Numbered from the stretch's first letter, positions 1 through 64,000 are shown. The stretch is DNA of 64,000 nucleotides from an uncultured archaeon (GCA_938045545.1 CALIBN010000002.1:100493-164492), one strand, 5' to 3'. Numbers and translations are program-made. The notes: generated by a model not told the origin, from the letters alone.

Positions 1-2617
1 AACCAATCCTGTATACGACGTTCGCTGAAACGCTGACCGGCTCAGCCACATGTAGCCCGTTCGCAACGAGGAACGCCTTAACCTGTTGAAGGTAGTCCGG
101 TTTCACCGTAATGTTTACGAGGAGTGTCGAAACATATGCTACCAAGGTTGATCTTGAAACCTCCACCCAGTCGTCCACGTTCCCAACCTGGTAGATACCT
201 ATCCTACTGGTTTGAGGATTATAAACCACAACCATGGTGACATAGGCCACTTGAGCGCTTATCGAGTAAAACGGGAGTATGAATACCGGTGTGTTGTTAA
301 CAAGCTGTACCATGAGGTTGCCCTCAACCCATGAGACTCCGTGCGTCTGGTGTAGAGTCAATATTTGTTGAACAGTAGGATGGTGAAGAATACTATCCAT
401 TATCGCGCTGAGCCTTGGAACCCTGCTTTGAAACAGGATGAATTCCTTACTGTCAGGAGTGAAAACATACGTGCCGACAATGTTCACAGAAGCCCCGGGG
501 TTCTGCTGATAATTCTCAACTATGCACAGGGCCACGTATCTTCCTTCCAACGAGACATATCTTATGTCGAAAACGCTTTGCGAATATATGTTTCCACTGG
601 AGTCTCGAGGGTAGTCCAGCATGCCTGTACTCCTATACCAGGAGTCGTAATCCGAGCTTGAAATTCTGTAAGTATTATAGATGTCAATTATGGTCCACAT
701 AAGGTTTTTAATATATCTTAGCTGTGGCTTAAGCCAAGACGGTATTGGCCTAACCCATGAAGGATATAGGGATTTAAGCGCGTTGATAACATAGTTGTCA
801 CTATCCAAGGATTCTTCAAACATGTAGCCTTGAATACTGCCGTCTGCAACGTTCACCAAGATTATGGAGAAAAGCCTTCTTAAGCAGCCTCCGTTTTCAA
901 CACCATACTTCTCCGTGGCAGCATACTCAGTGTAAACAGGCTTCTCAACGAAGGTTGAAAAAGCAAGGTAAAGATTCCCATCCGGGTCTACAACCGGGTA
1001 TGGTGCTGGCACACCCGTCCTAGGGTCGGTTTCAACGACTAGAAGTGGCACTTTTATCGCTGAAACCCTTTCATAAGCGTCTCTAGTGATCAAAGCGTTC
1101 AACGTATCCCCGTAGCCTCCTGAGGCTACGTCGAGCCTTCCTTTAAGAAGGAAGTAGGCTGCGCGAACCCATCCTGAGAAAACATAGTCCGGCGAGCCGG
1201 TGTAGTTCACAGTCCCAGCTTCCCTCCATTTGCCCGTGTTGACGAACACTATTTCCCTTTCTCTGAAAAGCCCTCCTAAACCATAGTATACAGGGGGAGC
1301 ATTAATCATCCCGAGGGCCTGGCTTAACGGAACAGTCCTCCCGGTTGTAGCGTCGAAAGCCAGGATAGCCTCGCTGTGAGTATATATGAATGATTCAGCA
1401 GTCTCAACATCGGTTGCCTCCACCATCACGGGGGCTGTGAAAACAACCCAGTATAAACGGCCATCTTTAAAATAAATCATTGAGGGCTCGCTTCCAGTAA
1501 TCCATGGTATTCCTCTTCTTGAAAGCTCGTAGCGGGTTCTTGAAGATATGAAATCATGGCTAGTCAGCCTGACCTTCTCAAGGTCGCTGAGGCTCCCCGG
1601 GGATTGTGTTGTTTCAGAAACCTCGTTTAAACCGTTGAGAAGCTTTACGAGCTCTATGTGCGGCTTAATTCTTGAGTTGAACTCATAGGAAACCTTGTTA
1701 GCATCCCATCCTCCTAGAGTCCTGTAGTATGCTTGCGGCAGTGCATACCCGAGCATGGCTATTACGACCGCTAGGACAAGCAGAATATTCTTCACCATAG
1801 CTGGCTTCTTAAAAGGCACTGTTTCCAGGAGGATTTGGAGAATCACTAAGATGACGGATATGGTTAGTGCAAGCCTGAATATTGGGCTCGTCACATCGTA
1901 AGTCAAGGAAGGATACCAGAACAGGAATAACCCTATGAAGACAGCTGAGACTATGAACCGGAGGAGGGAGAAGACTGTTCTCGTAAAATCTAACACTATT
2001 AAGTCGCCCTGAGGCCATGCCGCAGCCTTTTTCATCAGAATGAATATGCGCTGGAAACTATTTACAGCCAGGCTTATGAAAACTATGGCCGTGGAAAACA
2101 CGTAAAGCATTTTCATAAGCTGGATGAAGTCGAAAACCGGCATCATACCGTAGAGCTCCTCGCCGGAGAAAGAAAAGGGCCCAAAGTATATTTTCCCAAG
2201 CCAGCCGAGATAGGATTGTAGAAAACTGCCTGCCTTATTCAGCAGAAGGATTTGAACAGCTATTTGCGAGCCTACGGCTGAGAAGAATACGAATGCTAAC
2301 AGAATACTTGGAAACAGTATTAAAGCCGCAGTCTTAAACCTTCTTTTTAAGACTGAGTGCCAGAGGAACGGGTTTAACACGGCGATCCCTATCAGGACTC
2401 CGAACGCAGTGAAAAGACTGCCGTTTAAAAACATGATGTCGAGATAGCTCACCCCCGATTTTACACTATACATACTGTCGTAAACACTCATCGTGAAGAG
2501 CCATGCGGAGAAGCCAAGGTAGACTAGAAAAACAGCTAGCACTATCCCGGCAGCCTTCTTCAAAAGACTACGGTAATCCCTACCGCCTGAAACCTTTATT
2601 TCACCCATCACGTTCAT
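1..2617 (-). CDS. UPF0182 (COG1615)-like large membrane protein, 3'-truncated by the window edge
   Basis: Absent from the ORF track because it has no stop in the window. Manual translation from ATG 2617 (MNVMGEIKVSGG...) stays open to position 2. Multi-TM N-terminal half followed by a soluble domain with YTHS, VYYG, PYPVVD, LRY and GNLMVQLVNNTPVFILPFY segments typical of UPF0182. Confidence 0.7.
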   Translation of the reverse strand, partial: MNVMGEIKVSGGRDYRSLLKKAAGIVLAVFLVYLGFSAWLFTMSVYDSMYSVKSGVSYLDIMFLNGSLFTAFGVLIGIAVLNPFLWHSVLKRRFKTAALILFPSILLAFVFFSAVGSQIAVQILLLNKAGSFLQSYLGWLGKIYFGPFSFSGEELYGMMPVFDFIQLMKMLYVFSTAIVFISLAVNSFQRIFILMKKAAAWPQGDLIVLDFTRTVFSLLRFIVSAVFIGLFLFWYPSLTYDVTSPIFRLALTISVILVILQILLETVPFKKPAMVKNILLVLAVVIAMLGYALPQAYYRTLGGWDANKVSYEFNSRIKPHIELVKLLNGLNEVSETTQSPGSLSDLEKVRLTSHDFISSRTRYELSRRGIPWITGSEPSMIYFKDGRLYWVVFTAPVMVEATDVETAESFIYTHSEAILAFDATTGRTVPLSQALGMINAPPVYYGLGGLFREREIVFVNTGKWREAGTVNYTGSPDYVFSGWVRAAYFLLKGRLDVASGGYGDTLNALITRDAYERVSAIKVPLLVVETDPRTGVPAPYPVVDPDGNLYLAFSTFVEKPVYTEYAATEKYGVENGGCLRRLFSIILVNVADGSIQGYMFEESLDSDNYVINALKSLYPSWVRPIPSWLKPQLRYIKNLMWTIIDIYNTYRISSSDYDSWYRSTGMLDYPRDSSGNIYSQSVFDIRYVSLEGRYVALCIVENYQQNPGASVNIVGTYVFTPDSKEFILFQSRVPRLSAIMDSILHHPTVQQILTLHQTHGVSWVEGNLMVQLVNNTPVFILPFYSISAQVAYVTMVVVYNPQTSRIGIYQVGNVDDWVEVSRSTLVAYVSTLLVNITVKPDYLQQVKAFLVANGLHVAEPVSVSANVVYRIG

Positions 2618-2718
2618 CCCATCCAGAAAGCTTTTAAGCTTATCTTAGGGAAACTGTTTTGCGGAAGCACCTAAGGTTTTTAACCCTCCAACACGACAAT
2701 GACGCAGACTTGAGCAGG

Positions 2719-3708
2719 ATGCTTGGCAAGGTTCCTCCGAGAATACTTGAGAGAATAGTGTTTTCAAACCTCGGTGCCACCAGCAGGAGAGTCATTGCCG
2801 GCCCAGGCATAGGCGTCGACAACAGCATGATATCTTTAGATGGTGTTAAGATAATTGTTTCAAGCGATCCTGTTACGGGAGCCAAGGAGAACCTGGGTAG
2901 GATTGGCGTCGACGTTTCAACCAACGACGTGGCCCTAACAGGCGTGAGACCAGAGTTCCTCCTAGTCGTGCTTATCCTTCCTCCTGCAGCCAGCCATAAG
3001 GAAATCAGGAGGATAATGAGGCAGGCCAGCGATGAAGCTAAGAGGCTTGGGGTCGCTATAGTTGGGGGGCATACGGAGTATTCGAGCATCGTTGAAAAAC
3101 CTGTGTTCGTGGGTACGGCAATAGGGTGGACTAGACGTAGAAGAATCATCACTTCGAGCGGCGCTAAGTCTGGTGAAAACATTGTGATGGTTGGGGAGGC
3201 GGGTGTTGAAGGAACCTCCATACTTGCTTCCGACCTTTGGGGGAGGTTGGTGGAGAAAGGGGTTCAGCCATCGGTCTTAAAAAGGGCGAGAAGGCTTGTT
3301 GAAAACCTGAGCATAGTTGAGCCCGCACTGGTTTCCGCGAAGTATGTTTCAGCCATGCATGACCCTACGGAGGGCGGTGTGCTCGGCGGAATATTTGAAA
3401 TATGTGAAGCCTCTGGAAAAGGGTGCGTCGTAAACATGGAGTCAATACCGGTTAGGATGGAGACTATGATAATATGCGAAAAGCTCGGGTTAGACCCTCT
3501 TAGGCTCGTTAGCTCCGGAACCCTGCTGGCAACAGTCAGCGAATCTAAGACACCAGGGCTGTTGAGAAGGCTTCGGGAGAAAGGGTTTAAGGCACGCGTC
3601 ATAGGAAGGATGACGGGAAACAAGAGCGAGAGGATCGGGCTACTTGGCAGGAGGGAAATCAGGATAAGAAAGCTTCCTCAAGACGAACTGTGGAAAGCTA
3701 TCGGCTGA
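2719..3708 (+). CDS. AIR synthase/PurM-like family protein (HypE/ThiL-like paralog)
   Basis: GPGIGVD, SSDP, NDVA, GGHTE and MHDPTEGG motifs. Start placed at ATG 2719 (MLGKVPP); the ORF track starts at TTG 2659. Confidence 0.85.
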   Translation: MLGKVPPRILERIVFSNLGATSRRVIAGPGIGVDNSMISLDGVKIIVSSDPVTGAKENLGRIGVDVSTNDVALTGVRPEFLLVVLILPPAASHKEIRRIMRQASDEAKRLGVAIVGGHTEYSSIVEKPVFVGTAIGWTRRRRIITSSGAKSGENIVMVGEAGVEGTSILASDLWGRLVEKGVQPSVLKRARRLVENLSIVEPALVSAKYVSAMHDPTEGGVLGGIFEICEASGKGCVVNMESIPVRMETMIICEKLGLDPLRLVSSGTLLATVSESKTPGLLRRLREKGFKARVIGRMTGNKSERIGLLGRREIRIRKLPQDELWKAIG

Positions 3709-4426
3709 TTATCCTTGATTGCCCTATTCTCTTCGCAACCGCGTTGTAAAGCGGCACAGCCACCAGTGTCCCTATGAAGGTTTGAGCGAAGTTCGCAGGC
3801 ACCTCGAAGACTGCTCCCAACTGGTATAGGGAAAGCTCGTAGAGGAAGTATCCTAGAACCATTTCGAAGCCTCCTATGAAGCACGGCACTATTAGCGGCA
3901 GGTTCTCCCGGTAGACTCTCAGAATGAAGATTAGCGATGCCGCTAGAACGATGAGTATTGTGAAGAGAATAGGCTGATAGGCTACTGTAGCCGAGTATAT
4001 TGTGAGCAGCGATACTTCAGCCTCTCCTGTGAAAAGAAATATGACCAGTATGGTTCCGAGAATCACTGTTGGAACCGGGAGGAAGAGCATCAGGAGCCGA
4101 GTAGCCCGCGACTCCTTTCCAGCGAAAACCTCGTGGAGAAAGCCGGTTAGGAAGCCTTCAACACCTTTAACGATAAGGGTGGCGGGAGCATACACGGTAT
4201 AACCTAGGAACAGGTCGCTCAGCATTGATCCTAATCCGCCTGCGAGAAACCCTACGAGGGGGCCGAACAACAGGGCGGTTAGGAAGATCATGGAGTCCCC
4301 CAGGTTAAAGTAGCCCCTGGTGGCCGGGATATATATGGAGACGGATGCTGTCGCCACGAAGACTAGAGCGGTGGAAAGGGCTGCTGACGAGACAAGCCTA
4401 GCCTTCGAAACACTTAGGTTACGCAT
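3698..4426 (-). CDS. ECF transporter S component
   Basis: Multi-TM protein; GYFNLGD, FGPLVGFLAGGLGSMLSDL and TLIVKG motifs. Confidence 0.8.
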   Translation of the reverse strand: MRNLSVSKARLVSSAALSTALVFVATASVSIYIPATRGYFNLGDSMIFLTALLFGPLVGFLAGGLGSMLSDLFLGYTVYAPATLIVKGVEGFLTGFLHEVFAGKESRATRLLMLFLPVPTVILGTILVIFLFTGEAEVSLLTIYSATVAYQPILFTILIVLAASLIFILRVYRENLPLIVPCFIGGFEMVLGYFLYELSLYQLGAVFEVPANFAQTFIGTLVAVPLYNAVAKRIGQSRIISR

Positions 4427-4500
4427 AAGAAGGAGAATCCATTCGCGGAATAAAACGCTTACCTTATATTAAGGCTTATAGTAAGAGGACGCTGCTAATT

Positions 4501-5313
4501 TCAACTTTTCAAAACCAGTTTGAAAAGATAGCATGCGGAAAACAGCATGATCGAGACCAGGGCTATTGCGCCACTAGTCGGAATATCGTAGAGCAGTGAT
4601 ACTGTAATACCTCCTAATCCAGATATGGCCTCAACTGTGAAAGCCGCTAGCAGCATCATGTCTATGCGGCGGGCCAGCAGCCTTGAGACCGCTGCAGGTA
4701 TTACGAGAAGCGTGACGGAAAGCAGAATGCCCATGGTTCTCGCCACGACAGCGGCAGTTATCGCGGAAACAGCGAATAGCAGTGAGTCGTATAGTCCTGT
4801 TTTAAGGCCAAAAGATTCAGCGGTCTCCATGTCGAAGCAAATGTAGATAAACTCCCTGTAAAACATTATGGTGACAATGAGTGAAACGGTTGACGCAGCA
4901 GCCAGACTGAGCACATCCATTTCTGAAAGAAGCAGAAGGTCACTCACAAGATAACTGTCAACTAAAATTCTCCTCTCTATCGGCATGTAGCTTCTTATTA
5001 TCACGTAGAGCATCACGCTTACAGCTAGAGAAACGCTGAGCATCATGCCCAAGGCTTGCTGACTGCTCCTACCAACGCGGGAAACAAGTATGGATGTTGC
5101 CACGCAGAACAATATTGCAAATACAAACGGGTCTCCAGCTCCCGGCAGTAAAGCCTGGATTAAAACGCCTACTGCTGCACCCCCTAAGGCAGCGTGTGAA
5201 ACCTCAGGAGTAATGTAGAGGGCTCCTCTCAGAAGCATGATTACTGAAATCGGTGCTGAAAACGAGGCGAAAACAACTCCGACGATTGCTCTTAAGACAA
5301 ACGGGTCAAGCAT
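4501..5313 (-). CDS. Metal (Zn/Mn/Fe) ABC transporter permease, ZnuB-like
   Basis: SHAALGG, FDxETAxxxG and GILL...LVIPA motifs; start at MLDPF overlaps the ATPase stop. Confidence 0.85.
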   Translation of the reverse strand: MLDPFVLRAIVGVVFASFSAPISVIMLLRGALYITPEVSHAALGGAAVGVLIQALLPGAGDPFVFAILFCVATSILVSRVGRSSQQALGMMLSVSLAVSVMLYVIIRSYMPIERRILVDSYLVSDLLLLSEMDVLSLAAASTVSLIVTIMFYREFIYICFDMETAESFGLKTGLYDSLLFAVSAITAAVVARTMGILLSVTLLVIPAAVSRLLARRIDMMLLAAFTVEAISGLGGITVSLLYDIPTSGAIALVSIMLFSACYLFKLVLKS

Positions 5314-6085
5314 GCTTATCACCCAGTATGAAGATCCTCCGGCCCTCTCTTTCAACAGTTTTTAAACAGGGATAGATCGGTTTCAGCCTCTCCTCGCTTA
5401 AAACCAAGCTCGGATCACCATATCCGCATACAGCCCTGTTTAAAACAAGAATCCTGTCGGTAAGCTCCATTATAGGGTCAACCTCATGCTCCACGATAAC
5501 TATGGTTCTCCCCCTCTCCTTCAAAGTCTTGAAAACGTTAATCAAGTACTCCTGGCTCTCGGAATCCAGCCCGGCGAACACCTCGTCCAGCAGCAGGAGC
5601 AACGGGTCGGATGCTAGCGCCCTCGCTATCAGGACCCTTCGCTGCTGCCCCCCGCTGAGCTCGTTGAAAAAAGACCCCCAGTGTTCCTCCATGCCCAAGT
5701 ATGCTAGAGCCCTTCTAGCGGATTCAAAATCATCCTTTAAAACAGCTCTGGGAAAACTTTTCCTCAAGACTATCCCCATTAGGACAACCTCGCTCACCCT
5801 CAACGGAGTTTCGTAGGAAACCCGGTCTTTCTGCGGGACGTAGCCAACGAGCCCTCTGAGCCTACCATAGTCAGTAAAAGGGTTTAAACCGAGTACTTTG
5901 ACGCTTCCCTTGAAAGGCTTAACCATGCCCAGGAGGACCTTTAAAAGCGTAGTCTTGCCAGCCCCGTTCGGCCCGACGACAGTTATGAACGCTGGCGACT
6001 CAACCTGGAAGCTAACATCCTCTAAAACCATGTGGCCATCAAGCCTCACCGAAGCGTTTTCGACAGATATTACCGGAGTACTCAT
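5306..6085 (-). CDS. Metal ABC transporter ATP-binding protein, ZnuC-like
   Basis: Walker A GPNGAGKT, GYVPQ, LSGGQ signature, LLLDE, H-loop. Confidence 0.92.
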   Translation of the reverse strand: MSTPVISVENASVRLDGHMVLEDVSFQVESPAFITVVGPNGAGKTTLLKVLLGMVKPFKGSVKVLGLNPFTDYGRLRGLVGYVPQKDRVSYETPLRVSEVVLMGIVLRKSFPRAVLKDDFESARRALAYLGMEEHWGSFFNELSGGQQRRVLIARALASDPLLLLLDEVFAGLDSESQEYLINVFKTLKERGRTIVIVEHEVDPIMELTDRILVLNRAVCGYGDPSLVLSEERLKPIYPCLKTVEREGRRIFILGDKHA

Positions 6086-7104
6086 CGTTTACTCCTCCTG
6101 ACTAAGATTATTGTTTCAAGCACGAGCGCCAGCAGTGCTGCAAGCGTTGTCAGAAGGTAAATGTTAACCCCGCTTGAAACAGCTTCCCGCTCGGATAAGA
6201 GCGCACTGTAAACCTGACCAGCGTTATAGTACATTATTGAATCGTAATCCTTCACGCCGGTTGCTGAAACTACTGAGACATAGGCTATCTTGCAACCCGT
6301 ATCCTTAGAGATTTCCCGCAGAGCATTTTGAACCCCGCTCATCAACAAAGCGGTGTCGGAGACAACTATGCAAGCATATTCTCCAGACGTAAGCCCGTCG
6401 TAAACCCTGCTTAAAGACCCAGGGCTTATGGCCTCGCCCTCGCCAACAAGCACGGCGCCTGCTTTTAAACCCATGGCTTCAACGACGTATTGCTCCTCGT
6501 AGAAACCTATGACAACTCTCTTCCCAGATGAGCCGTGTTTCTCCGAAAGCCTTTGGAGAAAAATCTTTAGAGACGATACTTTTTCCTCGAAAAGCATGCA
6601 GTTGAACCGGTATTTCTCAGAACGCTCAGGACTCAAGTTTGAAAGCCTGTCTCTCAGGGCTCTCGCGATCAGGATAGCGTTATCAGGAAGAAGCCAGAAG
6701 CCGTGAATATTCCTCCCGCCCTCCAGCTCGAGAATAGTGCCATTCCTCTCAACCAGGTCAAGCAGGTTTAGCGTTATTGAACCGGTTTCAACACCTCTTT
6801 CCTCGGCAACCCGTTTAACAAGATCCTTCTCCCACTCCATGTGACCAGTTATAACTATCAGGTCAGCGCTGGAAGCGTTTCTCACAATGCTTGGAGTAAG
6901 GGTGAAGCCATGTGGCTCAGCATCCCCTGGAACAATCGAATAAACCTCTCCGGCACCGCCCGTTACAGAGGAAACGATCGGCCTCAGAATATCCATCGTG
7001 ACAACTATCCTGGTCTTCCCATACGTCTCAGCATAGGCAGATACTGGTGAAAACTGCAGGAAAACTGTTGCGAGAATCATGGTTCCAACCGTGTTCCTCA
7101 GCAA
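6082..7104 (-). CDS. Metal ABC transporter substrate-binding protein (ZnuA/TroA-like) with C-terminal TM anchor
   Basis: Signal peptide; EPHxFxLTP, ADL and IHGFWLLP motifs; hydrophobic C-terminus; operon context. Confidence 0.85.
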   Translation of the reverse strand: MLRNTVGTMILATVFLQFSPVSAYAETYGKTRIVVTMDILRPIVSSVTGGAGEVYSIVPGDAEPHGFTLTPSIVRNASSADLIVITGHMEWEKDLVKRVAEERGVETGSITLNLLDLVERNGTILELEGGRNIHGFWLLPDNAILIARALRDRLSNLSPERSEKYRFNCMLFEEKVSSLKIFLQRLSEKHGSSGKRVVIGFYEEQYVVEAMGLKAGAVLVGEGEAISPGSLSRVYDGLTSGEYACIVVSDTALLMSGVQNALREISKDTGCKIAYVSVVSATGVKDYDSIMYYNAGQVYSALLSEREAVSSGVNIYLLTTLAALLALVLETIILVRRSKR

Positions 7105-7550
7105 CAGTACCTGCCTCCTGGAATATGGCTCCTATGAGGGCAGGTCTTAGGATGACCTAGAGCACTGCACATGGAGTCAACGATCTTCTCAGGAAGATAT
7201 TGTTCAACCATGCTCGCGCATTCGCAAGCATCCTGCAGACCCATTGAGAGGAACCTGTAAACATATGTTTCGAAAACCCTGTGGTTCCTGATTATTCTGT
7301 TAACTTCTCCTAACCCTTTTTCAGTAAGGCTTACTCCCCTCCAACGATACCTTTTAACCATGCCTTTTTCCTCTAGTCTTCCAAGATATTCGCTTGCAGT
7401 CGCACATGAAACCCCCATGGCATCAGCCACCTCCAGGCTTCCAACCATATTCCTTCCTGAAAGCAGATTGAAAACCGCCTTAAGATACTGGATCTCCTTC
7501 CCCGTTAGGCTTTGTTTCGAAGCCTGTCTTGAAGCCCCCGATTTAGGCAT
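7098..7550 (-). CDS. DtxR/MntR family metal-dependent transcriptional repressor
   Basis: YLKAVF HTH, RNHRVFE and LGHPKTCPH motifs; first gene of the metal ABC operon; ATG 7550 lies about 25 nt from the TATA-like element. Confidence 0.88.
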   Translation of the reverse strand: MPKSGASRQASKQSLTGKEIQYLKAVFNLLSGRNMVGSLEVADAMGVSCATASEYLGRLEEKGMVKRYRWRGVSLTEKGLGEVNRIIRNHRVFETYVYRFLSMGLQDACECASMVEQYLPEKIVDSMCSALGHPKTCPHRSHIPGGRYCC

Positions 7551-7556
7551 GCACAA

Positions 7557-7590
7557 TTAAGGAAGTTCCTAAATTTAAGTTTTTTCGGGA
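7557..7590 (-). promoter_or_regulatory. BRE/TATA promoter plus 17-bp palindromic operator of the DtxR-metal ABC operon
   Basis: TTAAGGAAGTTCCTAAA (7557-7573) is a near-perfect inverted repeat lying between the minus-strand GAAAAAACTTAAAT and the ATG. Confidence 0.6.
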
Positions 7591-7792
7591 CGAGTTCCCT
7601 TAAGGAACCTACTTCCACTCACAAGCATAAACCACGACGCCCGATGGATCGCATGGGCTACGTCCTGAACTTCTTAATCTTGCCTCTTCGCCGCTCATGG
7701 TTTTAGAAGCATTCGGATTTTGAACTCGAGGCCGTTTCAAATTAAATAGGTAAAAATTTTCAAAAAGAGTAGATTGATTAAATCATTCCTTT

Positions 7793-9943
7793 TCAGACGA
7801 GAAAAAACTCCTCCTTCTCACCGAACTTCTTGTATTTAGCCAACATCTCCTCTTTTAAACTGGGTTTGATGGTTTGAAGAGCTTTTTCAAAGTCCTCCTT
7901 AGTCACCTTGTCAGCATCCCTCCTCAAAGCGTTTAAGCCAGCCTCCCTGCAGAGCGCCTCCAGGTCAGCCCCAGAGTAGCCTTCAGTCCTCTTAGCGATC
8001 TCCTCAAGACTAACTCCCTCCAACGGCATTCTCCTCGTATGGATTTTAAGTATCTGGAGCCTTGAAGCCTCATCCGGCGGCGGAACATACAGTACTACTT
8101 CAAACCTTCCCGGCCTCATTATCGCAGGGTCGAGAAGCTCAGGCCTGTTGGTAGCTCCTATTATAACAATCCTCTCAATTGGGGTGAGCCCATCCATCTC
8201 TGTCAGCAGCTGGCTTACAACCCTCTCCGTCACGCCGCTGTCAGCCATGCTCATGCCTCTCCTCGGAGCGACCGCGTCAACCTCATCCAGGAAGATTATT
8301 GAGGGCGAGGCGAGCCTGGCCTTCCTAAACACTTCCCTTATTGCTTTCTCAGACTCCCCAACCCATTTCGAGAAGATCTCTGGACCCTTAATGCTTATGA
8401 AGTTGGCCTCGCTCTCAGTCGCAACCGCCCTGGCGAGAAGAGTCTTCCCGCATCCCGGTGGACCGTAGAGAAGTATCGCTTTAGGAGGCGTTATACCTAG
8501 TTTTTCAAACTTCTCCGGCGTCTTTATTGGAAGCTCGACGGTCTCCCTGAGCCTTCTCTTAATCTCCTCAAGCCCTCCGACGTCGCTCCACCTGACCGTT
8601 GGAACCTCAACATACACTTCCCTCATCGCGGAAGGAGTTATTTCTTTAAACGCGTTCATGAAGTCCTCAGCCTTAACAACCATTTTCTCCAAGACAGACT
8701 GTGGAATCCTCTCATCCAGCTTTATCTCAGGCAAGTATCTTCTCAAAGCCTTCATCGCCGCCTCCCTGCACAGCGCAGCCAGGTCTGCACCAGTATAGCC
8801 GTGCGTTATTTCAGCCAGCTTCTTCAAGTCCACATCCTTGTCAAGCGGCATCGACCTGGTGTGGATCTGAAGTATTTCAAGCCTGCCCTGCTTATCGGGC
8901 ACTCCTATCTCTATCTCCCTGTCGAACCGCCCCGGCCTGCGTAAAGCAGGGTCAATCATGTTCGGAACATTCGTCGCGCCTATGACGATCACGTCGCCCC
9001 TAGCCTTCAAACCATCCATGAGCGCGAGAAGCTGTGCCACCACTCTTCTCTCAACCTCGCCGCCAACCTCCTCTCTCTTAGGCGCTATAGCGTCAATCTC
9101 ATCTATGAAGATTATGCTTGGAGCCTTCTCCTGAGCCTCCTGGAAAACCCTTCTAAGCCTTTCCTCAGACTCGCCGTAAAACTTGCTCATTATCTCAGGC
9201 CCGTTTATAGAAAGGAAGTTGGCGTCAGACTCGTTTGCAACAGCCTTAGCCAGGAGCGTTTTACCAGTGCCAGGCGGGCCGTGGAGCAGAACCCCCTTAG
9301 GCGGCTCTATGCCCAGCCTCTGGAAAAGCTCCGGGTGTCTCAGGGGAAGCTCAACCATCTCCCTTATTCGTTGAATCTCCTCGTGTAAACCGCCAATATC
9401 CTCGTAAGTAACCCTTGGAATAGCCAGCTTCTCAGCAGCCTCTTCGCTAACTATCTGCATCCTTGTGTCCGGAGTAACCTTCACGAAGCCCCTTGGCTTA
9501 ACCCGGACCACCGTGAGGCCGAGGGCTTGGCCGCCGAAGACAGGTACCGCAACTATGTCGCCCTCGGTGAGAGGAGTATCTATAAGCTTATCCCTAACAT
9601 AGTCTAAGAAGTCCTCGTCCACGCTGGATATTCGCGCACCCATTGGTGCTAATACGACTTCATTAGCGTTCTCAACCTTATCCACCTTCCTGATCTTTAC
9701 ATAATCCCCTATCGCAACCCCGGCGCTCTTCCTTATCAGGCCGTCCATCCTCGCTATTTTTCTATCCTCATCCTCAGCGTAGCCGGGCCAGACAACTGCT
9801 GAAGCAGACTTCCTGCCAAGAATCTCGACAACGTCTCCAGTCTCAGCCTTAAGCTGAGCCATCTCCTTCCTACCTATTCTAACTATCCTCCTGCCGACGT
9901 CCCTCGGACGTGCCTCAGCAACAACCAGTTGAACCTCGCTCAT
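7793..9943 (-). CDS. cdc48: CDC48/VCP (VAT) AAA+ ATPase
   Basis: N-domain plus two AAA modules ([13 protein letters not shown]; [13 protein letters not shown]), RPGRF arginine fingers, KFYGE and KWVGE pore loops. Confidence 0.97.
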
Positions 9944-10020
9944 AGTTTTCAAGAAAGAGTTTTACCACTCAGATTTAAGCTTTCAACAAACCTGTTCGCA
10001 TGGCCAGAATTAAAAAACTC

Positions 10021-11799
10021 CTACTGTGCCTCCTTGGGCTCCTCCTCGATCTTCTTCAACTGACTCCTATACATTTCCAGGATCTCCTTAACGGTTGTCG
10101 CCTGCTCCGGAGACTTATCGTCCCTAAGCTTCCCCGTGTACTTCGGGAAGCGGCCGGCGAAGCCTGACCCCTCTCTAACCAAGCCTAGGCCGCACGTGTG
10201 AACCGGGCTCAGGGTTATTTCGGAAACTATTATCTCAATGACTATTCTGGGCTCAACCCAGACGTCGGCCTCAATCTTAGAATCCACCCTTGGATGACTA
10301 TGCTCAATCCTGTATTTGTCAACCAGCTCGGTGAATCTCTCAAGGTCTTCGTCTGTAAAACCGGTTCCGCATTTAGCAAATGTTCTGAACATGTCCTCCT
10401 CAGGGTCATAGGCGGCTAGAAGATACGCGCCGTACCTGCCTGCCCTCTTCCCCCTGCCGTGGAAAGCCCCGACTATAACCAGGTCTATGGTGTCAGCGAC
10501 CTCAACCTTATACTCTCTCTTCAGCTTTATCCAGCTCCACTCTCTGGCACCAGCCCTATAGGGTGCTTTCAAATCCTTAACAACAAGCCCTTCGCAGCCC
10601 TCTGAAATAGCTTCCTCCATGAAGCTCTCTATCTCGCTTGGGTTTCTCGAAACGATTTGCCTAACCAGCTTAACCCTCTCGTCTTCAACAATAATCCTGC
10701 TTAACGCAGCTCTCCGCTCAACGTATTGTTTCTGAGTATAATCCATCCCGTCAGCATACAGGAGGTCGAAGAAGAATAGTGCAACAGGATACTCTTTCAT
10801 CGCCTCCTCCACGCCATACTTCCTCCTCCTGTGCATAAGCTCTTGAAAAGGCAGCAGCTCCCCAGTATCCGGGTTTATCGCTACGCACTCAGCCTCAAGA
10901 ATAGCCTCACGGGCCTTCACATTCCTCTTGGCTAGCTCTATAGCGTCAGGATAGTGGCCAGTAATGTTTTCAAGCCTCCTAGAGAAAAGCATGATGCCGC
11001 CATCATACTTATGAACCTGGATGCGCTCCCCGTCGAGCTTATATTCTGCAGCAGCCTCGCCGCCAAGTTTTTCAAGAACCTCTTGAACGGTTGTCAAGCG
11101 TTCCGCAAGCATCGGCCTAACAGGCTTGCCGACCGTAATCTTAAAATCTGAAACACCGTTGAGCCCCTTCTCGGCAACAGCCCTCGCGACAGCCCCTAGG
11201 TCGCTGGATATGTTGTATGCACGCTCTATAATAGGCCTGTTAGACTTGTCTCCTGTGAACGCTTGAGCGAGGGCATCGAGTATCGTGTAGTCAGCTATGC
11301 CGAGCCTAAGCCTCCCGGTGATCGTTCTAACAGCATACTTAGCCTCCTTCGGAGACATGTCTATCAGCAGGGAGACGAGTAGGCTAGTCTTCTGGGTCAC
11401 GGAGCCTTTCCCACCTAGCTTAGCAAGCCTGTAGAGCTTCTCGTATACTTCCAGGAGGGTTGGGTTCCTGCTTACAAGCTTCCTCTGAACCTTTCTTCCT
11501 GCAAGGGTTTCCGCCACGCTTCCAAGGTCTCCGGTCTCCCTATAGATTTTCTCAACAGTATTCTGGTCAAACCCCGAGAAATCCGTTAAAGCCCTTAAGA
11601 CGAGCTTGTCAGCCATCCCGAACTCCAGGCCCTCGTAGTCCGGCCTAACTTTTCCCTGAAGCAGGTAGACGAGCTTCTCAAGCTCAGCGGGGCTGGCTTT
11701 CCTGAACAGGTCCGTGAGGAAGCTAGTCATTTCAATCCTTTTCGTCGTCGACTCGATTTGCTCCATCGCGTCCGCGACTTCTCTGAAAAGCATAACCAT
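10021..11799 (-). CDS. lig: ATP-dependent DNA ligase
   Basis: KLDGER adenylation motif, EGLVVK, WIKLK, RFP. True start about 11799/11793; the longer ORF-track start overlaps the next gene. Confidence 0.96.
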   Translation of the reverse strand: MVMLFREVADAMEQIESTTKRIEMTSFLTDLFRKASPAELEKLVYLLQGKVRPDYEGLEFGMADKLVLRALTDFSGFDQNTVEKIYRETGDLGSVAETLAGRKVQRKLVSRNPTLLEVYEKLYRLAKLGGKGSVTQKTSLLVSLLIDMSPKEAKYAVRTITGRLRLGIADYTILDALAQAFTGDKSNRPIIERAYNISSDLGAVARAVAEKGLNGVSDFKITVGKPVRPMLAERLTTVQEVLEKLGGEAAAEYKLDGERIQVHKYDGGIMLFSRRLENITGHYPDAIELAKRNVKAREAILEAECVAINPDTGELLPFQELMHRRRKYGVEEAMKEYPVALFFFDLLYADGMDYTQKQYVERRAALSRIIVEDERVKLVRQIVSRNPSEIESFMEEAISEGCEGLVVKDLKAPYRAGAREWSWIKLKREYKVEVADTIDLVIVGAFHGRGKRAGRYGAYLLAAYDPEEDMFRTFAKCGTGFTDEDLERFTELVDKYRIEHSHPRVDSKIEADVWVEPRIVIEIIVSEITLSPVHTCGLGLVREGSGFAGRFPKYTGKLRDDKSPEQATTVKEILEMYRSQLKKIEEEPKEAQ

Positions 11800-11842
11800 G
11801 GTTTTTAAGCGCATTTGGAGTGGTAAAAATGTTTCTGTCTCT

Positions 11843-12310
11843 TTAGAAGGAACCGGGTGGGGATTCCGAGACGAGGAAGGCTTCCAGGAGCTTCCTGAAA
11901 TCAACCGGGTCTCCTTCTCCAATCCCGGGACATTGCTCGTCGAAGAGGAAAACATACTCCTTGGAGCCGTGTTTAACCACCTCCACGTCTTCAGGGAGGC
12001 TTAGAAAGTGCTCCAGCACATTTTTCTCAACCGGGTAGAAAGGGTAAAGCCTGCATAAAAGAGGCTTGTAATCGTGGATGGTGCAAAGCCCATTTCTGAG
12101 GAATGGGCATAAACCTTTTTCACCGACCAGGATCATCCTACCCTCAGGGGTATAGTGTGGATTGAAGGAAGGTTTAGCGCTTCTAATCTTCTTCACATCT
12201 TCTTCAGAAAGCTCTGGGGTTAGACCGCAGCATTTCTCCCCGCAAAGTCTACATCTGAAAAGCATGTTTCTCCAAGCTATCGGAAGCCTAGAGGAAATAT
12301 TTTCAACCAT
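11843..12310 (-). CDS. YkgJ-family cysteine cluster (Zn/Fe-S) protein
   Basis: CxxCGxxCC, CPFL, CTIHxxKPxxCRxYPF and CPG motifs. Confidence 0.88.
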   Translation of the reverse strand: MVENISSRLPIAWRNMLFRCRLCGEKCCGLTPELSEEDVKKIRSAKPSFNPHYTPEGRMILVGEKGLCPFLRNGLCTIHDYKPLLCRLYPFYPVEKNVLEHFLSLPEDVEVVKHGSKEYVFLFDEQCPGIGEGDPVDFRKLLEAFLVSESPPGSF

Positions 12311-12365
12311 TTAAACAGACGCTTACAGGAAGCTTTTTAAAACCTTATCCTTCAACCGAGTAGGC

Positions 12366-12947
12366 TTGAAGCGTAAAACTGCTGAAGCCCTCTCCTACCT
12401 GTTATCCAACCCCGTGGTAGGTGGGCTCGGAGGACTCGTATTGATGCTTAGGGAGGAGGCTTTACTAGACAACCCTGCGCTGAACATTCTAATAGTGTTG
12501 CTCTTCTACAGCATAGTCCCCTTTTTAAGCGTCTACTATCTCAGGCTGCGTGGTAAATCAGACGTGTTTATGAGTGAGAAAAGCAGGAGGCCGAAGCACT
12601 TTATTCCTGGGTTAGTGGGCTACGCGGTTTCAGCAATCGTCTTCCAAGCCTGGGGAATGAAGCTGATGAGAACCGTTTCATCCTCCTTCCTTTTAACATC
12701 GCTGATCCTCCTGCTCCTAACATTCGCGACAAAGGTGAGTATTCACGTCGGAGGCCTGACTGTGACAGTAATCCTAATACTTTACTCCTACTGGCCCACC
12801 GGATTAATCCTCTTACCCCTAATACCTGTTTTAGCGTGGGCACGCGTAAGCACGGGTGAGCACACCTGCTGGCAGACGGTGCTTGGCGTCTTTTCAGGCA
12901 CCGTGGGAGGCCTGCTCGGAATAGCGTTTTTCCCAACGTGGTATTAA
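12366..12947 (+). CDS. PAP2-like membrane phosphatase family protein
   Basis: About 6 TM segments; KVSIH and WARVxxGEH motifs. Confidence 0.7.
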   Translation: MKRKTAEALSYLLSNPVVGGLGGLVLMLREEALLDNPALNILIVLLFYSIVPFLSVYYLRLRGKSDVFMSEKSRRPKHFIPGLVGYAVSAIVFQAWGMKLMRTVSSSFLLTSLILLLLTFATKVSIHVGGLTVTVILILYSYWPTGLILLPLIPVLAWARVSTGEHTCWQTVLGVFSGTVGGLLGIAFFPTWY

Positions 12948-12951
12948 CGCT

Positions 12952-13695
12952 TCACCAGTGCGCAGCCAAGCTGCCGAGCCTAGGGAAGGCTTTCAACCCT
13001 TCTCCCTGAGCTAGAAGCACGGGTGTAAACGACATCAGGTTGACTTTTCTAAGGATTGGGGAAAGAAGACTATTCGCGTCAACCTCGTTCACCGCCATCC
13101 CCATTGTCAAAGGGTTCATCGAGGGGAGTACTATTATCTTCACCCCCCTGTGCTCACCGTAGAGGAAGCTTTTAAACCGGTGTTTAACCCCTATTGAGTC
13201 CCTTATTGAGACAACAGGGTGTTCATGACCCATGAGAACGGTGCTTCCGTCTCCAGGCAACTCGTGTTCCCTGTCTCCATGTATCAGAAAGTATTTCCCA
13301 AGCCTCAGAGGCGGGTCCTGAAACTCCACGTTAAGCCTCCTTAAAACAATCCTCACGAAATTGTCATGGTTCCCCCTAACCAGCAGCGGCTCAGCGCCTA
13401 AGCTGCGAACATCGTTAACAAAATCCTGAACCTGCGTCCATTCCTCAGGATTTATGTCTCCAAACTCGTTCTTAATGTCCCCGAGGATTATAAGTCTCTT
13501 AGCAGACCTGTAGTTGAACATGTTTCTCAGCGACTTGACTACCGGGGCATATGTCGGGAAGGGGATGTGTACTCCTTTCTCCTCAAGCTCCCATTCTAGG
13601 CCGAGGTGAATATCGGCTACGACGATGGCGTCCATGGATTTTACGTAGAGGGCGGGTTCGAACTCGACTATCTCAACATCGTCAGTCAGCAGCAT
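12952..13695 (-). CDS. Lhr-associated metallophosphoesterase (calcineurin-like)
   Basis: ADIHLG, LGD, GNHD, HG and GHEHP motifs; overlaps the lhr stop. Confidence 0.88.
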   Translation of the reverse strand: MLLTDDVEIVEFEPALYVKSMDAIVVADIHLGLEWELEEKGVHIPFPTYAPVVKSLRNMFNYRSAKRLIILGDIKNEFGDINPEEWTQVQDFVNDVRSLGAEPLLVRGNHDNFVRIVLRRLNVEFQDPPLRLGKYFLIHGDREHELPGDGSTVLMGHEHPVVSIRDSIGVKHRFKSFLYGEHRGVKIIVLPSMNPLTMGMAVNEVDANSLLSPILRKVNLMSFTPVLLAQGEGLKAFPRLGSLAAHW

Positions 13696-16330
13696 GTATT
13701 GCCGCCAGAACCTCCCTGTGAAGCCTCTCTAGAAGCGTCCTCTTATCCTCCATGAGCACGACATCTGAGAAGCTTGAAACAAGCAGCGAGTGGGATAGGG
13801 GTGAAGCAATTCTGTTGGGCCTGCAGACCAGCGGGCTCCTCACACCCTCTTCAAGCTCTGCTACGAACCTCATCGCGTTCTTAATATCCATGACATCCTC
13901 AAGGATCTCCCTGTAGGTTTCCCTCATAACGGGGAAATCCTTCAAATCCTTCACAGCCTTAAGAACATGCTCAGAGTTCAACTGGAGTTTAGAAACCATC
14001 ACCTCGTGACCCTTATAGTTCCTAAGGATCATGAAGCTCCTTACAGCAACATGTCTAAATCTATGTTTCAACATGTCCGTCTTTTCAATCGACGAGACGA
14101 CGAGCTCCTGAAGGTTTGAAGAATTCACTGACCTAACAATCTTTTCAGGATCAACCCTGTATTTGGGCGGAAGTATCAGCAGGAAGCCATTATCGCTCAC
14201 CGCGATCTGTATTGAAACAGATCCGAGCAGGTTTGACGCAGCCACTGCGAACGCTCTTGAAAGCACGTCGTTAACTCTTCTCCCGACTAGGCTGTGGAAA
14301 ACAACAATCTGCCTACCCGATTCGTCGACATAGTTCTCCACTATTAGCGAGCCCCTCCTGATGTACGGGAGTATGCCTATGTTGTTAAAGTATTCCGCGG
14401 TTATCTTAAGATAGTCGTAGAGGGCGACGGCAGTCTTCCTGTCTATCTTGAAATACTCCATGTATTGCTTAACCCTGTCCTCCTTCCGGTCGAACAGGAT
14501 CGTCTGGAGCTCTCTTATCCTAAACTCGTCTATCATGCTCGCCAGGTCGTAGGAGAGGGGAAGCATCTCGGAGAACCATTGGGGCACGGTCGGCTTCTCA
14601 CCTTCAGCAGGCTCGACGATAAGCTTCATTAAGCGGCTTTTCAAACACCTGTACGGCCTACCTCCCAGCAGGAAGATGTCCCCGGGGGAAAGCCTTTCGA
14701 AAAACTCCTCCTCAATGTTTCCAACAGGCCTGTTATCCCTAGTGAAAACCTTAACCATCGCCATGTCAGGTATCGTACCGGTGTTAGTCATGTAGATCAC
14801 CCTGGCGAGATTACCCCTTCTCCCGAAAACCCCGTCAGCCTCGTCAAGCCAAATCTTCCCGTAAACCTTATATCCCTCGAGCTGCCTGTAATACCCGCTT
14901 AAATACCTCAGGACGCTTATGAAATCCTCTCTTCCAAGGTTTCTGAAATTGTATGATCTCCTGACGAGACCATAAGCCTCGTCAATCCTCCATTTTCTCT
15001 CAACAGCCATGCCTACGATATGCTGGGCTAAAACGTCGAGAGGATTCTCCGGAATATAGGTTTCGTCAAGCTTTCCTGCTTCAGCAGCCTTAGACATGAC
15101 CAGAACCTCTAGCAGATCATCTCTCTCCATCGGTATGAAAATACCTTTTGAAACAGCCTCGAGAGAATGGCCCGAGCGCCCAACTCTTTGAATAGCCCGG
15201 GTCACGGACTTGGGTGAGCCTATTTGGACAACGCAGTCTATGAAGCCGATGTCTATCCCTAGTTCAAGCGAGGTACTGGTGACGACAGCCTTAAGCCTCC
15301 CCTTCTTCAACCTGTCTTCAACGTCCAGCCTAACCTCGCGAGAGAGAGAGGAATGGTGAGCAGCATACTCGTCCTCGCTCAACACGGTTTTAGGCCTGAG
15401 CTTCTTAAGATGGTATACTACCCTCTCGGTGCTGCTTCGCGTGTTTGTGAAGATGAGAGTAGTCCTGTTGCGCTTTATGATTTCGTTTATCAACCTGTAC
15501 ATTCTTCTGCTGAGCTCTTCAGCAGGCGTGTGAACCAAGTCGTGGTGCGGCGACACGACTTTAAGCTCGAACTTCTTCGAAGCATGAACATCCACTATGG
15601 TGCAGGGCCGCGGCGAAGAATCCTCATATCCGGCCAGGTAGGCAGCAATCTTCTCCAAAGGATGGATGGTTGCGGATAGGCCTATTCTCTGGAAATCTTG
15701 GCCGGTAAAGCTTCTCAGTCTTTCAAGGCTTAGGGAGAGGTGGGCACCCCTCTTAGAACTGCAGAGCTCGTGTATCTCGTCCACTACAACCCACTTGACA
15801 CCCTTTAGGAAAGACCTGAACTTCGGCGCTACGAGAATTATAGATAGGCTTTCAGGAGTAGTTATGAGTATGTGAGGAGGCTTCTTAAGCATTCTTCCTC
15901 TTTCAGAGGTTTTAGTATCGCCCGTCCTAACGTGGATCCTTATCTCTGGAAGCGAGACCCCTTTCTCCTCGGCAAGCCTCCTTAACTCTTCCAAGGGCTG
16001 TGAAAGATTCTTCCTCACGTCATTGTTTAAAGACCGGAGGGGAGAAACATAAACGCAGTAAACCCTGTCTTCAAGCCTGCCTTCAAAACCAGTTTTAATC
16101 AGATCGTCCAGAATCGTTAGGAAGCATGCGAGCGTCTTACCGCTTCCGGTTGGTGCAGAGATTAAAGTGTTCTCACCCCTTCTAATGGGCATTATCCCGT
16201 AGGACTGTGGCGGGGTCAGCCCTTTGAACCTGCTTCTCAACCATTCTCCAACTATAGGGTGAAGTATCTTAACAACATCCTCAAGCGAACTCTTAACAGT
16301 GTAGAACCTGTAGGGCTCCCCTGACATCAC
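13682..16330 (-). CDS. lhr: Lhr-family SF2 ATP-dependent helicase
   Basis: APTGSGKT, DEIH, GLSAT, HHSSL, LELGID and QRVGRSGH motifs; C-terminal Lhr domain (PQWFSE). Confidence 0.95.
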   Translation of the reverse strand: MMSGEPYRFYTVKSSLEDVVKILHPIVGEWLRSRFKGLTPPQSYGIMPIRRGENTLISAPTGSGKTLACFLTILDDLIKTGFEGRLEDRVYCVYVSPLRSLNNDVRKNLSQPLEELRRLAEEKGVSLPEIRIHVRTGDTKTSERGRMLKKPPHILITTPESLSIILVAPKFRSFLKGVKWVVVDEIHELCSSKRGAHLSLSLERLRSFTGQDFQRIGLSATIHPLEKIAAYLAGYEDSSPRPCTIVDVHASKKFELKVVSPHHDLVHTPAEELSRRMYRLINEIIKRNRTTLIFTNTRSSTERVVYHLKKLRPKTVLSEDEYAAHHSSLSREVRLDVEDRLKKGRLKAVVTSTSLELGIDIGFIDCVVQIGSPKSVTRAIQRVGRSGHSLEAVSKGIFIPMERDDLLEVLVMSKAAEAGKLDETYIPENPLDVLAQHIVGMAVERKWRIDEAYGLVRRSYNFRNLGREDFISVLRYLSGYYRQLEGYKVYGKIWLDEADGVFGRRGNLARVIYMTNTGTIPDMAMVKVFTRDNRPVGNIEEEFFERLSPGDIFLLGGRPYRCLKSRLMKLIVEPAEGEKPTVPQWFSEMLPLSYDLASMIDEFRIRELQTILFDRKEDRVKQYMEYFKIDRKTAVALYDYLKITAEYFNNIGILPYIRRGSLIVENYVDESGRQIVVFHSLVGRRVNDVLSRAFAVAASNLLGSVSIQIAVSDNGFLLILPPKYRVDPEKIVRSVNSSNLQELVVSSIEKTDMLKHRFRHVAVRSFMILRNYKGHEVMVSKLQLNSEHVLKAVKDLKDFPVMRETYREILEDVMDIKNAMRFVAELEEGVRSPLVCRPNRIASPLSHSLLVSSFSDVVLMEDKRTLLERLHREVLAAIHAAD

Positions 16331-16379
16331 TCAGGCTCCTTCAAAAGTTATGCGTAGGATAGTGTTGATAAACCTTATC

Positions 16380-16979
16380 CTAACCCCTGTTTTCCCACCG
16401 AGGCATCACTATAAGGCCTTCATCAGGATCCCCATAGGCCTCGTAATCACCATCGTAAAACATTTTCGCCACGAGTGCAGCAGTAACCGCGTCAAGCTCA
16501 TGATGAGTTGCCGCATTTTCCAGCCCCCTTACTATGAAACGTGCCAATCCTTTCCGAAGCCCATCGACGCCCCGGGATTTGCGCGGTATCCTAAGGATAT
16601 CCTGGGCTCCGCCGGGATAAACCTCTATAACCCTGAAACCAGAGGAGCAAAGCATCTTCTTAAGCCTGATACCTCTTTCCGTCAGGGAGCGCATCGGCCC
16701 CAGTGTAACGGGGAAAAACCTTATGCCTCTTCTCAGAAGCTCCCTGTCGCAATCCCTAAGGTGGACGCTACTCCTAACCTCAAGGCTTACCCTTCCCCTC
16801 GGCAGGGAGAGCGGGGCATCGACCGCAACCACCGCAGGGTTGAAACGTGAAACTTCCCCCAGGATCTCCGCATCCTTGTGCAGGATCATTGTTTCAACGC
16901 TTAGAGACTCATCTAGGACTGCGAAGCCGCTCGGCCTGGTCTCAACCCCGGCTAGATCAATGCCCGCGAAAAACATCAT
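16380..16979 (-). CDS. DUF429 predicted nuclease (RNase H fold)
   Basis: GIDLAG, VDAPL, IEVYP and HELDA motifs. Confidence 0.82.
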   Translation of the reverse strand: MMFFAGIDLAGVETRPSGFAVLDESLSVETMILHKDAEILGEVSRFNPAVVAVDAPLSLPRGRVSLEVRSSVHLRDCDRELLRRGIRFFPVTLGPMRSLTERGIRLKKMLCSSGFRVIEVYPGGAQDILRIPRKSRGVDGLRKGLARFIVRGLENAATHHELDAVTAALVAKMFYDGDYEAYGDPDEGLIVMPRWENRG

Positions 16980-17737
16980 ATTCTCAACCCAAACAGCTTG
17001 AGAGCGTTTCTAGTAGTTTCCTCAGCAACAGTATCCGGGTCGACTTTTTTAACCCTAGCTATCTCCCTGAGGCTGAAAACTATGTTTGCAGGCTCATTCC
17101 TCTTAAACGGGTCAACCCCGAGAACAGGCGAGTCAGACTCCAGCAGAATGTTTTCCAACGGCAGCCTAGCCGCAAGCTTCTGCTTCTGCGGCGACCTCAC
17201 TATTGAGGGTGGAATGCTGAAGAAGAAGCCTGCTTCAACACCCTTCATAGCATACGAGGCCTTCCCGTCGAAAGCATGCATCAAAACCCTCTTAGCATTG
17301 TTTTTAACCAGTACGTCGATAGCCTCTCTCCCGGCGCTTCTAGAGTGAACTATAATCGGCACATCAAGCTTTTTAGCGAGCTCTATGAAATCTTCGAAAA
17401 CCCTGATAAGCCTATCCCTGTCCTCGCGACTCCTAACCGTATAGTAGTCTAGGCCCACCTCGCCAACTCCGATTATCCTACTCTTATTATCCAGAATGAG
17501 CCGCATAACTTCCTCATGGCTGAAAGAGAAAGGCGCTCCATAGTCGATACCGATTGTCGAGTAAACATAACCCCTGAATCTTTCCGAAATCCTCAGGGAC
17601 CTTAAACCACCATCCTTGCCTAGTCCACAGTCCACGATAGCGGCTAAACCGTTCTCCCTGGCTTTCAACACGACACTATCCAGGTCCGCCTCGAAAGAGC
17701 TGTCGCTCAAATGTGCATGCGCATCCACGAGCTGCAA
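16976..17737 (-). CDS. tatD: TatD family deoxyribonuclease
   Basis: DAHAH, GEVGLD, VHSR, HAF and LESDSP motifs. Confidence 0.92.
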   Translation of the reverse strand: MQLVDAHAHLSDSSFEADLDSVVLKARENGLAAIVDCGLGKDGGLRSLRISERFRGYVYSTIGIDYGAPFSFSHEEVMRLILDNKSRIIGVGEVGLDYYTVRSREDRDRLIRVFEDFIELAKKLDVPIIVHSRSAGREAIDVLVKNNAKRVLMHAFDGKASYAMKGVEAGFFFSIPPSIVRSPQKQKLAARLPLENILLESDSPVLGVDPFKRNEPANIVFSLREIARVKKVDPDTVAEETTRNALKLFGLRI

Positions 17738-17807
17738 GGAGACGAGTCGGATTGTTCGAAGGCAGAGATAAACCTTTAACTAGCCTAAGCCGGCTAACTA
17801 AGCCGGG

Positions 17808-18011
17808 ATGGTTAAGAAGGCGAGCACTAAGCTATATGTGCTTAACAAGAGGCTGAGCGGGAAAACATACTCTGCAACGATGCTGTATTTGCCGAGTAAG
17901 GTTGTTAACGATTCAGCTTTCCCCCTGAGGAAGAAGGGCAGGCTCATCGTGAAAATAGTTGGCAAAAAGCTAGTTGTTGAAAACGAGAAGACGGGCAGGA
18001 GAAAGCATTAG
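17808..18011 (+). CDS. Small basic AbrB/MazE-like DNA-binding protein
   Basis: 67 aa, beta-LYLP-helix-beta-beta pattern; TATA-like CTTTAA upstream. Confidence 0.5.
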   Translation: MVKKASTKLYVLNKRLSGKTYSATMLYLPSKVVNDSAFPLRKKGRLIVKIVGKKLVVENEKTGRRKH

Positions 18012-18394
18012 CCAAGCCTGTGCTTGAAACTGGTGAAAGCCGTGTAAATTATTATGAATTGTTCAAGCTCCCTTAGGAAGCCTGTGCTTATATGCCATGA
18101 TCCTTCTCTTTTCTCCACTATCCCGGCTCCCACAAGCCCCCTAATCATGTTGTAAAACTGGCCAACCGTGATCCTTCTTCTTACCACCCAGCTTTTCCAC
18201 TCGCTCACACTCATGCCTGAAGACCCCCTGGAGACAAGCTCCTCGCAGAAAACCTTCGCCTCAGACGCTAAAAGCGGGCTTCTCCAGAAAACCCTGGAAA
18301 ACATCTCGTCAACGGTAGCGGGGACCCTGCCAGCTTTAAAAAGTATTGTAGTCCCTTTATGCGTCTGCCTACCCCTCCGGCTCCTCCTAGGCAT
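18008..18394 (-). CDS. Hypothetical protein, probable winged-helix DNA-binding fold
   Basis: FYNMIRGLVGAGIVEKREGSWHIS wing motif; basic N-terminus. Confidence 0.55.
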   Translation of the reverse strand: MPRRSRRGRQTHKGTTILFKAGRVPATVDEMFSRVFWRSPLLASEAKVFCEELVSRGSSGMSVSEWKSWVVRRRITVGQFYNMIRGLVGAGIVEKREGSWHISTGFLRELEQFIIIYTAFTSFKHRLG

Positions 18395-18572
18395 ACTCTC
18401 TACTTCTAAAAGCTCAGAGAAAAGGCTTACTGACCCCTGTTAACATGCCTCACTGAGGCGGCGATGAAATAGTGAAGCAGACCTAAGGCATGTCATGGCA
18501 GGGTCCACTAATCGCGAACCTAGCATAACGAAGCGAATAAAACTGAGGAATGGACCAGTTGTGCATGCTGCA

Positions 18573-21131
18573 CTATGCTAGAACGTCATACTCCTCCGTG
18601 GCTGGAGGATGCTGCGGCCTACGCCTCCTTATCCAGAGCAGCGATACTGAAACAGCCAAGACGACGGCGAAGCTTATGACCACAAGGATCAAGTACAGGT
18701 TGCTCACTTTGAAGAAAGCCTCTTTAACACCAGTATTGCCGTAAGGATCAGTGGCGTTGATCACCACCCTGTACTCTCCAACCGGATTAGTGACTGGAAG
18801 ATAATAGTCTCCAACCCACTTGCCACCCTGGTATCTGAGACTTATGACGCTCTTCAGGGTGGCGGAGGAAACCTCCGCGGTCACATCCCCGTCTTCAAGC
18901 GTTGAAGAATCCGGGTATTTAACGACGGTTCTTAAAGAAACCGTTTCAAACCCGGCTTGATAACTCTCCTTCAAATCCTCCATTTCAAAGCTTAGAACAG
19001 CCCTAGTTATTTCAACGGGAACCGTGTAGAAACCGTAGTTTTCAAAAGAGTCTTTAACAGTGACGTTCAACACGTACTGTCCTATTGGAGCATCCCTCGG
19101 AGCACTGATGTTTCCAACCCAAGCTCCGGCTGAGAACCTCAGCTGCGCGAGAGCCTGCGCAACACCATTATGAACCAGCTTAGCATCCACGAAGGCCCCT
19201 TTATCCCGAGAAACGTTCTCCAGCGTAAGAACCTCCTTAGAAGGATACTTCACCACCACGTTGACAGGTATTTTCTGGGTCCTGGAGAAAGTGCTTTCAA
19301 GCGGGTTTAATAGCTGTATGCTTAACCTAGCTGGAACAATCCTTATTTCCCGCGAGAAATCCCCACTGTTCCCCACACCGTCTACTGCCGTTATCCTGAG
19401 AACCCATTCCCCGGTTTCCTCGCGCGCCTGAATCTTCCAGGATATACTCCACTCCCCCAAGCCGATCTTGTCAAAGTTAAACGGGCCCTTTCTATACTGG
19501 TCCTTAATGAGTTCAAGAGTCACGCTTCCGGATGGCAGGAGTGTCCCATCAGGGTATGCGACGCTAACCGAAACGTTTAGCCTAACAGACCTCTCATAAG
19601 TCTCGTTAAGCTGGTTTTTTAAAGTAATCCTCAGCTTAGCAGCGGTGAGAGTAAAAGTCCTGTTTCCTGAGCCAGCGTTACCATACTGGTCTGAAGCCTC
19701 CACCTTGACCACATAGCTCCCCAACGGGTCTGACGGAACCGTCTTAATAATCTTAAACCAGTAGCCGTCATGCGTGTAATCCATGAATATTTCCCTGCCT
19801 TCAACCCCGCCGTAGACCAGTTTCAGCCTTACAACCCCGTTCCAAGGCAGGCTTGAACCATCCTTGTATTTAACCCGAACAGTCACGTTTATCGGTTTAA
19901 CCCTTTCATAAGTCGTGGCGTCTAAGACTACAGTCACGTTTAAAACTGCCTTAACCAAGGTGACTTGCAGAGCATCCGTAACCACCCTCATGTTTTTAAA
20001 GTCCAACGCATCGTCGCACTCTATGAAGGCTGAAAGAACGCCGAGCTGAATATCCACGGGAACAGTTATCTGCTTGCTTACCTCACCCTTAGAATCCGTC
20101 TCTAGCCTCTGGCTGAAAACCACGTGCGTCGAGTTTTTCAAGTAGAGCGTAGCAGACCCGCTGCGCATCAGCCCACCCGCCTTAACTAGGATTATCGACT
20201 TCCGCTCCCAGACTCGCGGAGCATCCCAAACGCCGAAGTGATACTCGGTGACGCAGCCACTCGTGTTAACCCGCACGGTGTAGGTTCCTGGGGAAGGGTT
20301 TGCAAGGCTAATCGTGCGGGAGAAACTCCCAGTAGTGTTGGCGGTTAAATGCTCAGCGCTTAGAAGAGAACCGTTCGGATGGAGTATCTTCAGATTAAAG
20401 GAGGATGTGGGAAACTGGTATCCACTAATCTTCACCTGGACATTGCTGGAAGAAGTGTAGACGGGCTTATCCGTGAGGATTATCGGGGAGAGGAGCATGG
20501 AGAACTCGTCGAAAAACGTTTTCACAACTTCCTGAGGCGGGTCGACAACGCCGAGGGAGAAGTTCACCTGCTTCACGAGAAAAAGTTTAACACCGGTCGC
20601 AATGGAGATTGTTTGACTCCCATTATAGAGTATTGTTAAAGCATCTGACGAAGCATCCACCCATATGGTTAAATTATACCATTTCCCGGTTGAGAAAGTT
20701 ACACCATCATTCCTCCTATCAAGCCTGAAGACCACCAGCTTCAGATCGTCGACAAAACCAAGCTTAATCTCATAAGTTGAAGAATCAGTAAGCACAAGGA
20801 TTATTTTGGAGAAGTTGAAGCTTGTACCATTGTTTATCTTCAGGATAAAACTCGTTTTAAAAGAACCCTTAGCATCAAATACACGTTGTATGTAAGCACG
20901 GCCCCCAGACAATACGCTTATGTTTAAGCATGGTCCCCGGAAGCCGTCAGGAGAAAAAGAGTATGCTCCTGAGCTTGTGAAGGAGCCCGAGGGAGATATG
21001 TTTAGATTATTGGCGAAGGAAGCGTTGTAAGCGGGTATGAAGCACCCTTCAGCCTCAACCATGACAGGCATTATTAGGATTGTTAAGAGGAGTAGTGTTG
21101 CAGCAAGTATTACCGCAGTATCCTTCAGCAT
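18573..21131 (-). CDS. Large cell-surface protein: signal peptide, lectin/LamG-like beta domain, tandem Ig-like repeats, C-terminal TM anchor
   Basis: Repeats of about 100 aa (YER..V.V.V.YPDG...W...G.Y.V.V.A.D.YGN.G); many NxS/T sequons; hydrophobic helix followed by RRRR. Confidence 0.8.
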   Translation of the reverse strand: MLKDTAVILAATLLLLTILIMPVMVEAEGCFIPAYNASFANNLNISPSGSFTSSGAYSFSPDGFRGPCLNISVLSGGRAYIQRVFDAKGSFKTSFILKINNGTSFNFSKIILVLTDSSTYEIKLGFVDDLKLVVFRLDRRNDGVTFSTGKWYNLTIWVDASSDALTILYNGSQTISIATGVKLFLVKQVNFSLGVVDPPQEVVKTFFDEFSMLLSPIILTDKPVYTSSSNVQVKISGYQFPTSSFNLKILHPNGSLLSAEHLTANTTGSFSRTISLANPSPGTYTVRVNTSGCVTEYHFGVWDAPRVWERKSIILVKAGGLMRSGSATLYLKNSTHVVFSQRLETDSKGEVSKQITVPVDIQLGVLSAFIECDDALDFKNMRVVTDALQVTLVKAVLNVTVVLDATTYERVKPINVTVRVKYKDGSSLPWNGVVRLKLVYGGVEGREIFMDYTHDGYWFKIIKTVPSDPLGSYVVKVEASDQYGNAGSGNRTFTLTAAKLRITLKNQLNETYERSVRLNVSVSVAYPDGTLLPSGSVTLELIKDQYRKGPFNFDKIGLGEWSISWKIQAREETGEWVLRITAVDGVGNSGDFSREIRIVPARLSIQLLNPLESTFSRTQKIPVNVVVKYPSKEVLTLENVSRDKGAFVDAKLVHNGVAQALAQLRFSAGAWVGNISAPRDAPIGQYVLNVTVKDSFENYGFYTVPVEITRAVLSFEMEDLKESYQAGFETVSLRTVVKYPDSSTLEDGDVTAEVSSATLKSVISLRYQGGKWVGDYYLPVTNPVGEYRVVINATDPYGNTGVKEAFFKVSNLYLILVVISFAVVLAVSVSLLWIRRRRPQHPPATEEYDVLA

Positions 21132-21221
21132 CTGTGATGCTTCTTAGCCAAGCGTTTTAAAGGTTTTGTTAGGTTTGTATCAAAATAAAATAGTCGGTTT
21201 CTGGTGTAGGCTTAACCGAAT

Positions 21222-21833
21222 CTACTGCTGCCTGAAAAGCCGTCTAATTCTAGCCAGCACCTTCCTTATCCATCCTGTTTTTTCAACCTTCAACTCGCCC
21301 TTCAAAACCATTTCTAAAACCCTTCTGTAGGCATCCGGGTTCCTAGAAGCCAGGAGTAACAGCGCCTCCTCGCTCAACCTTGAGCCCTTAGGCGGGGTGA
21401 AACCGTTCTCCATGTTTTTTAAAGGCTCCTTCTCGCTTTTTCTAAAGCCAATGATGTTTAAGACTAGGAGTATTAACCCTGCTGTGAAAAAAACTATGCT
21501 CTGCAAGCATGTTGCCCGATGTTTTTGAGAAAAACCACCAGTATCCTCAATAATTGCTCCACCCGGGGACGAGCCTGAAAACCTCGCATCGTATTCAACA
21601 AGCAGAGTGGAATCCTGAGCCGAAGTGTTAAAAGATTCAGGCCTGAAAACCGTTAAAGACACGTTGTTAGTCAAGCATAGTTCAACAAGCGTCCCGTTGC
21701 AGAGGAAAGCTGTTACACGCATTGAAACATGAGTCTCGTTTCCCCAAACCGTTGTCGAAGGGTTTGCACACGTGTTAAGGCAAGTATTGAAAAGCATGGT
21801 CAAGAGGAATGTTAAGCATGTTTTTACGCGCAT
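21222..21833 (-). CDS. Hypothetical single-pass membrane protein
   Basis: Signal-like N-terminus (MRVKT...), one TM helix, basic cytoplasmic tail; TATA-like sequence upstream of 21833. Confidence 0.6.
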   Translation of the reverse strand: MRVKTCLTFLLTMLFNTCLNTCANPSTTVWGNETHVSMRVTAFLCNGTLVELCLTNNVSLTVFRPESFNTSAQDSTLLVEYDARFSGSSPGGAIIEDTGGFSQKHRATCLQSIVFFTAGLILLVLNIIGFRKSEKEPLKNMENGFTPPKGSRLSEEALLLLASRNPDAYRRVLEMVLKGELKVEKTGWIRKVLARIRRLFRQQ

Positions 21834-21885
21834 CGTCAACTCTATCTTTAAACTTAAAGAATGCTGATAAGCTCCCATGCGTCAT

Positions 21886-21948
21886 GGCATCAATCCGCCC
21901 ATCTTATCCTCATCCCTAATCAGATTTTTGAGGCGGTTTTCATCTGCC
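21886..21948 (-). ncRNA. Box C/D guide sRNA candidate (predicted target 16S rRNA C1402, E. coli numbering)
   Basis: GGC-AGAUGA(C)-guide-CUGA(D')-UUAG-GGAUGA(C')-GGAUAAGAUGGGCGGA-UUGA(D)-UGCC; terminal GGCA/UGCC stem; TATA-like CTTAAATA about 25 nt upstream. Confidence 0.6.
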
Positions 21949-21980
21949 GGAGAATCCTATGGAGAGAAAGTATTTAAGCA

Positions 21981-22451
21981 TTAAGCATGCGACGGCTCTG
22001 AACCTGTCAGCTCTAAAATCTGCCGCGAGATATTCCTCCAGTGAGAACCTCTCCAGTATAACTTGCCACACGACTTGCACCTCCAGATCAAATCCACGTT
22101 TTTAGGCGCCTCAGGATTTTTCTCAGCCTCTTCAGGAGGCAAGGGCTCAAGCTCACCGTTGCAAACCGTGCATCTTAAAGAACCTTCCTGGAAAAACAGC
22201 TTAAACCTCTCCACCAGGAGCCTTAACACCTCCTCCTCCGTTAAACCCTTAGTTAAAACCACTTCAACACCCTTTCTCTCAGCTATTTTCGCGAGCTCCT
22301 CGTCTGAAGTCACGAGTACGCGAACGCCTAAAGCCAGTTGAACAATATCCTCATCATTAACACTATTCAGGTACAGTGTGTCATAGCCCATTATCCTAAG
22401 CCATTTGGCAACGTAGCCATGCATACTGTCAACCAGAAACCTAGGGTCCAA
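21981..22451 (-). CDS. Mut7-C RNase domain protein (PIN fold plus Zn ribbon, DUF82)
   Basis: FLVDSMHGxVAKWLRIMGYD, RCxxCNG and CxxCGKLYWRGSH motifs. Confidence 0.9.
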   Translation of the reverse strand: MDPRFLVDSMHGYVAKWLRIMGYDTLYLNSVNDEDIVQLALGVRVLVTSDEELAKIAERKGVEVVLTKGLTEEEVLRLLVERFKLFFQEGSLRCTVCNGELEPLPPEEAEKNPEAPKNVDLIWRCKSCGKLYWRGSHWRNISRQILELTGSEPSHA

Positions 22452-23334
22452 TCCTAACGGCCTTTAGAAAATCCATTTCCGTTAAAAAGCCTTCCAGAGA
22501 GCCGGATTTAACCACTAGGGCTGAGCCGTAACTGCTCCTCTTGACTATTTCCCAAGCCTCAGTTACCCTGGCCTGGGGATCCAGAATAGGAGGATCCCTA
22601 ACGGTGAAGTCGACAACGCTTAGCGACATAAACTCTCCCAGCGTCTCACCAGCATGCTTGAAGAACTCCCGGCCACCGAGGAACCTGACTATTGAGCGGG
22701 ATGAGAATAACCCTACTGGCTTAGACTTCTCTAAGCATGGTAAACGCCTGTGTCCAGAGCTGACCATGGTTTCAACACCTTCCCTCAGACTCCTGTCTAT
22801 TGAGATGCAAACCGGAGACTTAGACATGTAGTCTTCGACGAACCCGTTTTCCAGAGAATAGTTAAACCTCTCAAGCACGTCCCGAACTGTCAAAACAGCC
22901 TTGAGCCGGTTGCTCTTGTCCACTACTGCAAGACTGTTGACACCGTTCTTCTTCATTAAAACTATTGACTCCAACATGTTTTCAGACAGGCCTATGCTTA
23001 CCACGTCTTTACGCATGAGCCTAGCCACAGGCGTCGACATTATGTCCATAACAGGCGTTCCAGGAGATTCTCTAGACTTCCAGAGCAGGTGTTTAACCAC
23101 CTCCATCGGGGTCACGATCCCCTCGAGAAGACCGCTCGCCGTAGCCACGAAAACTCTTCTAAAGCCTCTTGCAACCATTGTTTCAAGAAGCCGTGACAAT
23201 GGAGTGGTCTTGGTTACCGAGAGCGGCGGGGAAGTAGCATAGTACAGTACTGTTGAAGGTGAAGAGTACGACCGAACCCTCTTTCGAGGGCGGTCCTTCA
23301 TGTATCTTAATCCTTTCTCCCTATCCCTGCTCAA
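22441..23334 (-). CDS. CBS domain protein (four CBS repeats)
   Basis: Repeated M..V.....M......L.VV....L.GI.T..D units. Confidence 0.85.
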   Translation of the reverse strand: MSRDREKGLRYMKDRPRKRVRSYSSPSTVLYYATSPPLSVTKTTPLSRLLETMVARGFRRVFVATASGLLEGIVTPMEVVKHLLWKSRESPGTPVMDIMSTPVARLMRKDVVSIGLSENMLESIVLMKKNGVNSLAVVDKSNRLKAVLTVRDVLERFNYSLENGFVEDYMSKSPVCISIDRSLREGVETMVSSGHRRLPCLEKSKPVGLFSSRSIVRFLGGREFFKHAGETLGEFMSLSVVDFTVRDPPILDPQARVTEAWEIVKRSSYGSALVVKSGSLEGFLTEMDFLKAVRIGP

Positions 23335-23336
23335 CT

Positions 23337-23906
23337 CTAATCTTCAGAGGCGATTTTAAGGTCGGCCATGCAGTCTTCGCATAGAAGCCTTCCTTCGACG
23401 ATGCTTAGAGAGTCGGACCACATGCCGCACTCCTCGCAGAATCCTTCGTAAAACTCTTTCCTTATTACGCTTCTTGAACGCTCCATGGCTGTTTTTTCAA
23501 TCAGCTCGTATATTGCAGGTATAGCGTAGACCAGGTCTCTCTCAGAGACTATTCCCACAAGCCGCCCTCCCCTCTCGACGCCGAGCTTCTTAATTTTGCT
23601 CCTCCTCATCTTGTCGAGAGCCTCTACAATACTGCTGTCGCTGCTAATCTTCTTCAACGGGTTAGACATGACTTCCCTCACTTTCACAAGCCGAGGATCC
23701 TTGGATTTGGCGACAACCTTCTCTATAACATCCCTCTCAGTAATTATTCCAATATCCTTCCCCTCATCGTCAACAACGATTAGCGAGCTTATATCGTGCT
23801 GAACCATTTGGAGAACAGCTGTGTGAACAGACTCCCCTGGGCTTATCGATATCACCGGATAACTCATAACCTCGTCCACGGTTAATGCCTTCCTGCTCGG
23901 CTTCAA
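23337..23906 (-). CDS. CBS pair protein with C-terminal Zn ribbon
   Basis: Two CBS repeats (GIITERD, GIVSERD) followed by CEECG...LLCEDC. Confidence 0.88.
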   Translation of the reverse strand: MKPSRKALTVDEVMSYPVISISPGESVHTAVLQMVQHDISSLIVVDDEGKDIGIITERDVIEKVVAKSKDPRLVKVREVMSNPLKKISSDSSIVEALDKMRRSKIKKLGVERGGRLVGIVSERDLVYAIPAIYELIEKTAMERSRSVIRKEFYEGFCEECGMWSDSLSIVEGRLLCEDCMADLKIASED

Positions 23907-24004
23907 CCCCCTCCCCTTTTTGGCTAACTATTCTCTCCAAGAGTATTTAAACTAATAGGGGTTAAATTTATCTAGAGGGACTGCGGAGAATTACCGTCTT
24001 AAAA

Positions 24005-24313
24005 ATGGGCGGGTCTAAGAAGCTTCGCTTAAGCCAGCTGGAGAAGAGGCAGAAGGAGGAGAGTAAGAAGGAGAAGGCTGAACGCCTAAAAAGCGAGAAA
24101 AAGGTTGGCGAAATTCTCCGCGATGAGGACGATAAGATACTCGAGAAGCTTAAGAACGTTAAGATTTTAACACCATATGTTGTCTTCAGCCAAACAGGCT
24201 TGAAAATGGGGGAAGCCAAGAGGCTTCTGAAAAGATTGGAGGAAAGAGGATTAGTGAAGAGGGTTGCTGGCAATAGCAGCGTTCCCATTTATGCTTTTCC
24301 GCAAGCTGCTTAA
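24005..24313 (+). CDS. rps25e: 30S ribosomal protein S25e
   Basis: MGGSKK basic N-terminus; KILTPY...AKRLLKRLEERGLVK...IY winged helix. Confidence 0.88.
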   Translation: MGGSKKLRLSQLEKRQKEESKKEKAERLKSEKKVGEILRDEDDKILEKLKNVKILTPYVVFSQTGLKMGEAKRLLKRLEERGLVKRVAGNSSVPIYAFPQAA

Positions 24314-24684
24314 ACACGGGAAACAGAAACAACCTCCCCCTCTCTAAGGTTTTTCAAAGGATCTATCGGAGTCAATAGTCTTCCGATAAGAGTCACGTTT
24401 AGAAACCTGCAGTCGGGCGAGTCGGATGTGAAGAAAACCAGCCCCTGGAAGCGGGGAGAATAACCCACATCTCCCTGAGATGCCTCTGAAAGAGTCTTTT
24501 CAACCCCGATTTTCAAACCCATGGTTAAGTACAGGTAAGTGTCCCCCTTCCCCACGACACCTATCTTCGGCAGGGAGCCGCCTAGGGCTGAGAAAACCCT
24601 CGGCGAGAAGCCTCGTTTAACACTAAACCTGCAGACGTCGCTTTCACCCGAAACTATTTTTAGCTCGAGCACATCCATCGACAT
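24310..24684 (-). CDS. Cyclophilin-like fold protein (TM1367/DUF369-like)
   Basis: SPRVFxAL..LP, GDVGYSPRFQGLVFF and VTLIGR motifs. Confidence 0.65.
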   Translation of the reverse strand: MSMDVLELKIVSGESDVCRFSVKRGFSPRVFSALGGSLPKIGVVGKGDTYLYLTMGLKIGVEKTLSEASQGDVGYSPRFQGLVFFTSDSPDCRFLNVTLIGRLLTPIDPLKNLREGEVVSVSRV

Positions 24685-24729
24685 AAAAGTTTAACAGAAA
24701 CCCTTTGCAGGATATTAATAAGGCTTAGG

Positions 24730-24960
24730 GTGGTTGGATTGTTCATACTCATAGGGCCCCCGGACTCTGAGGAAAGGCTGAAACGTTTGGAGAAGGAGAA
24801 GGAAAGGCTTGAAAAAGAGTATGAGGATCTTCAGAAAAAATTTGAAGAGGGGAGGATAAGCAAGGAGGAGTATGAGAAGAAGAAGCACGATATTGAGAGA
24901 GAGTTCGTGGAGGTTATGGACAGGATAGTCCAGTACAAGGCTTTTTCAAGCGGCTTTTAG
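24730..24960 (+). CDS. Small coiled-coil protein (SHOCT/CdvA-half-like)
   Basis: Charged heptads; LQKKFEEGRISKEEYEKKK motif. Confidence 0.6.
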   Translation: MVGLFILIGPPDSEERLKRLEKEKERLEKEYEDLQKKFEEGRISKEEYEKKKHDIEREFVEVMDRIVQYKAFSSGF

Positions 24961-25120
24961 GTTTCAGGAGCATTTCTAATGCATAATTGCTGGCGGGTTC
25001 TGCGCAGGCCGTGTTAAGCAAACTTACAACTACTGATTGAGGAACACCGTCCAAATGGCTTGTTTCAACCGATTCTAGTTTAGAAAGGCTTAAAAATGGG
25101 TTTTCTCGAGGTAGAATGCG

Positions 25121-26752
25121 GTGAGTAAAATGAGCTCCTCGCAAGTAAAGGTTATTCCCTCGATAATTCTTAAAGAGGGAAGCAGGAGGAGCTTTGAAAA
25201 GGAGGCTCAGCTTTACAATCTTCTGGCATCAGAAGTGATCTTCGAAACCGTCAGGTCAGCCCTAGGCCCATTAGGCTACAGGAAAATCCTCGTGGATACG
25301 TTCGGCGACACTACAATAACCGGTGACGGGGCGACGATAATGAGCGAGCTGGAGGTTGAGCATCCTGCTGCAAAGCTGATTGTAGACGCGGCAAAGTCTC
25401 AGAACAAGGAGGTCGGCGACGGGGTTACAAGTCTAGTGGTGTTAACCCATTTAATGTTTAAGGAAGCCGATTCCCTGATGAATATGGGGATACATCCCTC
25501 GATAATAATCGACGCGTATACCGAGGGGGTTAGGAGGGGTCTGGACGCTTTGAAGAGCGAGCTTGCCATCAGGATCGACCCGAGAGACCCTGATGTTTTA
25601 AGGAAAACAGTATTGTCCACAATACCCTTATCGCTAAACATGGCAGTAAGGGAGAGGCTTGCCGACATATCTGTTGAAGCAGCTAAAAGAATAATTGAGA
25701 AAGGGGTTGAGAACACTAGCGTTTTCGACGAGTTCTTGAAAACCGAGAAGAAAAGTGGCGGATCGATTCTGGATACTCAGCTGATCGAGGGAGTTGCACT
25801 CGACAAGGAGATTGTGCATCCCGACATGCCTAAAAGGGTTGAGAACGCGAGAATAGCCCTTCTAGACATGCCGATTGAAGTTAAGAAGACTGAGACGGAC
25901 GAGAGGCTGAAATTCAGCGACGCCAGGATGATCAGGGAATTCCTCAAGACGGAGCAGAAAATGATGAGCGACATAGTTAACAGGCTTTCAGAGTTGAAAG
26001 TCAACGTGGTTTTCGTCCAGAAAGGCATAGACGACTATGCCCAATATCTTTTGGTGAAGAAGGGGATAATGGGCCTGAGGAGGGTTAAGAAATCAGACAT
26101 GGAGAAGCTTGCACTCGCCACCGGGGCGAAAATCGTGAGTGTCTTGGAAGACTTGACTGAGGATAAGCTTGGTTTCGCGGGCATTGTGGAGGAGCGGAAA
26201 ACAGGCGGAGAAAAATGGACGTTCGTCGAGAAGGTTCCGAACAAAGCGGTTCACACCATCCTGGTGAGGGGGGAGAACGATAAGATTGCCGATGAGGCGG
26301 AGAGGATTGTTAAGAACTGTATCGCTGTTCAGAGGACGCTTGTCGAGGAGCCCTACGTTCTACCGGGTGGCGGAGCTGCCGAGGTCTTCCTCTCGCGTAA
26401 ACTCGCGGAGATGGCTAAGGGAGGAAAGGAGGGCATTGTGCTCGAATCATTAAGCAGAGTGTTCGACTCATATGTGAAGCAGATCGTAGCTAATTCAGGC
26501 GGGGATCCAGACGAGGTTTTAACCGAGCTTAAGGCGAGGCATGCTAAAGGAGAGAGGACAGCAGGCTTCGACGCTTTCAGCGGAGGAATCACGAATACTA
26601 TTGAAAAAGGCATGTTCGACTCCTACAGGGTTAAGAAAACGGTGTACCTGGCTGCCCTTGAAACAGCCACAATCCTTCTAAGGGTTGACGACGTAATCAT
26701 GGCGGCAAAAATGAAGCCTCCAAAGGGGAGGGAAGGCGGGGCGGAAGAGTAG
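25121..26752 (+). CDS. ths: Group II chaperonin (thermosome) subunit, divergent
   Basis: LGPxG, DGATI, HPAAK, EVGDG, HPDMPK, QKGIDD, GGGA and ILLRVDDVI motifs; GDGTTT and the catalytic Asp are altered. Confidence 0.93.
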   Translation: MSKMSSSQVKVIPSIILKEGSRRSFEKEAQLYNLLASEVIFETVRSALGPLGYRKILVDTFGDTTITGDGATIMSELEVEHPAAKLIVDAAKSQNKEVGDGVTSLVVLTHLMFKEADSLMNMGIHPSIIIDAYTEGVRRGLDALKSELAIRIDPRDPDVLRKTVLSTIPLSLNMAVRERLADISVEAAKRIIEKGVENTSVFDEFLKTEKKSGGSILDTQLIEGVALDKEIVHPDMPKRVENARIALLDMPIEVKKTETDERLKFSDARMIREFLKTEQKMMSDIVNRLSELKVNVVFVQKGIDDYAQYLLVKKGIMGLRRVKKSDMEKLALATGAKIVSVLEDLTEDKLGFAGIVEERKTGGEKWTFVEKVPNKAVHTILVRGENDKIADEAERIVKNCIAVQRTLVEEPYVLPGGGAAEVFLSRKLAEMAKGGKEGIVLESLSRVFDSYVKQIVANSGGDPDEVLTELKARHAKGERTAGFDAFSGGITNTIEKGMFDSYRVKKTVYLAALETATILLRVDDVIMAAKMKPPKGREGGAEE

Positions 26753-26785
26753 AATGAAAATCGCTATGGAAGCTGAAGCTAAACA

Positions 26786-27067
26786 TTGAGCGTCTCCTCT
26801 TTAAAAAACAGTATTGAGAAGAGAATAGAGGTCTCCAAAAAAAGGCTGACGAAGTTTGAGAAGACGAGAATAATAGGTTTAAGAGCTCTTGAACTATCAT
26901 TGGGCGCTCCCCCTTTGATACCTGTTGAGCAAAGCAGTAGGCTGAGCGCTATCGAAATAGCGGCGCAAGAGGTTGAGAAAAAGATCCTCCCGCTGATAAT
27001 CGGCAGAAGGATGCCTGACGGAAGCTACGTTTACGTCCCGTTGAGCGACTTAGAAGTAGAGGATTAA
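26786..27067 (+). CDS. rpoK: DNA-directed RNA polymerase subunit Rpo6 (K)
   Basis: LTKFEKTRIIGLRALELSLGAP...IAAQE...LPLIIGRRMPDG. Confidence 0.95.
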   Translation: MSVSSLKNSIEKRIEVSKKRLTKFEKTRIIGLRALELSLGAPPLIPVEQSSRLSAIEIAAQEVEKKILPLIIGRRMPDGSYVYVPLSDLEVED

Positions 27068-27207
27068 ACCACATATTAGGCCGCCAGATACTTTTTAAAG
27101 TTGGGACCCGCGCCGAGCCCTATTAAGACCCTATACTGGCGGGCAGAAAGATTTTTATTCCGGCTACCCAACCCTCCCTACGCAAGGAGGAGGTGTAAGA
27201 GTAAACC

Positions 27208-27504
27208 ATGTGCACACAGACCACTGGACCGTCTCCTAACGTAGTGCTCGTAGGCAAGAAGCCAGCGTTAGTATACGCGGTTGCTGCGTTAATGCAGCTG
27301 ACGTCTGAGCAGAGCGAGGTCACTCTTAAGGCGAGAGGGAGAGCAATATCGAAGGCTGTTGACGTCGTGGAGATCCTTAAGAGAAGGTTCCTAGGAAACC
27401 AGATGGTTCTGAAAAACGTTCAGATAGGCACCGAGACATTCCAGACGCCTGACAACAGGCAGAGGTTCATCTCGACTATAGAGATAACTGTTTCAAAGGC
27501 TTAA
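27208..27504 (+). CDS. albA: Chromatin/RNA-binding protein Alba
   Basis: VGKKP, KARGRAISKAVDV and STIEI motifs; GGAGGTG Shine-Dalgarno upstream. Confidence 0.96.
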   Translation: MCTQTTGPSPNVVLVGKKPALVYAVAALMQLTSEQSEVTLKARGRAISKAVDVVEILKRRFLGNQMVLKNVQIGTETFQTPDNRQRFISTIEITVSKA

Positions 27505-27567
27505 AGGAAAGCAACCCAGCATAACCATCATCTTTGTTTTTTAATGTCCCCATTCTTAGTCCTTCAG

Positions 27568-28065
27568 CTAACGAAGCTTTTTAACCATCAGCAACCCTGA
27601 TGTTCCATCTAAATAATAGTGGGGAATCTCGCGGACAACATGATAGCCAAGCGCCTTGTAAAGCCTGATTGCCTTCTCGTTATTAACCCTCACCTCGAGG
27701 AAGCTCTCGTCGATAGAGTTGCGGATCATCTCATCCAGCACTGAGGTCATAAGGGTTTTCCCAATCCCTTTTCCGCGAAACTGCTTTTTAACAGCCAAGC
27801 TTACCACATGTCCCTTTCTCACTATAGTGAAGCCTCCTTCCGAGGGGAAGCCTGTTTCGATTCTGCACATCACGTATCCGACGACCTCCCCGGTTTTAGC
27901 AAGAACGGCCACTAGAAAGTAGTTTGGAAACCTTTCAAGCAGATCCATGAAGAAGGAAGGCGGATAGTTTTCAGGAAGCTCCAGTCTGTTTATCTCAATA
28001 ACGCTTGGAAGATGCTCCGGCTCCGCATGCTTAATGACCACCTCATCAGTCAAGGCGGTAACCAT
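27568..28065 (-). CDS. N-terminal acetyltransferase Ard1/RimI (NatA-like)
   Basis: LPENY, VVGYVMCRIE, GHVVSLAV, RGKGIG, LEVRVNN and YYLDG motifs. Confidence 0.9.
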   Translation of the reverse strand: MVTALTDEVVIKHAEPEHLPSVIEINRLELPENYPPSFFMDLLERFPNYFLVAVLAKTGEVVGYVMCRIETGFPSEGGFTIVRKGHVVSLAVKKQFRGKGIGKTLMTSVLDEMIRNSIDESFLEVRVNNEKAIRLYKALGYHVVREIPHYYLDGTSGLLMVKKLR

Positions 28066-28110
28066 TTTCCCGTTTTTCCGAGCACGCCTGCCTCTTTAAA
28101 ACTATTATGC

Positions 28111-29124
28111 TTACTCTTTAAGCGCGTTTTTAGGAGCCTCGAAACGTAAAACAGTGAAGGAGGCATTAGTGACAATACCTGTTTTCGAGCCCTTGGAGAG
28201 AAACAGACGGGAAGCCCTGTACGCATCGAGAAGAGCGTCGTGAGCCCTGCAGTCTAAGACGGTTCTAAGGAGAGGCTCGGGGATCGCTGAAACCACGTGA
28301 ACAGTCTTCCCGTTTAACAGGTTTCTGCAGAAACTGATGTACTTCGCTATTAGAGGCGAATCCGGCTCGGCATTATCACTAACCAAGTCTGGGGGTAAGC
28401 CTAGGCCTTTCAACCCTTCAATAGCAAGTATAATCCTGTCGCATTCCGCACCCTGCAGGCAATTCGGAATTATGCTCATCGCTCTGCTCAAAGACTCGTC
28501 GAAAGGGTTTCCGCCAGCCGATATCACGAGAACCTGGACGGGGGTTTGAGCCGACACCAAGCCAGGTTGAAGACTGTTTAAAGCCTCGTAGACCTCAACA
28601 GGGCTTCCTGAAACAACCTTGGGATCACCCGCCAGCGGAATAAGCGTAACGACTTTCAGGTCAAAATTTTCGCAAAGCCTGCTTAAATATGGTTTTAAAT
28701 CTATTTTCCCACCGGACTTGGCTGCTTCGAGAAACCCTGATGTAAACTCCTTCCAAAGCTCAGGGTAAAACGGGAAAAGATTCTCGCCTAAACCCCTAAA
28801 CCCGATTAAAGGATCCGGGTGTGGAAGGCTCGCAAGGCAGGCTGACCGCATGGAATCCTCTACGGTTGAAACAGGGCTTAACAAGTCGAAGCTTAACAAC
28901 TCTCTAAAGCCCCCTCCGATGCCCTGCTTTAAAACAGCGGGGAGCGTGGGGTCCACAAGTAGAGCAGCCCCATCCCTTACAGAGTCTTTCAGAATGTTCT
29001 TCAAAGATGAAAGCAGCATGGAGTAGTCGGAGACGAGTTCCCTGGACACGACCCAGGCTAAATCCTCAGGGTCAACCCTGATGCTTATGCTTGTCGACCC
29101 GTATGGCAACCATACTGCGGGCAA
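28111..29124 (-). CDS. Degenerate LarA (lactate racemase, DUF2088)-like protein
   Basis: WLPYG N-terminus, PHP..GFRG, VISAGGNPFD...A and C-terminal NAS segments; central domain shortened. Confidence 0.6.
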   Translation of the reverse strand: MPAVWLPYGSTSISIRVDPEDLAWVVSRELVSDYSMLLSSLKNILKDSVRDGAALLVDPTLPAVLKQGIGGGFRELLSFDLLSPVSTVEDSMRSACLASLPHPDPLIGFRGLGENLFPFYPELWKEFTSGFLEAAKSGGKIDLKPYLSRLCENFDLKVVTLIPLAGDPKVVSGSPVEVYEALNSLQPGLVSAQTPVQVLVISAGGNPFDESLSRAMSIIPNCLQGAECDRIILAIEGLKGLGLPPDLVSDNAEPDSPLIAKYISFCRNLLNGKTVHVVSAIPEPLLRTVLDCRAHDALLDAYRASRLFLSKGSKTGIVTNASFTVLRFEAPKNALKE

Positions 29125-29270
29125 CCCTGCTCACCCCCAGGCTTGGAGGCGGATAATGCATGCTTTTTAATAACTGTTTATGTTGAAAAACAGTGTTAAG
29201 ACACTTTGTCAAACATTTTCGACTTCTCTTGGAAAAAGTTAAATAGGATTAGTTGGATAATAAAGGGCGT

Positions 29271-29705
29271 ATGTTCAGCTGGGAGTCGGACTTTGAAGAA
29301 GCGGTGAAGACAGTAAATATTTACCGTAAAAAACTTCAAACTTTGAAAACAATGAGGGAAACAGGGAAAATATCTGATAAAACAGCCGATTTCCTGCAGA
29401 AAGAGTTTGAAAACTATGTGAAGGCGATTGAGGCTAAGAAGCAGACGGTTTTGGAGAAGCTTGAGAACAGGATGAAGGAGGTTCAGCAGCAGATAGATGT
29501 TATTGAGAAGCTGATAGCTAACAACGAGATCAGGTACTCAGCGCAGGAGATTGCTGAGGAAAGATATAACAAGATAGCTACTGCGCTGAACTACGCCATG
29601 GAGGAGAGCAGGAACGAGTATGAAAGCCTGAAGGAAGCGATGGCGATACTTGAGAAGCTGCCCGACCTTATGAGTCAAAGCGAAAGCGAGCCCTTGGAAA
29701 CCTAG
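29271..29705 (+). CDS. CdvA-like coiled-coil protein (no PRC barrel)
   Basis: W....RKKLQTLKTMRETGKISD...LENRMKEVQQQIDVIEK...Y.AQEIAEERY pattern of the CdvA helical domain. Confidence 0.7.
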   Translation: MFSWESDFEEAVKTVNIYRKKLQTLKTMRETGKISDKTADFLQKEFENYVKAIEAKKQTVLEKLENRMKEVQQQIDVIEKLIANNEIRYSAQEIAEERYNKIATALNYAMEESRNEYESLKEAMAILEKLPDLMSQSESEPLET

Positions 29706-30034
29706 GCAACTGCCCCGGATTCCTTGGATACTTTTTCAAGCCTTATTCCCCTGTCGAACACTAATTCGTATATTTGGTTTATCTGAGGGCTTCCAAGAGC
29801 CCTGTACTCGCTCTCTGTGAGATAGATGATCAGCCTGGGGCTTCCATGCCTCGGCATGAGCCCAGCTTGTTGGAGACTGCTTAAAACGCCCCTAACCATC
29901 TCCTGCGCGTACAGAACATCCTCTGAAGACTTATCGAAAACGCCCGAAGGGGCTATCGATGTGAAGTCCACTCTTACACCCGGCTCGCCCTCAACCTCAA
30001 CGCTGCCTATGAAAGTTACTTTAACCCTAACCAT
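29702..30034 (-). CDS. Arcadin-1 (crenactin 'arcade' component)
   Basis: RVKVTFI...VRVDF...helix...PRLIIYLTESEYRALG.PQINQIYELVF..GIRL resembles Pyrobaculum arcadin-1 (PRITLWLTEEE..FG, from recall); length 110 aa. Confidence 0.7.
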   Translation of the reverse strand: MVRVKVTFIGSVEVEGEPGVRVDFTSIAPSGVFDKSSEDVLYAQEMVRGVLSSLQQAGLMPRHGSPRLIIYLTESEYRALGSPQINQIYELVFDRGIRLEKVSKESGAVA

Positions 30035-30142
30035 CGTCTAAACATCTCCAAACCGCCTAATAAAGTTATTCTGAATTAGTGGTCAAGCATTTCCCATTTG
30101 GCAAAACGTTTTTAAGCACAATGGTGTGAGCAAGCCTTCCGA

Positions 30143-31462
30143 ATGCGAATGATTAGCGAAAAAGATTTTGAGAGAAACGAAGAGTACAGGAAGAGGGCTG
30201 TTGACATTCTCCTCAAACTCAGCAAGCAGAAGCACGACCCGTCTGCTTGGAGGATGCTGAAGGAAATACTCTACCCCCCCAGAAAGCTAGACGTCGATGT
30301 GATTATAGATGATACTACTCTTAGAGAGGGTCTTCAAATGGCTGGCTTGACAACACCGGCACCTGAGGATCTAGCTGAGATAGGTAGGCTGCTACACGAG
30401 ATAGGCGTTGAGAGGATAGAGGTCATGACATACACTCCGACCGATAGGGATGCGATCAGGATGATGATTGACAATGGACTCGGAGGGATTCTCGCAGGAT
30501 GGAGTAGGGCAGACAAGCATGATGTGGACGAGATTCTCAAGCTGGATTTAAAACAGATAGGGATAAGCCACCCCGTTTCATATTATCATTTCGCCAAATG
30601 GCCCGGCGAGCATGTCTACAATCTCGTCAGCAGGGTTGTCGAGACTGTCGAGTACGCGGTAGACCATGGGTTAAAGGTTTTCGTACACGGAGAGGATAGC
30701 ACGAGGGCAGACTGGGATTTCGAGAGGAAGTTTGTAAACGCTGTTGCAGAGGCGGGTGCAGAGGTTTACAGAATATGCGACACTGTGGGCGTAGGGTGCT
30801 CCCTCCCAGACCATTCTCTTCCAAACGGGATACCTGAGAAGATCAGGTCTCTGAAGAAGGAAACTAAAATTAAGAGTCTAGAGATTCATGCTCACGACGA
30901 CCTAGGAAACGCTGTGGAGAACACTATGGCCGCTATAAGGGCAGCCTCAGGACTCTATGAAAAGTTTTACGTTAGCACGACATTCCTAGGTATAGGGGAG
31001 AGGTCTGGAAATGCCGAGACTGAGAAAATAATACTAAACCTGTATATTCACCACGGTTTTTACAAGTGGAACCTGTCCCTTTTGAGGGAAACGGCGAACT
31101 TCATAGCTACAGCGCTAAACTACCATCTTCCGACGAACAAGGCGATAGTTGGAGACTCAGCGTTCGCCCACGAGTCAGGCATCCACCTGCAGGGAATAAG
31201 GATCGCGCCCGCGATATACGAGGTCTTCCCGCCGGAGCTAGTGGGGCAGACGAGGAAGATCATAATCGGGAGGAGAACCGGGAAGCACGGAATAGTTTTA
31301 AAGCTCAGGGAAATCATTAACCAGGATGTTGACGAAAACGATCCGAGGCTTAAGAAGCTGGTGGAGCTTGTGAGAAGCAGCCTTCTCCAGGTTGACAGAA
31401 AATACTATTTAACTGAAGAAGAGTTTAAAAAGCTCGCGGGTGAAGCAGGCTTCAGCGTTTAG
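30143..31462 (+). CDS. DRE-TIM acyltransferase (LeuA/HCS family), possibly Re-citrate synthase
   Basis: DTTLREGLQ, EDSTRAD, RICDTVG, HAHDD, GIGERSGN and HESGIH motifs. Confidence 0.85.
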   Translation: MRMISEKDFERNEEYRKRAVDILLKLSKQKHDPSAWRMLKEILYPPRKLDVDVIIDDTTLREGLQMAGLTTPAPEDLAEIGRLLHEIGVERIEVMTYTPTDRDAIRMMIDNGLGGILAGWSRADKHDVDEILKLDLKQIGISHPVSYYHFAKWPGEHVYNLVSRVVETVEYAVDHGLKVFVHGEDSTRADWDFERKFVNAVAEAGAEVYRICDTVGVGCSLPDHSLPNGIPEKIRSLKKETKIKSLEIHAHDDLGNAVENTMAAIRAASGLYEKFYVSTTFLGIGERSGNAETEKIILNLYIHHGFYKWNLSLLRETANFIATALNYHLPTNKAIVGDSAFAHESGIHLQGIRIAPAIYEVFPPELVGQTRKIIIGRRTGKHGIVLKLREIINQDVDENDPRLKKLVELVRSSLLQVDRKYYLTEEEFKKLAGEAGFSV

Positions 31463-33119
31463 AGTATTTCTCTAGGAAATGGGTTAAATCTATCTCGAAC
31501 CCAGCTGCAGGATTCTCTAAACCGTTCAACTCCAGCACCTCAGGATGAACCTCGCCAACAACCCCCAGCAGGCTACTGTTTAAAACGATTTTCGCAACCC
31601 TGCCTGGCGTGAACAAGGGATCCTCGCTTTTCTCGAACAAGGCTTTCTCAACACACAGGTTGTTCAGCAGGCTCATGACGACGGACTTAGCCTCTGAAAA
31701 CGAGGCTGAGGAGTGTGCCGACACTCCTGCCAACGAGACCCGTGTAACCACAGACCCTTCTTCAGAGACCCTTATAACTGGGCCTGTTTCAAAAATCCTC
31801 TGAGGATACTTCTCATGCTTGTTGGAAGAGAGATTCCTTATCAAGCCCGGGAGGAGGGAGTCCCTGAGCATTGTGAGCTCAACGCTGGAGGAGTTCGCCA
31901 GCCTAGCCCTCTCGGAAACAGGCCTCCTAACCATGCGGTAGTTCTGATCCTCGTTGGTAATCAGAAAGTTGAAAACCTCAGTATAGCCCAGCCCTATCAT
32001 GATTAGCCTAGCCTTGTCCTGAACCATCGTCTCAGGATGCTTCAAGCCTATAGTGGAAGCCCCAGGGTAAGTCGGGGTCAGCCTCCAAAGCCCGTACCCT
32101 ATGGCGACCTCTTCAACAAGGTCGACGTTATGCATTATGTCAACCCTGTAGGGTGGAATCCCCACTTTGAACACGCTTCCGTCGTTAACCACTGAGAATC
32201 TGCATTTCAAGAAGCTTCGGTAGATCTCAGCGTTACTAAGGTTCTCCCCGAGTAGAGAATTAATATAGCTCGCTTCAACACTCATAGTCTTAGGCGTGAA
32301 ATCCGGAAAAGTTTTCTCAGAGCCGTCGTCATAGATTATCTTCACTGCCTCGATGCTCCCGCCCATGTCTTTAAACACGTATAGAAGTATGTTCAGGGCC
32401 CTTGAAGCATAATACTCATCTAAGGCAGTTACGTCTATGAAGAGGTTTCTAGTCTCAGGGGTTAACCGGGTCAGTTCAGAGTTTATTATTGGCGGGAAGG
32501 ATAAGACTTCCCCGGTGGAATCAACTATCACAGGATACTTGTCAAACCCCTTGATAATATGGCCATACTCCAAACCTTTGTCAACCTCTTTCAAAACCTC
32601 GCCCAAAGTCATCCTCCTTTCCGTTCCAAGCGGCTTGAACGAAACCGCGTCTGGGTCTGCAGCCATATAATAGACCGGAGGCCTAATCTTATCCAAGTCA
32701 TGTATCCCGATTGAGACCTTACGCCTATTCCTGCCAACACCCTGGTGCAGGACCTCTTGAACATTAATCACCTCCTTCAAATCCTCCTCGGCTAGTTCAA
32801 TATTCCTCACGACCGCGGAGCATAGGACACCCCTGATCCCTCTGAGCCTGCTGTCAAAGTGAAAACTTATCGTGGGACTTGAGAAAAAGGCTTCCGGATA
32901 GCCAAGCCCGATTTCAAGGAAGCCGGCGTACGCCCTAGCTATGCCTGCGTGGCTCGAGAAATCCGGCCTGTTCGGATTATACTCTATTTTAACGAACCCT
33001 TCGCCAACATCCTCAATATCCGTCGCGAGCCACGGCAGGTCTTCGACTAGCTGCTTCAACTCAACGTCAATCCCCAGGAACCTGCTTAGCCTCTCAGGAT
33101 AAACCTCTATCACGGGCAT
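31452..33119 (-). CDS. pheT: Phenylalanyl-tRNA synthetase beta subunit
   Basis: NRPDF, GRNRRKVSIGIHD, SFPPIINS, PPYRVDIMHxVDLVEEV and GEVHPEVL motifs. Confidence 0.97.
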   Translation of the reverse strand: MPVIEVYPERLSRFLGIDVELKQLVEDLPWLATDIEDVGEGFVKIEYNPNRPDFSSHAGIARAYAGFLEIGLGYPEAFFSSPTISFHFDSRLRGIRGVLCSAVVRNIELAEEDLKEVINVQEVLHQGVGRNRRKVSIGIHDLDKIRPPVYYMAADPDAVSFKPLGTERRMTLGEVLKEVDKGLEYGHIIKGFDKYPVIVDSTGEVLSFPPIINSELTRLTPETRNLFIDVTALDEYYASRALNILLYVFKDMGGSIEAVKIIYDDGSEKTFPDFTPKTMSVEASYINSLLGENLSNAEIYRSFLKCRFSVVNDGSVFKVGIPPYRVDIMHNVDLVEEVAIGYGLWRLTPTYPGASTIGLKHPETMVQDKARLIMIGLGYTEVFNFLITNEDQNYRMVRRPVSERARLANSSSVELTMLRDSLLPGLIRNLSSNKHEKYPQRIFETGPVIRVSEEGSVVTRVSLAGVSAHSSASFSEAKSVVMSLLNNLCVEKALFEKSEDPLFTPGRVAKIVLNSSLLGVVGEVHPEVLELNGLENPAAGFEIDLTHFLEKYSKR

Positions 33120-34594
33120 AGCTTAACCCTCCTAAGCCAGCCTAAATCGTTCTGATACAGGACGCGGATGTCAGTAACGCCCAGTTTGAGCATCAGTAAA
33201 CGCTCCAACCCACCACCCCAGGCAAGAACAGGATGGTCAATTCCCAGAGGCTTGGTAACCTCAGGTCTGAAAACACCCATGCCACAGAGCTCAAGCCACC
33301 TGCCAGCCTGGGGAACGTAGACAACGGAATTCATAGAGGGCTCCGTATACGGGAAGTAGGAGGGCCAGAACTGAACTTTCTCCAACCCGAGTTTCTTATA
33401 GAATTCCGTCAAGACCCCTTTAAGATCCCTAAGCGTCACACGCCTATCCATTATTATGCCCTCTATCTGGTGGAACTCTGCAAGGCTTTTAAAGGAAACC
33501 CTCTCGTTTCTGAAAACTCTGTCAACGCTGAAAACCTTCACAGGCGGATCACGATGCTCATACAGGTATCTTACGGAGACGCATGTAGTATGTGTTCTTA
33601 ACACAAGCCTCTTCGCAGCCTCTTCAGACCATTCCCCACCCCAGCCGGTTGAACCCGTCTCCCAACCATCCTCGTGCGTCCTCCTCACTCTTTCAACAAG
33701 CTGCCTGTCTCCCAGCTCCGTGGAAGAAGGGTGTGAAAGATAGAAAGTATCCTGCATTTCCCTAGCAGGATGATCCTGAGGAGTGAAGAGAACGTCGAAG
33801 TTCCAGAAGCACGATTCGACAAGCGGGCCCTTTGCCTCTGTGAAACCCATCGCTGTAAAGATTTCCTTAACCTCTTTGATGAATTCTGTCAACGGGTGTA
33901 GTCTTCCAGGGTATACTGGCTCAACATCGGCGGTGACATCGTAGGGTTTAAGCTCAACGTTTCTCCACTCCCCGGTTCTCAGCAGCTCGGGAGTCAACTG
34001 GGTTACTGCAACCTTAAGCTCGACAAGCCTGCCGGCTTCAGTCAGAGAGACCAGTCTTTCAACCTTCTCCTCAACCCTGACTATCCCCCTGCCCGATAAG
34101 AGTTTAACAGCCTCCGTGTTCAGCAGGCTTATGTCCAATGGGCCTGACGCCAGCGTTCTGACAACTGCTTCGTCAACCCCTTCAGGAGGCTCTTTTTCCA
34201 CGACTATGTACGGAACACCGTTTACAGCCCTAATTGAGCCCCAGCCTTTTCTACGCAGCCAGCCGAGCGCTATCGTGAAAAAGGACCCGTCAGGATAAGC
34301 CTTGCGAGCCTCCTCCAGAGGCATTAGGCCTCCATTACCCAACACTAGTTTCACAAGCCTTCTCTCGGGAAGACCGTTTCTAGAATGGTATTCCCCCTCC
34401 CCGGTTAGCTTAGCAAACTTGGTCTCTCTAGTTGAAACGCTTATTAAGCCTTTCTGGGAGAGAGAGGAAACAGCGCTCGCTGCCGACGACTCATTCAAAC
34501 CCGTGAGCAGGCAGAGTTCGCTGAAGCCCATGGCTCTGCCGGTTCTCCTGAGAGCCTCCACAATATCTTTCTCAATCCTAGATTCCAAGCTCAC
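33110..34594 (-). CDS. pheS: Phenylalanyl-tRNA synthetase alpha subunit
   Basis: FWNFD, HPAREMQDTFY, LRTHTT, FRNE, EFHQ, FPYTEPS and AWGGGLERL motifs. Confidence 0.97.
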   Translation of the reverse strand: MSLESRIEKDIVEALRRTGRAMGFSELCLLTGLNESSAASAVSSLSQKGLISVSTRETKFAKLTGEGEYHSRNGLPERRLVKLVLGNGGLMPLEEARKAYPDGSFFTIALGWLRRKGWGSIRAVNGVPYIVVEKEPPEGVDEAVVRTLASGPLDISLLNTEAVKLLSGRGIVRVEEKVERLVSLTEAGRLVELKVAVTQLTPELLRTGEWRNVELKPYDVTADVEPVYPGRLHPLTEFIKEVKEIFTAMGFTEAKGPLVESCFWNFDVLFTPQDHPAREMQDTFYLSHPSSTELGDRQLVERVRRTHEDGWETGSTGWGGEWSEEAAKRLVLRTHTTCVSVRYLYEHRDPPVKVFSVDRVFRNERVSFKSLAEFHQIEGIIMDRRVTLRDLKGVLTEFYKKLGLEKVQFWPSYFPYTEPSMNSVVYVPQAGRWLELCGMGVFRPEVTKPLGIDHPVLAWGGGLERLLMLKLGVTDIRVLYQNDLGWLRRVKLCP

Positions 34595-34670
34595 TCTCCT
34601 ACACCTGTTGTTTAACGGGCGTGCAGGCGGTTTTTAAATTTGAAACCTTAATAATTCCCTTGGGAAAAAC

Positions 34671-36467
34671 ATGTTGATGAAGCCAGGATTTAAGCCTCCT
34701 GAGATCGTTGAGAAACTGGTTTCAGCAGCGCTTGGAAGGAGTAGGGCGAGCCTCGTCATCAGGAGAGGGGCTTTGGTGAACGTTTTCACGAGAGAGGTTG
34801 TTGAAAACACGGATATCGCCGTGGTTGACGACAGGATAGTGCTGGTAGGGAACGCGGAGCACACGATCGGGCCTGAGACGAAGATTATCGACGCTTACGG
34901 AAAATACTTGGCACCGGGATTCCTAGACGGGCATGTACACGTTGAGAGCTCTATGCTCACAGTGACCCAGTTTGCAAAAGCTGTCCTACCCCATGGGACG
35001 ACAACGGTCTTCATAGATCCTCATGAGGTTGCAAACGTGCTTGGAATAAAGGGGGTTAGAATGATGCATGACGAGGGACTAGGATTGCCTTTGAAAGTAT
35101 ACGTTTCAATCCCAAGCTGTGTGCCGGCGACAAGCCCAGAGTTTGAAACCGCTGGAGCCGAAATAGGTTTGAAGGAGATTGAGGAGGCATTTTCATGGAG
35201 GAACACCGTTGCGCTTGGCGAGGTTATGAATTACCCTGGAGTATTATCTTTAGACCCTAAGATTATAGGCGAGGTTAAGGTGGCTTTGAAAAGCAGCAGG
35301 ATTGTTGAAGGACATTTCTTCGGAAACCTTAACGAGGAGCTTAACGCTTACGTTGCAGCAGGAATATCCTCCGACCATGAGTCCGTGACGATGGAGGCTG
35401 GGCTTGCTAAACTAAGGCTAGGAATGCACGTAATGGTCAGGGAAGCATCCGCCTGGAGGGACCTGAAGGAGGTTATAAGAATGGTTACGGAGAGGAAGGT
35501 TGACGCGAGGAGGATCTGCCTGGTTAGCGACGACAGGGAGCCCAGCGACCTTTTAAACGAGGGGCATATCGACCATATTGTTAGAAGAGCGATCGAAGAA
35601 GGCGTAGACCCTGTTACCAGTATTCAAATGGCCACGTTGAACACTGCTGAACACTTTAAAGTCGACAGCGAGATAGGTGCCTTAGCCCCCGGGATGGTCG
35701 CAGACATACTGATCCTTAGCGATTTGAACAGGGTTCGCGTCGACACGGTGATAGCCAACGGCAGGGTTGTCGCGAAGAACAGCAGGCTGGTGGCGGAGAT
35801 ACCGGAATACCGGTATCCTGAAGAGGCTAGGAAAACAGTCAGGCTCGGCAGAAGGCTCTGCGGAAACGATTTTAAGATAAGGGTTGAAGCCAGTAAGGAG
35901 TTTTTCAAAGTCAGGGTTATCAAAGTTGTCGAGGCCAAGACTATTACTAGAAGCATGGTTACAGACTTGAGGCAGAGAAACGGTTTCCTAGAGGCGGATC
36001 CAGCCCAGGATATTGCCAAGGTCGCTGTTGTTGAAAGGCACAGGGCTTCAGGCAACATGGGGATAGGCTTCGTCAAGGGCTTCGGCTTTAAGAATGGCGC
36101 CGTAGCGTCTACAGTAGCCCATGACAGTCACAACATGCTTATAGTAGGGATGAATGATGGCGACATGGCTCTTGCAGGAAACACGCTGGCGGAGACAGGG
36201 GGAGGAATGATAGCCGTTGAAAAAAGCCAGATACTGGCTCTAGTGGAGCTTCCCGTAGCGGGCTTAATGTCGGATAGGCCTGTTCAAGAGGTTGCGGCGA
36301 AAGTTGAAAAGCTTTCAGAGGCTTGGAGGAGGCTGGGCTGCGTGATGACCCATCCATTCATGACGATGTCCCTGCTGGCCCTTCCAGTCCTTCCCGAACT
36401 CAGGATAACCGATAAAGGGCTTATCGATACGGTTAATTTTAAGAGAACAAGCCTTATAGTGGAATAA
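34671..36467 (+). CDS. ade: Adenine deaminase
   Basis: DGHVHVESS, DPHE, EVMNYPG, EGH, SDHE, SDD and STVAHDSHN motifs. Confidence 0.96.
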   Translation: MLMKPGFKPPEIVEKLVSAALGRSRASLVIRRGALVNVFTREVVENTDIAVVDDRIVLVGNAEHTIGPETKIIDAYGKYLAPGFLDGHVHVESSMLTVTQFAKAVLPHGTTTVFIDPHEVANVLGIKGVRMMHDEGLGLPLKVYVSIPSCVPATSPEFETAGAEIGLKEIEEAFSWRNTVALGEVMNYPGVLSLDPKIIGEVKVALKSSRIVEGHFFGNLNEELNAYVAAGISSDHESVTMEAGLAKLRLGMHVMVREASAWRDLKEVIRMVTERKVDARRICLVSDDREPSDLLNEGHIDHIVRRAIEEGVDPVTSIQMATLNTAEHFKVDSEIGALAPGMVADILILSDLNRVRVDTVIANGRVVAKNSRLVAEIPEYRYPEEARKTVRLGRRLCGNDFKIRVEASKEFFKVRVIKVVEAKTITRSMVTDLRQRNGFLEADPAQDIAKVAVVERHRASGNMGIGFVKGFGFKNGAVASTVAHDSHNMLIVGMNDGDMALAGNTLAETGGGMIAVEKSQILALVELPVAGLMSDRPVQEVAAKVEKLSEAWRRLGCVMTHPFMTMSLLALPVLPELRITDKGLIDTVNFKRTSLIVE

Positions 36468-36540
36468 CCATGTTTCCCGTCATTCTCGGCATACAGTAGC
36501 CTTAATAAACCCCTTAAAACGCTTGTCAAAACGTTAAACG

Positions 36541-37587
36541 TTGAGTAAGCTGACACTAGCCTGGCTCATGCCTGTTTCCCGCAGAATCGATGCCTTCATA
36601 AGCAGGGAGATAACGAAATTCTACGATGATGCTTCTGAAAAGGGATTGATAGACGGTGAGGAGGCTGAGGCTCAGCTTGAGAAAGCACTTTCTCATAAGA
36701 CGGATTTTGTAACAGCGCTCAAGATAAGTGTGCCAGTCAACTGGAGAAGCAGCGTTTCATACAGGCTTTGGAGGAGCGAGGGCAGTGCTTCCGGCTTTAC
36801 AACGATGCTGAAAACCATGAGGGACAGGAGGATGTACGATTTAGCAACAACCTTCGCAATAGCCTTGAAGTCTGGAGACATTAGGGACGAGGCTTTCGAC
36901 GAGAAAGAATTCGTGAAGCCCGAGGAGTACGAGTTTAAAATAAGGATTGCTGATAATCTTGAGAGCCTGGTCAACAAGAGGGTTAGAGAAATACACAGAG
37001 AAGGGTTTGCCGAAAGATATTTTAAAGGAAGGGAAGAGGTTTTCAACTATGAGTTTAAAGACCTGAAGTACGCTGAGCTTTTCAGAAAAGGGGAATACGA
37101 TAAAATACTTTCTCTCTACGAGGATTTGAAGGAAACCTGGCACGGTAAGACGGCTGGGATAGGAGAGAGAGTGGTTTCACTTACTCTTTTTGAGGCAGGC
37201 ATGCTTGACGAGGAGCCTGATGCCTGTGAAGCTATAGTGAAGTACCAGTGGGCAATCACCAACATCTGGATGTGGAGCGACGAGATGAAAGACCTTTTCA
37301 CCAACCTTAAGGAGAGCAGTATTAACATGCTTATCGTGGAATGCTTGAAGAACGGGCTTAGAAGAGTTGATGAGCAGTCGGTTAAGGATTTCATCGCAAG
37401 GAACCCTAGCATCCTAGATGAGCCGGTTAAGGAGTATTTCCAGCTTGCGAGAAGCATTAAAGACAAGATGAGAAGATATCCGTGGATAAACATGATGGAT
37501 TACTCGGAAGGGGCTAAGATAGTTTTCAAAAAGTTTGAAGAAAGGAAAAGAAGCCTGCTGAAAGCAATCGGCGTCGGAAAAACGTAG
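36541..37587 (+). CDS. Hypothetical all-alpha protein, possible class I isoprenoid synthase fold
   Basis: 348-aa ORF; GKTAG and WSDEMKDL..NLKESSIN resemble the KT and second DDxxD motifs. Confidence 0.6.
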   Translation: MSKLTLAWLMPVSRRIDAFISREITKFYDDASEKGLIDGEEAEAQLEKALSHKTDFVTALKISVPVNWRSSVSYRLWRSEGSASGFTTMLKTMRDRRMYDLATTFAIALKSGDIRDEAFDEKEFVKPEEYEFKIRIADNLESLVNKRVREIHREGFAERYFKGREEVFNYEFKDLKYAELFRKGEYDKILSLYEDLKETWHGKTAGIGERVVSLTLFEAGMLDEEPDACEAIVKYQWAITNIWMWSDEMKDLFTNLKESSINMLIVECLKNGLRRVDEQSVKDFIARNPSILDEPVKEYFQLARSIKDKMRRYPWINMMDYSEGAKIVFKKFEERKRSLLKAIGVGKT

Positions 37588-37754
37588 CGGGCTTACCGAA
37601 GCCGCCCAGCTTTCTTTAAACCTTCCGATACCAGAGGCTCCGCCTTACGATGCCCGCGATACGAGGCTTAGCCGTCTGAAAGTAGCGTTATCTTCCGGCA
37701 AACTGTTTATAAACAGTGGCGAGCAATCTATGAAGGCTAGAGGTTTAGAGCAGC

Positions 37755-38954
37755 ATGAGGAAAAACAGTATTGCTGTGATCACCACCCTAACCATAATCT
37801 TACTGGGTGTTTTCAACAGTACTGTTAAAGCCCCTGTAGGCTGGAAAGCATACTACTATAGGCTTAAAATATGCTTCATAAACAAGGGTTCAGGCAGCTA
37901 CACTCCTACTCTGGAGGACAGGTTATTCCTAATCTTCCCAAATACTTCAATCCAAAAAACGTATATTTATGAAGTCGAACCGAGCGTTAAGCGGGTTTTC
38001 ACGGATGAAGATGGCAATCTGCTTGCAGAACTAGATTTCCCGGAGACCATTAAACCAGGTGGAAACATTACTGTGAGAATCATAGTAATGGTTAACCTAA
38101 CCTTCAGAAGCCTGCCTGAAATCTCCGTCAACTCCTCCGGAAGCTTTTCAGACATACCTGCTACGCTTGCGCACTATACTGTTTCAAGCGGTGCCTGGAG
38201 GTATAGGGATGAAGGTTTAAAGCATATAGCTGAGCTTGCCGCTGAGATCAAAGGTAACGATACAAACCTGCTCAGAGTAGTTTGTAAAATGGTCGAGTTC
38301 ATAGGGGAGAGGGTTAGTTATCCCGAGGGGGAAGAATTAAGACCCCCACAGTACCCGAACCAGACGCTGCCCAGCACCGGGGAAACAGGCCGGGGAGACT
38401 GCGACGACCAGTCTGCACTCCTAATAGCCATGCTCAGATCAGTTGGAATACCTGCTTATCTTCAAACTGGGGGAGTGGTTTCACCTTTCTACAGTGTCAG
38501 CGGGGAAACATGGGGTGGACACTTAACCGTGGTTTCAAAAGGAATAGGATGGCACGGATGGGTTGAAGCCTATATTCCGCCGTGGGGCTGGCTCCCCGTG
38601 GACATAACTTACGGGTACTATTCTCGCCGCCGAGACCCGTTGTCGTCGATAAAGTATTCCGCGTCAGCACGCGAGCTTATGCTTGAATCCGAGAGATACT
38701 CGTCTATAGATTTTGTGGCGGAGTATTTAAAGACGAGGGAGAGGATCGTGGGCAGCAGTATCTTCATACGCATGGAGGAAGAGGTTTCTGAGACTCCTTT
38801 CCCTGATAAGGGTTCTCAACAGGTAGAGCAGCCTGAGGAAAACATGGTGCCGTCTACACTGTTCCTTCCAATTCTGGCAGCGAGCATAGTTACGCTTACT
38901 ATTTTCATTTTGCTGAAGCGAGCACCCCCCAGGTTTAAGGGAAGAATAGTGTAA
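37755..38954 (+). CDS. Membrane-anchored transglutaminase-like (papain-fold) protein
   Basis: Signal peptide; GDCDD Cys, HGWVE His and W.PVD Asp triad; C-terminal TM. Confidence 0.88.
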   Translation: MRKNSIAVITTLTIILLGVFNSTVKAPVGWKAYYYRLKICFINKGSGSYTPTLEDRLFLIFPNTSIQKTYIYEVEPSVKRVFTDEDGNLLAELDFPETIKPGGNITVRIIVMVNLTFRSLPEISVNSSGSFSDIPATLAHYTVSSGAWRYRDEGLKHIAELAAEIKGNDTNLLRVVCKMVEFIGERVSYPEGEELRPPQYPNQTLPSTGETGRGDCDDQSALLIAMLRSVGIPAYLQTGGVVSPFYSVSGETWGGHLTVVSKGIGWHGWVEAYIPPWGWLPVDITYGYYSRRRDPLSSIKYSASARELMLESERYSSIDFVAEYLKTRERIVGSSIFIRMEEEVSETPFPDKGSQQVEQPEENMVPSTLFLPILAASIVTLTIFILLKRAPPRFKGRIV

Positions 38955-39033
38955 AATACTGCTTTCAAAGCGGCGCACACCCATGATCGAGAGAAATAGG
39001 TTTAAATCATCCCTCTGAAGCATATATTTCTCG

Positions 39034-39273
39034 TTGCCGGGTAAGAAATCAGAATGGATAGGCATACTCCTGCTCACAGCAGGCCTATTCGGGGGAATGA
39101 TGTTTTTCAAGGAGACGCTCTACTTTCTAACGTTAACGATCCTACTGATAATGATTATGGTAGTATACGTTTTATTCAACTCTAGAAGGAAGAATTCTTT
39201 TAAGAAGATCGGTGAAAAGCCTAAGCAGAAGAATAAGGCCAGTCCAAGCGAGAACGTCGATGAAAAGGAATAG
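39034..39273 (+). CDS. Small 2-TM hypothetical protein
   Basis: Two hydrophobic helices plus charged tail; TATA-like TTTAAA upstream. Confidence 0.45.
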   Translation: MPGKKSEWIGILLLTAGLFGGMMFFKETLYFLTLTILLIMIMVVYVLFNSRRKNSFKKIGEKPKQKNKASPSENVDEKE

Positions 39274-39498
39274 AGGGTCGAACTTAACGTCAACGTATTT
39301 CGCGGTCCTAATGTCTATAATCTGGGTTAGAAAAGGGAGGGGGAGGCCGTTTTTAACATAGTGGTATGGTTCTGAAGGGCTGTAGAGCCCGATTAACCCT
39401 GTCGCAAGGGTTAAAGCAAGCGCTTTCAGAAGCAGCACGCCTTTTTCTCGAAGCCTTACTCCACCCTTTTTCAAAGTGTTAAGCTTGAAAAACGCCAA
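39172..39498 (-). CDS. Small membrane hypothetical protein
   Basis: TM, GLPLPFL loop, second TM with D..F.ID...W; start codon uncertain. Confidence 0.5.
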   Translation of the reverse strand: MAFFKLNTLKKGGVRLREKGVLLLKALALTLATGLIGLYSPSEPYHYVKNGLPLPFLTQIIDIRTAKYVDVKFDPLFLFIDVLAWTGLILLLRLFTDLLKRILPSRVE

Positions 39499-39540
39499 GA
39501 ATATTAATCTTGCGAAACAGTGTAAGGAGGCAGAGAAACA

Positions 39541-40377
39541 GTGTTCGAGGACGCGCTTGAGAAAATCGGCAGAATGACCGAGGAGGAAACGGTTAGGCTC
39601 TGCGAAGAGGCTTTTGAAAAACTGAGCAGGGAGCCGCCGGTCTTAAGGCTGAATTGCGAAAAAACCCTGGTTGTCGGAGACCTTCACGGGGATTTGGAGT
39701 CTTGCGTAAACGCTCTGCGCCTGGCGAAGCTTAGCGACGCTAAGGCTGTTTTCCTCGGGGACTATGTCGACAGGGGGCCGTATCAGAGCAGCGTTATAAA
39801 CCTTCTCTTACGGATGAAAAACGACAATCCTGATGCAATATTCCTATTAAGGGGCAACCATGAAACTCCTTCGATGAATTTTTCATACGGTTTTCTAAAC
39901 CTTCTCGCCAGAAGGTTCGGAAAAGTTTACGAGAAGGTTTACGAAGCGTACTTGAAAGTTTTCTCGGAAATGCCTTTAGCGGGGATAGTTAACAACAGGA
40001 TAATGCTGGTTCACGGAGGACTCGCCGAGGGGCTTCAGAGGATCGAGGAGCTTGAAAAAGCCGGTAAGGGAGATTTTGAACCCGAGGACAAAAGGGTTTT
40101 CGAAACGCTCTGGAACGATCCTTCTGAAGACGTTGAAGAATTCTCATCCAACCCTAGGGGACCGGGGATCCACCGTTTCGGCGGAAAGGCTCTTGAAAGA
40201 TTTCTGAGGAACAATGGTCTCAGAATGATGGTGAGGAGTCATGAGCCCGTCCCACAGGGCTATCGTATCCTTTTCAACGGACTCTTAATAACCATATTTT
40301 CCTGCAGGTTCTACGGAGTGAGGCCTACAGCATTAGAATTGAAGGAGGAGAAATACCTTTTTAAAAGCTTAGAATAG
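39541..40377 (+). CDS. PPP-family Ser/Thr protein phosphatase
   Basis: GDLHG, GDYVDRG, LRGNHE, HGG, LWNDP, RSHE and TIFS motifs. Confidence 0.93.
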   Translation: MFEDALEKIGRMTEEETVRLCEEAFEKLSREPPVLRLNCEKTLVVGDLHGDLESCVNALRLAKLSDAKAVFLGDYVDRGPYQSSVINLLLRMKNDNPDAIFLLRGNHETPSMNFSYGFLNLLARRFGKVYEKVYEAYLKVFSEMPLAGIVNNRIMLVHGGLAEGLQRIEELEKAGKGDFEPEDKRVFETLWNDPSEDVEEFSSNPRGPGIHRFGGKALERFLRNNGLRMMVRSHEPVPQGYRILFNGLLITIFSCRFYGVRPTALELKEEKYLFKSLE

Positions 40378-40488
40378 AAGATTGCGTGCTAAGCGTGCAT
40401 AACGGCTTGCTGCAAAAAGCTTTGAGCCTGCTTTAATAAGGGTGTTGAAAGATAAGCTTATAAACACAGGTTGAAGCAAGATGCCAAG

Positions 40489-40824
40489 ATGAGCTCTGAA
40501 ATAAGCATGGATGACTTCAAGAAGGTTAGGATGGTTGTCGGAACAATAGTGTCCGCTGAAAAGGTTAAGGGTTCTGAAAAGCTTCTGAAGCTTCAGGTGA
40601 GCCTAGGAGGGAATGTAACAAAACAGTCGGTAGCAGGCCTTGGAGCATTCTATACTCCGGAGCAACTCGTCGGTAAACAATACGTTTTCGTGACTAACCT
40701 TAAGCCGGCTGTCCTGATGGGACAGGTTTCAGAAGTAATGATTCTTGCAGCCGTTGAAGGAAAGAACAGGGTAGCGTTAATATGCCCCGACAGTAGGATT
40801 TCAGACGGCTCCTCAGTAACATAA
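40489..40824 (+). CDS. Stand-alone tRNA-binding OB-fold protein (MetRS C-terminal/Trbp111/CsaA-like)
   Basis: DDFKKV..VGTI, KLLKLQV, AGL..FY.PE.LVGK and NLKPAVLMGQVSEVMIL motifs. Confidence 0.9.
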   Translation: MSSEISMDDFKKVRMVVGTIVSAEKVKGSEKLLKLQVSLGGNVTKQSVAGLGAFYTPEQLVGKQYVFVTNLKPAVLMGQVSEVMILAAVEGKNRVALICPDSRISDGSSVT

Positions 40825-40832
40825 GGCTAAAG

Positions 40833-41888
40833 CTAGGCTTTCAGTATTCGGTATCCAGCTGCTTTCCTAAGCCTGTTCTGTATAGCCATGCCAATGCCTT
40901 CTTCAGGAAAGCCCTCGGCCACTATAATGTCCGGGTTCATCCTGTCAAGGCTCCTCAGCGCCGGGTAGATTCTTCTCGCCACAAGGTCAAGCCTATTCCT
41001 CGGGGCGAGTGCCTCCAGCATGACTTGCCCAGGTAGTCGCAGTGCAGTCTCCTCTGAAACCATGCATCCTACTTTCAAACCTGATTTCAAGTATTCCTCA
41101 ACCGTTTCAACTATTTTTGCAGCCTTCCTCTCGTAATCGTCTCCTTCCACGACGATCATGTCAGCCCTGGGAGCATAGTGCCTATACTTCATGCCGGGAG
41201 AAGCAGGAACCCCTTCGAAGCCGCCGGACAATATTGAAGGATGCACCTCAACATCGCCAAGGTATTTCCTAAGGATCTCGAGAGGAATAGGGCCCGGCCT
41301 GAGTATGACAGACCTGTTCTCAGACACCTGGATAACAGTCGACTCAACCCCTATGAATGTTTCACCGGCGTCAATTATCATGTCTATCGAGCCGTTTAAA
41401 TCCTCGTACACGTCCTTAGCGTTAGTCGGGCTCGGCCTGCCTGAAAGATTAGCGCTTGGAGCAGCTATCGGAGAGCCCAAGTGCTCGATTAGCCCTAGTG
41501 CAACATTGTGGGCGGGCATTCTTACGGCGACTGTTTCAAGACCCGCCGACACGACTGGAGGAACCTTTAGGGATCTGGGAACAACTATTGTCAACGGGCC
41601 GGGCCACAGCTCCCTGATCAGTTTCTCAGCCCTACGGGGAACACTGGTTGAAACCTGGTTGAGCATCTCCATGCTTGAGACATGCACTATAACAGGGTTG
41701 TCCGGGGGCCTCTTCTTAGCCGTGAATATTTTCAGAACAGCATTCTCGTTGAAAGCGTTGGCCCCAAGGCCGTATACAGTCTCGGTTGGAAAGGCTACGA
41801 GCCCACCTGACTTCAGGACCGCCGCCGCCTCCTGAAGCACCTTCTTAGAGGGGCGATGCTTATCCGTCTTAAGAACCCTTGTCAACAA
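40833..41888 (-). CDS. sua5: Threonylcarbamoyl-AMP synthase Sua5 (t6A)
   Basis: FPTETVYGLG, KxRPxDNP, PSANLSG, SPGMKYRHYAP; Sua5 C-terminal domain. Confidence 0.96.
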   Translation of the reverse strand: MLTRVLKTDKHRPSKKVLQEAAAVLKSGGLVAFPTETVYGLGANAFNENAVLKIFTAKKRPPDNPVIVHVSSMEMLNQVSTSVPRRAEKLIRELWPGPLTIVVPRSLKVPPVVSAGLETVAVRMPAHNVALGLIEHLGSPIAAPSANLSGRPSPTNAKDVYEDLNGSIDMIIDAGETFIGVESTVIQVSENRSVILRPGPIPLEILRKYLGDVEVHPSILSGGFEGVPASPGMKYRHYAPRADMIVVEGDDYERKAAKIVETVEEYLKSGLKVGCMVSEETALRLPGQVMLEALAPRNRLDLVARRIYPALRSLDRMNPDIIVAEGFPEEGIGMAIQNRLRKAAGYRILKA

Positions 41889-42015
41889 CCAGCGTTACAT
41901 AGATTACTAGCCTGTTAATAACATTTTTCCACTGAACTTTCCCTTGGCCAATGGAATGCTTAAGCCGAGGAACAAAAGGGATAAAAACAGGTTAAACAGA
42001 TGTTTAGCGAGAGAA

Positions 42016-42563
42016 ATGCGTGTGGAGATAGTTAGCCTCACGGAGGAGAATCTTGTTGAAGCCCCGGAATGGGATGAGCATCCTTTCAGCTGCAAGTACT
42101 GCATATACTGGGAGTCTCCGGAAGAGTGCGTAGAGCCTTCCGGAGAGAACAGGGGAAAACGCTGGCTAAGAAGCTCGACTGGTTGAGGAGCACGAGAAAA
42201 GTGTTTGGCGACTGTGGAAAGCTAATTTATGTAGAAGGGAAGCCCGTCGGCTACGCGCAGTATGCTCCCCCAAAGATGCTCCCGCGTTCAGCCGAGTACC
42301 CTGCGGGACCGCCCAGCGGGGACGCGGTGTTGATCTCATGCCTTTTCATCGCTGAAAAGGAATACAGGAGGCGTGGGCTCGGTAAGAAGCTTCTGCAAAG
42401 CGTAATTGAGGATTTAAGGAGGAGGGGGGTTAAGGCTGTTGAAACCTTTGCTAGGAGAAATAATCCTAACAATCCGTCTGGGCCGATGGAGTTTTACTTG
42501 AAAAACGGGTTTATGGTTCTAAGGGACGACCCCGAGTTTCCGTTAATGAGGATAGAACTATAG
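42016..42563 (+). CDS. GNAT acetyltransferase split by a -1 frameshift near 42153-42159
   Basis: First frame MRVEIVSLTEENL...CKYCIYWE continues in the -1 frame as KTLAKKLDW...VGYAQYAP...ISCLFI...YRRRGLG...FYLKNGF. Confidence 0.75.
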
Positions 42564-42665
42564 GGAATAGAAACGTTTTATTCAGGCAAATAAGGTTTGA
42601 GCAACGTTTTTGAAAGGTTTTAGGTTTAAATGGGCAAGCCAACAACATTAGCCGGCGTTAGACCA

Positions 42666-42872
42666 ATGAAGGTTAAAGTGTTCATACAGAGGCTTCGCGA
42701 AACCAGGATTCTAGACTTAGAGGAGAACAGCAAGATTGAAGACCTTCTTAAGACATTAAGGATAAGCGTTTCTGAAGTAATCCCTGTTAAGAATGGAGTT
42801 ATAGTCACTGAGAAAGAGCCTCTTGGAGAAGGAGACGAGATTAAGCTGCTGAGCGTTGTCTCAGGCGGTTGA
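42666..42872 (+). CDS. Ubiquitin-like sulfur carrier (MoaD/ThiS/SAMP)
   Basis: Beta-grasp size, C-terminal VVSGG; directly upstream of ttuA. Confidence 0.9.
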   Translation: MKVKVFIQRLRETRILDLEENSKIEDLLKTLRISVSEVIPVKNGVIVTEKEPLGEGDEIKLLSVVSGG

Positions 42873-42875
42873 AGC

Positions 42876-43829
42876 ATGGTCTGTGAAGACTGTGAGAACA
42901 GGCCTGTCTACATTTCTTTAAGTGGAAGAAGCCTATGCAGCAAGCATTTTAAAAAGTATTTCGAGAAAAAAGTCATGCGGACAATTAAGAGGTACAGCTT
43001 AATCGAATACGGGGAGAGAATTCTAGTAGCCTGCTCAGGAGGCAAGGACAGCATAGCTCTGCTAAGCTTCCTCTTGAGGCTTATGAAGAATAAGCGTGAA
43101 AACATTGCTGCGATAGCTGTGGACGAGGGCATAAGCGGATACAGGGATGTGAAGCTCAACGGTCTGGTTGAATTCTGCGAGGAAAATAATATACCTCTGC
43201 ATACTTACTCGTTCAAGGAGCAGTATGGTTTCACGCTGGACGAGGCCGTTAAAATATCTAGAGAGAACAGGCTTAAAATAAAGCCCTGCTATATTTGTGG
43301 AGTACTCAGGAGAAGCCTGATAAACACTTATGCGAGGAGGCTCGGCTTCTCTAAGGTCGCTACAGGCCACAATCTGGATGACGAGGCGCAGACGATCCTC
43401 ATGAACTATCTCAGGGGGAACCCGTCGCTCCTAGCTAGGCTCGGCCCAAAGACGGGTATTGTTGAAGACGAGGGTTTCATCCAGAGGGTTAAGCCGTTCT
43501 ACTTCTGCACGGAGAAGGAGGACGCTATTTACGCGATCCTGACAGGTATTGAAGTAGACTTTGTGGAATGCCCCTACCATGTTGAGAACTATAGGCTTGA
43601 GATAAGGGATTTCCTGAACAGGCTTGACTCGACCATACCCGGGGTTAAGCACAGTCTTGTAAACAATTTTCTCGAAATACTTCCGCTCCTAAAGAGGGAA
43701 TACTCGGGCCGCAGCATAGGGCGCTGCAGGGTTTGCGGAAACCCTTCAGCGGGGGAGGTCTGCAGAGCATGCATGGTCGTGGAGAAAATAAAGCCGTTTC
43801 TAGGCGGGAATGTGAACCTTGAGCAGTGA
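42876..43829 (+). CDS. ttuA: tRNA 2-thiolation protein TtuA/NcsA (Ctu1-like)
   Basis: N- and C-terminal Zn fingers, SGGKDS PP-loop, CYICG, TGHNLDDE and CPY motifs. Confidence 0.93.
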   Translation: MVCEDCENRPVYISLSGRSLCSKHFKKYFEKKVMRTIKRYSLIEYGERILVACSGGKDSIALLSFLLRLMKNKRENIAAIAVDEGISGYRDVKLNGLVEFCEENNIPLHTYSFKEQYGFTLDEAVKISRENRLKIKPCYICGVLRRSLINTYARRLGFSKVATGHNLDDEAQTILMNYLRGNPSLLARLGPKTGIVEDEGFIQRVKPFYFCTEKEDAIYAILTGIEVDFVECPYHVENYRLEIRDFLNRLDSTIPGVKHSLVNNFLEILPLLKREYSGRSIGRCRVCGNPSAGEVCRACMVVEKIKPFLGGNVNLEQ

Positions 43830-44097
43830 GGCAGCTAGGTCAACATTCATCTTCCCGGAGAACAGGCTTAGGCTCGCCCATCTGCTTAGGAGGAATGGTT
43901 TCAAAGTTAGAATGCACGGGTACGAGTACCTGGTTGCATACGGCAGCATGTTTCTATGCTTAATACTTCTCCAGCCTTCGGAAGGCACTGTCTTAATCAG
44001 AGAGTTTAAATGGATAAAGGAGTCCAGTAAGCTGGTTGAGAGAATAGTCGGGCTGATTAGAACGCTTGACGCAGCGTCAAGAATAATAGTCTACTAG
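43819..44097 (+). CDS. Hypothetical protein
   Basis: 92-aa ORF overlapping the ttuA stop. Confidence 0.55.
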   Translation: MSSEAARSTFIFPENRLRLAHLLRRNGFKVRMHGYEYLVAYGSMFLCLILLQPSEGTVLIREFKWIKESSKLVERIVGLIRTLDAASRIIVY

Positions 44098-44141
44098 GCT
44101 GGCAACCTTTTTAAAACCCTGCCTACAGCTCTAAGCCCCAT

Positions 44142-45575
44142 ATGCAGAACCTGGAGAAGCCGATGCTTCTAGACACTACTTTGAGAGAGGGTCTTCAAAC
44201 CCCCGGAGTATACTTCACGCTTGAGGAGAGGATTACGATAATGAGGGAGCTAGATAAGTCCGGTATAGAGCTTATTGAAATAGGATCCCCATACACTGGC
44301 GAGGGTGAGAGAAGGATCGTGGCCGAGTTAAGCATGGTGAAAACAAGAGCCCTTAAAGCAGCCCATTGCAGGGCTTTAGAGTCGGATGTTGATACTGTTC
44401 CAGACGGTGTTGACTGGGTTGCTCTCTACCTCTCCCCCGCCGACAGGCATCTGGAAGCGAAGTTTGAAAAAATAGCTGACAAGAGGGGGTTCGTCCTAAC
44501 CCAGGTTCCAAGGGCCATCAGGTATGCGAAGAACAGGGGCTACAGGGTGAGGTACACGGCTGAAGACGCTTTCAGAGCAGACCTAGGCTTCCTGAAACAG
44601 GTTGTCGAGAAAGCTATTGAGGCGGGAGCTGACTCTATCAGTCTACCCGATACTTCAGGAGGAGCCTCTCCTACCGACGTTAGAAGGGTCTACGGTGAGA
44701 TAAGCAGGCTTATAAGGGATAGAAACCACCGAAGCCTGATAGAGGCTCATTTTCACAACGACATGGGTATGGCTCTCGCAAACACTATGGAGGCCTGGAT
44801 GAGCGGGGCAAGGATACTCCACGGATCCATGAACTGGCTTGGAGAGCGGGCGGGGATACCGGATACGCTCATCATGGCAACATGGATGAAAATCAAACAC
44901 GGGTATGAGTATGACTTGGCGAATCTCACTAGGCTTGCAGAATACGTGGAGAAGGTTTCAGGGATCAACATACCTCCGAACAATCCTGTTTCAGGAAGAA
45001 ACGCTTTCACCCATACTGCGGGCACTCATCAGAAGGCTGCTTTCAGAGACCCTTTAACATACCAGCCTTTCGACGCAAGCATGGTCGGCAGGGAAAGCAG
45101 TTTCGCCCTTGGACCCATGGTTGGAAGCGAAGGCGTTAAGGCAGCCTTGAAGAAGAGGGGGGTTGAAACAGACAGGCTTGAGGAGAAAGTGTTTGAAGAG
45201 ATAAGGGACAGGGTTAAGTCAGCATATCTTCTACACGGTAGAGGAGCCTCAGCCATGGAGAACATAATAATAGCGGAAGTGTTGAACAGGACTGGAGTAG
45301 CAAAGATAACTCTTCCGGAGAGCATTTCAGCACGAATACTCATAGATGTTGAGAGCATGGGGGACAAGGATTTCGAGGATTTCTGTAGAGAACTGCTTGC
45401 AAGAAACAGAGGGGTTACTGAGATAATTGAAATATGGGGCTCATCCTTCGACTACATGGCTATGGTTGACAGTGTTTCGAGCCTGAAGGAGCTTGACAAT
45501 ATTGTTAATGGTTTTAGAAGGGCGAAGGGAGTTTTGAAGACAGAAACCCTGATAACGGGGAAAAAGATAAGATAA
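44142..45575 (+). CDS. Homocitrate synthase-like LeuA-family enzyme with C-terminal RAM (Lrp/AsnC ligand-binding) domain
   Basis: DTTLREGLQTPG, HFHND, LGERAG and HTAGTH motifs; C-terminal EIWG.FDYMAMV...L......R...GV..TETLI RAM domain as in Sulfolobales HCS. Confidence 0.85.
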   Translation: MQNLEKPMLLDTTLREGLQTPGVYFTLEERITIMRELDKSGIELIEIGSPYTGEGERRIVAELSMVKTRALKAAHCRALESDVDTVPDGVDWVALYLSPADRHLEAKFEKIADKRGFVLTQVPRAIRYAKNRGYRVRYTAEDAFRADLGFLKQVVEKAIEAGADSISLPDTSGGASPTDVRRVYGEISRLIRDRNHRSLIEAHFHNDMGMALANTMEAWMSGARILHGSMNWLGERAGIPDTLIMATWMKIKHGYEYDLANLTRLAEYVEKVSGINIPPNNPVSGRNAFTHTAGTHQKAAFRDPLTYQPFDASMVGRESSFALGPMVGSEGVKAALKKRGVETDRLEEKVFEEIRDRVKSAYLLHGRGASAMENIIIAEVLNRTGVAKITLPESISARILIDVESMGDKDFEDFCRELLARNRGVTEIIEIWGSSFDYMAMVDSVSSLKELDNIVNGFRRAKGVLKTETLITGKKIR

Positions 45576-45939
45576 TGCTTCGAATCAGGATCGTCGACAC
45601 TACTCTAAAACCTTCAAGCATCTCTACGTGTCTAGCCCCCATACCTTTCAGAAAATATAGAAAAAGGCTACAGGGTTCGCAACCATCGGATTGGAGGGGC
45701 ATTGGAGCCCATGGTTCAGGAGGGAGCACATGGAGAGACTCGGCTTTAAATCCGTCGATTCCATCAGGGTTAGGCACGCAGTGAAACATACTGGCCAGTG
45801 TTTCAAAATACACTTAATGCGGTTTCCGATTGTCGAGAATGCAAGTCCTCCGAAGTGCGATAAGTAGAGGCTTCTTAGAGGCGTGAGCTTCTGTCTAGCC
45901 CACCCTCTTTACAATCCGGAGAGGCTGGGAATCAAATAA
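45575..45939 (+). pseudogene. Degraded GNAT-type acetyltransferase remnant (internal deletion, frameshifts, in-frame stop)
   Basis: Fragments in different frames: CLAPIPFRKYRKR / GFATIGLEGHWSPWF / MERLGFKSVDSIRVRH...IHLM...PPK.DK*RLLRGVSFCLAHPLYNP. Confidence 0.5.
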
Positions 45940-46037
45940 ATTTTAAGGAAGACATAGCTTTCTGAACATGTTTTCTATCTGGTTTGCAAAACTGATTATG
46001 AAAAAGGTTAAATCAGACGCTGAACAGTCTTCTCAAC

Positions 46038-46532
46038 ATGCTCATCGGCCTGATAAGCGATACCCACGACCATTTGAAGATGATCGAGAGAGCAGTATCC
46101 TTTTTCAACGAGAAGAAAGTGGAGACTGTGCTCCATGCTGGCGATGTTATAAGTCCATTTACAGTCAGGAAGTTTAAAGAATGCAGGGCGAGGCTGATAC
46201 TTGTTTACGGTAATAACGATGGCGACAGAAGTAACCTTCAAAAAGTGTTCTCCGAAATAGGCGCCCAATTTTACTGGCCTGCGGCTATGCTTGAATTAGA
46301 CGGTAGGAAAACGTTAGTTTTACACGGGGAGGATTTGAGGCTAATTGAAGAGATAGCAAGCAAAAACATGTTTGACCTAATAGTGTCAGGCCATACGCAT
46401 GAGAAAAGCGTAAGAAGGACAGGGGGAACACTTTGGGTTAATCCTGGCGAGGCATGTGGATACTTGACGGGAAAGTCGACAGTCGGCATATACGATTCCT
46501 CCACTCATGAAGCGGAGATAGTTGAGGTTTAA
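46038..46532 (+). CDS. YfcE/MJ0936-family metallophosphodiesterase
   Basis: SDTHD, HAGD, GNND, HG, GHTH and NPG motifs. Confidence 0.92.
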   Translation: MLIGLISDTHDHLKMIERAVSFFNEKKVETVLHAGDVISPFTVRKFKECRARLILVYGNNDGDRSNLQKVFSEIGAQFYWPAAMLELDGRKTLVLHGEDLRLIEEIASKNMFDLIVSGHTHEKSVRRTGGTLWVNPGEACGYLTGKSTVGIYDSSTHEAEIVEV

Positions 46533-46576
46533 ACAGCTAAAATTTTATATAAAGCGTCCTAGAAGGAGGCTGGGAA

Positions 46577-47836
46577 TTGGGAGAGACCATAGTTCAGAAG
46601 CTGTTCAGGACCAGGCTAGGCAGGGCTGTTAAGCCGGGTGAAATAGTAGTAGCCGACATAGATTTGGCTTACGCCCACGATGGGACGGGGCCTCTAGCGA
46701 TAGACGCCTTCCGCGAGCTGGGTTCAAACACGGTTCACGACCCCTCCAAGATAAGATTCGTCATAGACCATGCTTCCCCAAGTCCGAACGAGGGCGCTTC
46801 AAACCTCCAGCTTAAGCTCCGCGCCTTCGCCAGGGAGAACAGCATAAGGATTTACGAGGTTGGCGAAGGAATCTGCCACCAGGTGATACCTGAGAACGAG
46901 AGTCTTAAGCCAGGCATGTTCATAGTTGGTGCCGACTCTCACACTGTAACCCTAGGCGCATTCAGCCTTTTCGCAACAGGAGTAGGCTCAACGGACTTCG
47001 CCGAGGTAATGACCTCTGGAAAACTCTGGTTCAAAGTGCCGGAGGCGATGAAGGTCACTTTAAACGGATGCTTCCAGCCGGGGGTAATGTCTAAGGATTT
47101 AATCCTGAGGATAATAGGAGATGTTGGCGCCGACGGTGCAACCTACATGAGTATAGAGTTTCAGGGGGAAGGCGTGAAAACACTGTCAATGGCCAGCAGG
47201 ATGACTGTGTGCAACATGGTTGTAGAGATGGGGGCTAAGAACGGGGTCTTCCCATTGGACGAGGTAACAGTTAAACATGTTGATACGAGTAGTTTAAACT
47301 ATAAAAGTGTTTTCAAGCCTGACGAGGATGCTGAGTATGCTATGAGCCTCAGCTACCGGCTTGACGAGCTTGAACCCGTGGTGGCAGCACCCCATAATGT
47401 TGACAACGTTAAGCCTGTCAAGGAGCTTGAAGGATTAGAGGTGAACCAGGTTTTCATAGGGTCGTGCACCAATGGGAGGGAGGAGGATTTTGAAATAGCG
47501 GCAAAAATACTTTCAAGAAAGGGGGTTAAGAAAGGCGTGAGGTGTATCGCAATACCCGCCTCCAGAAGGGTCTTCCTAAACCTGCTTAGAAACGGGATTA
47601 TTGACAAGCTTGTTTCAGCAGGATGCACAGTAACCCATAGTACATGCGGCCCCTGCCTAGGGGTTCATTTCGGAATACTTGGGTCAGGAGAAGTAGCGGT
47701 CTCAACATCCAATAGGAACTTTAAGGGCAGGATGGGTAACCCTGAGTCAAGCATATACTTAGCCAGTCCAGCGACGGCAGCAGCCTCAGCCGTTGAAGGA
47801 GTTATAACAGACCCTAGGAAGCTCATAGGAGGGTGA
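46577..47836 (+). CDS. Homoaconitase/3-isopropylmalate dehydratase large subunit
   Basis: HDGT, DH, GICHQ, GADSHT, GSCTNGR, CGPC and STSNRNF motifs. Confidence 0.95.
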   Translation: MGETIVQKLFRTRLGRAVKPGEIVVADIDLAYAHDGTGPLAIDAFRELGSNTVHDPSKIRFVIDHASPSPNEGASNLQLKLRAFARENSIRIYEVGEGICHQVIPENESLKPGMFIVGADSHTVTLGAFSLFATGVGSTDFAEVMTSGKLWFKVPEAMKVTLNGCFQPGVMSKDLILRIIGDVGADGATYMSIEFQGEGVKTLSMASRMTVCNMVVEMGAKNGVFPLDEVTVKHVDTSSLNYKSVFKPDEDAEYAMSLSYRLDELEPVVAAPHNVDNVKPVKELEGLEVNQVFIGSCTNGREEDFEIAAKILSRKGVKKGVRCIAIPASRRVFLNLLRNGIIDKLVSAGCTVTHSTCGPCLGVHFGILGSGEVAVSTSNRNFKGRMGNPESSIYLASPATAAASAVEGVITDPRKLIGG

Positions 47837-48345
47837 TAAAGAGAATGAACCTAAGAGGAAGAGTCTGGGTTTTAGGAGACCATATTAATACGGATGCAAT
47901 AATACCTGCGAAGTACAAGTTTAGAACAGGAGACTTCAAAGAGCTTGCTAAACATGTTTTCGAAGACCTCGACCCGACTTTAGCGTCTAAAATATCGAAG
48001 GGAGACATCATTGTTGCGGGAAGAAACTTTGGAATGGGCTCGAGCAGGGAGCACGCCCCCAGGGTAATCAAGGAGGCAGGGGTCTCTGCAATAGTTGCAT
48101 GCTCCTTCGCCAGAATATTCTTTAGAAATGCGATAAACGTTGGATTACCTGTCATAGAGGTCAAGGATGCTAACAAATATTTCAAAGAGGGGGATATTGC
48201 AGTAGTAGACCTTGAAAAAGGGCTTGTCAAAAACGAAACAACGGGTATTGAATTGAAGTTCTCACCCTACCCAAGCTTCATCACGGACGTGATGAAAGCG
48301 GGAGGGCTTGCCGCATATAGGAGAGGACAAGGGCGTTCTCTATAA
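47833..48345 (+). CDS. Homoaconitase/3-isopropylmalate dehydratase small subunit
   Basis: INTDAIIP, NFGMGSSREHA and SFARIFFRNAINVGLP motifs. Confidence 0.95.
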   Translation: MIKRMNLRGRVWVLGDHINTDAIIPAKYKFRTGDFKELAKHVFEDLDPTLASKISKGDIIVAGRNFGMGSSREHAPRVIKEAGVSAIVACSFARIFFRNAINVGLPVIEVKDANKYFKEGDIAVVDLEKGLVKNETTGIELKFSPYPSFITDVMKAGGLAAYRRGQGRSL

Positions 48346-48378
48346 AAATACAAAACCACGTTCTCAGCCTTAAAGACT

Positions 48379-48810
48379 GTGACTCGGATAGAAAAAGAGA
48401 ATTTCAACAGGCTTATGGATGAAGTTACAGAAGCACTCGACGAGATTAGAAGCATAGTTTCAACAGATACTGATAAATTCTATACAGATAGAAGAGCAAG
48501 ATACAGCCTGAGATATTCCGTGATAATGATAGTTGAAGCATTGGCGGATCTTTTACTATTCTTGAAAAGGATTTTAATGATACTGCTGAAAGCTATAGGG
48601 AGGCTTTCCTCAAGCTTGAAAGCATAAGGTGATAAGCTCAGATATTTCTAACAGCATGGTTAAATTAGCATCATTAAGAAATCAGATAGTACATAGATAC
48701 TGGACTATAGACGATTTGAGAATTTTCAGGGAAGCTAAGGAAACGGCGTGAAACCAGTAGAACATTTTATTGAAGAGGTGGAAAAATATGTCAAGACTAA
48801 GGATCCTTGA
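48379..48810 (+). pseudogene. HEPN (DUF86) RNase toxin, frameshifted
   Basis: RYSVIMIVEALADL, then in other frames ESYREAF and LRNQIVHRYWTIDD (Rx4H motif); several frame breaks. Confidence 0.8.
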
Positions 48811-49227
48811 AGAAGAAAAGTGTCTACCTAAGTCAATGCCTTGGAATGAAAGGGAAAAGGTGTTAGAACGTTTACAAAAACTTCTACACGGGCATCAAGA
48901 AATATTGCTAGCAGTTGCACATGGAGGATTCGTGAACTCAAATATTTTCCGAGATGTCGATATAGCTGTTTACACAGGATGTGCAGTAAGCTATGATGAT
49001 GAACCCGTATATGTTACGAGCTTATGGCGAGTTTGGAAAAGGCAATTGAACTTCCCATCGATGTTCAACTGCTTGACTATGCTCCTCCAGCATTCATAGC
49101 AGCAGCACTTAAGGGGAAACTGCTTTTTGAGAAAACCAGTGGGCTGAGAGCACTTCTGAGATTCCATGCGGCTGAAGAACTCAAAGCATTACAACTTAAA
49201 ACCCTTAAGCTCAAAATTTTCTATTAA
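48788..49227 (+). pseudogene. Minimal nucleotidyltransferase (MNT) antitoxin, frameshifted
   Basis: HGGF...RDVDIAVY, a frame change near 49015, then LEKAIELPIDVQLLDYAPP. Confidence 0.8.
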
Positions 49228-49491
49228 AAATCAAGTTAAAATTCTGAGAAAAACAGCTGAACGCCAATCTTAATTTTTGTTCCTTATATGAAATAAAATC
49301 AGGGATATCAGCCTTAGTAGCATGCTCCTTGAAGGCTGAGGACCTCCTAGAGAAGGAGGCTTGACAGTCGCGAAGATGGTCAATGCTTCTTGACTATTAG
49401 TCGAGGAAGAAAGAAATAATAATTCATCATCCATGGCATTAAAAGTGAATGAGCATGCGCGCGCAAAGCAAAACATGCAAAAGGAATAATG

Positions 49492-49998
49492 CTAAAAGTT
49501 TTCTATTAAGTCGAGTACCTTACTATAAAGCTCTACATCGCACATCCACCCGGATTCGACGAGGTGCCTCAAAGCCTCCTTAGCTTCACCTTTCTTAATA
49601 TCATTTCTCGCTAGCATTCTAACTATTATCATATAGCTTCCCTCCTTCTTCACACCATGTAGTTCAGCAACGCTTCTCGCAACAGGGTCATCGATGACCG
49701 CTATGCCATCCAGCTCCTTCGCTAGACCTATGACCTCTGCTTCCCTGGGATGAATATCTTTATGGGCAGAGATCAATTTAAGCAGGTTGCCGGAAGGCTT
49801 CTTTATCAGAATCGTTCCTCTTCTTAACAACTCCTCGGTTATAATAGCATCGTCAAATCCCTTGGCCTTCCCGTTTTCTACGACTTCAGCGTAGATGGAT
49901 GGCGTAATATACTTCTCGCCCTCAAGCCTCTCAATCATCCAAGCTAACCCTGCTTTAACCAAGTGTATCAAGGGGCTAGAGTTAAAAACGAATTTCAG
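49492..49998 (-). CDS. PIN-domain (DUF3368/VapC-like) toxin; start uncertain, antitoxin absent
   Basis: KFVFNSSPLIHL, VYAE-like IYAEV, EAEVIGLAKE and IDDPVAR motifs; only CTG at the expected start. Confidence 0.75.
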   Translation of the reverse strand: MKFVFNSSPLIHLVKAGLAWMIERLEGEKYITPSIYAEVVENGKAKGFDDAIITEELLRRGTILIKKPSGNLLKLISAHKDIHPREAEVIGLAKELDGIAVIDDPVARSVAELHGVKKEGSYMIIVRMLARNDIKKGEAKEALRHLVESGWMCDVELYSKVLDLIENF

Positions 49999-50009
49999 GT
50001 CGCTCCCCG

Positions 50010-50793
50010 TTTCATTGAGAATGAGAATGCAAGCATGCATTCCTCCCCCGCTCATGTGAACGGTGAGCCCATAGGTTGGTAGGGACCTGTTTGCTAGGTT
50101 GTAATATATTAGATAAAGATTCAGTAGAACTGTGGCAAAATCGATGCACACGCCTCTTTTTTGCTCAAAAATGGTAGAGAGAAGTGCAAGTCTCTTTTTC
50201 CCTGGTTCAAAATAACAACTTTTAGATATTTATCGCCCGTTGGTAATACGTCATACGTATAGTTGAACTCTTTAACAAGTTCCATTTCTCTTGCGTATGC
50301 ACGATAGTTCACCCTCTCACCCTTAAAACCACTTGCCCAAGCCTTATGTATCTTATAAAGGTCGCTCAAAAAATCCTCTTCGCTTCCGTCCCAACCGCCA
50401 GTGACGCTCTTAACGAATCGATACATTTCAGAAGAATTGTATATCAAGGAAGATTCTTTCTTAAATAACCACTCCTTAAGTTTTCTTAGTTCCTCTTCTA
50501 GCTTTTTATTCGTGGATAATAACTCTTCATATGACTTATACAGGACTGAATAGTTGGTCAGTAGCTCCTCGTAAGAATCCTTTAGAGTCGTATAGTTCTC
50601 CTGGAGTCCAACATATCTTCCTCTTAAATCCTCAAATTGTTTATGAAGTTCCTTGTAACTGCTTGTAGGTCAATGTAACTATTATGGAGCGCGTTAGCTC
50701 GCCCTGAAGTCTCACGACCGCTATGACCAAAGAGCTAATTATCGTGATTAATATGATGATTAATGCAATAGCTATTTTTGATATTTTTGGCAT
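50010..50793 (-). pseudogene. Truncated, frameshifted membrane-anchored coiled-coil plus transglutaminase-like gene
   Basis: MPKISKIAIALIIILI TM, Y..L...Y..L heptads, GGWDGS, (G)VCIDFA Cys and HACILI His across several frames; runs in frame into the PIN gene. Confidence 0.6.
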
Positions 50794-50898
50794 AGGTCGC
50801 TGATCCTAACAGTATTATTTAAATTTTTGAAAGCGCTTTTAACACATATCAAGATATCGAGGAGCCTATGATAGTAGCATTAACTCAATGGATACAAC

Positions 50899-50949
50899 CG
50901 CTATTTCTTAAGCTTCTCCACGGCCTTCCTGGCTATTTCCTCAGCCATC
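50899..50949. repeat. Direct repeat copy 1: 51-bp duplicate of the dehydrogenase 3' end
   Basis: 49/51 identical to 51733-51783; minus strand reads [15 protein letters not shown]. Confidence 0.95.
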
Positions 50950-50983
50950 CACTAGACCATGATAATAGCTAAAATTAATAAGT

Positions 50984-51229
50984 ATGCACAGCATAGTAGA
51001 ATCAAGAGTCATGAAAGAGGTTCATGTCAAGGTTCCGGAATCCGTGTCTGAAAAAGATGTTAAGGTGGCTATTGCAGTAGAAGCCTTTACGAGGGGCTTG
51101 GTCAGCATTGGAAAGGCTTCGGAGATAGCTGAAATGCCTATTCAGGAGTTTCTCATTGAACTTAGGAAAAGAGGGATAGCCGCCTACCCCTATAGTGACG
51201 AGGATGCTTTGAAGGAGCTTAGCCTATGA
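50984..51229 (+). CDS. UPF0175 family antitoxin
   Basis: AVEAFTRGLVSIGKASEIAEM...FLIELRKRGI..Y...D...EL. Confidence 0.88.
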   Translation: MHSIVESRVMKEVHVKVPESVSEKDVKVAIAVEAFTRGLVSIGKASEIAEMPIQEFLIELRKRGIAAYPYSDEDALKELSL

Positions 51230-51723
51230 GTAAAGCTGTTTTAAACTCTTCCGTTATAATAGCCTTAAGCACCTTAGGGCATCTCGACGAGATCACGCAG
51301 ATTTTCAAACATGTTCTAATCGCTAAATCAGTTTATGAAGAGGTCTGTGTCAAGGGACGTGGGTTAACTGGTGAAAAGGAGCTTCTGAAAGCCGTGAAAG
51401 ATGGTAAGATACTAGTTAAAGATGTCCATAACCGCTGGATTGTCAACGCTTTGTTAGATCCTCTTGCGATCGGCGAGGCGGAGAGTATAGCTCTAGCAGT
51501 GGAGGAGAATGCAGATTACATAGTGCTGGATGATATGCTTGCCCGCAGAAGAGCAATATCCATGGGATTAAATGTTATTGGAACCCTTAGGATTCTTAGG
51601 TTGATGTATGATGCGAAGCTTATCGGGAAAAGCGAAGTCTTAGATAGCTTAGAGAAGCTTAGGCAAGTAGGCTTTAGGATAAGCGATGACGTTATTAGGA
51701 AGGTGTTACAAGAATTACAATAA
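51226..51723 (+). CDS. PIN-domain DUF3368 toxin
   Basis: VLNSSVIIAL, VYEEV, GEAESIALA, LDD..ARR, GTLRIL and GFRIS motifs; ATGA overlap with the antitoxin. Confidence 0.9.
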   Translation: MSKAVLNSSVIIALSTLGHLDEITQIFKHVLIAKSVYEEVCVKGRGLTGEKELLKAVKDGKILVKDVHNRWIVNALLDPLAIGEAESIALAVEENADYIVLDDMLARRRAISMGLNVIGTLRILRLMYDAKLIGKSEVLDSLEKLRQVGFRISDDVIRKVLQELQ

Positions 51724-51732
51724 GCAAGATAT

Positions 51733-51783
51733 CGCTATCTCCTAAGCTTCTCCACGGCCTTCCTGGCTATTTCCTCAGCCATC
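51733..51783. repeat. Direct repeat copy 2 (current 3' end of the dehydrogenase gene)
   Basis: Matches 50899-50949; minus strand reads [15 protein letters not shown]. Confidence 0.95.
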
Positions 51784-52775
51784 TGCTGTGTTGAAGCCGA
51801 TCCACCAAGATCATAGGTAACAATCTTGTTTTCAGCTATAACATCCTCGGTTGCTGAGAAAACCGCTTTAGAAAGGTCTTTCTCGCCAAGGTAGTCGAGC
51901 ATCCATGCTCCAGCAAGAATCATCGCCGTCGGGTTAACCTTGTTCAACCCCTTGTATTTAGGGGCACTACCATGGGCTGGCTCAAACATCGCATAGTTGT
52001 CCCCGAAGTTCGCCGAATACACTAGCCCAATGTTTCCTATTAGGGCTGAAGCCTCCTCGGTGAGAATATCCATGAAAAGGTTTGTTCCAACGATAACGTT
52101 CTGGTTAAACCTCTGAGGATTCTTAACCAGCTGCTGGGCGAAATTGTCGACGAAGTAGCTTTCAACATCTATGCCCGGGTATCCTCCGCTAACCTTCATG
52201 ACCGTTGGAACAAATATTCCTCCATCCGTCAGCTTTAGAATATTAGCCTTGTTAATGACTATTACTTTCCTCCAGCCCCTCAGCCTAGCCTGTTCGAAGG
52301 CAAACCTCGCAACCTTCTCCGAGGCTGTTCTAGATATTTTCCTCAAAGCTATCCCCACATCTTCCGAAACCATGAACTCTATGCCCGCGTAAAGCCCTTC
52401 AGTGCCCTCTCTAACGAAAAGCATGTCCACCGGGCCGAGGGGGCCTTCCCGCCCCCTGAAGGTTTTAACCGGCCTAACGTTAGCGTAAAGGTTGAAAGTC
52501 TGCCTTATGGTGACTGCAACGCTCTTAGGAGTATGCGGATCCGGCAGTGTTGTCACCGGCGCCTTGTAGCAGGCGTCGCTCTCCCTTAATGCCTCCCATG
52601 TTTCATCCGGGAAATAGGTTGGCCCACCGTGCTGCTGCCACCATTCCGATCCTGCATCCCTGATGAGGAATTCTAAGCGCTCCGTTGCACCGATCGCGTC
52701 CATCACCTTCATAGCTGCCTCGGTAAGCTCCGGACCAGTGCCGTCGCCCCTGATCACGACAACCTTCTTAGCCAA
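51735..52775 (-). CDS. Isocitrate/homoisocitrate/isopropylmalate dehydrogenase family
   Basis: [41 protein letters not shown] and TYDLGG motifs. Confidence 0.95.
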
Positions 52776-52828
52776 GGGATCCTCGACGTTTAAAAAACAC
52801 CAGTATAAAAACTTATTCTCTCCTGATT

Positions 52829-53338
52829 CTAGTATACTCCTGGCTGCTCAGACAACTCCATGTTTTCAAACATGAACCTCCCCTTGTAGAGTTCAGAAGA
52901 ACCCTCCAGGCTCAACAGTATCAGTTGAGCAACCCTCGCCTCCTCCGCGATCCTTATGCCCTGCCTGTTGAACACCACCATCAGACCCATCCCCCTACCC
53001 TTGTACCCCGGGTCCCAGACAGCAGTGTATATGGTTGCACCATTCCTAAGCAGGCTCGACCTTGGGAGGAGCAGCCCCAGGTATCCAGAAGGAATATTAA
53101 CGATCTCGTGATAAGTAACTCTGTAGCTTCCCTGCGGCAGTTCGTAGAAACCCTTTTTAGGAATTATGTTTAGACCCTTGGAGAACCTTGGCTCAGCGCT
53201 TATCTCCCCCTCCTCGACGAGAACCTCTATTTTTTCCAGCGTCAGGTCAACACCGGCAGGCTGAACCTGCTCCTCAACGCTTCTCAAACCCTCCACAACA
53301 CCCATTTCAACCATTCTTCTACCGGATAAGGCAGGCAT
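52829..53338 (-). CDS. dUTPase / dCTP deaminase family
   Basis: QPAGVDL, PRSSLLRNG, WDPGYKG and RVAQL motifs. Confidence 0.9.
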   Translation of the reverse strand: MPALSGRRMVEMGVVEGLRSVEEQVQPAGVDLTLEKIEVLVEEGEISAEPRFSKGLNIIPKKGFYELPQGSYRVTYHEIVNIPSGYLGLLLPRSSLLRNGATIYTAVWDPGYKGRGMGLMVVFNRQGIRIAEEARVAQLILLSLEGSSELYKGRFMFENMELSEQPGVY

Positions 53339-54176
53339 TAGGGTCATCCTCCGCTGAAACCCTGTATCCCGCTCCCACTGCTACAGCATACTCAGGCATC
53401 TTAGGCACCATGGGTTTAACGCCGAAGCTTGAAAGAGCCCTTTGAATACTCTTCAAAACGGGCGGCAGCTTCGCAACCCTCCCCACCAGAATAACCTTGT
53501 CCTCTAGCTGAAGCTTCGAGGCGGCGAGAAACGTTACTGAAGCCACCACTTCCCCAACTAGATTGGCTATTCCAGCAGCCAGGTCCTCAGGGCTGGAAGT
53601 GTCTCCAACCCTTCCTAGGTTTGACGCGGTCATCTCAGCTGAGAGTATGCCTATCCCATCGCCAACTAGCTCGCCAACAGTCAGGTCGACTCTTCGAGGA
53701 TCCCCCTTCTCAGCCATCTCCACCAGAATCCCTATGCTCGAGATCCCGAGCATCTTCCTCGCGAGCCCTAGCAGAGTACCCCCGCCCACGCCTGTTCCGC
53801 CGATATGTCTTATTCTCTTCCCGTTTTCCCTCACCTCTATGAGCGCTGTGCCAGTGCCCATGCTTACGACCAGGGCCTCATCCAACCCGGTTAACACTAT
53901 CCCACCTGTTCCCGCGGCGACGATCTCGTTAACCTTCACTACCCTAAGTCCGAGGATACTGTCTGGAAGCTGACTGCTCCTGCCGCCAGCTATCGCTAAT
54001 ACTTCAACATCCTTAAGAGAACAACCCATCATAACTATAAGTTTTCCAAGAAGCCCTATGGAGGTGGCAAGGGGGTCTGAAGACGGCATCTCGCTAACGC
54101 CAAGTACCTCCTTCCCCTTTAAGGCGACGGCTTTCGTCGTCGAGCCTCCGATGTCTATTCCAATAGCGATCTTCAA
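53319..54176 (-). CDS. Type II (fumble/CoaW-like) pantothenate kinase
   Basis: GIDIGGSTTK, VNE, SMGTGT, GGTGVGGGTLLGL, GD...VDLTV and ASNLG motifs. Confidence 0.85.
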   Translation of the reverse strand: MKIAIGIDIGGSTTKAVALKGKEVLGVSEMPSSDPLATSIGLLGKLIVMMGCSLKDVEVLAIAGGRSSQLPDSILGLRVVKVNEIVAAGTGGIVLTGLDEALVVSMGTGTALIEVRENGKRIRHIGGTGVGGGTLLGLARKMLGISSIGILVEMAEKGDPRRVDLTVGELVGDGIGILSAEMTASNLGRVGDTSSPEDLAAGIANLVGEVVASVTFLAASKLQLEDKVILVGRVAKLPPVLKSIQRALSSFGVKPMVPKMPEYAVAVGAGYRVSAEDDPNACLIR

Positions 54177-54227
54177 CCGTATACTAGCAGTGTGGAGGCA
54201 GTTTTAACCTTTTACGCAGCCCTGTTT

Positions 54228-55010
54228 TCATTCAACGGGCTTGAGAAAAGGATAAGCCCTATATATCAAGTCTAGCACTGGAGGCACCACCAGTATGAAT
54301 GGGATTTCTGTTCCGAAGACCCATAGGAAGAAGTAAAAAGCCAAGGCGAGGTCCGCCTTAACCCCTGTTAAAGGCAGGCCGAACAGCTGACTGTAAAACC
54401 ATATGCCTAAGCCTATCCAGGCGGCACCTGTGAGGAGGCCGAGTGTCCCGCCAACATAGTAGTTCAGATAGTCCTTCCTAATCCTGCTTGCAGTAAAACC
54501 CAGCGTGAACACGGCGACCCCGAGGACCAGTAGAACAGTGGAAACCCATCCCATACCGTTTACAACCATTCCTATTGAAACCATGTATTCAAAGTATAGT
54601 AAAGGACCGAAGGCTGCGACTGCGAGCATGGTTAAAGGAATAATGGTCTTTAAGCCATTCCAACTCACCCTGGACCTGCCTATCCTGCCTAGAATGTAGA
54701 ATCCTAGGAAGTTGGAGGGTACTCCAGCGATAAGGCTTAGAAGAGGATTAGTCTGCCCAGTAGCGTAGAAGACGTACAGGTCGCTCAGGAAGATCCCTAT
54801 TGCCGCACCCATCCCCCCTGTTAAAGGGTCGAAAAGCATTGAGAAGATCGCTGGCACGAATACTGACGGCCAGAACCTCACCACGCCTACGACAGGCGTG
54901 AAAACCCCTAGAAAGGTGGCGATCCCAACTACGGTGTAGAGCGCGGCGCAGAGGCCTGTTGCCACAACCCTTCTCGCCGCCGGTATCTGAACACTGTTCT
55001 GCGAGACCAT
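54228..55010 (-). CDS. ECF transporter S component (candidate pantothenate uptake)
   Basis: Multi-TM; VRFWP...P.IFSMLF.P..G..GAAIG.F.SD and GVPSNF motifs; upstream of the kinase. Confidence 0.75.
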   Translation of the reverse strand: MVSQNSVQIPAARRVVATGLCAALYTVVGIATFLGVFTPVVGVVRFWPSVFVPAIFSMLFDPLTGGMGAAIGIFLSDLYVFYATGQTNPLLSLIAGVPSNFLGFYILGRIGRSRVSWNGLKTIIPLTMLAVAAFGPLLYFEYMVSIGMVVNGMGWVSTVLLVLGVAVFTLGFTASRIRKDYLNYYVGGTLGLLTGAAWIGLGIWFYSQLFGLPLTGVKADLALAFYFFLWVFGTEIPFILVVPPVLDLIYRAYPFLKPVE

Positions 55011-55120
55011 TCTGCCCACCGGTTTTCCAAGCCCAAGTATAAATGTACCGTATTGATTTTATATAGTGTAAATAAAAATTCAAAAAGTATATATTTTCTC
55101 TTTCCAGTAAATACTTAACG

Positions 55121-56104
55121 TTGGTCTGGAAAAGAAAAGTCTTGAAAGCGGGCTCAAGCTCACTCCTAATAACGCTTCCAAAAAGCTGGGTTAAGCAGAG
55201 CAAGATAGACAAAGGCGCGACCCTAACCATGGTTAGCAACAAGGACGGATCTCTAACGTTAATACCAGAGGGAGGAGGGAGGCTCGTGGAGGAGGTTGCA
55301 AAAATAGACCTTTCCAGTAAGGAGTTGAAGCCGCAGCACGTCCTGCTCGGAAGCTATTTGCTCGGCTACAACACGATAATCATTAGAAGCGAGGAGGAGT
55401 TTTCAACGGCCGAAATATCGGAAGTACGTAAGACGGTTAGGAGACTGCCCGGGGCAGAGATATCCGAGGAGACTTCAAGCCAGATCGAGGTTAGGGTTCT
55501 GCTCGACCCGGAGATGATTACTCCGGAGAAACTTGTAAGAAGGCAGAGTGCTCTTGCCGCAAGCATGATGTCCGATTGTGTTAAAGCACTGGTGAGGATG
55601 GATAGGGAGCTTGCGGAGAGAGTTATCGAGAGGGATGAGGAGGTTGACAGACAGTACTTCATACTCGTAAGGGTGATCAGGTCTGCTTTAAGAAACCCAG
55701 AGCTTCCGGCTAAGATGGGGATGGACTTCCTAAACCTGATGGACCTCAGAATGCTGGTGAAATATGTCGAGGACTCCGCGGACCAGTGTGTCCAAATATC
55801 CCGGGAGGTTGCGAAGATGCACGGCAGGGTTAAAAGGATAAGCCTAGCCGGGTTAAGCAGCATAGGTGAAACACTGAGCGATATGCATACTAAAGCGGTA
55901 GGGCTTTTCAGCGTTTTTAACGCAAGCGTTATGAACGAGATAATGGGGAAGCATGCTGAGGTTGAGGAGAAGCTTCTTAGCCTAGAGGAGAAACAGGATT
56001 ACAGGCCATACGCCACCAGCCTGGTTAAAGTCTTCAACAGCCTTGTGAAAATACTTGAAAACATCAAGGATATTGTGGAGCTTGTTTCAATAAAGGCGTT
56101 TTAA
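55121..56104 (+). CDS. Phosphate uptake regulator (AbrB N-domain plus PhoU domains)
   Basis: RKVLKAGSSSLLITLPKSWV, YLLGY, ERDEEVDRQYF and EDSAD motifs. Confidence 0.9.
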   Translation: MVWKRKVLKAGSSSLLITLPKSWVKQSKIDKGATLTMVSNKDGSLTLIPEGGGRLVEEVAKIDLSSKELKPQHVLLGSYLLGYNTIIIRSEEEFSTAEISEVRKTVRRLPGAEISEETSSQIEVRVLLDPEMITPEKLVRRQSALAASMMSDCVKALVRMDRELAERVIERDEEVDRQYFILVRVIRSALRNPELPAKMGMDFLNLMDLRMLVKYVEDSADQCVQISREVAKMHGRVKRISLAGLSSIGETLSDMHTKAVGLFSVFNASVMNEIMGKHAEVEEKLLSLEEKQDYRPYATSLVKVFNSLVKILENIKDIVELVSIKAF

Positions 56105-58863
56105 GCGCTAAGCTTCTCCAACAGCCGCCTATTCCGAGGCTCACTGTTCAAACGCAGCAGCAACTCTTCCCTAGAGCTAACCCCTACCAGCGATTTAACA
56201 GCAGCCTCTAAAAGACTTGAAACAGGCTCCACAACAATCCCTTTAGACTCTAAGAGCTCAACTATCTTAAGGCTCTTCATAGACTCGTAATTGAAAACGG
56301 GGACTAGCAGCTTCTTCGCATACTTGTCAGCCAACGCGGCATCTATCTTACCCATTCCCCTGTGATCAAGACCTCCAACCGGCCAGACCTCACCCTTAGC
56401 CGTTATAGCGCCCGTCATTATCACCGTCGGATCCGCCTCAATACCTGTGAAGGCAGAAATCATCGCCACGCCTATTGCCAGACCTGCTGATGGGCCGGAA
56501 ACAGGAGGATAGGAGAGGCCTGGGCGGAGCTGAAGCTTCTCCATGCCCTTCGCCGGCGTGACTAGCTCCACGAAAACATCGTGATTCTTAAACCTCCACC
56601 CGGAGATGCTGTTGACATATATGAAAGCATCTTCAGCACTAGCCTGAATGCTCTCTCCATACTCGCTTCCAACAACCTTCACAACACCTTTCCCCCTCGG
56701 GTTGGTAATAACCTCTACTACGCTCACGAACCCGCTCTGCTCGCCAGCAGCGCCTATGGCGACGAGACCATAGGTTTTACCGACCTCTGGGCTTTCAACC
56801 CTCACACTCCTATCGATCATCGTGCGAGCCTCGCTAACAGCCTCCTCCTCCGAAAGGGTTTCCAAAGCCTCTTGGAAGTGAATAGGCCGAAGCGGATAGT
56901 TTGAAGCGGAGACAAGCCTGAGGCTTTCCAGGAAGCCTTCTGAAGACTGTTCTACTCCAAGTATTCTGGAAAGCCTCTCCAGATCCTTAGCGTAGATCCT
57001 TCTTATTTCTTCAACCGGTCGGCCCTCGTCAATTGTTTTAACAAGCTGCCTTGCAGCATCCAGCTCCTTAACCCTGAGCCTGTTAGCCTCGTTAATCACG
57101 TCGGCAATCCTACGGGGGCTTAAAGCCTTCTTTCTAAGTATTTCCAGCACGTTGTCCACGGTGGCTTCAGGACTAAGGACATCCAGATACTTTTTCAAAT
57201 GGATGCTTATGATCTCCCTCCTCTCCTCGTCGTTCCTAGGATAGTTGAATTCGAATACGCGCGTAAACCTTTCCAGCAGAGCCCTGTCGAGAACGTCAAG
57301 CCTATTCGTGCTGGCTATAACCACCACGCCTGAGAGAGGTATGAAGCCATCCAGCTCGGTTAAAAGCTGGCTTGTAACCCTGTCTAGGACTGGGTCGTGG
57401 GTTCCACGTCCCGGGGCGACGGAATCTATCTCGTCGAAGAAGACTATGGCTGGAGAATTTCTCCTAGCGTCTTCGAAAATATCCCTTATCGTTTTCTCAG
57501 GATCCCCGTACATCCCCTGGATTATTGAGGGCCCGTTGACGAGGTAGAACCAGACATTGTTCTCACCGGCTATGGCCCTTGCTAGAAGAGTCTTCCCGGT
57601 TCCCGGTGGGCCGTGGAAAAGAAAGCCTTTAGGCGGAATATACCTGGCCTTGCTCGCCAAATCAGGGTTCAACGATAAAGAAATCTCCTTAATAATCTCC
57701 TCCCTCACGCCCTTAAGCCCACCGACATCCCCGTAACGCTCCTTAGGCCTAAGCTTAACCACAGACTTTTTAGCGGCCTCCGTCCTAGTGCTTACAGAGT
57801 AGGCCTTAACTTTTGAAGCGGCCTCCCTGAAATCGTTCAGCGTGACGAGCTCGCCAGGGTTAACCTGGCTCTCGGCTTCACCCCCGTGGAGAAGCCTGCT
57901 GATAAGCTTCTTCTGAAGCGGGGCAGCCTTGTTGCTGACAACCATTTGGAAAGCGTTAACAATGTCGGCGGGGGTTATGGCCTGTGTTTCAAAAGACCTT
58001 ACACTGTCCTCTATCACCGTGAGAATGTCTTGGGGAGGAAGCCTAACACCGTGAACCTTACACTGTTTCTCAACTATTTTAAGCAGCATCTGTCTAGACA
58101 TGTTTTCATCAAGATCTATTGTCCCAGCAACCCCCCTTCTGCGGAGAGTGTCTATCAGCGACTCATACTCGGTTGTTGAAACCATTACGACAGTACGGTA
58201 ATCCTTCCTTTGAAGCTCGTCGAACTTCTCGAGGAGAACTGTTTGAACCCGCGTCTCCTCCATCCCAACTTCAGTTGTTGAGCTGAACTTTTTAGCAAAA
58301 GCCTGAAACTCGTCTATCAAAACTATGCTTGGATTGTAGAACACGTTGTTGAAGAACTCGCTGAGCCTCTGCGCACTCTGACCGTACCACATGGAGTAAA
58401 CCTGTTCAGGCTTAAGCCTAGCTAGGTTCACGAGCAGACCGTACTCTAAGCCTTTCTCAAAACCCTCCCTCTGCGCGACCTCGGCGAAGAAGGTTTTACC
58501 CGAGCCGCTTGAACCCTTTACGACGAACAGCTTAGGCGGGGGTGCTGCTTTAAAAGTCCTCCTTATCTCGGGATCTCTCAAAACATGGTAGTGGATGCTT
58601 ACTAGAACCTTGAAAAGCTCTTCATCCCTGCCCACAAGATCCTCCCGAGTAACCCTTGGAAACATCGGGTTTTTCCGGATCTTCCTAGCCTTTTTCTCCA
58701 CTATTTTCTTCCTCTTCTCCGGGGGGAGGCGGAGAAACTTCCACATGCGGTATTTCCAAGAGAAAAGGTTGAGTAATGGGGAGAACAATAGTCTTAGAAA
58801 CGGTTTCTTATACCACCATTCCTCCTCGAACTCCCTGTCCTCTTCGAACTCGCTCGAAAACAT
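56101..58863 (-). CDS. Tandem AAA+ (CDC48-type D1-D2) ATPase fused to a C-terminal Lon (S16) protease domain
   Basis: D1 GSSGSGKT/VLIDE/SMWYG; D2 [21 protein letters not shown]...RF; protease SIQASA..A, VSGPSAG, MTGAI...GEVWPVGG...K. Confidence 0.85.
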   Translation of the reverse strand: MFSSEFEEDREFEEEWWYKKPFLRLLFSPLLNLFSWKYRMWKFLRLPPEKRKKIVEKKARKIRKNPMFPRVTREDLVGRDEELFKVLVSIHYHVLRDPEIRRTFKAAPPPKLFVVKGSSGSGKTFFAEVAQREGFEKGLEYGLLVNLARLKPEQVYSMWYGQSAQRLSEFFNNVFYNPSIVLIDEFQAFAKKFSSTTEVGMEETRVQTVLLEKFDELQRKDYRTVVMVSTTEYESLIDTLRRRGVAGTIDLDENMSRQMLLKIVEKQCKVHGVRLPPQDILTVIEDSVRSFETQAITPADIVNAFQMVVSNKAAPLQKKLISRLLHGGEAESQVNPGELVTLNDFREAASKVKAYSVSTRTEAAKKSVVKLRPKERYGDVGGLKGVREEIIKEISLSLNPDLASKARYIPPKGFLFHGPPGTGKTLLARAIAGENNVWFYLVNGPSIIQGMYGDPEKTIRDIFEDARRNSPAIVFFDEIDSVAPGRGTHDPVLDRVTSQLLTELDGFIPLSGVVVIASTNRLDVLDRALLERFTRVFEFNYPRNDEERREIISIHLKKYLDVLSPEATVDNVLEILRKKALSPRRIADVINEANRLRVKELDAARQLVKTIDEGRPVEEIRRIYAKDLERLSRILGVEQSSEGFLESLRLVSASNYPLRPIHFQEALETLSEEEAVSEARTMIDRSVRVESPEVGKTYGLVAIGAAGEQSGFVSVVEVITNPRGKGVVKVVGSEYGESIQASAEDAFIYVNSISGWRFKNHDVFVELVTPAKGMEKLQLRPGLSYPPVSGPSAGLAIGVAMISAFTGIEADPTVIMTGAITAKGEVWPVGGLDHRGMGKIDAALADKYAKKLLVPVFNYESMKSLKIVELLESKGIVVEPVSSLLEAAVKSLVGVSSREELLLRLNSEPRNRRLLEKLSA

Positions 58864-58968
58864 TCCCTGAAGATGTTATGACACACCTAGGTATAAAGCT
58901 TTATACACGGTTATTAAACTTTGGAAACACGGAAAGAATAAAAGCCGCGTTTCCAAGTCTTCAGGGGA

Positions 58969-59685
58969 TTGGGGAAAAGCGCGTTGACACTGCTAACCTG
59001 CCTACTGCTGGCATGTGCGCTAGCCTCAGTACCGGGAAACAGCGAGACGGTGGAATACGATTTCCCCAAGGTTAACATTCTGGAGGGAGACCTCTTCGTA
59101 GTGACGTTGAGCCCCCCGGTGGAGAACATTCAAGTATACGTTAAAGGGTCTGAAAAGAAAGACTTTTCCCTACTCGTATTGACGAATAGCAGCCTCGCCA
59201 TACCTGTTTTAACAGGACGCGTTTCAATCGTGCAGCTGATACCGGAGTCTACAATGACGAACCTTACGGTGACGTTCGATTCGAACACGACTGTGAAAAT
59301 GCTCTACGCCATTTTAACTAACAACTACACGTATTATAGGCGGGTTTCTTCAGAATACTATACTTTTTCCAACGGGATTCTAGTGATCCTTCAGCCGCAA
59401 TTAACGATCCCCCGGGGCACTTCGAAAATAACTTTCATTCTAAACATGGTTAGCGTGAAAAGCTCCGGCGGGTTTCTCATCGAGCTGCCCCCGTTAGCTA
59501 CGATACTCCCCTTTGCAGCAGCAGTAGTAATACTTGCCTACTTGAACGCTTACGCCATCGTCGACTCCTACTATTTGTCTAAGCGGGAAGAATTGAGCAG
59601 AAGCAGGAAGCTGGGCGTAGCGCTTCTCATAGTTTTAAGCGCGCTTGCAATATACTGGTTGTTTAACAACTTCGTCAAATACTGA
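58969..59685 (+). CDS. Hypothetical exported/membrane protein (signal peptide, beta-rich domain, two C-terminal TMs)
   Basis: Hydropathy pattern; NxS/T sequons. Confidence 0.65.
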   Translation: MGKSALTLLTCLLLACALASVPGNSETVEYDFPKVNILEGDLFVVTLSPPVENIQVYVKGSEKKDFSLLVLTNSSLAIPVLTGRVSIVQLIPESTMTNLTVTFDSNTTVKMLYAILTNNYTYYRRVSSEYYTFSNGILVILQPQLTIPRGTSKITFILNMVSVKSSGGFLIELPPLATILPFAAAVVILAYLNAYAIVDSYYLSKREELSRSRKLGVALLIVLSALAIYWLFNNFVKY

Positions 59686-60445
59686 AGCAAACATCCTCAG
59701 GATAAACCTGACACTTCTCACAGTAGTACCTGGATTCCTCGGGTTTCCAAACAAGTTTTGAACCGCAGTTTGGACAGAGGGGCGGTGTGCCCAACGGGGG
59801 GGCCTTCCCCCTTCTAGCCCCCCCGGTCCCGGTCTCAACAGGCTTCTCTAAAGCCTGCGGCCGAGTAGGCTTAGCCGGAGCAGAGGGAGGCTTAAGGGTT
59901 AGAACAAGATGGGTTAAAACACCTGACAACACAGCTACAGCAATAATGTTGACCACCGTCCCAGCGATAATCACCAGCGAAAGCGTTGCGACAGCATCGT
60001 CCACCACGACGGTTCTTAACGATAGACCATATAGGAGTGGCTTTAAATCCCTGTGTAGAAAGTATACGCCTAGGACGGATACCGCGGTTATGGAGAAAAC
60101 AGACGCCTTAACAGCATCGTACACTGAGCTGGACAGGATGCTTGCGACAATGCTTATAATAAGGATGATTGCTAGACAGACTATTAGCCAAACACCGGAG
60201 TTGAAAAACTGGGTGAAAACGCTCACAAGACCCCTGCCTTGGGTTGCGACCGCCTCAACGCCGAAGCCGGAGACAGACATTCCTAGAGCATAAACCCAGG
60301 GACCATTATTAAGGCCGTATAGGCTTATGCTTTCACCATCGTACCGGATGCTGCTTGAAGGAAGCATGGCTAATATTGAGTCTACCAACAGTACTGGCGA
60401 GAGCGAGAGAAGCGTCAACACCACCAGCAGTAGAACCAGCCTCAA
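59675..60445 (-). CDS. Membrane protein with Pro-rich linker and C-terminal Zn ribbon
   Basis: About 4 TM segments; CPNCGSKLVW....RYYCEKC. Confidence 0.7.
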   Translation of the reverse strand: MRLVLLLVVLTLLSLSPVLLVDSILAMLPSSSIRYDGESISLYGLNNGPWVYALGMSVSGFGVEAVATQGRGLVSVFTQFFNSGVWLIVCLAIILIISIVASILSSSVYDAVKASVFSITAVSVLGVYFLHRDLKPLLYGLSLRTVVVDDAVATLSLVIIAGTVVNIIAVAVLSGVLTHLVLTLKPPSAPAKPTRPQALEKPVETGTGGARRGKAPPLGTPPLCPNCGSKLVWKPEESRYYCEKCQVYPEDVCFSI

Positions 60446-60470
60446 TCCTCTCTAACACCGCTTTTAACCA

Positions 60471-60686
60471 CTATTTAGACTTTTTCTCCTGGTTTCCAGC
60501 CTTTACGAAGGCAAGGATACCGGAGAGCACAGCGTCAAGCATCAGAAACAGGAAGGCCAGCCACATCAGATCCCTGACCGAGCCGGTTTCAACAACCGGT
60601 GAAAAAAACAGGAGCATCATTATGGCGAAAGCCGCGGATAAAGCCGCAAGAAACAGGTAGGAAGGGTTTGGCCACATCAGTATCAA
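60471..60686 (-). CDS. Small 2-TM hypothetical protein
   Basis: Two hydrophobic helices; 4-nt overlap with the upstream HTH gene. Confidence 0.55.
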   Translation of the reverse strand: MILMWPNPSYLFLAALSAAFAIMMLLFFSPVVETGSVRDLMWLAFLFLMLDAVLSGILAFVKAGNQEKKSK

Positions 60687-61009
60687 CCCGTTAAATAGCC
60701 GCCTTTACGGAGCTCGGTGCATAGGCTGCAAACATCCTCTCCAAGCTCCTTCAGAGACAAGCCTTTTTCAAAGAGCTTCCTAGCCATGTTGCCGGCATAC
60801 TCGTTAACCACAGTGTTGCCAAGGTAACGCCTTATCTTAGCACTGCCCTTTCTTCTACTCATGTAGTTGCTTACGGCTGGCTGAGTAACGTTCAGCATTC
60901 TAGCCACCTGAACCTGATTTAAACCATACTTCTCCGAAAGCTGTTTCGAAATAAGCATCCTGAGCGCTGGAACAACATACCTAATCATGTACTCGCAGTA
61001 TATCGTCAT
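60683..61009 (-). CDS. Archaeal HTH transcriptional regulator with conserved Cys (COG2522-like)
   Basis: YCE....VVPALR...L...YGLNQ.QVA.ML.VTQPAVSNY...R and CSLC motifs. Confidence 0.8.
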   Translation of the reverse strand: MTIYCEYMIRYVVPALRMLISKQLSEKYGLNQVQVARMLNVTQPAVSNYMSRRKGSAKIRRYLGNTVVNEYAGNMARKLFEKGLSLKELGEDVCSLCTELRKGGYLTG

Positions 61010-61136
61010 GCCAGAGAATACTGCGTATAACCCTTTTTTAAACATAACTGGGAAAAACAAGCTTTCTTTTTCCAGCAGACCCGAGTTTAAAAGCGGGAAA
61101 ACTTTATTTAACTTGACGAAGCATTAAAGCCTGCGA

Positions 61137-61243
61137 GCCGGGGTGGTCGAATCCGGTTCACAAGGGAATGGCTGAGAGGCGGTGGGCTGCAGAAGGAATT
61201 TGTAGCTACCCACAGTATGCGGGTTCAAATCCCGCCCCCGGCT
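61137..61243 (+). tRNA. tRNA-Cys(GCA) with two BHB introns (about 61160-61176 at 21/22; 61193-61207 at 37/38)
   Basis: Acceptor GCCGGGG/CCCCGGC with U73; T-arm GCGGG-TTCAAAT-CCCGC; anticodon stem GTGGG/CCCAC with CT-GCA-G; BRE/TATA at 61096-61112; T-run downstream; CCA not encoded. Confidence 0.92.
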
Positions 61244-61333
61244 CTATTTTTTCCGGATCCCTTCAGCATTCCAGATCATGTGTGTAAGATTGCCCTATAG
61301 AAAAATAGGATAAAATATTGGGAGGATTCTTAA

Positions 61334-62659
61334 TTAAACTAGTATCTGTGAAGGCTCGTAGTCGACAAGCTTACCCTCAAGATACTCAGCGTAGCCCTGG
61401 AGGTCGAGGAGCCCGTGGCCACTCATGTTGAAAAGAATTACTTTCTCCTCGTTATTCTTCTTACATTCTAATGCGATGTCGATAGCGGCTTTTATTGCAT
61501 GGTTGGTTTCAGGAGCAGGGACGAGACCCTCGTTTTCCGCAAAGATTCTACCAGCCTCGAATACCTCTCTCTGGTGATACGCTACAGACCTAATGTATCC
61601 TTCATGGACGAGTAGGCTAAGCGTGGGAGCTTTACCGTGATACCTGAGACCCCCCGCGTGTATTGGGGGCGTGAAGAACTTGTGGCCCACCGTATACATT
61701 TTGAGCATAGGAGTCATTTCAGCAGTGTCGCCGAAATCGTACATGTACTTACCCTTCGTGGTGGAGGGTACTGCCTTGGGCTCTACCGCTATGAATTCAG
61801 CGTCAAGCCTGCCTGCAAGCTTTTCACGCATGAAAGGGTATGCTAACCCAGCGTAGTTTGATCCTCCTCCTATGCAACCCACCACGTAGTCTGGCTTCTC
61901 GTCGAGCATTTGAAGCTGTTTCATGGCTTCCTGGCCGACGATCGTTTGATGGAGCAGAACATGGTTTAAGACGCTTCCGAGAGAATACTTCATGCCGGTT
62001 TTCACAGCAGTCTCTATCGCCTCGCTTATCGCTATCCCTAGGGAACCCGGGTGGTTCGAGTCCTGTTCAAGCATCTTCCTGCCGAAATCCGTTTGGTCGC
62101 TTGGAGAAGGATAGACTTCGGCTCCGAAGAGCTGCATGAGTACCTTCCTGTAGGGCTTCGACAAGTAGCTGCTCCTAGTCATGAAGACCTTACACTTCAT
62201 CTTGAAGAACGCGCATCCCAGTGCTAGGGCTGAGCCCCATTGGCCCGCACCGGTCTCTGTCGTCAAACCCTTTGTTCCCTCAACCATGTTGTAATATGCT
62301 TGAGCTATAGCAGTGTTAGGCTTATGGCTGCCCACGACGTTCACATACTCACACTTATAGTATATTTTCGCAGGGGTGTTAAGATACTTCTCCAGACGCG
62401 TTGCTCTTCTAAGCGGCGTCGGCCTCCCTATCGCATAGTAGGCTTGGACAACCTCCTCGGGTATTGGGATACGCCTCTGGTCTGAAACCTCCTGTCTGAC
62501 AAGCTCCTTTGCGAATAGTACTTCTAAAGCCTGAGGCGGGAGAGGCTCTTTAGTAGCAGGGTTTATCGGCGGGTCGAGTGGGCGGGGAAGGTCTGGAAGA
62601 ATATTGTACCATTCTCTAGGCATCTCCTCCGGGTTCAGGTTGACCACTGGTGGTTTCAT
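61334..62659 (-). CDS. trpB2: Tryptophan synthase beta chain type 2
   Basis: [43 protein letters not shown] and SGHGLLDL motifs; no trpA adjacent. Confidence 0.96.
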
Positions 62660-62809
62660 TTCGAATCGCCTAGGCCCTTTAAGACAGTAGTATATATACT
62701 ATTTTGAGCAAATGTATGCTTGAGTCCATTTATACAGCGTTTTTCCGGAAGCAGAGGAAATCTCGTGTCAACCAATTTTTAAATACATGGTTCACATTGG
62801 AAGGACGGA

Positions 62810-63313
62810 ATGTGGAGCAAGGTGTATGAGAAGGTTAAAAGGCATCCTGCGAAGGTGAAGGTTGCAAGACTGCTCGTTGAGAACGGCCTCAGGATAGCTG
62901 ACGATGGCAGGATATATTGCGGGCCGATAAACATACCTGATGCGAAGATAGCTAAAGCGGCTAATGCTGACAGGAGGATAGTCAGGAACACTGTTGAACT
63001 CATTATGAAAGATGATAAGCTTAACAATATTTTCAGAGCTATTAAGCCAGCTGGCCCTAATCTGGTGGATGCTGCGCCCTACTTGGGTTTCGACGTTATA
63101 GAGATTTACGCTGACCCGAATAAGCCTGGGATAGTCGCGGGCGTAAGCACGATAATAGCTGAGCTCGGAATAAGCATAAGGCAGGTTATAGCTGACGACC
63201 CTGAGCTTGTTCCAGACCCCAAGCTCCAGATCGTTGTTAACGGCAGGGTTCCGGGTGAGGTTATTGAAAAAATGAGAAGAATACGTGGAGTAAGAAGCGT
63301 CACGTTGAAGTGA
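62810..63313 (+). CDS. ACT-domain regulator of amino acid metabolism (COG2150-like)
   Basis: N-terminal HTH-like VARLLVENGL...IYCG...DRRIV; ACT domain PGIVAGV...ISIRQ...DPEL. Confidence 0.85.
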   Translation: MWSKVYEKVKRHPAKVKVARLLVENGLRIADDGRIYCGPINIPDAKIAKAANADRRIVRNTVELIMKDDKLNNIFRAIKPAGPNLVDAAPYLGFDVIEIYADPNKPGIVAGVSTIIAELGISIRQVIADDPELVPDPKLQIVVNGRVPGEVIEKMRRIRGVRSVTLK

Positions 63314-63365
63314 TCCCACTATTTCCGCTTATATTACAAGTATAACTGATCCTGCTATGCGTGCG

Positions 63366-64000
63366 CTATTTCCTCATAAACTCCTCTACTTTCTCGATAA
63401 GCGTTCTAACGGTTTGCGAAACAATCATTTCACCCGCTTCAACACTGGCTTTCGAAGCATCTCCCTCCACACCCAGCGAGGGCCCGGCGTACTTAATGCG
63501 ATCCTCCTTAACCAGGCTCCCGTCTATGTATAGAAGCTGGGAGGTAAGGTAGGCACCGCCCGAGCCAGCCTTAGGCTCACCCTCAAGCGCTTGAACATCA
63601 GGATAGTTTTCCCAGACGTTCAACTGAAGCAGCTCAACATTCTTAACAGGATGTTTAGCCAAGAGCTCCTTGAGAATAGGCTCGTTTGACGCGTCAGCGT
63701 TAAGAAGAACAACCTTCTTGAGACCCAGTTTAGAAAGCTCTTCCACCAGGTTCACAACCAGCGTAGTTAAAACCTCGGGTTTCAAAGATATTAGGCCGCT
63801 TCCAACTCCGTACGGAGCCATGTCTATGTAGAAGACGTAGGGATGTAGTGACCCCGCTACTTTCGAAGAGTAATAGTTTGCCAGGATTGACGCTGAGCCC
63901 GCTGGAAGATGTGGACCCTGATTCCTAACCGAGCCCAGGGGAACCAGACCTACAGTAGCCTGTCCAAGCCTATATCTGATCTCGTAATATGTGGACTCGA
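63366..64000 (-). CDS. Creatininase-family protein (degenerate active site), 5'-truncated by the window edge
   Basis: Frame open to the window end: VPLGSVRNQGPHLP, PYGV, ISLKPE, GLKKVVLLN and GVEGDASKASVEAG segments. Confidence 0.75.
   Translation of the reverse strand, partial: ESTYYEIRYRLGQATVGLVPLGSVRNQGPHLPAGSASILANYYSSKVAGSLHPYVFYIDMAPYGVGSGLISLKPEVLTTLVVNLVEELSKLGLKKVVLLNADASNEPILKELLAKHPVKNVELLQLNVWENYPDVQALEGEPKAGSGGAYLTSQLLYIDGSLVKEDRIKYAGPSLGVEGDASKASVEAGEMIVSQTVRTLIEKVEEFMRK

Follow-up and report, generated by a model that had tools for sequence, protein, structure and literature searches.

A candidate archaeal ATP-dependent protease with tandem classical AAA modules, a Lon domain and a conserved membrane-protein neighbour

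Analysis of a 64,000-nucleotide stretch of DNA from an uncultured archaeon (hereafter, the window) identified a gene that, judging from the encoded sequence, looks like that of an ATP-dependent, self-compartmentalising serine protease with an architecture so far undescribed: a conserved Trp/Arg-rich N-terminal motif is followed by two classical-clade AAA modules and a C-terminal Lon (S16) domain. The 920-aa ORF for which the original prediction proposed a double-ring unfoldase fused to a Lon protease is real; it lies on the minus strand, begins with ATG and, inclusive of the stop codon, occupies positions 56101-58863, across which the plus strand is full of stops. The translation of this ORF, P0001, contains all the motifs quoted in that prediction. 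The family represented by P0001 probably consists of membrane-tethered, proteasome-independent ATP-dependent proteases. The gene and its parts are:

56101..58863, minus strand: predicted tandem-AAA Lon protease P0001, 920 aa (Pfam AAA twice plus Lon_C)
58564..58863, minus strand: N-terminal region, residues 1-100 (motif conservation; model pLDDT 80-91)
57844..58563, minus strand: D1 AAA module, residues about 101-340 (PF00004, E 1.9e-16)
56884..57843, minus strand: D2 AAA module, residues 341-660, including a long helical lid and linker (PF00004, E 1.1e-36)
56149..56883, minus strand: Lon (S16) proteolytic domain, residues 661-905 (Lon_C, E 2.3e-13; AfLonB alignment)
56488..56490, minus strand: codon of the predicted catalytic Ser792 in the G-P-S-A-G context (AfLonB alignment; invariant in 62 sequences)
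56347..56349, minus strand: codon of the predicted catalytic Lys839 (AfLonB alignment; invariant in 62 sequences)

The Pfam scan of P0001 recovered the anticipated domains, namely, AAA (PF00004) in two stretches (E 3.4e-54) and Lon_C (PF05362) at residues 690-887 (E 2.3e-13; 50.6 bits against a cut-off of 21.1). The AF2 model of the whole protein has a pLDDT of 79.1, and a Foldseek search of the PDB with this model retrieved, as the best matches, the double-ring ATPases p97, CDC48, VAT, NVL and Rix7, with E values down to 2e-27. The suggestion that this combination fits no described architecture agrees with the literature searched: text searches and a 2022 paper on Lon classification yielded no account of tandem classical AAA modules joined to Lon. 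The novelty lies in the recognition of the architecture, the sequences themselves being already abundant in the databases as 'AAA family ATPase'.

Both AAA modules retain complete ATPase motifs. D1 contains Walker A (GSSGSGKT, 117-124), a pore loop (SMWYG, 157-161, including M158-W-Y-G161), Walker B (VLIDE, 181-185, with D184-E185) and RRRG (241-244, with R242/R243). D2 contains DVGG (379-382), Walker A (GPPGTGKT, 418-425), a pore loop (GMYG, 450-453, with Y452-G453), Walker B (FFDEID, 475-480, with D477-E478), STNR (518-521, with the sensor N520) and ALLERFT (528-534, with R532). Both Walker A lysines, both Walker B D-E pairs, W159-Y160-G161 of D1, Y452-G453 of D2, R242/R243, N520 and R532 are invariant in 62 aligned homologues, and the D1 Walker B pair is kept in 23 of the 27 representatives that extend down to 29% identity. 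The second region of homology in D2 is two residues shorter in the subgroup to which the window's protein belongs (E-RFTR vs RPGRFDR), and in the window's D2 the classical RPGRFD motif has lost its initial Arg; no AAA_lid_3 match was detected in D2 at E <= 0.01.

The NCBIfam ranking and the invariant Arg residues of the second region of homology suggest that both modules belong to the classical AAA clade. D1 best matches positions 168-336 of the CDC48 profile, its D1 part, with 53 bits, and D2 scores 174.9, 165 and 161 bits with CDC48, PAN and FtsH, respectively, but only 19.9 bits with TIGR00763, the model of Lon's own ATPase, in a match limited to the P-loop with no single stretch passing alone; the clade assignment made at the outset is thus upheld. 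In a quick tree with limited sampling, the D1 modules of the family form one clade (support 99), and the AAA modules of the family sit with classical AAA and are split from two LonA-like modules (support 100); CDC48 D1, CDC48 D2, PAN and FtsH cluster together (SH-aLRT 96) to the exclusion of both D1 and D2 of the family. The D1 and D2 subtrees are congruent, which indicates that the tandem arrangement is ancestral to the family.

The label 'CDC48-type' in the original prediction is apt in part. P0001 shares with the CDC48/VAT/p97 proteins the type II layout of two tandem classical AAA modules, and the CDC48 profile is the best whole-protein HMM match (228 bits), with D1 of P0001 aligned to the D1 part of the profile and D2 to the D2 part. 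However, no CDC48_N or CDC48_2 matches were found in residues 1-340, the TIGR01243 score of 228 bits is far below the cut-off of 802.65, and both modules branch outside the CDC48 D1 and D2 clades. Furthermore, the C-terminus of P0001 is a protease domain, whereas that of CDC48 is a proteasome-docking tail.

The N-terminal 100 residues of P0001 comprise an acidic stretch, the motif WW..(P)..LR..F.PL..L.SW.YR.W.F and a basic helix. W16, W17, F27, L31, S35, W36 and R39 are invariant in the 62-sequence alignment, and the Trp/Arg motif persists in subfamilies at 29-39% identity. The succession of acidic and Trp/basic segments was correctly described in the original prediction, but the characterization of this region as amphipathic was not: the N-terminus is neither a classical amphipathic helix, with a helical hydrophobic moment of just 0.28 for residues 21-38, nor a membrane span, and no transmembrane segment was found anywhere in P0001 (the best 19-residue window has a Kyte-Doolittle value of 0.59, below the threshold). 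We propose that residues 1-100 are a candidate juxtamembrane, partner-binding element; in the Asgard members of the family, the Trp/Arg motif comes directly after the last membrane helix.

A link to the membrane comes from the gene neighbourhood. In the window, the relevant features are:

58864..58968, no strand assigned: divergent intergenic region, 105 bp (sequence reading)
58969..59685, plus strand: partner gene P0348, 238 aa, TTG start (upstream membrane-protein neighbour in 21/21 loci)

In all 21 loci examined, a small membrane protein is encoded directly upstream of the AAA-Lon gene, on the same strand in 18 loci (gaps of -53 to +127 nt) and divergently in 3. P0348 has a hydrophobic helix at the N-terminus, followed by a beta-sandwich (about 135 aa, extracytoplasmic) and a transmembrane hairpin, the short cytosolic loop of which reads DSYYLSKREELSRSRK; the centres of the hydrophobic segments lie near residues 13, 184 and 224, and the pLDDT of the AF2 model is 85.1. 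No Pfam family matched P0348, and a fold search against the PDB gave no match at E <= 0.001. Partners of this type (c1) are encoded in 13 of the 21 loci, and Y201, K205 and S210 in their cytosolic loop are nearly invariant. Partners of another type, c2, contain a four-helix module and have an acidic tail. An ectodomain of about 135-150 aa that belongs to no known family is present in most partners; those in two Thermoproteota loci (124-134 aa) have none.

Of the 7 Asgard carriers, 6 encode an AAA-Lon protein with an N-terminal fusion to a four-helix membrane module, which is homologous to that of c2 and has no ectodomain. When applied to the N-terminal 120 residues of the six Asgard proteins, the c2 four-helix HMM yields 73.4, 62.9, 38, 37, 36.7 and 34.3 bits; among 281 neighbouring ORFs, E values below 0.1 were obtained only for the c2 partners and four complete Asgard fusions, the other two fusions having been scored in a separate search. 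In the fusions, the ..Y(E/D)L.DEE tail of the partner continues straight into the ..PWW..H..LR.. motif of the enzyme. This arrangement argues for physical association of the enzyme with the membrane protein and for membrane anchoring. Because homology between c1 and c2 is not detectable (hhalign probability about 1%, E 0.056), the fusion evidence extends to the c1 partner in the window by position and topology only. In the genus represented in the window, the two genes point away from each other instead of in one direction, so that they are not necessarily co-expressed; a palindromic TATA-like element between them, TATAAAGCTTTATA at 58892-58905, is a putative promoter. Thus, the possible membrane association raised in the original prediction finds its support in a conserved neighbour, fused to the enzyme in Asgard, and not in an amphipathic N-terminus.

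An active enzyme could also relate to its neighbour in a different way, with the membrane protein being a regulated substrate or signal sensor rather than a passive anchor. Under this scenario, the beta-sandwich would detect a stimulus, and the signal would be passed on through breakdown of the partner itself or of a factor held by it, in a manner likened to the regulated proteolysis of anti-sigma factors. The ectodomain of about 135-150 aa is more than an anchor requires, and both the conserved cytosolic loop of c1 (Y201, K205, S210) and the acidic tail of c2 could be degrons. Nevertheless, we regard such a role as the sole explanation of the linkage as unlikely: the membrane module belongs to the enzyme chain in most of the Asgard carriers, and neither these modules nor the two short Thermoproteota partners include an ectodomain, so the conserved core is the set of membrane helices, which fits an anchor. 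In some lineages, the partner may nonetheless be a sensor, which would be compatible with a tethered protease.

Returning to the tethered-protease reading, its catalytic part is the Lon domain, in which the conserved motifs are VSGPSAG (788-794), MTGAIT (816-821) and VGGLDHRGMGK (829-839). The best NCBIfam match of this domain is LonB (TIGR00764, 57.9 bits), and LonA (TIGR00763) scores 48.6 bits. In the alignment with the solved protease domain of A. fulgidus LonB (1z0w family; E about 6e-11), Ser792 and Lys839 fall on the catalytic Ser and Lys, and LonB has a 4-residue gap (HRGM) immediately ahead of the Lys. As originally noted, Lys839 is located 47 positions after Ser792, with 46 residues in between, and the difference is a 4-residue insertion, which is conserved throughout the family. 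The separation is exactly 42 residues in LonA and LonB, according to PMC9569914, and the spacing in P0001 exceeds that in every characterised Lon by four residues. Another family-specific insertion, TPAKGME (769-775), precedes the Ser, and the loop ahead of the Ser (771-784) is modelled with pLDDT below 50. The Lon_C domain and the predicted dyad at the aligned positions support membership in the Lon family in the broad sense (MEROPS S16), with a departure from the 42-residue spacing.

In RadA/Sms, a Lon domain serves as a structural ring without protease activity, and P0001 could likewise be an unfoldase or extractase that passes substrates to another protease. The atypical Ser-Lys spacing would fit such a function, as would one divergent representative of the family, P0199, in which Arg replaces the Lys and the Ser motif is degenerate. 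The dyad, however, is invariant in 62/62 close homologues, and among the 27 divergent representatives, at identities down to 29%, the Ser is kept in all and the Lys in 26, with the G-P-S-A-G and G-K contexts maintained. Conservation of the dyad across 29-96% identity is hard to explain without catalysis, and we consider an inactive Lon ring improbable.

As a candidate active protease, P0001 resembles several known types without matching any. Archaeal LonB similarly combines an ATPase and a C-terminal Lon Ser-Lys protease in one chain, with predicted action at the membrane. In PMC9569914, LonB is described as having one Lon/HCLR-type AAA+ module, a membrane anchor inserted between the Walker motifs and an Asp before the catalytic Ser. 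In contrast, P0001 has two classical-clade modules, neither an inserted anchor nor a LonB lid, Pro791 rather than Asp ahead of the Ser, and four additional residues ahead of the Lys, and the anchor of its family would be a separate or N-terminally fused protein. The Pro before the Ser, in the G-P-S-A-G context, is an A-type Lon feature (PMC9569914), and LonA, too, is a soluble chain that brings ATPase and protease together. However, LonA has a LON N-domain and one HCLR-type module, whereas TIGR00763 covers only the protease part of P0001, and the LON N-domain is not among the best 25 of the 32 Pfam families matched. LonC, in which a Lon protease domain also follows an AAA-like module, has a single degenerate module (AAA_32) and a LonC helical domain and is described as lacking ATPase activity (abstract of PMC13069640); both modules of P0001, in contrast, retain their ATPase motifs. 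With FtsH, m-AAA and i-AAA proteases, P0001 shares the classical-clade AAA, an N-terminal tether and the predicted order of membrane, ATPase and protease chamber, with all three in one chain in the Asgard forms. But FtsH combines one AAA ring with an M41 zinc metalloprotease, compared with two predicted rings and a serine-lysine protease of the S16 family in P0001.

The Lon_C domain of P0001 is the sole one in the 92%-complete genome, in which neither the LonB lid (PF20436) nor the FtsH M41 domain (PF01434) was found. The same genome separately encodes the proteasome (3 subunit genes), a PAN-size ATPase and two CDC48 genes. The canonical cdc48 that had been reported in the window is present with its full domain set:

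7793..9952, minus strand: canonical cdc48, 719 aa (CDC48_N, CDC48_2, two AAA, AAA_lid_3)

Among 201 genomes sampled from the phylum represented in the window, LonB is present in just 7 and the AAA-Lon family in 43, always in single copy, with LonC-like genes alongside in 3 of the 43. The family is found in 15 of the 16 other genomes of the genus and in 7 of 101 genomes of an Asgard sample, and was not found in samples of three other archaeal phyla. The gene sits among housekeeping genes and has the same eight neighbours in three genomes of the genus.

This distribution bears on a possible role of the gene pair in anti-phage defence or conflict. The Iet system couples an AAA ATPase to a protease, and BrxL has a Lon-like domain; the best PADLOC matches of P0001 are IetA models (140.8 bits) and TRIP13, and the NCBIfam model of the IteA anti-phage ATPase scores 121.5 bits. 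These matches, however, are confined to the AAA part, where they score below CDC48, PAN and FtsH, and no PADLOC match, BrxL-like or other, reaches the Lon region (the farthest ends at residue 613). Together with single-copy retention across nearly all of the genus and the stable housekeeping surroundings, unlike those of patchy defence islands, this makes a defence function very unlikely.

The assembly that contains the window is of the metagenome type and comprises 51 contigs, so the ORF could be suspected to result from a chimeric join or to be a cdc48-lon gene fusion in decay. We reject this explanation: the full-length architecture recurs in >100 clusters of separate origin, a contig of 10,947 nt obtained in an independent study covers 56000-59800 with 76 substitutions and no joints found, contigs from a further run (56339-57108) bridge the D2/Lon boundary, and the frame is intact with all motifs conserved. 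Lon_C is present in 118 of the 120 best homologues listed, and all indels relative to related contigs map in or at the edges of the spacer (58863-58968), with none inside the ORF.

By analogy with all type II AAA and Lon structures solved so far, the membrane-tethered protease would be a hexamer with three stacked rings, D1, D2 and the Lon chamber. The Trp/Arg-rich motif would lie at the cytoplasmic face of the membrane, held by the dedicated small membrane protein; the substrates would most plausibly be misfolded or unassembled membrane or membrane-proximal proteins. The aromatic pore loops of D1 (M-W-Y-G) and D2 (M-Y-G) would grip the substrate, ATP hydrolysis would thread it through both rings, and the Ser792-Lys839 dyad would cleave it in the distal chamber, with no requirement for the 20S proteasome. 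This layout would be equivalent to that of FtsH in bacteria and LonB in euryarchaea. More tentatively, the family may represent a new class of membrane machines, two-component in TACK and single-chain in Asgard, in which a transmembrane subunit docks a double-ring unfoldase that feeds its own Lon chamber. Such a machine would be a counterpart of FtsH and LonB and, because a Cdc48-like double ring would both extract and degrade at the membrane, a one-machine prokaryotic analogue of ER-associated degradation. If so, it would fill the missing FtsH/LonB role in membrane-protein quality control in archaea that lack both, and the ectodomain-bearing partners would add extracellular sensing.

Textbooks, and the reviews and papers on Lon classification consulted, recognise a small closed set of ATP-dependent proteases, namely, Lon, FtsH, the Clp systems, HslUV and the proteasome with its ATPases. 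If the present interpretation is correct, this widespread family, which combines a double classical-AAA motor, a Lon chamber and a dedicated membrane subunit, would be a new addition to the set and would address the question of how many Thermoproteota clear bad membrane proteins. The natural split (TACK) and fused (Asgard) forms offer a ready comparison for the study of the coupling between unfoldases and the membrane, and the altered Ser-Lys spacing and the TPAKGME insertion provide a gauge of the variation tolerated by the Lon active site. The deep position of the family outside CDC48, PAN and FtsH also bears on the early history of the classical AAA ATPases.

The open reading frame put forward in the original prediction is real and lies on the minus strand, and every motif quoted there occurs in its 920-aa product (P0001, the AAA-Lon enzyme). 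The following features of the window are considered here.

56101..58863, minus strand: AAA-Lon open reading frame (P0001), ATG start, 920 aa
56539-56559, residues 769-775 of P0001: T-P-A-K-G-M-E motif, identified from 62 close homologues and the alignment to Archaeoglobus fulgidus LonB (AfLonB)
55121-56104, plus strand: convergent gene downstream of AAA-Lon, 327 aa, AbrB/MazE-type DNA-binding domain and PhoU domain
58969..59685, plus strand: partner gene (P0348), small membrane protein of 238 aa

The Pfam scan returned the expected two AAA modules and Lon domain, namely PF00004 in two stretches (D1 and D2; E 3.4e-54) and a C-terminal Lon_C (PF05362; residues 690-887, E 2.3e-13, 50.6 bits against a cut-off of 21.1). 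The catalytic dyad of the solved AfLonB protease domain aligns with Ser792, within G-P-S-A-G, and Lys839, which are separated by 46 residues; LonB shows a four-residue gap just before the Lys in this alignment, bearing out the insertion that had been predicted at this point. The residue directly before Ser792 is Pro; the 2022 Lon classification gives Pro at this position for LonA and Asp for LonB (PMC9569914). The catalytic Ser is preceded by an insertion of about 14 residues that is specific to the family and absent from AfLonB. Its T-P-A-K-G-M-E motif is invariant or nearly so in the 62 close homologues (P770, A771, K772, G773 and E775 are invariant), and the loop that follows it (residues 771-784) has pLDDT < 50 in the P0001 model.

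A search with P0001 against 5.8 billion clustered proteins yielded a precomputed Lon_C match in 118 of the best 120 homologues listed, the remaining two being partial proteins of 655 and 598 aa. The source names of the listed homologues are only 'AAA family ATPase', 'transitional endoplasmic reticulum ATPase' or 'SpoVK/Ycf46/Vps4 family', and the organism labels are Thermoproteota, Bathyarchaeota/Bathyarchaeia, Brockarchaeota, Marsarchaeota and Nitrososphaerota. Invariant or nearly invariant positions, across 107 full-length sequences and the 62-sequence enzyme alignment A1, are the two Walker A and two Walker B motifs, the pore loops of D1 and D2, R242/R243, N520, R532, Ser792 and Lys839. The same holds for an N-terminal Trp-rich motif (W16, W17, F27, L31, S35, W36, R39), located in the region for which an amphipathic character had been claimed; calculation gives neither a strong amphipathic helix nor a membrane span there. 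Two homologues of 1261 aa, P0113 and P0154, contain an intein of about 345 aa (PF14528, PF14890) in D2, right after Walker A, and the D2 HMM matches both flanks in each. Inteins usually occupy highly conserved sites of important proteins. Homologues P0274 and P0275 (1120-1124 aa) are about 200 aa longer and carry an extra PF04450 in the precomputed Pfam annotation, and P0133 (1120 aa) extends about 230 residues beyond the Lon domain.

An assembly chimera is refuted: a 10,947-nt contig from an independent study covers 56000-59800 unbroken (76 substitutions, 4 gaps), a contig from another run bridges the D2/Lon boundary, and joints were looked for and none seen. Every indel listed relative to related contigs maps to 58863-58968, within the intergenic spacer or at its edges. 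Near-identical or related copies of 56000-59800 occur in runs X7 and X10-X20, labelled hot springs metagenome and marine metagenome, the small-share rows being no firm guide to habitat; copies from X2, X4, X7 and X13 were aligned to this region. None of the runs listed with the stretch is on record as RNA, and one labelled metatranscriptomic is flagged as probably DNA.

Against NCBIfam models, the top match of D1 alone is to the D1 part of the CDC48 profile (53 bits). The top match of D2 alone is to the D2 part of that profile (174.9 bits), with PAN (165) and FtsH (161) next; the model of Lon's own ATPase reaches 19.9 bits, with no stretch passing alone. The best PDB matches of the P0001 AF2 model (pLDDT 79.1) are p97, CDC48, VAT, NVL and Rix7. 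The domain scan detected neither CDC48_N nor AAA_lid_3 in P0001, P0001 scores 228 with the CDC48 family model, whose cut-off is 802.65, and defence-system models match the AAA part only. We further placed 65 AAA modules in a quick maximum-likelihood tree (LG+G4 on 250 columns, with two LonA-like modules as the root), in which the D1 modules of the family, that is, the tandem classical-AAA and Lon_C proteins homologous to P0001, form one clade (support 99) and the D2 modules all fall to one side of a branch with support 58. The D1 and D2 modules of CDC48 group with PAN and FtsH to the exclusion of both modules of the family (support 96), in a tree with a short search, limited sampling (Vps4 and katanin left out) and D1 on a long branch. 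The outgroups included CDC48/FtsH-type loci from a search of genome contigs with a Walker A pattern derived from A2, the profile of divergent family members; this search, also used to reach other phyla, gave 80 such loci among the matches listed and none of the family. The internal groupings of the D1 subtree recur in the D2 subtree, which makes the tandem ancestral for the family. Thus, of the predicted CDC48 affinity, the layout stands and the lineage does not: given the CDC48-type HMM and structure matches and the tree position outside the CDC48 D1/D2 group, the modules are CDC48-like in layout and of a lineage of their own.

To recover divergent members, the protease region (residues 641-920) was searched against 1.84 billion representatives and the matches were scanned with our own domain HMMs. 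The order N-terminal motif or D1, then D2, then Lon domain was found in 21 of the 57 matches listed that are at least 700 aa long, and these 21 proteins show an overall identity to P0001 of only 29-39%. In an alignment of 27 representatives, all have the Ser, 26 have the Lys and 23 retain the D-E pair of the D1 Walker B. The insertion preceding the Lys is characteristic of the family, P0258 being the only one of the 27 to lack it. Used as a detector at E <= 1e-150, the A2 profile is specific, with exactly one match in each of 5 known carriers and CDC48 unmatched. The architecture search for taxonomic spread placed the family in the samples of the window's phylum and of Asgard archaea.

Carriers of AAA-Lon in the phylum samples
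Window's own phylum: 43/201 genomes and 18/94 genera, one copy each; 15/16 other genomes of the window's genus (A2 detector)
Phylum of the Promethearchaeum record, which we take to be Asgard: 7/101 genomes (A2 detector)
Phylum of the Methanomassiliicoccales record: 0/101 genomes (A2 detector)
Phylum of the Woesearchaeota record: 0/101 genomes (A2 detector)
Phylum of the Methanoperedens record: 0/101 genomes (A2 detector)

Bacterial members are a lead only, coming from one representative with a Candidatus Nealsonbacteria MAG name (P0141) and one Atlas cluster of 1140-aa AAA and Lon_C proteins under a bacterial label, only 2 of whose members have a known phylum; AAA-Lon was found in 0/5 chosen bacterial genomes and in 0/301 genomes of one bacterial phylum sample, with only 3 candidates per genome scored.

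In the window's genome (2.03 Mb, 51 contigs, 92% complete), the AAA-Lon gene is the only Lon_C found, and neither the LonB lid domain nor the FtsH M41 domain was found. The genome also encodes three proteasome subunits, a 399-aa PAN-size ATPase and two CDC48 genes. One of the latter is the canonical cdc48 that had been noted in the window, located at 7793..9952 (minus strand; 719 aa, with CDC48_N, CDC48_2, two AAA modules, lids and a Vps4_C-like end), and the second CDC48-size gene is on contig 8. In the phylum sample, LonB-type genes are present in only 7/201 genomes and LonC-type genes in 11/201. A LonC-type gene accompanies AAA-Lon in three carriers, and AAA-Lon is found in 0/7 LonB-type genomes, against a chance overlap of about 1.5 in genomes that are related and hence not independent, so that this absence is no guide to a complementary distribution of the two. 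In the Asgard sample, the carrier genome G230 encodes a second Lon_C frame, which at 687 aa has the size of LonB; Asgard frames in this size range (about 640-690 aa) are putative LonB. Lon_C also occurs near the N-terminus (residues 50-176) of a 632-aa Thermoproteota protein (locus L017, genome G083, 96-1994, minus strand), with the same placement in other Thermoproteota proteins of about 560-690 aa, and at residues 259-378 of an 843-aa protein (locus L020, genome G062, 2441-4972, plus strand). Pfam matched no other family in the L017 and L020 proteins, and both types count as additional uncharacterised Lon architectures.

Text searches of the open literature, part of them dominated by unrelated matches and all with subscription journals and supplements outside their scope, did not turn up a protein that combines a tandem classical AAA with Lon_C, in line with the claim that this architecture had not been characterised. 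The available part of a 2008 survey table of Lon architectures has no AAA-AAA-Lon_C entry (PMC2605481); the 2022 classification, as far as its text is available, distinguishes subfamilies A, B and C and a proposed BA, and the terms 'two AAA' and 'tandem' do not occur in that part (PMC9569914).

For the analysis of conserved neighbours, which the original prediction had proposed, the open reading frames of 20 loci from the 42 other carrier genomes of the phylum sample were compared with those of the window; the loci were hand-picked from the Lon_C table to span families before any neighbour was known. A small membrane protein is encoded immediately upstream of the AAA-Lon gene in all 21 loci, and this conserved membrane partner is new in this analysis. 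The partners are of two types, c1 (13 loci, 229-270 aa) and c2 (8 loci, 124-408 aa as called), that have position and topology in common and no detected sequence homology (hhalign E 0.056 over 22 columns). Partner and AAA-Lon genes are co-directional in 18/21 loci, with gaps of -53 to +127 nt, and all 8 c2 genes overlap the AAA-Lon start as called; the divergent arrangement is found in the window and in two further genomes of the same genus. Between the divergent genes, the 105-bp spacer contains a palindromic TATA-like element, TATAAAGCTTTATA, at 58892-58905, which, judging from its sequence, could be a bidirectional archaeal promoter. On the other side, the convergent gene overlaps the AAA-Lon stop by 4 bases, a position conserved only within the genus, and the remaining neighbouring genes in the window have ordinary housekeeping functions.

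The model of the window's partner, P0348 (pLDDT 85.1), comprises an N-terminal helix, a beta-sandwich (residues 28-161) and a helical hairpin (176-206 and 211-236), with hydrophobic segments centred near residues 13, 184 and 224. No Pfam family matched P0348, and of 833 weak PDB matches to its fold none reached E <= 0.001. Complex prediction for enzyme residues 1-340 (A1) with the c1 partner (alignment A3) gave 0.31, 0.28 and 0.27 against a mark of 0.32, and counts neither for nor against their association. Two c2 partners, at L112 (G069, 7591-7965, minus strand) and L113 (G037, 4591-4995, plus strand), are free of an ectodomain (124-134 aa as called).

These ectodomain-free c2 proteins consist of a four-helix membrane module and an acidic tail, and match a module that is fused to the enzyme in Asgard archaea. 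In 6 of the 7 Asgard carriers, the enzyme has about 120 extra N-terminal residues with four predicted membrane helices; four of these fusions are full-length, at 1010-1012 aa, and contig ends truncate the other two. An HMM of the C-terminal four-helix module of c2 matches exactly this extension (73.4, 62.9, 38, 37, 36.7 and 34.3 bits, the two contig-cut fusions having been scored in a separate search), and among 281 neighbouring open reading frames, which include several other multi-span proteins, E < 0.1 was reached only by c2 partners and the four complete fusions. The c2 module and the Asgard extension share the motifs RW..DS.AL..RY.F and YG.AK...Y(E/D)L.DEE, and in the fusions the acidic tail leads directly into ..PWW..H..LR.., the beginning of the enzyme elsewhere. 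The seventh Asgard carrier has a split form, in which a 309-aa upstream membrane protein with a weak c1 profile match (E 6e-4) overlaps the enzyme start. Two proteins that are split in one lineage and fused in another are classically taken to work as one unit, and the split and fused forms of partner and enzyme accordingly indicate that these two do so. The fusion further suggests that the N-terminus of the enzyme lies at the cytoplasmic face of the membrane. The window has a c1 rather than a c2 partner, which leaves this conclusion one step less firm there.

The main rival explanation, that the ectodomain-bearing partners are sensors or substrates, seems improbable to us and is compatible with much of the membrane-tethered reading. 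We rate AAA-Lon as belonging among the AAA+ proteases, and it is predicted, with fair confidence, to be a membrane-tethered hexamer of three stacked rings. The partner would tether this hexamer beneath the membrane, and substrates would be threaded through D1 and D2 into the Lon chamber, independently of the 20S proteasome. The proposed machine would thus have an FtsH-like layout, Lon-like chemistry and a CDC48-like motor.
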